A DNA stretch of 64,000 nucleotides from Heptranchias perlo (taxonomy: Eukaryota), in NCBI RefSeq assembly GCF_035084215.1, contig NW_027139729.1, positions 1,426,001-1,490,000 of the forward strand, read 5' to 3'. Below the pieces are notes generated by a model that was given only the letters and a program-made list of their open reading frames with translations, was not told the DNA's origin and searched no databases. A program made the position numbers and the translations under genes. Positions 1 to 64,000 of this stretch are shown piece after piece; the first letter of the stretch is position 1, and the number at the start of each line of letters is the position of its first letter.

Positions 1-227
1 CCTATCTTCCGCCCTCTGTAAACTTGAACACCTCCAAAACTCGGTTGCCCTATTCCAAATCCCATTGGGTACCGTTCACCTGTCACCCATGTGCTCGGTG
101 ACTTACATTGGCTCCCATTCCTTTAACCGCTGTCGCGATGTAATGTATTAACGTAGACCGGGGAAAACTGTAATCAATAGGTCATTCTCTTCAGACAGTA
201 ACCAGCCCTTCCATCGATACAGTGGGT

Positions 228-243
228 GGCTCTGAAAAGAGCC
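228..243 (-). terminator. Histone mRNA 3' stem-loop of H2A
   Basis: Minus strand reads GGCTCTTTTCAGAGCC, flanked by CCAAA and ACCCA, ~30 nt after the stop codon. Confidence 0.95.
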
Positions 244-273
244 TTTGGGTTATCAGATTAAATCTTGGCCGCG

Positions 274-684
<411 letters not shown>

Positions 685-719
685 TCACAAAGAATGAAGA
701 AATCCTCCCGCACTCGCCC

Positions 720-905
720 TTCTTATACGCTCTGGAGGAGTGCAGTGGGGGCACTTGTGATTGGTTCATCTGTTCTCAAACTCATTGGTTCAATGAACAG
801 CCCAATCAGAGAGCTGTTTTATTCACCAATCAATAGCCGGCAATGAGAAAAGGGCGGAAAAAACCGAACTGAACCGTTTTTTCAAATTTGAAATGCCCGC
901 CAATA
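720..905 (-). promoter_or_regulatory. H2A promoter: TATA-like box, CCAAT boxes, CHR/E2F-like motifs
   Basis: TATAAG on minus at ~722-727; ATTGG/CCAAT at ~760, ~784, ~802, ~826; palindrome TTTCAAATTTGAAA next to GCCCGCCAA at ~880-903. Confidence 0.7.
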
Positions 906-1639
906 TATTTGTAACACAAGAAGCGGATTTAGTTAATAATGTCGCGTAAAGACAAAGATTTAAAAATCTCTCTCCTTTTACTCTTTATTCCACATTTCCC
1001 GTCACAACTTCCAGAATCTTTTACAATCCGGTTAAAATCCGGCTTCATTCACCGTTCGCTTTTAATCGGGCGGGAATAAAGTCCCATTTTGTAACGGGAC
1101 AGATTCCAGCTCAATCTTTGTAAAAGTAACAAACCACAGATTGTGGATTGATCCCTGTTCACATGAGCTGCAGCGCGATCGAAACCGGAGCCGAGACTCC
1201 TGGTGTAAGAAGTCGAACTGTGACAGAGCCTTTAGACTATTCTGTACTCGGTGTGAAGTCCCTTTCAGGGCTGCTGTTTTACAAAGGATTGCGGTTCTGA
1301 AAGTGATATTCCCGAATAATGAACAAACAAACGTGAAAAGGAGAAAGAAATGACTGAAGTCTAATCCACCGCCTGAAAACGGCTCTGAAGGGGCAGATGC
1401 GGGGGAAGGGGTGGAAAATGAACGGGAATGAGAGGATCAGGGACACGTTTTTGGTTATTGGGACTCAATAAAAAAGCGATACACAGATTAAACCGGGCTG
1501 TGATTATGAGAATCTTCCAGATTTCAAGAGAAACTACAAAAACACAAGAGTTATAGAGAGACAGTTAGTATCAAACTATCTACAGTAAAATGATTCCATA
1601 CAGAGGTGTCGGTACAGCGTCTTCAGAGAGACTGTGGGT

Positions 1640-1655
1640 GGCTCTTAAAAGAGCC
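1640..1655 (-). terminator. Histone mRNA 3' stem-loop of H2B
   Basis: Minus strand reads GGCTCTTTTAAGAGCC followed by ACCCA. Confidence 0.95.
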
Positions 1656-1691
1656 TTTGTGTTTATTTTTTTTTCAGTACATTGTGGAGTT

Positions 1692-2066
1692 TTACTTGGA
1701 GCTGGTGTACTTGGTCACCGCCTTTGTCCCTTCCGACACGGCGTGCTTGGCCAGTTCCCCGGGCAGCAGCAGGCGCACGGCGGTCTGGATCTCCCGGGAG
1801 CTGATGGTGTGCCGTTTATTATAATGGGCCAGGCGGGAAGCCTCACCCGCGATGCGCTCGAAAATATCGTTCACAAAGGAGTTCATGATGCTCATGGCCT
1901 TGGAGGAGATGCCGGTGTCGGGGTGAACCTGCTTCATCACTTTGTAGACGTAGATGGAGTAACTCTCCTTCCTCGACTTTCTCCGCTTCTTGCCGCCCTT
2001 GGCTGGTGCTTTATTCAAGGTTTTCTTGGCGCCCTTCTTGGGAGCTGCTTTCTTGTCCTCAGGCAT
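1692..2066 (-). CDS. H2B: Replication-dependent histone H2B (starts MPEDKK at ATG 2066)
   Basis: Intact ORF with [27 protein letters not shown]...AVTKYTSSK. Confidence 0.97.
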
Positions 2067-2153
2067 TTTCAAACTCAATCTCAGACCCAGAAATGACCCA
2101 AATCCGCTCCGAGTTCGGATTAAATCGGCAGCCCCACAGCCCTATGGTAATGA

Positions 2154-2363
2154 TGATGTGGAGATGCCGGTGATGGACTGGGGTTGACAATTGTAAACAA
2201 TTTTACAACACCATGTTATAGTCCAGCAATTTTATTTTAAATTCACAAGCTTTCGGAGATTTTCTCCTTCCTCACATTTACCTGAGGAAGGAGAAAATCT
2301 CCGAAAGCTTGTGAATTTAAAATAAAATTGCTGGACTATAACTTGGTGTTGTAAAATTGTTTA
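2154..2363. mobile_element. Fold-back hammerhead-bearing Penelope-like/retrozyme-like insertion, copy 1
   Basis: Inverted arms; TSD CTATGGTAATGA at 2142-2153 and 2364-2375; terminus TGATGTGGAGATGCCGGTGATGGACTGGGG shared with copies 2 and 3. Confidence 0.85.
2277..2315 (+). ncRNA. Minimal type I hammerhead ribozyme (copy 1)
   Basis: TTTAC-CTGAGGA-A-GGAGA(AAA)TCTCC-GAAA-GC-TT-GTGAA: core boxes CUGANGA and GAAA, stems I and II, palindromic AAGCUU stem III, CUU cleavage triplet. Confidence 0.8.
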
Positions 2364-3136
2364 CTATGGTAATGAGGGATGGGGGAAGACAATGATTGTG
2401 ATTGGGACTGATGTCACAATATTTTTCCTTTATCGATCTGATTGGATATCTGAAGAAACCAATCAGATTTAATACCTGCCACCAATCACAAACACGCTCA
2501 CACTGCACATTGTCCGGTTTCAGCAATTTGTTCCGAACTGTTGCAGTTCTTCTTCCGGCCAGTAGATGTCCTCAAACCCCGGGTCATTGAAGTTTCCAGA
2601 TGAGAGAGGGACAGAAGATAAACTCATTCTTCACATTATATTGCACGAGTGGGATTTTCAAAAACTGGGAATGGAGAACATTTTATAGATAAAACATTAG
2701 TTGTAATGCTGTATTAAATGCTTGTAATGAATTTAGGGGGTATTATCTATACTGACTTTAATAAGCTTGCTGAAAGGCGGTGCAAATGGCCTTTGAATTT
2801 CCATATAGAAAGGTGTGAGGTGGTGCATTTTGCTCGCGGGAATAAGGAGGCCACATACTGCTTGGAAAATAAGAGTCTAAATGGAGTCGAAGTGTAAAGG
2901 GATTTAGGGGTACAGATTGACAAATCGTTAAAAGTAGCAACACAGGTTGATAAGTCCATAAAAAGCAAACACAGAGGTTTGTTTCTGGAGGAGTAGAATT
3001 GAAAAGCAGATAAGTTATGTTGAACTACAATTTAAACTTTCAAACCTTCTGTCAAACTGTTAAACCTTCCCTTTCTGAAATCCGTGCTGTCTATTCTTTA
3101 TTATATTTTCGGTTTCTCGATGTTTTTCTATTGCAG

Positions 3137-3361
3137 TCATGATGTGGAGATGCCGGTGATGGACTGGGGTTGACAATTGAAAACAATTTTACAACACCAA
3201 GTTATAGTCCAGCAATTTTATTTCAAATTCACAAGCTTTCGGAGGCTTCCTCCTTCGTCATTTTCACATCGTTCACCTGACGAAGGAGGAAGCCTCCGAA
3301 AGCTTGTGAATTTAAAATAAAATTGCTGGACTATAACTTGGTGTTGTAAAATTGTTTACAA
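3137..3361. mobile_element. Fold-back hammerhead-bearing insertion, copy 2
   Basis: Inverted arms; TSD TTTTTCTATTGCAG at 3123-3136 and 3362-3375. Confidence 0.85.
3272..3310 (+). ncRNA. Minimal type I hammerhead ribozyme (copy 2)
   Basis: TTCAC-CTGACGA-A-GGAGG(AAG)CCTCC-GAAA-GC-TT-GTGAA. Confidence 0.85.
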
Positions 3362-4111
3362 TTTTTCTATTGCAGCATTGAGTGAAAGATTCCATGATCA
3401 TTCCGACCACCGGCCTTTAGTTAACTGGTCTATAGTTCCCTGGACTTGTTCTATCTCCTGTTTTAAAATATAAGAATCACATTAACTGTCATCCAGTCCT
3501 CTGGCACTATTCCTTTTTGTGATGATTTTTTCTATATATGTAACAGTGCCTCTGCTGTCCCTTCCCTTGCTTCATTTAATATGCACGGATGCAATCTATC
3601 TGGACCAGGATTTTACCCACCCTTTCTAATTTAAATGTCTTGATATCTTTATTGACCTCTTCCTCTAATATCATGTTCACCCTGTTAATCTCCCGGGTAA
3701 ATACTGAGGCAAAGTAATAATTCAATATTTCTGGCATTTCGCTGACGTTATCTGTTAGTTTATCTTGTGCATCCCTTCGTGGCCCTCAGATATTCTGATT
3801 TTCCTTTTGTTATTTTTGTGCCTGTGGAATAATATACTATTTATTTTTGTATTCCTTGATAATTTGATTTCGTAGTTCCTGTTTGCTTCCCTAATTGTTT
3901 TTGTGACTTCTTCCTAACCTCTTTCCATTCGCTTTTGCCATCACCTTATTTAATATCAAAGAATGAGAAATTCCATCAGCTTGTTGTGTCTGTTCAGGGG
4001 CTGATGTTTGGGAACTGTTTATTGTCTATGATTAAAGTGCCAGAAACCAAAAGGGAGCAATTCAGTCCGAAACTCCACAGAAACACTCTATTTCTCCCTC
4101 CGAGTGAACTA

Positions 4112-4182
4112 AGGTGCTATAATGGTGAGTAGAGCTGCCTTCCAAACAGTTAATTCCAACAGGTTTGAATCCCAGTTCGCTG
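4112..4182 (+). pseudogene. Decayed tRNA-Gly(TCC) paralogue
   Basis: GGTGCTATAATGGTGAGTAGAGCTGCCTTCCAAACAGTT...GGTTTGAATCCCAG matches the intact gene at 45741-45812 but the acceptor and T stems are broken; upstream flank is also homologous. Confidence 0.7.
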
Positions 4183-4454
4183 AATTCAGAAACACCAAGA
4201 CTTGAACCGAATTTGATGATGTTCAGAGCGATAGTGTTTCCAAAACACAAACGGGTCAAATTTACATAAAAATACTTTTAAAATTCATTTATTTCTCCCA
4301 TAACGTTGAATTTAACTCTGATCCTTTGTATTATTATGTGCCCTGATCTGTACAGTGGATACGGAACACAATTGCCCGGATTCAGTGAAATTAATTGATT
4401 TTCTGAAGTCTTTCCCTCTGCTGATTCCCGTTCCTTGTTTCAATTATGTCGGAT

Positions 4455-4565
4455 TAACCTTTCTGATCTATAGAAGGGTCATAGTCCTGAACCGTTAACC
4501 CGAGCTTCCCTTCTCCACAGATGCTGCCGGACCTGCTGAGTCTTTCCAGCATTTTCGGTTTTAAT
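4455..4565 (+). mobile_element. Remnant of a second Penelope-like terminus family with a degenerate hammerhead core
   Basis: GAAGGGTCATAGTCCTGAACCGTTAAC...CCACAGATGCTGCCGGACCTGCTGAG...TTTCCAGCATTTTC, homologous to 40757-40890. Confidence 0.5.
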
Positions 4566-4934
4566 TATTTCTATATTTTATCCCTTTCACTTTTGACGGT
4601 CGCCGTTGAAACTTGCAGATTTGCGCTCAGTTTTTATTTGTGTTTCAGTTCGGTTTATTTGAATTAATATAAATCGAGTCCTGAGAAATCAGACAGAAAT
4701 CTTGTGCAATGTCGAGTGAAACATAATGGGGCAACTTTCGAATGAGCAAAACAAAAACTTTATTATGAATCAATTGTCTAATTTTTCACGGACAAAATAT
4801 GAAAAAGTACGAGAGTAGAAGTTACAGAGAGAAACTATTTCCTCACATTGCACATTGTCCTGAATCTGGAACGACGAAAGATAATGTGAATTTGTTCCAC
4901 TCTGTTACAGTTCTCACTTATGGCCAGTAGATGT

Positions 4935-6400
4935 CAGACTGCATGTGAGTTTGGGATTAATTCTCTGTCCGTCAGTCTCTGTTACTGTATGTGAGTGTGA
5001 TATTCATTCTGTATCCGTCAGTCTCCAGTACAGTCTGTGAGTGTGGGATTCATTCTGTATCTGTCAATCTCTGGTACTATATGTGAGTGTGATATTCATT
5101 CTGTATCCGTCAGTCTCCAGTACAGTCTGTGAGTGTGGGATTCATTCTGTATCTCTCAGTCTCTGGTACTGTATGTGAGTGTGGGATTCATTCTGTGACT
5201 GTCAATCTCTGGGAATGTGTGTGAGTGTGGGATTCGTTCTGTATCTGTCAATCTCTGGTGCTATCTGTGAGTGTGGGATTCATTCTTTGACTGTCAGTCT
5301 CTGGTATTTTATCTCAGTTTGGATTCATTCTGTAACTCAGTCTCTGGGCAAAGTGCAAGTCTGGATTCGTTCTGTATTCTTATTTCAGGTTACAGTATGG
5401 TGTTTCAAACTGTATCTTTAAGTCATTAATGTATGCAAATCTTTCATCTAGCATTAATTTGTAAATATGGATACAGTTTCGGATTTTATTTTAATCAAAC
5501 AACGTGTGTGAGTTTTGTTGTCGGATTACATTTTAATCACTGTGAAGATAATGTACATTTCAATCTTTTACTGTGAAATTATTGGACTGGTATTTATTGT
5601 GTAGCTCAGTCTGGGCTAATGGAATTGATATTGTATCTTTCAGTCTGACACTATGAGATTTTTCGACTGGTATGAAATGTGTGGTTCAGACTGTACTAAT
5701 GGAATTGACACTCTAACTTTCAGTCAGACACTGCGAGAGATTTTTGGACTGGTTTCTGATGTGTAGCTGAGTCTACACGAATAGGATTCACACTGTCTGT
5801 TTCAGTATGATGATGTATGTGAATTTTGGACGGTATATAATGTGTAGCTCAGTCTGCACTAATGGAATTCATACTGTACCTTTCAGTCTGACTCTGCGCA
5901 ATATATTTAGACTGGTTTGTAAGGTATAGTTCAGTCTGCACTAATGGAATTGATACTGTATCTTCCAGTCTGACACTGTGTGAGATTTTTGTGCTGGTAT
6001 GTAACGTGTCGGGCAGTCTGTACTAATCAAATCGATACTATATATTTCAGTATGATACTGTATGTGATTTTTGGACAGGTATCTAATGTGAACCTCTGTC
6101 TGCAGTAAAGGAATTGATATTGTATCTTCCACTACGATACTTTATGCGAATTTTGGACTGGTATATAATGTGCAGCTCAATCTGCACTCATGGGATTGAT
6201 AGTGTATCTTTCAACCTGACACTGAGATTTTTGGACTGGTATGTGATGTATAGCTCAGTCTGCAATAATGGGATTGATACAGTGTCTTTCAATCTGATAC
6301 TGTATGAGAATTTTCGACTGGTATCTAATGTGTACCTCAGCCTGCAGTAAAGGAATTGAAACTGTACATTTCATTCTGACACTATGAGGTTTTTGGACAT
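4935..6400. repeat. Composite satellite block: 46-bp array, spacer, ~80-bp array
   Basis: 46-mer GTGAGTGTGGGATTCATTCTGTATCTGTCAGTCTCTGGTACTGTGT at ~4935-5340; ~80-mer GAGATTTTTGGACTGGTATGTAATGTGTAGCTCAGTCTGCACTAATGGAATTGATACTGTATCTTTCAGTCTGACACTGT at ~5580-6400. Confidence 0.85.
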
Positions 6401-7427
6401 ATGTGAGTCAAATATGGGTAACATCTGAACTGGTATCTAATTTATATCTCAATGTACACTATTGTCATGAATATGGCATCTTTAAACTCATAATGTGTGT
6501 GAGTTGTGGGCTGGTATTTAATTTGAATCTTGGAGTACACTATTGTGATTCATTCTGTATCTATCGATCAGTACCATGTGTCAGTTCTACCTGGTATTTA
6601 ATTTGTAGCTAAGGCTGAACGAATGTGAGATTAACACCGTGCCTTTCAATCTGATAGTGGGTGTGATTTTGGACTGGGAAATATTTATCTGCCGGTCAGC
6701 GATACTGAGTCATTGTGAAATGGAAATTATGTCTTTCTCTCCTGCTCTCTTTGACTGTTGGATTGGGATCAGTGCGCGACTGACTATTTCTGCTGTCTGA
6801 GATTGTGGGACTGATGACTTGTCTGTGTCTCTGTGCTCTGTGAGTGATAAGGTACCTACTGTGTGTGAGAAGGAGCTGGCTGCACTGACTGCTCTTTGTG
6901 CCCCGGGTGGAGTAAACATCACACTGATTCTGGGTCCTTCAAGGATTTAACTGTAGGAAGAAAAAGTATGTCTTGTAATTCAAGAACAGGTGAAGTAGAA
7001 AATACAAAACTGATCAATTGAATCTCTGTTAATAATCATTGTAATAACCACAAATGAAAACCAGCGATACAAAGTGTCAGTGTCTGACTCCACTGCAGTC
7101 CTGCAGCACTCAGCTTCTGCACACCAGGTGTGTTGGGCTGTTTTACAACAATTTAGTGACATCCAGACACAACCCAACCGCTGCACTGATCAATGAATGG
7201 GACTACCGATGGGGACGGGACCGTTGCCCACGTCAGATTTCGAATTCCCTCTCCCTTGGAATGAACAGTTCAACCGAAACAAAACAGCCGCTGTTTAAAA
7301 TGAGTCCTTCAAACTTCTCACCTGATGCCTGCAATAGATGCTCTTTGTATAACTCCCCACATCCTTTCTGTCCGGCTCTGTTTACTGTTCAGTAACAAAC
7401 AGTAAAGTTTAATGGACAGGTATAAAA

Positions 7428-7890
7428 AAATCAGATTTAATACCTGCCACCAATCACAAACACGCTCACACTGCACATTGTCCGGTTTCAGCAATTTGTT
7501 CCGAACTGTTGCAGTTCTGCTTCCGGCCAGTAGATGTCCCCAAACCCCGGGTCATTGAAGTTTACAGATGAGAGAGGGACAGAAGATAAACTCATTCTTC
7601 ACATTATATTGCACGGGTGGGGTTTGGAGAAACTGGGAATGGAGACGAGCTGTAAGTACATTTTGTTAGACCAAACACTACTTGTAATGCTGTGTTAAAT
7701 TCTTGTGATTGATTTCGGGGGTATTGTCAATACTGAGGAAGTATGGGATAAAATAAACTTACAGAACAGCCGTGTAAATGGCCATTGCATTTCAATATAG
7801 AAAGGTGTGAGGTGGGGCATTTCGCTCGGGGGAATAAGTAGGCCACATACTGCTTGGAAAATAAGAGTCCAAATGGGGTAGAGGAGCAAT
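7428..7890 (+). repeat. Direct duplicate of ~2461-2895 (H2B upstream region plus CR1 fragment)
   Basis: Near-identical AATCAGATTTAATACCTGCCACCAATCACAAACACGCTC...GGCCAGTAGATGTCC... Confidence 0.9.
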
Positions 7891-8159
7891 GTATATCGTG
7901 TCCTGGGAAATCAGAGAGAAACACTGCGCAATGTACAGTGAAATATAATGGGGCAAATTCACAACTATCGAATGAGTGAAAGAAAAACTTTATTATGAAT
8001 CAATTGTCTTCATGTTTCACCGTCAAAATGTGCAAAAATACGAGAGTAAAAGTTACAGATAGAAACTTTCCTCACATTGCACACTGTCCTGTTTCTGTAA
8101 CCACGACAGATAATGTGAATTTGTTCCGCTCTTTTACAGTTCTCGCTTACGTCCAGTCG

Positions 8160-11100
8160 AGGTCAGTTTCTGGTACTGTATATGAGAGTGGGGTTTATTC
8201 TGTATCTGTCAGTCTCTGGTACTGTATGTGAGAGTGAGGTTTATTCTGTATCTGTCTGTCTCTGGTACCGTTTTTGAGAGTGGTGTTTATTCTGTACCTG
8301 TCTGTCTGTCTCTGGTACTGTATATGAGAGTGGGGTTTATTCTGTATCTGTCTATCTCTGGTACTGTATATGAGAGTGGGGTTTATTCTGTATCTGTCTA
8401 TCTCTGGTACTGTATATGAGAGTGGAGTTTATTCTGTATCTGACAGTCTCTGGTGCTTTATGTCAGTGTGAGGTTAATTCCATCACTGCCAGTCTCTGGT
8501 GCTGTGTGTGAGTGTGGAATTAACTATGTACTGTCTGTGTGAGTGGGATTCATTCTGTATCCGCCATTCTCTGCTGCTTTATCTCAGTGTGGGATTCATT
8601 ATGTAATTCAGTCTCTGAGACAATGTGCAAGTCTGAATTCATTCCATATTCTTATTTCAGTTCAGAGTATCGTACTTGAAACTGTATCCTTAACACTCCA
8701 AATTATATACAGTTCTTTGTCGAGTATTTGATTTGATAATATGGATACACTTTTCGATTTTCTTTAATCAAACAATGTGTGTGAGTTTTGGAGTGGTATT
8801 ACATCTTAATCTCTGAACTCTATTGTGAATGATAATGTACCTTTCAATCTGTTCATGTTGCAATTATTGGACTAGTATGTAATGTGTAGCTAAGACTGCA
8901 ATAATGGGATTAATTCTGTGTCGGAGTCTAACACTGTGAGAGACTTTTGGACTGGTGAGTAACATATAGCTCAGTCTCGGCTAATGGAATTGAAATTGTA
9001 TCTTTGAGTCTGATATGTTGTGACATTGTTGGACTGCTATATAATCTGTGGCCCTGTCTGCACTCACGGAATCGATACTGTATCTTTCAGTCTAATATTG
9101 TATGAGATTGTTGGGCTGTTATATAATTTTAGCTCAGGTGGTGTGAATAGAATTTAAACTATACCTTCCAGTCTGATCATTTATGGGGTTTGTGGACTCG
9201 TATGTAATGTGTAGCTCAGTCTGTACCAATGGTATTGATAATGTTTATTTCAGTATAACATGAGTATTACCAACATATCGAATATGTCGCTCAGTCTGCA
9301 CCAATGGAATTGAAACTGTATCTTTCAATCTGACACTATGAGATTTTTGGACTGGTATGTAATGCGCAACTCAGTCTGCAGTAGTGTGATTGTGAGATTC
9401 ATTCTGTATCTGTTAGTCTCTGGTACTGTTTGTGAGTGTGAGATTCATTCTGTATCTGTCAGTCTCTGGTACTGTATGTGAGTGTGAGCTTCATTCTGTA
9501 TCTGTCAGTCTCTGGTACTGTTTGTGAGTGTGAGATTCATTCTTTATCTGTCAGCCCCTGGTACTGTGCATGAGTGAGATTCATTCTGTTCCTGGTATGG
9601 TGTGTGAGTGTGGGATTCATTCTATATCTGTCAGTCCCTGATACTGTGCGTGAGTGAGATTCATTCTGTTCGTGGTACTGTATGTGAGTGTAGGATTCAT
9701 TCTATATCTGTCAGTCTCTGGTGCTGACTGTGAGCTTGGTGTATATTCTGCATCTGTGAGTCTCAGGCGTACGATATATAAGTGATGGATTCATTCTGTA
9801 TCTGTCAGTCTCTGGTGCTGTATGTGAATGTGGGATTCATTCTGTATCTGCCATTCTCTGCAACTTTATCTCAGTGTGGGATTCATTCTGTAATTCAGTC
9901 TCTGAGACAATGTGCAAGTCTGAATTCATTCTGTATTCTTATTTCAGTTTACAGTATCTTATTTGAAACTGTATCTTTAATACTTTAAATTATATATAGT
10001 TCTCCGTTGATTATTTAATTTGTAAATATGGATTTCTTTTGATTTTCTTTAATCAAAGAATGTGTGTGAGTTTTGGAGTAGTATTACATATTAATCTCTA
10101 AACTCTATTGTGAATGACAATGTACCTCTCAATCTGTTCATGGTGAAATTACTGGACTGGTATGTAATGTGTAGTTCAGTCTGCAATAATGGGACTAATT
10201 CTGTATCGGAGTCGAACACTGTGTGAGATTTTTGGACTGGTAAGCAATATGTAGCTCATCCTGAACTAAAGGAATTGATACTCTATCTATCAGTCTGATA
10301 CTGTATGAGATTTTTGGACTGGAATGTGATGTGTAGCTCAGTCTTCAATAATGGAAGTGATACTGAATCTTTCAATCTGATTCTCTGAGATTTTAGGACT
10401 GGTGAGTAACATGTAGCTCAGTCTGTGCTCATGGAATTGATGTTGTATCTTTGAGTCTGATAGGATATGAGATTGTTGGACTGCTATATAATGTGTGGCT
10501 CAGTCTGCACTAATGAAATCGATACTGTATCTTTCAGTCTAATGTTGTATGGGATTTTCAGTCTTGTATGTATTGTACAGCTCAGGCGGTACTAATAGAA
10601 TAGAAACTGTATCTTCCTGTCTGCTCATTTATGAGGTTTTTGGACTGGTATATAATGTGTAGCTCAGTCTGTACCAATGGTATTGATACTATTTATTTCA
10701 GTATAATACTGAGTATTTACCAATATATCTAATATGTAGCTCAGTCTGCACTAATGGAATTTATACTGTATCTTTCAATCTGGCACCAGGAGATCTTTGG
10801 ACTGGTCAGTAAAGTGTAACTCAGTCTGCAGTAATGTGACTGTGATATTCATTCTGTATCTGTCAGTTTCTGCTACTGTATGTGAGTGAAATTCATTCTG
10901 TTCCTGGTACTCTATGTGAGTGTGGGAATCATTCTGTATCTGTCAGTCTCTGGTATTGTGTGTGGATGAGGGATTCCTTCTGTATCTGTCAGTCTCTGGT
11001 ATTGTGTGTGGGTGTGGGATTCATTCTGTATCTGTCAGTCTCTCGTATTGTGTGTGGGTGAGACATTCATTCTGTATCTAACAATTTCTGATGCTGTAGA

Positions 11101-13200
11101 TGAGTGAGAGAAATTCTGTATCTGTCAGTCTGTGCGATAATGTGTGAGTGTGGGATTCATTTTGAATCTGTCAGTCTCTGGTACATTGTATGAGTTTGGG
11201 ATTCATTCCATATATCAGTCTCTGGCACTCTATCGGAGTGTGAGATTCATTCTTTATCTGTATCTAATTTGTATTTCCGTTTACAGTATGGTGTTCAAAT
11301 CTGTATCTTTAATACCTTAATGTTGGAATATTATTTCCCAGTCTTTAATTAGTAGATCATGATATATTTTAAAATGTAATGCTGTCAGATATAATCAGAT
11401 AATGTGGGCATCTATTTTTGGACTACTATTAAATCTGTATCGATGGGAAAACAATTGTGAATTTGTGCATCTTCCAAACTGATATGGTGACATTTTTGAA
11501 CTTGTATATAATGTGGAGCTCAGTCTGCATGAATAGAATACTGTATATTTCAGTCTGAATCTGTAACAGTTTTGTTGTTGTGGTTTCTAATGTGTAGCTC
11601 AGTCTGCACTAATGGAATTGACACTGTATCTTTCAATCTGACACTGTGAGATTTTTGGACTGGTACGTAATGTGCAACCAAGCCTGCATTGATGGAATTG
11701 ATACGTTATCTTTCAATCTGTGACTGTGAGATTTTTGCTCTGGTAAGTAATTTGTAACTCAGCCTGCACGAATATAGGTGACTGTGAGATTCACTTTGCA
11801 TCTCTCAGTCTCTGGTACTGCATGTGAGTTTGGGATTCATGCTGTATCTGTCACTCTCTGGTACTCAATTTGAGTGTGGGATTCATTCTGTATATACATT
11901 CTCTAGTACTGTGTGTGGGTGTTGAATTATTTCCGTATAAGCAGTTTCTCATAATGTGTGTGAGTGTGGGATTGATTCTGTATCTGTCAATCTCTGGTAC
12001 TGTGTGTGAGTGTGGGATTCATTCTGTATCTGTCATTCTCTGGTGCTGTGTGTGAGTGTGGGATTCATTCTGTATCTGTCATTCTCTGGTGCTGTGTGTG
12101 AGTGTGAGATTCATTCTGTATCTGTCAGTCTCTGGTACTGTGTGTGAGTGTGAGATTCATTCTATATCTGCAATTCTCAGGTACTGTGTGTGAGTGTGGG
12201 ATTCATTCTGTATCTGTCATTCTCTGGTGCTGTGTGTGAGTGTGGGATTCATTCTGTATCTGTCAGTCTCTGGTACTGTGTGTGAGTGTGAGATTCATTC
12301 TGTATCTGTCAGTCTCTGGTGCTGTGTGTGAGTGTGGGATTCATTCTGTATCTGCAGTTCTCAGGTACTGTGTGTGAGTTTGGGATTCATTCTGTATCTG
12401 TCAGTCTCTGGTACTGTGTGTGAGTGTGGGATTCATTCTGTATCTGCAGTTCTCAGGTACTGTGTGTGAGTGTGGGATTCATTCTGTATCTGTCAGTCTC
12501 TGGTGCTGTGTGTGAGTGTGAGATTCAATCTGTATCTGTCAGTCTCTGGTACTATGTGTGAGTGTGGGATTCATACTTTACCTGTAAGTCTCTAGTGCTT
12601 TATGAGAGTGTGGGATGACCTTGATATCTGTCAGTCCTTGGTACTGTATGGCCAGTGTGGGATTCATTCTGTATCTGTCATCTCTTGTACCGTACTTCAG
12701 TGTGGGATTGAATTTATGTCTGGCAACCTCTCGTACTGTATGTGAGTGTGGGATTCATTCTGTGTCTGTGTGTCTCTGTACTGTATCTGAGTGTGAGATT
12801 CATTCTGTATCTGTATGGAATTATTCTCTCAGATTACATTATGGCGTTCAATACTGTAGCTTTAATGTCTTAATATTTAAATAGTTTTTCACATTATTTA
12901 ATTGGTCAAAATGGATACACTTTAGGATTTGATGCTGGAGGTTTCAATCAGATAATTTGTGTGCTTTTTGGACTAGTATTAAATGTGTATTTCTGTGATT
13001 ACTATTGTGAATGATAATGAATCTTTCAAAATTATATTGTGAATTGGTATGTAATGTGTAGATCAGTCTGCACTAAAGGAATTGATTCTGTAACTTTAAA
13101 TTTTATTTCATAAGATTTTTGGACTCGTGTGTAATGTGTATCTCAGTCTGGATGAACAGAATTGATACAGTATCTTTTAATCTCATACTATGAGTGTATT
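8160..13200. repeat. Higher-order composite satellite: about four cycles of 46-bp array, spacer, ~80-bp array
   Basis: 46-mer arrays at ~8160-8600, 9390-9890, 10840-11260, 11780-12820; ~80-mer arrays at ~8860-9380, 10150-10830, 11490-11770, 13040-13200; related AT-rich spacers between them. Confidence 0.85.
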
Positions 13201-14365
13201 ATAAACTGGTATCTAATTTGTTTCTCAGGTTACACTGTCACAGCATTTCTCAATCTGATACTGTCCGTGAGTTTTGCACTAGCAATTTGTATTCGAATGG
13301 TACACTATTTGAATGGATACTGCATGTATTAAACTCACATGTGTGTGAGAGTTCTGGGCTCGAATTCAATAGGAATCTCGAGGAACATTATTGGGATTCA
13401 TTCTGGACCTTTCAATCGGGTACCATGTGTGATTTCTATCTGGTATTTAATTCATGGCTAATTTTGCCCCTTTGTGAAATAGACAATCTGAGAGTGTGAT
13501 TTTGGAATGGGATTTTTGTATCTCCCTGTCAGCGGGACTGAGTTCGGGGGAAATGGAACAGTGTCTGCCTCACCTGCTCTGTTTGACTGTGGATTGAAAA
13601 TGTGTCTCTGGAATTTGGGATCATTGTGGGACTGAGTACTTCTGCTGTCTGAGACTGTGGAACTGATGACCTGTCTGTGTCACTGTGCTCTGTGAGTGAT
13701 AATGTACTTACTGTGTGTGAGAAGGAGCTGGCTGCACTGTTCCTTGTGCCTCGGGTGGACGAAACATCACATTCATTGTGGATCCTTCACGGGTTTGCCT
13801 GTAGAAAGAAACGTATGTCTGGTAACTCAAGAACAGGTGAGGAAGAAAATACAGAAGTGATCAGTTTAATATCTGTAAATAATTATTTTGAATATCCTTA
13901 AATATAAATCAGCGATTCGAACAGTGTCAGTGTCTGACTCCACTGTAGTACTGCAGCACCCAGCTTCTGCACACCAGGTGTGTTGGGCTGTTTTACAACA
14001 ATGTATTGACATCCAGACACAATCCAACACCTCCACTAACACATGAATGGGACTACCCGATGGGGCAGGGACCTTTGCACAAGTCAGGTTTCTCATCCCC
14101 TCTCCCATGGGACTAACCGTTCAAATGAAACCAAACAGCCGCTGTTCAAAATGTGTCCTTCACACTTCTCACCTGATGCCTGCAATTGACGCTCTTTGTA
14201 TCACTCCCCACATCCTTACTGTCCGGCTCTGTTTCCACTCTTCACTGTCCAATAACAATAAACAGGGTGAGACTGGAACGAAACCAGGAACATTCACTAC
14301 TGGTTTGGGGAGAGAAAGCAGCAATGATTTTAAATAGCAGGTTCTTCCCATTCTCTCTCCCTTAC

Positions 14366-14760
14366 CCTGGACACACCCTGTTCACACACAGCCCGAGAAT
14401 GACCTCTCCCTTCCCCCGCTCACTCCATGTTCCGGGACCAGTTCCTGATCCACTCCGCCTCTTACAAACAGCCCCCGGACTCCCCCTGACCTTCCCCCGG
14501 ACTCAATGCCGATCTCTGAGCCCATCTGCGGACACGGTCCCGAAGCGATGAGCTGCTGTAACGAGGCTGCTCTTTGCTCCCTTCCCCCGGGGGCCGTGAT
14601 CTCTCCATTCCCGGCTGTTTCAAACCATCTTCTTCCGCTCACTGAGGGAATGGCGCCCACAGGCCGAGCTGGGGGAGGGGAGCGCGCATGCGCTCTTCTG
14701 CTCACCAACAACCAGCGCTGGGGGCGGGGCTGAGTCACGCATGCGCAGATATCTGGTTTA
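14366..14760 (-). promoter_or_regulatory. CpG-rich promoter and putative first exon (copy B)
   Basis: NRF1-like GCGCATGCGC (~14684), GC box GGGGCGGGGC (~14721), second GCATGCGC (~14740); minus-strand donor CAGG/GTAAGG at ~14361-14369. Confidence 0.6.
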
Positions 14761-17424
14761 ATTCCCAATACAAAAATCGATGGAAACTTTCCCCAATTGG
14801 AATTTTTCCGAGTCTGAGCAAAGGAAGTGGGTCTGGGGGAAAGGTCAGAGGGAATGGGGTCCACAGGCAGTGCAGGAACAGGCACCAGAATGGAAAACAG
14901 ATGGGATTCCACCAGTGCCTAACGCTGGAATCCAGACTGACTTTACAATCTCTAACTATTAAACTAGATGTTTCCATCCCTGCTGTTTCTCTCGGTATCT
15001 TTTGATGGTAAAGAGTCTTTCAGTGATAAAGTGGGCGGCTCTGAAATGGGTCTCTGGATTTTGTTCATTCTCGTACTCTTTACTGATAAAACTGATGCGA
15101 GCATTTCTCAAACCAATCCTGGAGAAACATGTGAGGAAAGAGTGAGTCGGTGTGTTTGTTGGGACCGTGTCGGATTAATATCTGACAGCAAAAGTCATAG
15201 ATTAATTTAACCGGAGTGAAACTCTCGCTCTACTGAGAATAATGCCGAACGGCCCTGAGCTGCATAACTGCAGATGGTAGAAGAGGCAAAAGAGGGTTAA
15301 ATGTAGCCCATTGTTCTTTCACTCTCTGCACTTTCCCTCAGTGTGGGATTAATAATGTGTCTGTCTCTGGTACAATAACAGTGAGAGATGAGACTGCACC
15401 TTCTTTCTCAACAATGGGATCTTTCTGGATAAAACGCAACTTTACAGGTCAGTCTGGAACTGATACTGTGTATGTCTGTCTGTCTCTGTCTCTCCGCTTT
15501 CTCGATCTCCCTCTCTCATCGTGTCTGTCTGTCTGTCTGTCTCTGATGCTGTGTATGTAGGTTAGATAATGCTGGCAAGCGTGATATAGACACACCGATT
15601 GGAAGTGTGAGACTGACAGTGTGTGTTTGTCTCTCTCTAGTGCTGAACATGAAGGTGGGAGACTGTCTGATATAAAACACTGAGAATGGGGTGTCCGGGC
15701 CTCACTGTAACTGGGGATGTGTTCGGCTCCAGGCCCAGTTCACGGTTATTTTCTTTTTACAGATTCAGGGCGAGAGTGTCTGTGAGACTGTAACACTGGC
15801 GGTGAAACTCCGCGTCACAACTCAAACACCAACACATGAGATTCTCCAAATCAGCTGGAATAAGGTGTTTTTAAACTGCTGAACCCGTCTGGGAGGGGAT
15901 GTGTGTGGAGATCGAATCGGGTCTGGGACTGAAATGGAAGAAGGCGGGTTGACTTGTGAGAGAAGGGACTGTATTTAGGCAGGAATATTACTGACTGTTA
16001 ATTGTAACGGAGTTTATTTAAAAGCTCCGTGTTTCTGGGAATCCTTGAATATGAAGCCCGAGTCTGTAAGGGTTTGTGCGGAGCGCTGTGTTTCGGTTCT
16101 ATTATCGATAAACGGTTTGAAATTGGCGGTTGGAGAAAGCTGGAGGTGGTATTTTTATTCTCACAGTCGTTACTCGGGCGATATGAGAGAGTAAACCAAC
16201 TCAATATCAGAGTCACATTGAACATATCCATCTACATTCATTATACCAGACTTCCGTGGAACTAAATTGCTGCCGGGTTTGGATGTTCCAGTTTTATTTT
16301 TAATCGTCTGTAATTTAATGCGGACAACACCTCGCTAAACTAGCCCACGGGTGGGCTGTTTTGGGAAATAGAAAAGCAATAATCGATACAGTAGCTCACC
16401 TGAGGTTTGGGTTGAGGCACTTTGTTGTTACATTTTCCTGCGCCTGAATTTTGGGTGCTTGATGCTGACACCGAGTGCCTGAAGTGGGACACGGTCCCTT
16501 CCCAGTAATAGAGATCCTGACCATGATGGGAGCAATCGTTCTAACTAAACACAAATGATTTACGCTGTTTTCTGGGTACATGGTCCATTCTCACCCCTTC
16601 ATCCTGTGATCACCGTCTAATAGTCAAAGGCTGCCATGTTAGATCATTGCAATGTTCCAAGCCACATCTTATTTCAGGTTGTACAAAACTCTGTGTTGTT
16701 GCTTCAATTGTGGGGACCAACTCATTCCCACGCAGCCTGTGTATCCGCTCTCAGTCTCTCAAACCTTCCGGGTTTGTCCTTCAGTGAATTGGAGCAAGTG
16801 ATTCAGTCGCCGTTCCTCACAGCTCTCATGCCTCAAAGTAGCACTTCTTCGTAAATGGATACAACCGCCTTTTTATTGCTGTTTGGTGAGTCGTGAAACA
16901 ATTTTATACCAATTCCCGGTCTGAGTGGGCAACTGTAAGCGGGAGAGTGAGACTGAACCCGGCGGTGTCCGAACTCAGGTATCTCATAATTTGGTGTGGA
17001 GCCTTCTACATTGGAAAGCATTCAGAGCGGTTGCTTGCTTGTGCTGAATTCTCTGCGGGTAACGGTGAGGGGAGAGTAACGGTGAGGGGACAATCTCTCT
17101 TCATATCGGTATTAAAGTATCTCGGATCTAGTTTTTCTTTGATAATTGAATCTATGAGAATCTGTTTGTTAAAACCTGCAGCTTTGACCAACTGTTGGTC
17201 ACCTGAGCTAATATCTCCTTCAGTGGCTCGGTGTCACATTTTGTTTGATAACGCTCCCGTGAGGCGCCTTGAGACGGGCTGAAAAGGGGAGATATTGGTC
17301 TCCCGATAGCCCAGTTACTGTCTACAGTGTCGGAGTAAGATGTATATAGAAGGAAAATTCCACGATCGACATCCGCTGAGTTTGCTGATCTCTATCAAGG
17401 TGGGGGGGGGGGGGGAGGGGCGGG

Positions 17425-17642
17425 GTGGAGTGGGGGCGATACCAGTGGGCTCAGTGCCACAAAGCCATTGAATGAAATATCGGCCAAGTGTCGCCTTATC
17501 GCATCTTAATTGATCTCGAACGAGCCCTGCTATTTTTGGCGGGGCAGTGGGACTAGCTGGATTGCTCATGCATGGAGCCAGCACGGACTCGATGGGCCGA
17601 ATGACCTCCTGCCGTGCAGGAACCTTCTCTGATTCTCTGATA
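17425..17642 (+). mobile_element. SINE/CR1-tail fragment
   Basis: Ends in CR1-type 3' hairpin GATGGGCCGAATGACCTCC and (TTCTCTGA)n tail. Confidence 0.55.
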
Positions 17643-19439
17643 CGAAATGTTCCATGCTTGGAAGTGAGCATGCGCGTTAGGAGGGTGCAGTTCGACAGGG
17701 GTCACCACGGCTGACCTCAGGTCAATCAACCCCCTGCACTCAGACATGAGCAGATAATGCGGTGGGGTATTGGAGGGCGGCCCTGAGCAACTCCCTTCGT
17801 GAATACACCTCTTTGGGGGAGATAGAGAGAAAAAGGGGAGAAGAAACATTTGAAACATTCAGTGGATAATCTGGTAAATATATTTTTAGCGACTCAGTTG
17901 GTGTTGAGACATTGTTCCCTCTGTCAGAGTTTAAGTTCCTCTTTCTTTGAACTAACCCACCGCTAAGTTGAAACCGCTGTCTTCCGCCATGAAGCCAACT
18001 GCTCTTCCTGTTCTCTTCAGGACTGGCCATTTTCAGTTTGCTTGCTTATTTTTCGTCCTCTATTCCATCTTGCATCTCGATTTTAGGGGTTTTGTGATAT
18101 TTATGAGCGCGTGTGTACTGTCTGTACAACTAAATGTTTCTGGTGAATAATTCAGGCGGCATTCAATTCTAGGAATTTATTTTAACTCCACTTCCTCCTT
18201 CAGTGTGCTAGAATTGACCATGTCACTAAGATACAGATCTACACAGTGGGTGGAGACTAATGTTCCTCAATAAACACAGTGCTGCAGCTGCAAGTTGTGC
18301 TCAGCATTAACCCCTTATCTCCAACTTTTCATGCTGTTTTTTGTAATTAGACCCAAGGGCACCTATTGATAATTACCATGGATTAATGGAATTGGTTACA
18401 AATTTACACATCTCGATAGACCTTATTCAGTTATGGTGGTGAAATGGAGAACAAGGGGGCACAATCTAATATATCCCCTTATTGCTAGCTTAGGAGATAT
18501 TAGGTGTAATATTAAACATCTCTATCAAATTCAAGTGAATTCAATTCAATTTTATTAATAAATGAATGCCTGATAATCAGTGTGCTACTGCACCACTATT
18601 AGGGGTGGATTTCAAAGAATTAATTAATTACTCGGTTAAAAGCCTATCAGAAAGATTGCCACAATGTATTTTCATTCAATATATTTCAACACATTCTTGG
18701 TTCTGCTACAATGTTCTTACTGTCAGGGGTTCCCATTCTGTTTGAGTGCTGTCCCTAAATAGATTCCCTTAATGAAAGCTTCGGAGATGTTAGTTGCAAT
18801 GTTAAATATTTTTATTCATTTTAAGTCCCTTGAATTGTATTTTATTAATAAATGAATGCCTGAGAATATATCCGTTACTGCACCTCTAATAGTGGTTGCT
18901 TTCAAAGAATTAATGAATATAACCATCGGTTGGAAGAAAATCAGAAAGATTGGCACAATGAATTTTCATTCAGTGTGTTTAAACACATTCTTGTTCTGCT
19001 GACTGTCCTTACTGTCAGCGGTTAAACTTCCTCTTTGTCCGAGGTGAAGCGCTTCTGAGCTGAAACCATTGGCTTCCGTTCTAAGTATTTGATATCACTG
19101 TTAAATTCTGCCTGCAATATTTTCAGATTCTTTACTTATTCATGTTCAATTTACTTCCTCCTTCCATACCGTTCACCCGAATTGTGACATTTGTAACAAT
19201 GAATAAACTGTTTGTAAAAGTATCGGTTCCCAGTGAGTTCAAACACCATTCTGTTCTCATTATTTAGACTCCACCTCCTCCTTCAGTATGCTGCAATTGA
19301 CCACATCACTGAGATATGGAACTGCACAGTGGGTGGAGACTAATGTCCTGAAATAAAGACAGTGCGACTGCTGACCGTTGCTCAGTTGGGGATAGACTGT
19401 TTCCACTGGCAGGAGGGTCGGCATTTACCGTTTAATCTC

Positions 19440-22400
19440 CAACTACCACCTTCAAAGATTTGTGTATGTGAATCCCCAGGTCTCTCTGTTCATGCTCCCA
19501 CTGTGCAATTTGATCATTTAGATTATATTGCCTCTTCTCACTCTTCTTTCCAAAATACATCACTTCACACTTCTCTACATTAAATGTCATCTGCCATGTG
19601 TTTCCCCATTTCACCAATCTACCAATGTCCTCCTGAGCTCTGCCAACAACCTTCTCATTGCTTACTAACATTTCAAGTTGACAAGAATCATAGAATCATA
19701 GAATCTTACAACGTGAAAGGAGGCCTTTCGGCCCGTCGAGTCTATGCTGGCTCCTTGAACGAGCTATCCAAATTAGTAACACACCCCAATTATTTTCTCC
19801 ATAACCCTGCAGATTAGTCCCCTTCAAGTACATGTCCAATTGCCCTTTGAAAGTTCCTATGGAATCTGCTTCCATCACCCTTTCAGGTAGTGTGTTCCAG
19901 ATCTTCGCAAACCTCTTTATGCAAACATTTCTCCTAATTTCCCTCTAGTTCTTTTGCCAACTCTTTGAAATCTGTGACCTCTGGTTACAGACCACTTGCC
20001 AGCGGAAACAATTTCACTCTACTTGCTCTGTCAAAGCCCCTCATTATTTTGAATACCTCTATTAGGTCTGCCTTTACACTTACCTGCTCTAAGGAGAACA
20101 ACCCCAGCTTCTCCAATCTCTCCACATAACTGAAGTCCCTCATCCCTGGTATCATCCGGGTAAATCTCCTCTTTACCCTCTCCAAGACCTTGACATCCTT
20201 CCTAAAGTGTGGTGCCCAGAGTTGTACACTGCCAAGGCCTCGGTCACTTCCTTGCAACTATCATAACCCATATCTCCTTACTTACTTCAAATCAAATTAC
20301 TTCTGCGTTCCAACTTTGGAATAAACACTTTCACACTCCCTGTTGCCTCGACTTTGACCCGCCATTTGTCATCATACTTCTGCGGCTGTGGAACTTCTCA
20401 ACCACTCCCGTTCTTCAACCGTTGATGCCTTTGCCCCGAGTAAAACGTTTACTCTCTTCTATCCTGATCGTTCCTGCTGGTTTAATTCCAAGGGGTGCAG
20501 ACTTGAGCATATCTGGATCACCACTGGTTTAGCCATCCATCATCAGATATGGCTGACCCAGAATTAGAACAAGCACTATGTCCTCTCTGAAAACCGCCTG
20601 CTGCTCCAGAATGACCCTGGGGACCAAAGATAACCTCCAGCTTCTTTTGCCCACAACACACAATCTCCATAAATCTCTTTCCCAGCCCCCTCCACACTCT
20701 CCTCCAACAACAAATACGAGGACCTAGTGAACTTCATGAAGTCTTACAGCACAGAGGAAGGCCTTTCGGCTCGTCATGCATGTGCCAGCTTTTAAATGAG
20801 CTATCAAATTAATCCCACTCCCCTGATCTTTCCACATCGCTCTGCATTCTTTCCCTTTACAACTTTCTATCCAATCCACTTTTGGAAGTTACTATTGAAT
20901 CTGCTTCCACCACCATTCCAGATCAGAACAACTTGTGGCGTAACAAAATTTATCCTCATCTCCTTCTGATTCTTTTGCCAATTAACATAAATCTGTATCC
21001 TCTGATTCCCGACCCTCCTGCCAGTGGAAACAGTTTCTCACTACACACTCGAACAAAACCCCTCATAATTTTGAACACCCCTATTAAATCTCCACTTAAC
21101 CTTCTCTGCTCTAAGGAGAACAATCCCAGTTTTTCCAGTCTCTCTACATAACCGAAGTCACTAAGATTAAGACCATCCATTCAGATGCCTGTGCTGCATC
21201 CCACAATTCCCAATATCACCAAGCCCAACCTCTCCTAAGGCTCCCCCATCATCCAGCCCTGATCCTGAGCCTTTTTCGAGTTTCCCTCCGATTTCCACGC
21301 ATGTACTTTCCGAGCTGAGCTTGCCCATTAGACCCACCTCCTGCTCCCTTGACCTTATTCGGTGGAAACAGCTGACTACGCAACTTCCATTCCGGGCCCC
21401 AAACCAGGTGAAATTGTGAATGGTCAGTTTCCTCAGGTACTGTCCTCCTCTTGCCGTGAGACTGTTTGTTTCCTCTGCTTTCTCCTATTCTGATTGAATG
21501 CTGTACCTAAATACATCTCCTTATTCATGGCTTAGGCGATATTAGTTGCAATATTAAATATGTCTACGTATTTTAAGTGAATTGAATTGAATTTATTAAT
21601 AAATCAATGACCATGAATAAGTCTGTTACTACACCTCGAATATTGGTGGTTTTCAAATAATTAAATAATTATTTGAAATTAACTTTCAGTTGAAAGCATA
21701 TCAGAAAGATTAACACAGTGAATTTACGTTCAAAATGTTTAACCTCAGGTTTCCTTTTTATGTATTTGCTCTCACTGGTAACTTCAACCTGATGTTATAT
21801 AGAATTTACAGCATGGAAACAGGCCATTCGGCGTAAATGGTCTGTGCCGGTGTTTATGCTCCACGCGAGTCTCGCCCCATCCGACATCAGCTAACCCGAT
21901 CAGCATTTCCTTCTACACCTTTATCTCTCATGTACCTATCTCGCCTCCCCTTAAAGGCATCTATACTATTCGCCCCAACTACTCCATGTGGTAACAAGTT
22001 TCACATTCTCACCACTCTCTGTGTAAAGAAGTTTCTCCTGAATTCCCTATTGGATTTATTGTGACTATTCTATATTTAGGGCTCCTGGATTTGGACTGTC
22101 TCACAAGTGGGAGTGTTTTCTCTACGATTACCCTATCGAACCACTTCATAATGTTTAAAACCTTTATCATGTCACCCCTCAGCCTTCTCTTTTCCAGAGA
22201 AAAGATCCACAGCATGTTCAATCTTTCCTGATGGGCGTAACCACTCAGTTCTGGTTTCATTCTTGTAAATCTTTTTTGCACCTTCTCCAGTGCCTCTGCA
22301 TCCTTTTTTTAATATGGCGACCAAAAGTGTGCACAGTATTCTAAGTGTGGTCTAACCAAGGTTCTATATAAGTTTAACATAACTCATCTGCTTTTCAATT

Positions 22401-23870
22401 CTATTGCTCTAGAAATGAACCCCAGTGCTTTGTTTGCAATTTATGGCCTTGTTAACTTTATTTGCTGCTGTTAATGATTTGTGAATCTGGACCCCGACAT
22501 TGCTTCGCTCCTGTGTCCAATTTAGACTCTTATTTTCCAGGGAGTACGTGGCCTCCTTAATCCTTCTACCAAAATGTACCATATAATACTTTCAAATTCT
22601 TTACTTATTTATCTTGTATTTTTAGTCCGCCCTCCAAAGCGATGACACTCATATTATGATGTTCGTGACAGTGAGTAAAGTGTCTCTCAAAGTACCGGTT
22701 TCCAGTGGATTCTAACACCATTCGGTTCTCATTATTTAGACTCCATTTCCTCTTTCAGTATGCTAGAGCTGACCATATCACTGAGATATCGATCTGCACA
22801 GTGGGTGGAGACTAATGTCCTTCAATAAACTCAGTGCTGCAGTTGCCCGTTGGGATCAGCATGAAGCTTTTAATCCCCAATATTTCCATATCAATTCCCA
22901 CCGTTAATGCATCGATCCATCCATCCCATAATAGAGCTCCGACACTTCTAATGCAATTCTGTTTCATGGTGTGGAGATGTGGGAATCTGTAAAAATGCAC
23001 AATGTTTGGACACACACCCAACCCAGCTGCTTTCCTTTATCTTTCAGTGACGGTTTCACTCTGTCCCAAACCGGGGCTTTTGTGCATTTTGAAGAACTTT
23101 TCACGCTGTTTTGTGTCAATAGGCTCAAGGCCACCTTTTGAAAGTGACCATGGATTATTGGAATTATTTGCAAACGGACATCTTGATAGGCCTCACTGTG
23201 CACACAAATTCTCCTCATCTCGCCTCTGGTTCTTTTGCCAAAAATTTTCAATCTGACCCTCTGGCCACCGACTCTTCTGCCAGTGGAAACATGTTCTCCT
23301 TATTTACTCTATCAAACCCCTTCATGATTTTGAACACCTCTATTAAATGGCCCTTTAACATTCTCTGCTCGAAGGAGAACAATTCCAGAGTCTCTAGTCT
23401 CTCCAATTAATTGACGTTCCCTATCCTTGATATCATTCCAATAAATTTCCTCTGTACCTTCTGTAAGGTCTTGACATCCTTCCTAAAATGTGGTGCCCAG
23501 AATTGGAGGCAACACTTCAGCTGCGGTCAAAACAATGATTTATAAAGGTTTAGCATAACCTCTTTGCTTCTTTTCCCTATACCTCTATTTTTAAAGCCAA
23601 TGATCCTATAAGTTTTATTTAACAGATTTATTGACTTGTACTGCCACCTTTCATGATTTGTGCACATACACCCCCAGGTCTGTCTGTTCCTGCAACACCT
23701 TTAAAATTGCACTATTTAGTTTATATTGCCTCGCCTCATTCTTCCTCCCAAAATGCATCTCTTCACACGTCTCTGTATTAAATGTCATCTGCCATGTGTC
23801 TGCCCATTTTATTACCAGTCTGTCTGAAGTCTGCTACTATCCTCCTCACTGCGAACTACAATTTCAAGTT
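19440..23870. mobile_element. Cluster of truncated CR1 LINE fragments (mostly minus) and an interrupted L2-like fragment (~20230-21450)
   Basis: Repeated [27 protein letters not shown] motifs in ORFs 19985-20257, 20956-21180, 22009-22281; (CATAGAAT)n tail at ~19686. Confidence 0.8.
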
Positions 23871-24039
23871 GACTACATTTTCAACCGAGCTACAAGGTGA
23901 CTTGACTTTTTAAATAAATATTTTTAAATATTATCCTCCCCTTCTTTGAAGCACGTCTCTGTTATTGCCATTAGATCATAGTCCCATGTGGCGACTTGAG
24001 CCTGCAGCTCACGAACTTTATATACAACGCTACGTGTGT

Positions 24040-27000
24040 TTTTTTTATTCCTTCATGGGATGTGGGCATCGCTGGCGAGGCCGGCATTTATTGCCGATCC
24101 CTAATTGCCCTTGAGATGGTGGTGGTGAACCGCCGCCTTGAAAAGCTGCAGTCCGTGTGGTGAAGGTTCACCCACGGTGCTGTTAGGACGGGAGTTCCAG
24201 GATTTCGACCCAGCGACGATGAAGGAACGGTGATATATTTCCAAGTCGGGATAGTGTGTGACTTGGAAGGGGAACGTGCAGGTGCTGTTGTTCCTATATA
24301 CCTGCTGCTCTTGTCCTTCTAGGTGGTACAGGTCGCGGGTTTGGGAGGTGCTGTCGAAGAAGCCTTGGCGAGTTGCTGCAGTGCATCCTGTGGACTGTAC
24401 ACACTGCAGCCACTGTGCGCCGGTGGTTAAGGGAGTGAATGTTTAGGGTGGTGGATGGGGTGCCAATCAAGCGGGCTGCTTTGTCCTGGGTCGTGACGAG
24501 CTTCTTGAGTGTTGTTGGAGCTGCACTCATCCAGGCAAGTGGAGAGTATTCCATCACACTCCTGACTTGTGCCTTGTAGATGGTGGAAAGGCTTTGGGGA
24601 GTCAGGAGGTGGGTCACCCGCTACAGAATACCCAGCCTCTGACCTGCTTTTATCGCCACTGTATTGATGTGGCTGGTCCATTTAAGTTTCTGGTCAATGG
24701 TGACCCCCAGGATGTTGATGGTGGGGGATTTGGCGATTGTAATGCCGTTGAATGTCAAGGGGAGGTGGTTAGACTCTCTCTTGTTGGAGATAGTCAATGC
24801 CTGGCAATTGTCTGGCGCGAATTTTACTTGCCACTTATGAGTCCAAGCCTGGATGTTGTCCAGGTCTTGCTGCATCCGGGCTCGGACTGCTTCATTATCT
24901 GAGGGGTTGCGAATGGAACTGAACACTGTGCAATCATCAGCGAACATCCCCATGTCTGACCTTATGATGGAGGGAAGGTCATTGATGAAGCATCTGAAGA
25001 TGCTTGGGACTAAGACACTTCCCTGATGAACTCCTGCAGCAATGCCCTGGGGTTGAGATGATTGGCCTCCAACAACCACTACCATCTTCCTTTGTGCTCG
25101 GTATGACTCCAGCAACTTGAGAGTTTTCCCCCTGATTCCGATTGACTTCTATATACTAGGGCTCCTTGGTGCCAAACTCGGTCAATAGCCTTTGCTGTAT
25201 CCAGTGCACTCAGCCGTTTCTTGATATCACGTGGAGTGAATCGAATTGGCTGAAGACTGGCTTCTGTGATGGTGGAGATATCAGGAGGAGTCAGAGATGG
25301 ATCATCTACTCGGCACTTCTGGCTGAAGATGGTTGCAAACGCTTCGGCCTTGTCTTTTGCACTCATGTGCTGGACTCCACCATCATTGAGGATGGGGATG
25401 TTCACAGAGCCTCCTCCTCCCGTTAGTTGTTTAATTGTCCACCACCATTCACGACTGGATGTGGCAGGACTGCAGAGCTTTGATCTGAGTCGTAGGTTGT
25501 GAACTCGCTTAGCTCTGTCTGTAGCATGTTGCTTCCGCTGTTTAGCATGCATGTAGTCCTGAGTTGTAGCTTCACCAGGTTGGCACCTCATTTTTAGGTA
25601 CGCCTGGTGCTGCCCCTGGCTTGCTCTTCTACACCCTTCATTGAACTAGGATTGATCCCCTGGCTTGTTGGTAATGGTAGAGTGAGGAATATGCTGGGCC
25701 ATGAGGTTACAGATTGTGCTGAAATACAATTCTGCTGCTGCCGCTGGCTCACATTGCCTCACGGATGCCCAGTTTTGAGCTGCTAGATCAAGAAGATAGA
25801 TGAGGGCTGTGCAGTAGACGTGGTCTATATGGACTTTCGCAAAGCCTTTGACAAGGTACCGCATAGTAGGTTGTTAGATAAGGTTAGACCTCACGGGATC
25901 CAAGGTGAGGTAGCCAATTGGATACAAATTGGATTGACGGCAGAAGACAGAGGGTGGTTGTCGAGGGTTGTTATTCAAACTGGAGGCCTGTGACCAGCGG
26001 TGTGCCTCAGGAATCGGTGTTGGGTCCGCTGTTATTTGTTATTTATATTAATGATTTGGATGAGAATTTAGGAGGCATGGTTAGTAAGTTTGCAGATGAC
26101 ACCAAGATTGGTGGCATTGTGGACAGTGAAGAAGGTTATCTTGGATTGCAACGGGATCTTGATAAATTGGGCCAGTGGGCCGATGAATGGCAGATGGAGT
26201 TAAATTTAGATAAATGTGAGGTGATGCATTTTGGTAGATCGAATCGGGCCAGGACCTACTCCGTTAATGGTGGGGCGTTGGGGAGAGTTATAGAACAAAG
26301 AGATCGAGGAGTACAGGTTCATAGCTCCTTGAAAGTGGAGTCACAGGTGGATAGGGTGGTGAAGAAGGCATTTAGCATGCTTGGTTTCAATCGTCAGAAC
26401 TTTGAATACAGGAGTTGGGATGTCTTGTTGAAGTTGTACAAGACATTAGTTAGGCCACACTTGGAATACTGTGTACAGTTCTGGTCACCCTATTATAGAA
26501 AGGATATTATTGAACTAGAAAGAGTGCAGAAAAGATTTACTAGTGTGCTACCGGGACTTGATGGTTTGACTTATAGGGAGAGGTTGGATAGACTGAGACT
26601 TTTTTCCCTGGAGAGTAGGAGGTTAAGGGGTGATTTTATAGAAGTCTATAAAATAATGAGGGGCATAGATAAGGTCGATAGTCAAAATCTTTTCCCAAAG
26701 GTAGGGGAGTCTATAACGAGGGGGCATCGATTTAAGGTGAGAGGGGAGAGATACAAAAGGGTCCAGAGGGGCAATTTTTTTCACTCAAAGGGTGGTGAGT
26801 GTCTGGAACGAGCTGCCAGAGGCAGTAGTAGAGGCGGATACAATTTTGTCTTTTAAAAAGCATTTGGACAGTTACATGGGTAAGATGGGTATAGAGGGAT
26901 ATGGGCCAAGTGCAGGCAATTGGGACTAGCTTAGTGTTATAAACTGGGCGACATGGACATGTTGGGCCGAAGGGGCTGTTTCCATGTTGTAAACTTCTAT

Positions 27001-27525
27001 GATTCTATGATTCTATGTTCTGAATCTATCCCATTTAGCACGTTGGTAGTGCCACACAACACGTTGAATGGTGTCCTCAGTGCGAACACGGGACTTCGTC
27101 TCCACGAGGACGATGCGGTGGTCACTCCGACCAATACTGTAATTGACAGATGCATTTGCGACAGGTAGATTGGTGAGGACGAGGTCAAGCAGGTTTTTCC
27201 TCATGTTGGTTCGCTCACTACCTGCCGCAGGCCCAGTCTGGCAGCTATATCCTTCAGGACTCGGCCAGCTCGGTCAGTCGTGGCGCTACCGAGCCACTCT
27301 TGGTGATGGGCATTGAAGTCGCCCATCCAGAGTACATTTTGTGCCCTTGCTACCCTCAGTGCTTCCTCCAAGTGGTGCTCAACATGGAGGAGGACTGATT
27401 CATCAGCTGAGGGAGGACGGTAGGTGGTAATCAGCAGGAGGTTTCCTTGCCCATGTTTGACCTGATGCCACGAGATTTCATGGGTACCAGAGTCAATGTT
27501 GAGGACTCCCAGGGCCACTCCCTGC
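24040..27525 (-). mobile_element. Non-LTR retrotransposon (CR1/L2 supergroup, APE endonuclease + RT), disrupted and split by a nested CR1
   Basis: APE motifs YRPPS/GDFNAHH (27201-27500) and LDLVLTN; RT QGSVL...FADD (24621-25115); C-terminal IYKAQVRSVMEY; A-rich 3' end at ~24040. Confidence 0.88.
25788..27016 (+). mobile_element. 5'-truncated CR1 LINE with a largely open RT ORF, nested in the older LINE
   Basis: ORF 25918-26856 (VTSGVPQESVLGP...KFADDTK...RPHLEYCVQFWSP); 3' tail (TTCTATGA)n at ~26995-27016. Confidence 0.92.
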
Positions 27526-27845
27526 TTGGATTCCAGTTGAAGGAGCTGTCCACGACCGACTGTTACCGAATGGCACACTCCAAGGTCCAGGAGTATGTTC
27601 TGAGGGACGCACTGAAGTGAGGTGCTGCCGACGTAAAGGTTCTTTGAGGAAAGGCGACCATGTAAGGACATGTCACTTTGTATGGTACAGAATCTATTAG
27701 AAGATCTGTACTGTGTTTTGAATTGTAATAATGAGATCTTAGTGTGCACGATCTGTATTGTATTGTTTTGAACGGTAATTGTGACATTTTCATTGAAATG
27801 TGTGTATCATTAAATTTTATGAAATAAAGCATATTTTGAAATTTT
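27526..27845 (+). mobile_element. L1/Tx1-type LINE 3' end fragment
   Basis: Homologous to 34330-34560 and 59400-59700; ends TTTTATGAAATAAAGCATATTTTGAAA. Confidence 0.65.
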
Positions 27846-27859
27846 AATAAAATCTTGTG

Positions 27860-29100
27860 GCACAAACAGACCAATCACTAAAAGTAGCGACGCAGGTTTA
27901 CAAAAAGTCGAGTCAAGCACTGAGGTTCAATTCTAGAGGGATAGAATTGATAAACAAAGAAGTTATGTTAAACTTGTGTGGAGCCTTGGTTCGGCCACAC
28001 TTGGATTATTGTGCACAGTCTGGTCTCCATATTATAGAAAGGATATACAGGGATTGGAGAGGGTGCAGAAAAGATTCACAGGGATGATACCAGAACTGAG
28101 GGGATATCCTAATCAGGAAAGGCTGAACAGGCTGGGACTCTTTTCTTTTGAAAAGAGAAGGCTGAGGGGTGAACTGATAGAAGTCTTTAAGATAATGATA
28201 GAATTTGGTCGGGTAGATGAAGAGAAAATGCTTCCACTTGGGAGGGAGTATAAAATTAGAGTTCATAAATATAAGACTGTCACTAATAAATCCAATATGG
28301 AATTCAGGTAAAACTTCTTTACCGAATGAGTGGTAAGAATGTGCAATGCGCTACCACAAGGGGTAGTTGAGGGAAATAACGTCGATGCATTTAAGGGGAA
28401 GGTAGATGAGCACAAGAGGCATAATGGAATATCGTATCCTGATAGGGTTAGATGGAGTAGGGAGGGAGGAGGCTCGTATGGAGCATACATGCTGGCATAA
28501 ACAAGTTGGACCGAATGGCCTGTTTCTGTGCTGTAATTTCGAAGTAACTCGATGGAACTCAATGTAATATTTTGGGGGTGGTGGAAGAGCAGAGGGACCT
28601 GGGGACGCATATTCACAAATCTTTGAAGGTGGCAGGGCAAGTTGATAAGGTGGTTAAGGAAGCGAATGGGATACACGGGTTTGGAAAGAGGGGCATTGAA
28701 TACACAAATAGGGAAGTCATGTTAAAACCTTACAAAAGACTGGTTAGGCCTCAGCTGGAGTATTGTATCCAACACTGGGCACCACATTTTAAGAAGGATG
28801 TAAAGGCCTTGGAGAGGGTACAGAGGAGAGTTACCAGTGTGATACCAGGGATGAGGGACTTCAGTTATGTGGAGAGACTGGAGAAGCTGGGCTTGTTCTC
28901 CTGAGAGCAGAAAAGGTTAAGGGGAATTAAAAAAGAGGTGATCAAAATAATGAGGCGTTTTTATAGAGCAAATAGGGGTAATTAAATAATTGGATTGATA
29001 ACCAGAGGTCATCGGTTTTCAATAATTGGCAAAACAACTAGAGGGGAAATAAGGAGAACATTTTTCACACCGAGTGTTGTTAAGCACTGCCTGAAAGGAT
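27860..29100 (+). mobile_element. Two tandem CR1 3' fragments
   Basis: ORFs 27976-28311 and 28572-28904 carry CR1 RT C-terminal motifs. Confidence 0.8.
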
Positions 29101-29600
29101 GGGGACACTTTTAGAGGCTGTCTTCGTGTCAACATTCATATTTTCACTGGGAAACTGCAGGAACAGAATGAAACGGGTCTGCTTGTGTCCCTGGATTCAA
29201 TGTATAATGTGGAGAAATCTATAAAATTTATAATTGAATCGGTAAAAGTGAACATGGTCAATACAATTATATGAAAACTGTAAATGAAGCCGCTCATTGT
29301 TGGACCAGTCCTTTCTGAGCACAGCTTTTAACTTTATTCTTGAGAGAAGTCTCATTAAGACAAGGTTCTGAACTTTGAGAAGTTTGTGATATATCCACGT
29401 CATCATTTACATCGGAGTCAAAGCTGCTGATGTGGCCTGTTTGTTCAAATGACTGTAACTAATAGCAATGATCAGGGGTATAACCGTGTCAGTGGAGATT
29501 TACCCCCTGTATAAATCAGGGATCGCTGTAATGAATCCACACAGAGTGCCTGCCGGAGCTGCGGTTTCCAGGCCAACAGAAATCATTGCTTCTCACAGAA

Positions 29601-29670
29601 ATGGGATATTCAGTAATGTATCTGATAGAATGTATTTATTATCCAGTTCTCGCAGCCGTTGGAGTTCCAG
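29601..29670 (+). CDS. GPR139/GPR142-like GPCR, coding exon 1 (MGYSVMYLIECIYYPVLAAVGVP)
   Basis: ATG at 29601; 70-nt exon ending CCAG/GTAAG (phase 1); TATAAA at ~29510; encodes the missing start of TM1. Confidence 0.85.
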
Positions 29671-31954
29671 GTAAGCCATTATCTCAGCTGTTCATGGTGT
29701 AAATCGTTATTAAATCTGCTGCTGTACTTTATACTTTTTTTTTCTCCCATCATGTATTACACAATGGACTGTTCTGTCCTCAGTCTCTGCTCTTTTGGTC
29801 TTGGAGCAGCTGCATTATATGCTTTACGATTTTGTTTATCCAATTCTGGCATTGTTACTGGATTATTCTCTGTGCTGATTGTATTGGAATCAGGTGTCTG
29901 GGCTAAGAGCTGGTATCAGACCATCAGGAGTTGTTCACAGTTTCATGTTGATCACCTGGAATATTTTTTTCATAAACGTGTTTTTAGTGATTGATAATGA
30001 GACAGCTCACGGTCTCAGTGTTACAAGGAGGCAGCGCAATGTCCTCCGTCCACAATAATATGGTTCAGTTTAACTGGGATTTCAATGTTTTTATTGGTTA
30101 TCACTATTCTGAAAGTTTATTTCATTGTGTGTGTATCTGACGCCGCTTCAGATGTCTGCCTATTGAACTAAGTTTGCAGCTGATCCTTTTACACCTCATT
30201 CTCTGCTTCACTGTCGATGAATTCACTGTAAAATGCAATGTTTTGATGTTATGTTGTATCAGTTTGCACTTTATCTGTTGGAATCATGGGCCCTTCTATT
30301 TATCTGCAGACTTTCAGCAGCAGCGGTGATGTTGGCGTTTTGTTAATTGAACAATGCCGCCATCTAACGCTGTACTTTGTAATTACAGGAGAAGGAATTT
30401 CAATTGTTGTGAGGTGTGTCTGGAAGTGGCATTCAATTCTGTTCATTCCATGCATTGTAGATGAAGTGAACAGTGTAGGTGAACAGGTGGAGAACGGGAT
30501 GATCTGTAGAAACATTAAACCGTTCACAGAGACTTCACCATTAAACAAACTTACACTAAGAATAGGATCTTTGGAACACGGGGCTGGTGAGGAGAAAGCA
30601 GGCGCAGGATGTTAGGATTTACTCGGATGTCAAAAGGGGCATTGAGAAAGAAATTAGAGAGAGCGGAGAGTTAGAGAGGAGCGACAGAGAACGCGACTGA
30701 GAAGGAAAATGAGAGAGAGGGGGCAGAAGAAACGAGAGACAGACAGACAGACGCACACACACTCAGAATGAGAGCGAGAGGGGAAGAGAGAGAGAGAGCA
30801 GCAGCGGTGTGAATAATTCATCGGAATGAACTGCGAAACTTCCAGTACAATTGTGAAGAGGAAATGTGACTTCAAAGTTTTATTAGGATGTTGTCAGATT
30901 GTGAGAGTTTTATTGTACTCTCTCCGGGTGTGTTTATCACGATCAGATCCTCAGTCTGTTTATGTGAATGTTCCTTTGACTTGTTTACTGACTGAATACA
31001 TGGACATAAATCAAATGTATTTGAAGAATAAAATCAGTGATTTTTTGATCGCAGTGAATTATTAGAATACTGTATTCCAGAGGATGTATATTTCAGCTTA
31101 ATTCAACAAAGAACGGGGCAAATTTAATCAATGCATTTTAATTTAATTTCAGTTGCATGTACAAAGTAAATTTGTTGTACACATTATGTAGCCAACGAAC
31201 TATTCACTGACACCAATAATCACAAAAATATAATGGTTGAATTTATTAATTGGATTGTGAGTTGGACCTATCGATCAGATTTCCTCCAACACTCTGCTGC
31301 AGTCTCTCCCTGTGAATCCCAGCCTCTCCTCCCACTGCATTGAATCCTCTGTCTCCTCATCCGTTACTTCTGTTTATCCGCTTTCACAAACTATCTGCTC
31401 CTGTCTCCCCTCCAGCTCCGACATGTCCTTTTCTTTGTCTCCCTCCCAATTTCACTCACTGGCTCGGCCCACAGCTGCCCCTTCCAATCCGATTCGAAGT
31501 ATAAAACTTACCGACGCGGATATTGGTCTTTCCCGTTTTGTGCCGGCCCCTGTCGGCTCTCTTCATCCAGAGCAACAAACCAGCAGCACCTCCCGTTGTC
31601 CCCTCACCTTCTCGGCCATCAGTCACTTTCCCTTCTGTCTGGAACCCAAATCCGCATTTCATCGGTTCAGGAAAGCACCTTCTCACTTCCCCACCGGCAC
31701 TGCGCCCTCTCTCGGCCCTTCCAGTGGATCCGGTGTTCAATTTATTCACTTTCTGTATCAATTTCCCAATTCATTGTTTATAATTGTGTTTAAAAACATT
31801 TCTCCGCCCGAAAGCGCTGCCCAGGTCAGTGAATCAGTTTCCACCGTTTGATGCAGCAACAAAGCTGGAAATTTCACCCCAGATCCTCTCAAACTGCTGC
31901 TTTGGCTCCAGGTTTGATCAGTAATTTCTCTCCTTCCGTTTCTCTCTCTTACAG

Positions 31955-32844
31955 TTAACTTGGTGGCGATTGTAATCCTGTCCCGAGGAAAGTGCGGACT
32001 CTCTAAATGTATCACTCGCTACCTGGTGGGAATGGCGGCGGCCGATCTCCTGGTCGTTATCACTGATGTCATAATGTGTCGCATTGTTGTTATTTATTTC
32101 CCAGTTTCATTCTTGACCATTACCCCCGTGTGTCGTCTCATTCTCACCCTGAGTTTAGCAGTCACAGTGGCCTCTGTCTGGTTTACAGTGGTTTTCACCT
32201 TTGATCGATTTGTGGCCATTTGTTGTCAGAAGCTGAAAACAAAATATTGCACCGAGAAAACGGCGGCTGTTGTTATCGGGGTGGTGAGTGCGCTGAGCTG
32301 TTTACTAAACATTCCCATGTACTTTGTAATTGGCCCGGAATATATAATGGACAATGTACCTCGGGGTTGTGTCTTTAAACCGACATTTTTCACTTCACCC
32401 ACATTTGCTGCGTTTGACTTGTTTCATCTTGTGTTAACTCCTTGTCTTCCATTCATTCTGATTTTGCTGTTCAATGTTCTCACCGCCAGGCACATTTTAG
32501 CGGCCAGCAGAGCCCGCAGGGGACTCCGGGGCCGCAGCAATGGAGAGAATCACAAGGATCCAGAGATGGAGAACCGAAGGAAATCCATCATTTTACTTTT
32601 CAGTATATCAGGCAGTTTTATATTGTTATGGAGCGCAGAAGTTTTTTATTTTATCTCTCTGCGTATAACAGACGCCCAGTTCTATACGGTCAGTGACATT
32701 GAGTCAGCCGGATTCATGCTTCAACTTCTCAGTTCCTGCACCAACACTTGTATTTATGCTGTGACCCAGACTAAATTCAGAGAGGAGCTGAAGAACGGGG
32801 TGAAATACCCACTGAATCTAATTGTTACATTAGTTAAATCATAG
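31955..32844 (+). CDS. GPR139/GPR142-like class A GPCR, coding exon 2 (319 aa in total)
   Basis: Acceptor TCTCTCTCTTACAG/TT; G+TT=Val joins in frame to NLVAIVIL; motifs MAAADL, FTFDRFVAIC, LLSSCTNTCIY; AATAAA at ~32875. Confidence 0.9.
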
Positions 32845-34329
32845 AAACGTCTGAAGTCTTTCCATCCGAAATTAAATAAAAAGTTAATTAGAGTCAATTA
32901 GAGTTTCACGTTTGGCGGTGGCCTAAGACGGGCGGTAGCGGATCGGGCGCCCGTTATTCACCGCGCTTGATTTTACTATCTATTGACATCAATGAGTTCA
33001 CTAAAGTAACTGATATCAATCGAATACTTGAAATAAATTTGGAAAAAAGCAGACAGGAATTATATTTTACCCGACAAATGCGGTGTTTGTGAAATGATAC
33101 AAGATGTGATTCTAACATGAAATTATTTGCTGTTATTAGTCTGGAAATAATATGATTTCAATATTAAATGTTTAATCCTGAAATGAATAAAATCAAATCC
33201 TCCTTTTCGATTGATGATTATTTCCCATCATACAGACTGCCCGGTGGGATGGACTGAGGGTGAGCTGTCAGGGTCAGACAGCGTCCTGTTCATTGGGACA
33301 TTTGTTTTGACCAGAACAGAATAATAATGGACCAACACCCGGACCGTTACTAACTGGTAAAATATTAATGTAATTTCAAATTCCAGTGCGGAGTTCCGGA
33401 GATCGTTTCCTCTCTGAGCTGCTGGGCAGCAATGTTTACTCACTGCAGGGAGTTTAATGGGACATGAGGCTGGGCCTGGTTACACAGATCAATAAGGAAA
33501 CCTCCTGACACATTTCTGAGACGATCAGGGGCCGGGAGATTTCTCACGGCCTCAGCAGGCCAAGGGAAAGCTCTCCTGCTCATCCTTACTCCAAAAAATA
33601 TAAGTTAAAAATAAACTTCTCAGTGTTCTGGATCACTCAATGCCCATCGATAGGGCGGCTCCTCCTCCCATTCGTCACCAAATTTAAATACTGTCCCAGA
33701 TACGTCACAATACTCTGATTTACATATTACACGTGGTCTGACCCGGAAACAGGTGGGTGTTGCTCCGGCCGCTCTTCTCAGGACCCGACCCACGGTGGTG
33801 GAGGCAGGAACTCCAACGTTAAAGGGGCGGTAAGTGACCTGACACCATTTACTCGCCTCTACCACCCCATTTCCGCCAGGCGGGGATAGTTAAAATCGGC
33901 CACACTTTTCCTGACCTCCGCCCTAATATCAATCTTCGAAGCCCACAAGCTGGTCCATTGTCTCAAACTGCACCGGTTCACAACACGTGGAGGGAAATTT
34001 TCACCATCGCTGGGGGCTGAACTGGTGGAGCGGATCACCCCCCCCCCCCCAACCCCCCGCTGAAAGAACCGGCCCGATTTTAATTTCTGCTCCGTCAGTT
34101 TACCGCCCAAGCAGTGAAGGTGAAATTACCCCCTACGTCTCTGACCCCAAGCTTCTACAGGTGTGTGAAAGACATCAGACAGTGTTTGCCAAACACTAAC
34201 ATGAATGTGGGCGAATGGATCCATGTATTCGGGCAAAAGGTGATAACCCCCCTCCATAGAGACAGGATCCCTATACCATGGAGTCGAAGAGGGGTGCACC
34301 CCCGACAGCAGTGGGACACACTGAAGCGA

Positions 34330-34562
34330 GGTGCGGCCTAGGCAAAGGCTCTATGGGGAAAGGCCACTGAGTAAGGCTCTTTCACCTTGTATTGTACATC
34401 ATGTCTTAGAAAATATATACTGTGTGTTGAATTGTAAAAATTGAATCGTAGTGTGCACGATCTGTATTGATTATTTTGAATTGTAACTGTGATATTTACA
34501 TTGAACTGTGTGCATCCATAAATTTTATGAAATAAACTATATTTTGAAATACAAAAAAAAAG
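34330..34562 (+). mobile_element. L1/Tx1-type LINE 3' end with A tail
   Basis: AATAAA plus A8 at ~34530-34561; reverse-complement match to 59400-59640. Confidence 0.65.
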
Positions 34563-35399
34563 TTCCAGTCTCACCGTCTCTGTTGTCAGTGGACAGTGAA
34601 GAGAGTAAATACTAAAGATGTGGGGAGTAATGGAACGAGTATCTATAGGGACTGTAGGGGAGCAAAGGGGTTTGGTGTCCAGGTACACCAAACAATAAAG
34701 GTCTGTTATTATTGGATGGTGAAGAGTGGAAAGCGAGCGCACCATGTACCAAAAATAACATTGAAGATCCCAATTTCTAGGCTGTCATATCGCAATGAAT
34801 AGAAAGATATGCTGATAGGGTTGGATGAAGAAGGGTGACAGGAGGCTCATGTGGAGCATAATCCCCGGCATGGACCTTCTGCACATTCTATGTAATTCTA
34901 TTGCTGGCACCAGGTGAGAAATAGGAGAATTTTCCTAATGGTGAGAAATTGGGGACTGTCGAGGAGCAAAGAGGCTTAGGTGTCCAGGTACAGCAATCAA
35001 AAAAACTAGTGCACATGCACCAAAAATTATTTTAAATTTCGAGGCTGTCGTATCCCAAGGTACCACTTTCAGCTCTCTGGAATTTGCTGATACAATCAGG
35101 CCCCACTGCCTCACTCGCTGGTCCATTCCATACATCCAGCGCCATCTGCATTAAAAAAAGGTACATTCAAGCATTCTGCTCATCCAATACCCCAGGTAGA
35201 GAAGACTAATAGTGCCGGGAGGACCCAGACCATCAGCCTTATGTGAGTTTAGACATTTCTGTTTTAAATTCAGCTTATTGTATTTGCAGTTTTTTTTCCT
35301 TTTTTGCTGCATTTCTAATTTTATTTCATTCTTGCACGTTTTGCATTTTGAACAAATTCTCCAAACCCTGTCCGCAGTGAGTGCTGAATCCGGTCACTT

Positions 35400-35810
35400 T
35401 GATTGACAGCTCTCTCCTCCCCCCGTCTCCTGGGCTGACACCTTCCACCACGTGACACTCTGAAGCGTCACACACGTTTTCGCGCTGACGTCACGAGGCG
35501 TATGCGCCGCTCGGGCCAGAGGGATGCCGCACATGCGCCGCGCGGTTCCTGTGCCGCGTTCCCTCAGCAACAGGCCGGCGCCGGGAAGATGACGGCGGGC
35601 GGGCGGTGCTGTGGGCGGGGGCGAGGCCGACAGAGGGAGGGCCCGCACCCGGGAGTGGCCTGAGAGGGGAGGGTGGAGTGACGGGGGGAGTTACTCGGGG
35701 CCTCCTGAATCTCCACTCTGTCAGCGCCCCGTGTCGAGCTGGGCTCGGGGGGGAGTCACTCTCCCGCCTCCCCGTCAAACGGGCCGTGGGTCGGAGCCCA
35801 AAAGTGAGCG
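35400..35810 (+). promoter_or_regulatory. CpG island with promoter-like motifs (copy C)
   Basis: E-box CACGTG (~35448), CRE TGACGTCA (~35486), GCACATGCGC, YY1-like AAGATGACGGC, GC boxes; inverted paralogue at ~58330-58790. Confidence 0.55.
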
Positions 35811-35830
35811 AGAATCAAACAGCACAGAGA

Positions 35831-35995
35831 GAGGCCGCTCGGCCCATCGCGCCTGTGCCGGCTCTGTGAAAGAGGCCGCTCGGCCCATCGCGCCTGTGCC
35901 GGCTCTGTGAAAGAGGCCGCTCGGCCCATCGCGCCTCTCCTGGCTCTTTGAAAGAGGCCGCTCGGCCCATCGCGCCTGTGCCGGCCCTGTGAAAG
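35831..35995. repeat. 41-bp tandem repeat x4 derived from a CR1 3' UTR hairpin region
   Basis: GAGGCCGCTCGGCCCATCGCGCCTGTGCCGGCTCTGTGAAA at 35831, 35872, 35913, 35954; continues into a minus-strand CR1 fragment to ~36450. Confidence 0.85.
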
Positions 35996-36799
35996 AGCGA
36001 TCCCATTAGTCCCACTCCCCCTGCTCTTTCCCCACAGTCCCGCAAATTTCCGCCCTTCAAGGATTGACCCGATTCCCTTTTGAAAGTTATTATTGAATCT
36101 GCTCCCACCGCCCTTTCAGGCAGTGAATTCCAGGTCAGAACAACTCGCTGCCTAAAAACATTCTCCTCATCTCCCTCTGGCTCTTTTCCCAATTCCCTTC
36201 AATCTGTGTCCTCTGGTTACCGACCCTCCCGCCTGTGGCAACAGTTTCTCCCCATCGACTCCATCAAAACCCCTCCTCATTTTCAACCCCTCTATTAAAT
36301 CTCCCCTTAACCGTCTCTGCTCCAAGGAGAACAATCCCAGCTTCTCCAGTCTCTCCCGGTAACTGAAGTCCCTCATCCCCGGTACCATTCTGGTAAATCT
36401 CCCCTGAACCTTCTCTGCTCCAAAGAGAGTAATCGCAGCTTCTCTATTCTCTCCACATAATTATTATTATTTATTAAGTGGGTTGTGCTGGGTATCTGGA
36501 AGCTGTAATTCGGTGAGTAGAAAGCAGTGGGAGGATAAGTCTGCAGATTGATTTTGGGAGATGGTGAAGACGGCGATCGTGGATTCAGACAAAGGAGGGA
36601 GGTGGTCTTTGAGACCGTCCGTGCTCTGTTGTAAGATCTCACTGTGTGTGTCTTGTTCCAAAAGTTCCCATTTGTACCTGTGACCTGACTGGCGAAGTCT
36701 GCGAACTTGACTGCTGCTGTGAACCTGACTGTTCCTCCGCGGACATCAGTGTCTTCCCCACTTGTCTGCCGGGCAGTGAACCGTAAGTTTATGTTTGTG

Positions 36800-36912
36800 T
36801 GTTACTACATTGGCTACCGATCCGACAAAGGCTCGATTTTAAGACACTCATCCTCGTATTCAAATCCCTCCATGGTCCTCGCCCCCTCCCTATCTCTGTA
36901 ACCTCCTCCAAC
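36800..36912 (+). mobile_element. L2 LINE ORF2 fragment
   Basis: Translates to LHWLPIRQRLDFKTLILVFKSLHG; a similar fragment lies at ~1-125. Confidence 0.65.
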
Positions 36913-37004
36913 CGAATTAATCTCCACCGACAACCCCATGTCACTCCACCCGATCATGGATTCTACCCCACCCATTTATCTCCGCGCACAGCCCATATAC
37001 ACTC

Positions 37005-37300
37005 GACGCACAGTCAGTGCTGGAACACTCAGTCTTGTTATACACACAGTCAGTGCTGGGACACTCTGTCCTGTTATACACATTGTCAGTGTTGGGACAC
37101 TCAGTTCTGTTATACACATTGTCAGTGCTGGGACACTCATGTCTGTTATACACACAGTCAGTGCTGGGACACTCAGTCCTGTTATACACACAGTCAGTGC
37201 TGGGACAATCAGTCCTGTTATACAGTCAGGGCTGGGCCATTCAGTCCTGTTATACACACACTCAGCGCTGAAACACTCAGTCCTGTTATACACAGTCATA
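37005..37300. repeat. 36-bp minisatellite, ~8 units
   Basis: CAGTCAGTGCTGGGACACTCAGTCCTGTTATACACA; reverse complement of the array at 57243-58031. Confidence 0.9.
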
Positions 37301-37309
37301 TAAATAAAT

Positions 37310-50300: not shown

Positions 50301-53300
50301 ATTAAAGCTGCAGTATTGAACTCCATAATGTGATCTGAGACAATAATTATAGACAGATGCAGAATAAATCTCACACTCTTATGGTACCAACGTTGACAGA
50401 GAATGTATCCCAAACTCTCATAATCTACCAGAGACTGGCAGATTAAGTATGAATCCCACACTCACACAGCATCAGAGACTGCATATATCAAATGAATCGC
50501 AAACTCAAACACACTACTGACAAGATACACAATGAATCCCACACAGTATCACGGACTGAGAGATACAAAATGAATCTCTCAGTCACCTACATTAGTGCAG
50601 GCTGAGTTACAAATTAGGGACCAGTCCACAAATCTCAGTGTCAGATTGAAAGATACAGTACCATTTCCATTAGTGCAGACTGAGCTACATATTAATTACC
50701 AATACAAAAGACCAATGCAGATTCAGACTGAAATATACGGTATTCCATTTATGCAGACTGAGCAACACATTGTATATAAGTTCAACATGTCACCATGTCA
50801 GTTTGGAAGATACACTGTATCACAATTGTGTTCACATTGATGCAGATTTAATAGTAGCCAAAAAGTGCAGTGATTCTCTGATTGTAACCTACAGCATCAC
50901 ATTTTAACGTATATAATTACCTACCACTTAAACACTGGGAAAAATTATTTATACATTTATGTATTAAAGATACAGGTTTGAATGCCATGCTGTGAAATGA
51001 GATACAAATTAGATACAGATAAAGAATGAATCTCATACTCAGATCCAGTGCCAGAGACTGACATATAGAATGAATCCCTCACTCACACAATGTCCCACTG
51101 ACTGACAGATACAGAATGAATCCCACACTCACATACAGTAGCACAGACTGACAGATACAGTATATATGTCACTCATATACAGTATCAGAGATTGATGGAA
51201 ATGGAATGAATGTCTCACTCACATACAGCACCAGAGACTGACAGATATGGAATTAATCCCAAATTCACACACGGTGCCAGAGACTGACAGGAACAGAATG
51301 AATCTCATTCAGATACAGTACAAGGGGCTGAAATATATAGAATCAATCCCACACTCACACACAGTACCACAGGCTGACAGAATCAGAATGAATCACAAAG
51401 TACCACAGTCAGTCAAATACAGAATGAATCTCTAAGTCAAATCACTGCAGACTGAGTTACACAAATCTTAGTGTCAGATTGAAAGATAATGTATCAATTC
51501 CATTAGTGCAGACTGAGCCAAACATTATATAGCAGTCCAACACTGTCAGACCATATCAGACTCAAAGATACAACATCAATTCCATTAGCATGTACTGAGC
51601 TACATGTTACACACCAGTCCAAAAATCTCATACAGTAACAGACTGTTAGATACATTATCAATTCTATTAGTGCAGGCTGAGCTATATGTTACATTCCAGT
51701 CCAAAAATCTCAGTGTCAGACTGAGATACAGAATTAATTCCATTATTATAGACTGAGCTACACATTATATACCAGTTAAATAATTTCACCATGGAGAGAT
51801 TGAAAGGTACATTATCATTCACAACAGAGTTCAGAGATGAAGATGTAATACACTCACAAACATTGTTTGATTAAAGAAAATCCAAAAGTGTATCAATATT
51901 TACAAATTAAACACTTGATAAAAAACGGCATATACATTAAAGTATTAAAGATATAGTTTCAAATACAATAATATAAACTGAAATAAGAACACAGAATGAA
52001 ATCAGACTTGCACATTGTCTCAGAGACTGAATTATAGAATAAAACCCAGATTGAGATAAATTGGCTGAGACTGACAGATACAGAATGTATCCTAAACTCA
52101 TATAAGTATCAGAGACTGACAGATACAGAATAAAGCCCACATTCACATGCAGCACCAGAGACAGACAGAAACAGAATGAATCCCACACTCACACACAGTA
52201 CCAGAGACAGACAGAAACAGAATGAATCCCACACTCACACACAGTACCAAAGGCAGACAGATACAGAATAAACCCCATACTCATGTGCAGTACCAGATAC
52301 AGACAGGTACAGAATAAACCCCACACTTATATACAGTATCAGAGACTGAAAAATACAGAATAAACCGCACACTCATATACAGCACCAGAGACAGACAGAA
52401 GCAGAATAAACCTGAAACTCGCATACAGTACCCGTTACAGACAGATACAGAATAAACCCCACACACGTACAGTACCACAGACTGACAGGCACAGAATGAA
52501 TCCCACACTCACACACAGTACCAGACACTGACAGATACAGAATAACCCTCACATTCATATACAGTACCAGAAACAGACAAATAAAGAATAAACCCCACAC
52601 TCATTTGCAGTACCAGAGACAGACAGATACAGAATGAATCCCAAATTCACACAAGGTACCAGAGACTGACATACACTGAATAAACCCCACACTCACATAT
52701 AGCACCAGAGACTGACAGATACAGTATATACCCCCCACTCATTTGCAGCTCAAGAGACTGACAGATACAGAATAAACCCCACACTCATATACAGTACCAG
52801 AGACTGACAGATACAGAATAAACCCCAAACACATCTACAGTATCAGAGACACACAATTACAGAATAAACCCCACACTGACACACAGTTCCAGAGACTGAC
52901 AGATACAGAATAAACCTCACACTCATGTACAGTATCAGAGACTGACTTATACAGAATGAATCTTATACTCACACACAGTACCAGAGACTGACAGATACAG
53001 AATAAAGCCCAACCTCATATATTGTACCAGAGACAGATAAATGCAAAATAAACACCAAACACATCTACAGTATCGGAGATAGACAGATAGAGAATAAACC
53101 CCACACTCACACACAGTACCAGAGACAGACACAGAATAAAAGCTACACTCACACACAGTACCAGAGACAGACAGATACAGAATAAAACCTACACTCACAC
53201 ACAGTACCAGAGCCTGATAGATACAGAATGAATCCCACACTCACACACAGTACCAGAGACAGACAGGCACAGAATAAACCCCACACTCACACACAGTACC

Positions 53301-53390
53301 AGAGAGTGAAAAATACAGAATAAACACCAAACTCTTGTACAGGATCAGAGACTGACAGATACAGAATAAACCCAACAATCATGTAAAGTG
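47358..53390 (-). repeat. Inverted segmental duplicate (B') of ~8160-15810, including promoter and composite satellite
   Basis: Reverse-complement matches: 48170-48900 to 14290-15010; 49000-50300 to 12830-14200; 46- and 80-mers in reverse orientation at 50400-53390. Confidence 0.9.
48430..48819 (+). promoter_or_regulatory. CpG promoter and putative first exon (copy B'), candidate 5' end of the 11-finger ZNF
   Basis: GCGCATGCG x2, GC box, donor CCAGG/GTAAGG at 48819/48820; candidate acceptor TTTTACAG/ at 55307. Confidence 0.55.
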
Positions 53391-53413
53391 CCAGGAAAAA
53401 TCGTTTGGTTAGT

Positions 53414-54865
53414 GTGTGTCTGTAAATGAAGGAAACATGTTGTCTGGTAAGGGAGTGTCTATACATGAAGGAAAAACGGTGAAGGGTCAGGGAATATCTA
53501 TAAATGAAAGAGAAATGGTGACAGGTCAGGGAGTGTCTAAAAATGAAGGCGAAATGGTGACGGGTTACGGAGTGTCCATAAAGGAGGGAGAAATGGTGAC
53601 AGATGAGGCAGAGTCTGTAAATGAAGGAGGAATGGTGATTGGTCCGGGAGTGTCTGTAAATGAAGGAGGAATGGTGATTGGTCCGGGAGTGTCTGTAAAT
53701 GAAGGAGGAATGGTGATTGGTCCGGGAGTGTCTGTAAATGAAGGAGGAACGGTGATTGGTCCGGGAGTGTCTGTAAATGAAGGAGGAACGGTGATTGGTC
53801 CGGGAGTGTCTTCAAATGCAGGAGAATTGTTGACAGGTCAGGTAGTGTCCATATCTGAAGGAGAAACAGTGATGGGTCAGGGAGCGTCTATTAATGAAGG
53901 GAAATGCTGACGGGTCAGGGAGAGTTTGTAAATGAAGGAGAAATGCTGAAGGGTCAGGAAGCGTCTATAAATGGAGGAGAAATTGTGTTTGATCAGGGAA
54001 TGTCTGAAAATGAAGGCAAAATGGTGACTGGTCAGGGGGTTTCTGCAAATGAAGGAGGAATGGTGATTGGTCAGGGGGTGTCTGTAAATGAAGGCGAAAT
54101 GGTGACTGGTCAGGGGGTGTCTGTAAATGAAGGCGAAATGGTGACTGGTCAGGGAGAGTCTGTAAATGAAGGAGGAATGGTGATTGGTCTGGGAGTGTCT
54201 GTAAATGAAGGAGCAACGGTGACTGGTGCGGGAGTGTCTGGAAATGAAGGAGAAATGGTGACTGGTCAGGGGGTGTCTGTAAATGAAGGAGGAACGGTGA
54301 CTGGTGCGGGAGTGTCTGTAAATGAAGGCGAAATGGTGACTGGTCAGGGGGTGTCTGTAAATGAAGGAGAAATGGTGACTGGTCAGGGGGTGTCTGTAAA
54401 TGAAGGCGAAATGGTGACTGGTCAGGGGGTGTCTGTAAATGAAGGAGAAATGGTGACTGGTCAGTGGGTGTCTGTAAATGAAGGCGAAATGGTGACTGGT
54501 CAGGGGGTGTCTGTAAATGAAGGCGAAATGGTGACTGTCAGGGAGAGTCTGTCAATGAAGGAGGAACGGTGATTGGTCCGGGAGTGTCTGTAAATGAAGG
54601 CGAAATGGTGATTGGTCCGGGGGTGTCTGTAAATGAAGGAGGAACGGTGATTGGTCCGGGAGTGTCTGTAAATGCAGGAGAATTGTCGACAGGTCAGGTA
54701 GTGTCGATATCTGAAGGAGAAATGCTGAAGGGTCAGGGAGCGTCTATAAATGTAGGAGAAATTGTGTTTGATCAGGGAGTGTCTGAAAATGAAGGAGAAA
54801 TTGTGATAGGTCAAGGAAAATCTTTAAATGAAGGAGAAATGGTGACTGTTCAGGGAGAGTCTGTC
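53414..54865. repeat. 39-bp purine-rich minisatellite, ~37 units
   Basis: GGTCAGGGGGTGTCTGTAAATGAAGGCGAAATGGTGACT; the + frame reads (GVSVNEGEMVTGQ)n, broken by frameshifts near 53900 and 54540. Confidence 0.9.
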
Positions 54866-55659
54866 GCCAAAATTGGGAGATATCACAGATGGACGGCTTA
54901 CAGGCAGCTATAGGGAGGGACATTGTGTGGAAATGAGGGGCAGAGCATATGCACACAGCCAGAGTCAGCATATTCAGGAGAGGAGAGGGGAATCAGTGAG
55001 TGTGGAACTGAATCCAGCCAGAGTCAGCACCTTCAGGGGAGGAGAGGGAGGGGAACCACTGAGTGTAGAACTGAACCCAGTCACAGTCGGGATCTTCAGG
55101 AGAGAGAGAAAACTTAAATAGAAGGAAAAATGTTGGAGGTGGTGCGATGGGTTTGGGTTTCAGCAGAGGGAGGAGGGTGAGTGTGTGGGACGCGGATTTA
55201 CAGTCTGGGGGAATGAGCGGGAAGAATGTTCTATTGAAACTAGAATTGCCTGTTATGAATTTCTATCCTGTATTCACAGTGAGGACTTTTGTTATCTCCT
55301 TTTACAGGGTATTACAAGGGGAGGATTTGCAGACGAGAAACGCAAACCAAATATCACGTCAAGATCTGACTCCATTCACCAGCACCTGAAGATTATCGGC
55401 CTTAAAATGTCGGACAAATGTTGATCTGTTCTATCTGTGGGAAAATATTTCAAACATCACTGTGACTGCAATAGCAGCGAGACACTCACACCCGATTGAG
55501 AGTGTTCCAGTGCACTGACTGTGGGAAGAGCTTTCACCAGTTACACAGCCTGAAGAAACATCACACCATTCACAGTGGGGAGAAACGAAACACGTGTTCT
55601 CTGTGTGGACGAGACTTCTACTGATCTCCAACGTGGAGAGAGAGAAGGACACCCGCACC

Positions 55660-56586
55660 ATGGAGAAACCGTGGAAATGTGGGGACTGTGGGAGGGGATT
55701 CAGTTGCTCATCCCGGCTCGAAACTCATCGACGCAGACACACTGGGGAGAGGCCGTTCACCTGCTCCGTTTGTGGGAAGGGATTCACTCAGTCATCCCAC
55801 CTCATTGAACATCAACTTGTTCACACTGATAGGAGACTTTTTAAATGTTCTGTCTGTGAGAAGAGCTTTAAAAGAAAAAGTGATCTGCTGATACACCAAC
55901 GCATTCACAGTGGGGAGAGGCCGTTCACCTGCTCCGTGTGTGCGAAGGGATTCATTCAGTCATCCAACCTGCTGACACACCAGCGAATTCACACTGGGGA
56001 GAGGCCGTTCACCTGCTCCGTGTGTGGGAGCAGATTCACTCAATCTTCCCACCTCATTGAACATCAACTTGTTCACAATGATAAGTGTCTTTTTAAATGT
56101 TCTGTCTGTGAGAAAAGCTTTAAAAGAAAAAGTGATCTGCTGACACACGAACGTACTCACACTGGGGAGAGGCCGTTCACCTGCTCCGTGTGTGGGAAGG
56201 GATTCACTCGATCATCCAGCCTACTGATACACCAGCGAGTCCACACTGGGGAGAGGCTGTTCACCTGCTCCGTGTGTGGGAAGAGTTTCACTCGATCATC
56301 CCACCTGCTGAGACATCAGCAAGTTCACATCGGGGAGAGGCCATTCACCTGCTCCCTGTGCGGGAAGGGATTCGCTCAGTCATCCACCCTGCTGACACAC
56401 CAGCGAGTTCACACTGGGGAGAGGCCGTTCACCTGCTTCGTGTGTGGGAAGAGATTCAGTCAGTCATCCACCCTGCTGACACACCAGCGAGTTCACACTG
56501 GGGAGAGGCCGATCACCTGCTCCGTGTGTGGGATGGGATTCACTCAGTCATCCCTCCTGCTGAGTCACCAGCGAGTTCACATGTGA
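55660..56586 (+). CDS. C2H2 zinc-finger protein exon, 11 fingers (from [10 protein letters not shown]), no KRAB visible
   Basis: 308 aa of intact 28-aa units with TGERPF linkers; AATAAA at 56729. Confidence 0.9.
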
Positions 56587-57242
56587 CTGCAGGGGTTGGA
56601 TTCTGCTGTTGTTGCTGATGTTAATCACATCCAGGACTGAACCGTGTTCATTCTGACAGTTGGGGTTTGTTTCAGATATTAATAATCCCTTTAACTGGGC
56701 TGGAGTTTAATATCCTGTACAAGTGTCAAATAAATCAGCTTTCTTTTAAACACAGTATTTCTAGTCCTTGATATCTCGATGATAAGACAAGCTGATTGAG
56801 GAATTATGATGAAGTGAGTGGAATCCATCTTGCAACTGAGTTCCTCCACCTTTTTAAAAGATGGATCTACAAGATGTCCAAGTCTGACAGGACAGAAAGT
56901 TCTATTATATCACAGGGTCCACTTCAATCAGCTGAGCAGATTTCCACTACCCTTGTGTGAAAAAGAGTTTCCTGATTTCACTCCAAGACACCCTCGCTCT
57001 AAATTTAAGTTTATGTCCTCTTGTTCTGGATTCACCGACCAGAGAAAATAGTTTCTATTTCAACCCTATCGAATCCCTTTATAATTTTAAATATCTGGTT
57101 CAGATCACCCCTCAACCTTCTAAACTCAAGGGAATGCAAATCAAGTTTATACAACCGGTCCTCATTAATTGAACCCTTCAAGCCCCAGTGTCATTCTGGT
57201 GAATCTGCACTGTCCTCCCTCCAAGGCCAATATATCCAATAT

Positions 57243-58031
57243 GTCCCAGCACTGACTGTGTCCATAACAGGACTGAGTGCCCCAGCACTGACTGTGTGTA
57301 TAACAGGACTGAGTGTCCCAGCAATGACTGTGTGTGTAACAGGACTGTCTCACGCAGCACTGATTGTGCGAACAACAGGACTGAGTATCCCAGTACTGAC
57401 TGTGTGGATAACAGGGCTGACTGTCCCAGTACTGACTGTCCCAGCACTCACTGTATGTATAAAAGGACTGAATATCCCAGCACTGACTGTGTGTGTAACA
57501 GGACTGACTGTCCCAGCACTGAATCTGTGTCCCAGCACTGACAGTGTGTCGAACAGGACTGAGTGTCCCAGCACTGAATGTGTGTATAACAGGATTAAGT
57601 GTCCCAGCATTGACTGTGTGTGGAACAGGACTGAGTGTCCCAGCACTGACAGTGTGTATAACAGTACTGAGTTTCCTAGCATTGACTGTGTGTATAATAG
57701 AACTGAATGTCCCAGCTTTGACAGTGTGTCTAATAGAACTGAGTGTCCCAGCTTTGACAGTGTGTATAATAGAACTGAGTGTCCCAGCATTGACTGTGTG
57801 CACAACAGGACTGAGTGTCCCAGCATTGACTGTGTGTATAACAGGACTGAGTGTCCCAGCACTGACTGTGTGTATAACAGGACTGAGTGTCCCAGCACTG
57901 ACTGTGTGTATAACAGGACTGAATGTCCCAGCACTGACTGTGTGTATAACAGGACTGAGTGTCCCAGCACTGACTGTGTGTATAACAGGACTGAGTGTCC
58001 CAGCATTGACCGTGTGTATAACAGGACTGAA
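57243..58031. repeat. 36-bp minisatellite, ~21 units
   Basis: TGTGTATAACAGGACTGAGTGTCCCAGCACTGACTG. Confidence 0.92.
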
Positions 58032-59399
58032 TTGAGAAAAGAGCCAGAGGGAGATGAGGAGAATGTGTTTAGGCCGCGAGTTGTTCTGATCTGGAATTCA
58101 CTGCCTGAAAGGGCGGTGGGAGCAGATTCAATAATAACTTTCAAAAGGGAATCGGGTCAATCCTTGAAGGGGGGAAATTTGCGGGACTGTGGGGAAAGAG
58201 CAGGGGGAGTGGGACTAATGGGATCGCTCTTTCACAGGGCCGGCACGGGCGCGATGGGCCGAGCGGCCTCTTGCAAAGAGCCGTCACAGGCGCGATGGGT
58301 CGAGCGGCCTCTCTCTGTGCTGTTTGATTCCCGCTCAATTTTGGGCTCCGACCCACGGCCCGTTTGACGGGGAGGCGGGAGAGTGACTCCCCCCCGAGCC
58401 CAGCTCGACACCGGGTGCTGACAGAGTGGAGATTCACGGGGCCCGCAGGAGGCCCCGAGTAACTCCCCCCCCCGTCTCGCCTCCCCGCTCTCCCCTCTCA
58501 GGCCACTCCCGGGTGCGGGCCCTCCCTCTCTCTGCCTCGCCCCCGCCCACAGCACCGCCCGCCCGCCGGCCTCGGCCGCCATCATCATCCTCCCGGCGCC
58601 GGCCTGTTGCTAAGGTAACGCGGCACGGAGACCGCGCGGCGCATGCGCGTCGTTCTTCATGCCGGTGCAACACGTACGCGTCGTGACGACAGCGCGCAGA
58701 GGTGAGTGACGCTGCAGCGTGTCACATGATGGGTGGAGTCAGCCCAGGAGTGGAGGGGGTTGGGGAGGTGAGAGCTGTCAATCAAAGGACCCGGAGTCAG
58801 CACCCACTGAGCAAAGGGATTGGAGAATTTGTTTAAAATGCCAAATCTGCAAGAATGAAATCAAAATACAAAAGTCCAAAAAATAGGAAAAAACTGTAAA
58901 TACAATAATCTGAATTATAAACAGAAATGTCCAAACTCACATAAGGCTGATGGCCTGGGTCCTCCCGCCACGATTAGTCTTCTCTACCTGGGGATTGGGA
59001 TGAGCAGAATGTTTGAATGTAACTTTTTTCAGGCAGAGGGTGTTGGATAGATGGAATGGACCAGCAAGGGAGGCAATGCGGCCAGATTTTATCAGCAAAT
59101 TTCAGAGAGTTGGCTAAGTACCTGATAGCGGTACCTTGGGATCTGACAGGCTAGAAATTGGGATCTTGAAAATTATTTTTGGTACATGTGCACTGGCTTT
59201 TAGTGATTGGTGTCCGTGGACACCCATCCCCATTTGTTCCTCTACAATTCCTAGCTTCTCATCATTCAGAAAATACTTCTATTTCTCACCTGATGCCTGC
59301 ATAGGTGCTCTTTGCATAACTCCCCACATCTTGAGTGTCCAGCTCTGTTTCTATTGTTCATTGTCCAATAACAACGGACGCGGTGAGACTGGAACTTTT

Positions 59400-60385
59400 T
59401 ACATTTGAAAATATACCTTATTTCATAAAATTTAAAGATATACACAATTCACTGTCAGTATCAGAGCTACAATTCAAAACAATAGCGTACAGATCGTACA
59501 CACTCCGATTCCGTCATTACAATTCAAAACACAGTACATATCTTTCAAAACATTTTGTACAATACAAAGTGAAATGGCCTTGCACGGTGGCCTTTCTCCA
59601 TTGAGCATTTGCGTAGGCCACACCTCACTTCAGTGTATCCCGCAGCACGTACTCCTGGACATTGGCGTGTGCCAGTCAGCAAAACTCGATCGTGGACAAC
59701 TCCTTCAGCTCCAAGACCAGCAGTTTTTGGGATGGACCAAAGTGCCTCCCTCACCGAGTTGATGGCCTTCCAGCAGCAGTTGATATCTGTCTCAGTGTGC
59801 ATCCTGGGGAACTGCCAGTAGAGCAGAGCGTCCTATGTTACGGAGCTGTAGAGGATGAACTGTGACAGATACCAACGCATCTCCTCTCCACACCTTCTAT
59901 GCAAAGGGGTAGTCCACCAGGAGATGGACGACAATCTCTTCCCTGCTGCAGCCCCGAGGGCAGCTCACTGTGGCACTGAAATGCCATGTACAGGAAAGAC
60001 CACACTGGAAGGGCCTTTCTCACCACCATCCAAGCTACATCCTCGTGCCTGTTGGTCAATTCCGGCGATGATACGTTCCGCTAAATGGCTTCGACCATCT
60101 AATCGGGAAACTGCCCGATCGGATCCACCCTTTCCTTTCCCTGCAAGACCCCCAGAACGTTCCGTGCCAACCACTGTCTGACGGCCTTGTGATTGAAAGA
60201 GTTCCTCTTCAGGAACCTCTCCACCTGGGACATGTGGTGGGTTACGTCGAGCTGGACGGGATGACTTGCATCTGCAATCCCAACCTCCTCAGTGTGGGGA
60301 CTGTCACTACCATTGGCATCAAACCCTAAACTTGCCACACTTGATTGCACGACTTGTGGGTGTAACAGGCAGAGTTGCAGCAATT
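59400..60385 (-). mobile_element. L1/Tx1-type LINE 3' portion
   Basis: ORF2 C-terminal remnants NRHEDVAWMVVRKALPV, CWKAINSVREALW; 3' UTR with AATAA. Confidence 0.75.
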
Positions 60386-60402
60386 CAATTTACACTCAAA
60401 AA

Positions 60403-63275
60403 TCATAGAATCTTAGAAAATTTAAGGAACAGAAGGAGACCATTGGGCCTATTGTGACCGCGCTGGCTGAGAAACGAGCCACCCAGCCTAATCACACTTC
60501 CCCGCATTTGGTCCGTAGCGCTGCAGGTCAGGGCTCTTCAGGTGCACATCCAGGTATTCGTTAAATGAGTTGAGGGTTTCTGCCTCTACCACCCTCTCTG
60601 GCAGTGAGTTCCAGACACCCCCGCCCTCTGGGTGAAAAAAAAATCCTAATTTCTGCTCTAATCCTTCTACCAATCACTTTAAATCTATGCCCGCTGGTTA
60701 TTGACCCCTATGCTAAGGGAAATAGGTCCTTCCTATCCACTCTATCTAGGTCCCTCATAATTTTGTACGTCTCAATCAAATCACCCCTCAGCCTCCTCTG
60801 TTCCAAGGTAAACAACCCCAGCCTATCCAATCTGTCATCGTAGCTAGATTTCTCCAGTCCTGGCAACATCCTCGTAAATCTCCTCTGTATCCTCTCTCGT
60901 GCAATTACATCCTTCCTGTAATGTGGTGACCAGAACTGTGCGCAGTAGGCAAGCTATGGCCCAACTCATGTTATATACAGTTCCAGCATAACATCCCTGC
61001 TTTTATATTGTGTGCCTCTGCTAATAAAGGAGGGCATTCTACATGCCTTCTTAACCACTTTATCTACCTGTCCTGCTACCTTCAGGGATCTGTGGACGTG
61101 CACTCCAATGTCCCTCACTTCCTCTACACCTCTCAGTATCCTCCCATTTATTGTGTATTCCCTTGCCTTGTTTGCTCTCCCCAAATGCTTCACCTCACAC
61201 TTCTCTGGATTGAACTCCATTTGCCATTTTTCTGCCCATCTGACCAGTCGGCTGATATCTTCCTGCAGTCTACAGCTTTCCTCCTCACTATCAACACACG
61301 GCCTATCTTTGTGTCATCCGCAAATTTCTTAATCATGTCCCCTACGTTTAAGTCCAAATCGTTAAAGTATACCACAAAAAGCAAAGGACCTAGTACTGAG
61401 CCCTGTGGAACCCCACTGGAAACAGCCTTCCAGTCACAAAAACACCCGTCGACCATTACCCTTTGCTTCCTGCCACTGAGCCAATTTTGGATCCAATTTG
61501 CCACACTCCCTTGGATCCCATGGGCCATTATTCTTTTGAACAATCTGCCATGTAGGACCTTGTCAAAAGCCCTACTACAATCCGTGTAGACTACATCAAT
61601 TGCACTACCCTCATTGGTCCTCCTTGTCACCTCCTCTAAAAATTCCATCAAGTTCGTCAGACACGAGCTCCCATGGACAAATCCATGCTGACTGTCCTTG
61701 ATTAGTCTGTGCCTTTCTAAGTGACAGTGTATCCTGTCCCTCAGAATTTATTCCAATAATTTGCCCGCCACCGAGGTTTGTCTGACTGGCCTATAATTAC
61801 TCGGTATATTCATCGCTCCCTTTTTAAACAATGGTACAACGTTAGCAGTCCTCCAATCCTCGGCAATATGCCTGTATCCAGTGAAGTTTGGTAAAGTGTC
61901 TGCTGCTTCCTCCCTGGCTGCCTTTAACAGCTTGGGATACATTTAATCTGGCCCTGGTGATTTCTCCACTTTCAAAGATGCTAATCCCCTTAATACTTCC
62001 TCTTTCACTATGTTTATCCCATCCAATATTTCACAAGCCTCCTCCTTAACTTCACTCCCTGCATCACCCCTCTCCCTTGTGAAGACAGTTGCAAAGTATT
62101 CATTAAGAACCATACCCATATCTTCCGCCTCCACACATAGTTTACCCTTTTTGGTCACTAATAGGCCCTACTCTTTCCTTAGATATCCTCTTGCTCTTAA
62201 TGTATTTATAAAACATCTTTGGATTTTCTTTGATTATACCTGCTAATATTTTTTCATGCCCTCTTTTTGCTTTCCTAATTTCCTTTTTAATTTCACCCCT
62301 GCACTTCGTATATCCTCTAAGTTTTCCGTAGTATTGAGTTCCCGGTGTCTTCCATAGGCTTTCTTTATCTGTCTTGTCTTACCCTGAATGCTTCTTGACA
62401 TCCAGTGGGCTCTAGATTTGTCAGCCCCTTCCTTTTTCTTTGTGGGAACATGTTTACCCTGAACGCCTTTGAATCACCCATTTGAATGAATCCCACTGTT
62501 CTGGCACTGATTTACCCTCAAGTAGCTGTTTCCTGTTTACTTCTGCTAAACCACTTCTCAGTTTAGTAAAATTGGCCTTCCCCCAATTGAAAGCTTTAAC
62601 TCCTGCTCTGTCTTAGTCCTTTTCCATAACTATGCTAAAACTAACTGTATTATGATCACCACCACCAAAATGCTCTCCCACTGCTACTTCTTCCACCTGC
62701 CCAGCCTCATTTTCTGGAATTAAATCCAGAACTCCACAGCCACCCCCACCCCACTGTCGTTGGGCTTGCTATAAACTGGCTAAAAAAAATCTCCTCTATG
62801 CAATGTAAGAATTCTGTGCCCTCCATACTATTCACACTGTTTGTATCCCAGTTAATATTAGGGTAATTGAAATCCCCTGCTATTACTGCCCTATTGTTTT
62901 TCCACTTCTCAGAAATGTGCCTTCATATTTGCTCCTCTATCTCCCTCTGACTGTTTGGGGGTCGAAAGCACACTCCGATTAGTGTGACTGCCCCTTTTTT
63001 GTTCTTTAGCTCAACAAATAAGGCCTCATGTGATGCTCCTTCTAAATTATCATCCCTCCTCACAATTGTAATTGTTTCCTTAACCAAAATTGTCACCCCC
63101 TCCTCTTTTATCTTCCTCTCTATCGCGTCTGAAAACCCTGTAACCAGGGACGTTGAGCTGCCAGTCCTGCCCCACTTTAAGCCATGTTTCTGTAATAGTT
63201 AAGATATCATACTTTCACGTGTTCTGAGCTCATCTGCCTTATTTCCTATACTCCTTGCATTGAGGTAAATACATT
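60403..63275 (-). mobile_element. Long degraded CR1 LINE (endonuclease to 3' tail)
   Basis: SGVPQGSVLGPLLF, KFADDTKI, WRTANVVPLFKKG, KSPGPD, GDFNYP; tail CATAGAATCTTAGAA at ~60403. Confidence 0.88.
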
Positions 63276-63277
63276 TA

Positions 63278-64000
63278 GGAATACAGGAACATAGGAACAT
63301 AGGAACAGTAGTAGGCCATTCAGCCCCTCGTGCCTGTTCCGCCATTTGAAAAGATCTTGGCTGATCTGTGATCTAACTCCATATACGTGCCTTTGGCCCA
63401 TATCCCTTAATAACTTTGGTTGCCGAAAAGCTATCTATCTCAGATTTAAATTTAGCTATTGAGATAGTTTCAATTGCCGTTTGCGGAAGAGAGTTCCAAA
63501 CTTCTACCACCCTTTGTGTGTAGAAATGTTTTCTAATCTCACTCCTGAAAGGTCTGGCTCTAATTTTTAGACTGTGCCCCCACTCCTAAAATCCCCAACC
63601 AGCGGAAATAGTTTCTCTCTATCCACCCTATCTGTTCCCCTTAATATCTTATAAACTTCGATCAGATCACCCCTTAACCTTCGAAACTCTAGAGAATACA
63701 ACCCCAATTCGTGTAATCTTTCCCCGTAACTTAACCCTTGAAGTCCGGGTATCATTCTAGTAAACCTACGCTGCACTCCCTCCAAGGCCAATATGTCCTT
63801 CGGAAGGTGCGGTGCCCAGAACTGCTCACAATACTTCAGGTGCGGTCTAACCAGGGTTTTGTGTCGCTGCAGCATAACTTCTGCCCCCTTGTACTCTAGT
63901 CCTCTAAATATAAAGGCCAGCATTCCATTAGCCTTCTTGATTATTTTCTGCACCTGTTCATGACACTTCAATGATCTATATACCAGTACCCCAAAGTTCC
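63278..64000 (-). mobile_element. Younger CR1 3' end with (AGGAACAT)n tail, running off the window
   Basis: ORF 63567-63971 (RPHLKYCEQFWAP...LEGVQRRFTRMIPG); 8-bp repeat tail at 63278-63308. Confidence 0.88.

Follow-up and report, generated by a model that had tools for sequence, protein, structure and literature searches.

Palindromic hammerhead motifs in head-to-head insertions of an abundant Penelope-like retrotransposon of Heptranchias perlo

Metazoan Penelope-like retrotransposons (PLEs) carry minimal type I hammerheads (min-HHR) with a nucleotide separating positions 9 and 10.1, a G10.1-C11.1 pair, a palindrome and covarying families (Cervera and De la Pena 2014, PMC4209133), and what these hammerheads do in PLEs is still described as unclear (PMC8557442). 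A promoter is known in the pLTR of Drosophila Penelope (PMC2377424), and one with a putative TATA box and initiator was proposed for the pLTR of rotifer PLEs in a paper that also proposes self-priming for inverted PLE structures (PMC3846280). In vitro, the element PAc (Poseidon, Anolis carolinensis) uses two adjacent RT start sites that define the tail, with both strands cut and extended, a predicted dimer, unprocessed RNA as template, and insertion unaffected by ribozyme mutants (PMC11167929). Elements of the Neptune and Nematis clades have a CX2-5CxxC linker before the nuclease, which is absent in Penelope/Poseidon (PMC8557442), and non-LTR retrozymes are defined as short non-coding tandem repeats with a hammerhead per unit (10.64898/2026.07.22.740005).

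Three insertions and the element they derive from

The window, by which we mean the whole stretch of 64,000 nucleotides that was analysed (G000:C1562:1426001-1490000), contains three repeat copies, at 2154-2363, 3137-3361 and 44828-45017. They are 5'-truncated head-to-head insertions of an abundant PLE, and are organized as follows.

2142..2153: left target-site duplication of copy 1, 12 bp (right copy 2364-2375)
2154..2274, minus strand: long arm of copy 1, pLTR with a ~37-nt tail, starting at U4, hammerhead incomplete
2274..2363, plus strand: short arm of copy 1, without tail, 5' end ~8 nt upstream of C3
2276..2316, plus strand: minimal type I hammerhead of copy 1, with palindromic helix III
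2282 (C3), 2289 (extra A) and 2290-2294/2298-2302 (stem II, pair 5 A-U), plus strand: positions in the copy 1 hammerhead, N7=G
2310/2311, plus strand: predicted cut of copy 1, between these two nucleotides
3123..3136: left target-site duplication of copy 2, 14 bp (right copy 3362-3375)
3137..3260, minus strand: long arm of copy 2, with tail, starting at U4, hammerhead incomplete
3258..3361, plus strand: short arm of copy 2, without tail, 5' end ~19 nt upstream of C3
3271..3311, plus strand: minimal type I hammerhead of copy 2
3277 (C3), 3284 (extra A) and 3285-3289/3293-3297 (stem II, pair 5 G-C), plus strand: positions in the copy 2 hammerhead, N7=C
3305/3306, plus strand: predicted cut of copy 2, between these two nucleotides
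44817..44830: left target-site duplication of copy 3, 11-14 bp (right copy 45018-45031)
44828..44965, minus strand: long arm of copy 3, with tail and a complete hammerhead of the copy 2 variant (44915-44955, C3 44949)
44965..45017, plus strand: short arm of copy 3, starting at ~+33, without hammerhead

The complete motif runs in the order stem I, CUGANGA, extra A, stem II, GAAA, a single A-U pair within a 6-nt palindrome, U17, and the 3' strand of stem I. In copies 1 and 2 the minus arm picks up only at U4, with C3 and the stem I 5' strand missing, so there is one complete motif per insertion; the copy 2 arms overlap by ~3 nt at their junction, as read off the sequence. Copy 1 sits upstream of an intact histone H2B gene (1692-2066, minus strand), ~87 bp from its start codon and between that gene and CCAAT-like boxes recognized by eye near 2390-2490.

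Elsewhere the window contains a histone H2A gene (274-663, minus strand), 3' stem-loops of these histone genes at 203-248 and 1615-1660, a second and more diverged H2A copy (46404-46796, plus strand), and a tRNA gene with an anticodon loop reading TCC (45741-45812, minus strand). Two inverted C2H2 zinc-finger ORFs (38706-39968, minus strand, and 55660-56586, plus strand) are 84% alike over 795 nt, and a 270-aa ORF with hydrophobic stretches (32032-32844, plus strand) resembles, by eye, a G-protein-coupled receptor fragment. Large minisatellite fields occupy ~4840-13400 and 50400-54900, with units of 46, 82 and 39 nt, the 46-nt arrays lying in opposite orientation ~40 kb apart.

Pattern searches of 3.25 Gb of genome returned 82,938 matches to a relaxed hammerhead pattern against two in a reversed control, so the motif does not arise by chance; a tight pattern gave 71,477 matches (0 in the reversed control) and a downstream anchor 105,826. 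Full-length tandem units of 3,081 bp each are present at C1:4.46 Mb with an intact ORF of 918 codons from stop to stop, or 901 aa counted from the first ATG, and the hammerhead sits in the pLTR, one per unit, between the end of one ORF and the start of the next. The ORF product has an RT domain (Pfam PF00078, E 3e-10), and the motifs DKG and YIDD, a CX4CxxC linker and a GIY-YIG-type motif with two cysteines were recognized by eye. Pfam gave no GIY-YIG match in the 901-aa product and a PDB search with its nuclease region gave 0 matches; among its atlas neighbours RVT_1 is present, and GIY-YIG in some. A single ORF with RT, DKG and a putative C-terminal GIY-YIG nuclease (CCHH; motifs read by eye against PMC8557442), together with tandem units, an inverted pLTR, a one-sided tail and a target-site duplication, corresponds to an EN+ PLE, and the linker stands before the putative nuclease as in Neptune and Nematis. 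Judged from these motifs, the element matches what PMC8557442 defines as a nuclease-bearing PLE, probably of the Neptune or Nematis type.

At one locus (L031, G000:C1:4459500-4469400) there are three tandem units, two of them with a complete intact ORF, which are identical over the reference unit and suggest that the lineage with the copy 1 stem II was recently active. A non-LTR retrozyme was considered and rejected, the copies being dispersed inverted insertions or 3.1-kb coding tandems. No published description of the family was found in the main text of the papers covered, which were mostly open-access ones.

Variation of the hammerhead among subfamilies

The earlier note described copy 1 as having stem II GGAGA/TCTCC, N7=G and a U.G wobble in stem I, copies 2 and 3 as having GGAGG/CCTCC and N7=C, and all three as having an extra A between A9 and G10.1. 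All of this holds, with loops AAA and AAG, respectively, and the copy 3 hammerhead (minus strand, C3 at 44949) lies outside the coordinates of that finding. The core reads CUGANGA...GAAA...UH in type I order as in PLE minimal hammerheads, and helix III is A15.1-U16.1 closing two bases inside the 6-nt palindrome, with no inherited variant. The nucleotide between A9 and G10.1 is an A in 173 of 178 arms, a G in five and absent in none, and the G10.1-C11.1 pair is G-C in 55 and G.U in six of 61 aligned haplotypes. De la Pena and Flores reportedly described, in 2001, a viroid hammerhead with an extra core nucleotide, namely the A between A9 and G10.1 of CChMVd. The note's comparison with that viroid missed a closer precedent, since the extra nucleotide is a listed trait of the PLE minimal hammerhead (PMC4209133). 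Rfam at gathering thresholds gave no hammerhead match in the window, and monomers fold with z-scores of only ~-1.6, copies 2 and 3 adopting another fold at minimum energy. We note that the copy 2/3 subfamily repeats the 5' strand of stem I 11 nt further upstream (3260-3315, plus strand; 44910-44965, minus strand); this duplicate is predicted to permit an alternative, lower-energy fold that sequesters the core, and would begin at the presumed transcription start.

Covariation was examined in a sample of 113 merged stretches (661 kb), which yielded 230 arms, 164 of them covering the motif as 67 haplotypes; owing to the way the stretches were searched for, A.C, A-U and G.U are over-represented among these arms. 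The 61 rows of alignment A1 are two window copies (replacing identical haplotypes) and 59 others; six haplotypes, five with junction-like upstream bases and one carrying an insertion, were left out, and stem I pairing would be lower had they been included. The named structure pairs 91.1% of cells in the 61 haplotypes, against 35-48% in slid controls, and 19 cells are changed on both sides, with none of 500 shuffles as high. Two of five structure measures, which count pairs or types, are not above shuffles (200/500 and 308/500), and relatedness of the haplotypes inflates the others. Pair 5 of stem II, which closes loop II, is unpaired in 20 of the 61 haplotypes and the outermost stem I pair in 30; the RNAalifold consensus keeps four pairs per stem and drops pair 5.

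Genome-wide, with stem II pairs 1-4 fixed in the pattern, pair 5 is G-C in 37,550, A-U in 14,997, A.C in 7,750, G.U in 4,885 and other combinations in 6,295 of the 71,477 matches. The statement that all differences fall at N7, in loop II, or preserve pairing is thus correct for the three window copies and fails genome-wide, both for these A.C pairs and for lineages with G.G and A.G. Pair 3 is A-U in 71,477 matches, G-C in 2,542 and A.C in 77 genome-wide, and was G.U in seven of 100 among the first matches listed, which is not a genome-wide figure; all such counts are of copies rather than events, and G-C at pair 3 represents one event. The loop-closing pair is therefore the weakest, and pair 3 supports selection better: mismatch at the inner pair stays at the mutation background, and mismatch at the loop-closing pair has been amplified. 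Inherited first-step changes in inner pairs number four, and each of them results in G.U (crude chance ~0.06 that all four keep pairing). A mutation bias as the whole explanation of the G.U states was rejected, as the strand bias is only ~2-fold (A>G 0.78%, T>C 0.42%) and far below the asymmetry between G.U and A.C at pair 3. A tie between N7 and pair 5 was also rejected; in the sampled arms N7 is G in 37 and C in 13 with G-C at pair 5, and G in 25 and C in 12 with A-U.

The note's proposal of at least two subfamilies is borne out and was an understatement, as a tree of 63 arms built from flanking sequence only resolves several lineages; it is midpoint-rooted, and the directions of change read from it are tentative. 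A-U at pair 5 occurs in two separate clades, A.C in older lineages and again in the clade with G-C at pair 3, and G.G, A.G and C-G in other old lineages, and the youngest clade includes G-C, G.U and A-U. All 14 loci of the clade with G-C at pair 3 show C-G at pair 4 of stem I, and this clade is sister to a U.G form (support 100/97). A tree of the ORF 3' end is poorly resolved, with five of 29 branches starred.

Inherited variants, defined as those shared by at least three events among 74 long arms (49 events), are found in one of 11 core columns (a CpG change), one of eight in inner stem II, two of eight in stem I, five of the six that make up N7, the loop and pair 5, 44 of 56 on the upstream side, and 10 of 51 on the downstream side. 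The core differs from the upstream flank (Fisher p 2e-5) and not from the downstream pLTR (p 0.67), so that a protein-binding or promoter constraint could explain part of its conservation. The rate of rare variants is 1.3% for the core and 1.8-1.9% for the flanks, and mutations of the C11.1-G12 CpG are seen in 10 of 128 and six of 121 events. A core changing at the same rate as its flanks had been named as grounds for doubt; it is more constant than the upstream side among inherited variants, and neither the downstream comparison nor the similar decay of individual copies separates the two. Selection probably acts on source elements, and inserted copies decay. In the source lineages, selection for RNA structure is accordingly supported for the core and for four inner pairs in each of stems I and II, by pair 3 and by the upstream comparison, and not for the highlighted pair 5, which is mismatched in at least two separate lineages.

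Arms, 5' ends and alternative explanations

Among 79 head-to-head neighbours, 65 have a target-site duplication of at least 9 bp, 57 of them of 12-14 bp. These 65 insertions comprise 57 with one long and one short arm, eight with a degraded end, and none with two long or two short arms; two long-long neighbours are present among the 79, both without a duplication. Both arms cover stem II in 56 pairs, of which 41 show no diagnostic difference (5.8% expected under random pairing), nine show one and six at least two; one of these six is without a duplication and probably reflects two insertions, leaving five of 55. The idea that both arms were copied from the same template is hence upheld for the source lineage, at which level 41 of 56 match, and not for a single RNA molecule. 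That both arms carry the same variant is likewise true of copies 1 and 2 and not of copy 3, the second arm of which starts ~33 nt downstream of C3 and has no hammerhead. Two insertions with 12-bp duplications (G000:C1:3868815-3869742 and C1:4023037-4023278) have arms with different loop II variants, with three linked differences, reflecting either two templates or later gene conversion. Four junctions (L224, L233, L236 and L243) bring together an arm that runs to the stem I 5' strand and one that begins with the 3' strand, suggesting that these arms were joined through stem I complementarity.

In a set of 101 arms selected solely with the downstream anchor, the 5' end falls between -25 and +7 of C3 in 42, between -118 and -26 in 10 and between +22 and +52 in 13, and the other 36 extend further. 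In 54 of 74 long arms the 75 nt upstream of C3 contain a TATA-type motif, at 35-51 nt; the 75 nt beyond contain one in a single arm of the 74. Of 86 short arms, 28 have their 5' end 28-31 nt downstream of the TATA-type motif, against 16.8 with shuffled TATA offsets (permutation p 0.0004), and the peak shifts with subfamily, from about -16 where the TATA is at -45 to -9 where it is at -39; 5' ends are spread in a subfamily with the TATA at -38, and each of these positions hinges on the match between an arm and a long arm from the subfamily it belongs to. RNA polymerase II usually starts ~30 nt after a TATA box, and we infer a transcription start from these 5' ends. A cap-derived extra G was not seen at that position (G in six of 28 versus 22 of 58), and no description of the TATA-linked 5' ends was found in the mostly open-access papers covered. 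Neither is there a cleavage footprint in the form of an excess of 5' ends at the predicted cut, with 111 matches at +30 versus 153 at +32. By eye, 29 of 30 inspected loci at the cut and 21 of 30 two bases downstream are true truncations, four of the latter having a flank in common, giving corrected values of ~107 and 90-107, or ~0.4% per position, for this downstream comparison only. This is in line with the in vitro report of unprocessed RNA as the main template (PMC11167929).

We consider it probable that these are 5'-truncated head-to-head PLE insertions whose pLTR hammerhead is predicted to need dimerization for folding and cutting, that its core and inner pairs are likely selected in a few source elements, and that N7, loop II and the loop-closing pair drift between subfamilies. 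The RNA would start ~30 nt after the TATA box, 9-16 nt upstream of C3, and the target would be cut by the element's protein with a 12-14-nt stagger. One cDNA would then be primed from each target end, each at one of two fixed start sites ~37 nt apart, and the cDNAs would reach the 5' end of the RNA or stop earlier and be joined via short overlaps. The two RNAs would usually come from the same source lineage, giving matching arms; the template would mostly be uncut RNA, and inserted copies would decay neutrally. A more speculative and on balance improbable extension is that the hammerhead lies at the very 5' end of the mRNA (TATA+30, ~40 nt before the cut) and mainly pairs two RNAs by the palindrome in a dimeric ribonucleoprotein, each RNA being primed from one cut end at its own start site; cleavage would then be a dimer-only decapping or shut-off, and insertions with two subfamilies would record RNA heterodimers.

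Other explanations account for parts of these data. That the A-U/G-C change at pair 5 is itself a selected compensatory change, with both arms formed from one RNA or cDNA molecule by fold-back, is unlikely as a whole. A.C at pair 5 is rarer than its margins predict (~15,800 expected), A-U and G-C are over-represented in the 2x2 table, and the youngest clade combines G-C, G.U and A-U, but A.C recurs in older lineages and in the pair-3 G-C clade, G.G and A.G lineages exist, and RNAalifold drops the pair. Fold-back would suit the 41 of 56 arm pairs matching at all diagnostic sites, the four pairs that share rare variants, and the self-priming proposed earlier (PMC3846280); against it are the five of 55 pairs differing at two or more diagnostic sites, and the fixed endpoint of the second arm, ~37 nt short of that of the first, in 57 of 65 insertions; a second start site fits this better. 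The matching of arms could also reflect post-insertion gene conversion in the hairpin, with discordant arms converted by other copies and arm identity uninformative on templates. In its favour are the more than 100,000 homologous copies (the downstream-anchor matches) and the discordant arm at C1:3868815, in which a loop from one lineage is combined with upstream sequence from a different one; nonetheless, arms separated by up to 3.4 kb agree no less well than those that abut, and private differences between the arms of older pairs indicate that homogenisation is not continuous, so we regard this as quite doubtful.

A catalytically vestigial hammerhead, conserved through overlap with promoter, protein-binding or RNA-pairing functions and with G.U-rich variation from mutation bias, seems to us rather unlikely. 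It would accommodate the equal conservation of the downstream pLTR, the unmarked cut (5' ends there about equal to those two bases on once non-truncations are removed), and the lack of effect of ribozyme mutants on insertion in vitro (PMC11167929). It is at odds with the fixation of all 11 core positions in every lineage, except for the recurrent CpG change, while the free position N7 varies, and the ~2-fold strand bias falls far short of the pair 3 asymmetry.

The extra nucleotide and subfamily covariation are already published PLE hammerhead traits (PMC4209133), and the finding as first written repeats them and adds little alone. At three base pairs the ~83,000 copies include both end states together with the wobble forms between them, and there are also young, intact source elements; natural variants are thus at hand for tests of mismatch and rescue. 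The 5' ends that track the TATA, the strict long-plus-short arms, and the absence of a mark at the cut site narrow the function of the hammerhead, pointing to an uncut RNA as the one copied, with the ribozyme likely at its 5' end.

Relationship to described elements

The motif resembles the min-HHR of PMC4209133 in its type I topology, short helix I, palindromic helix III, extra nucleotide and G10.1-C11.1 pair, and in its families showing covariation and compensatory change, its truncated copies dispersed by the thousand and its opposite-strand pairs. It differs in copy number (~83,000 versus the 2,000-9,000 quoted there) and in helix II, which is 4-5 bp rather than the 7-8 bp of schistosome motifs, and no cartilaginous fish is named in the available text of that paper. 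There is no sign of relationship to the viroid hammerhead; the element is not a viroid, and its monomer has no stable helix III.

As in other EN+ PLE insertions (PMC3846280, PMC8557442), a 5'-truncated copy is inverted head-to-head, flanked by a target-site duplication and bears a 30-40-bp tail on one end only, and full-length units are in tandem; a putative TATA box in the pLTR is shared with the elements of PMC3846280. Long-plus-short pairing (57/65) and 5' ends relative to the TATA are counted here on many copies, and the available text of those two papers contains no such counts. The element is like PAc in having two start sites that define the tail and in the cutting and extension of both strands, as suggested here by arm geometry, and the protein-assisted hammerhead of PAc is not needed for insertion (PMC11167929). 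The ORF starts inside the hammerhead in PAc, whereas here the first ATG is at the tail end, ~120 nt after C3, and the protein has the CX4CxxC linker that is absent in Poseidon.
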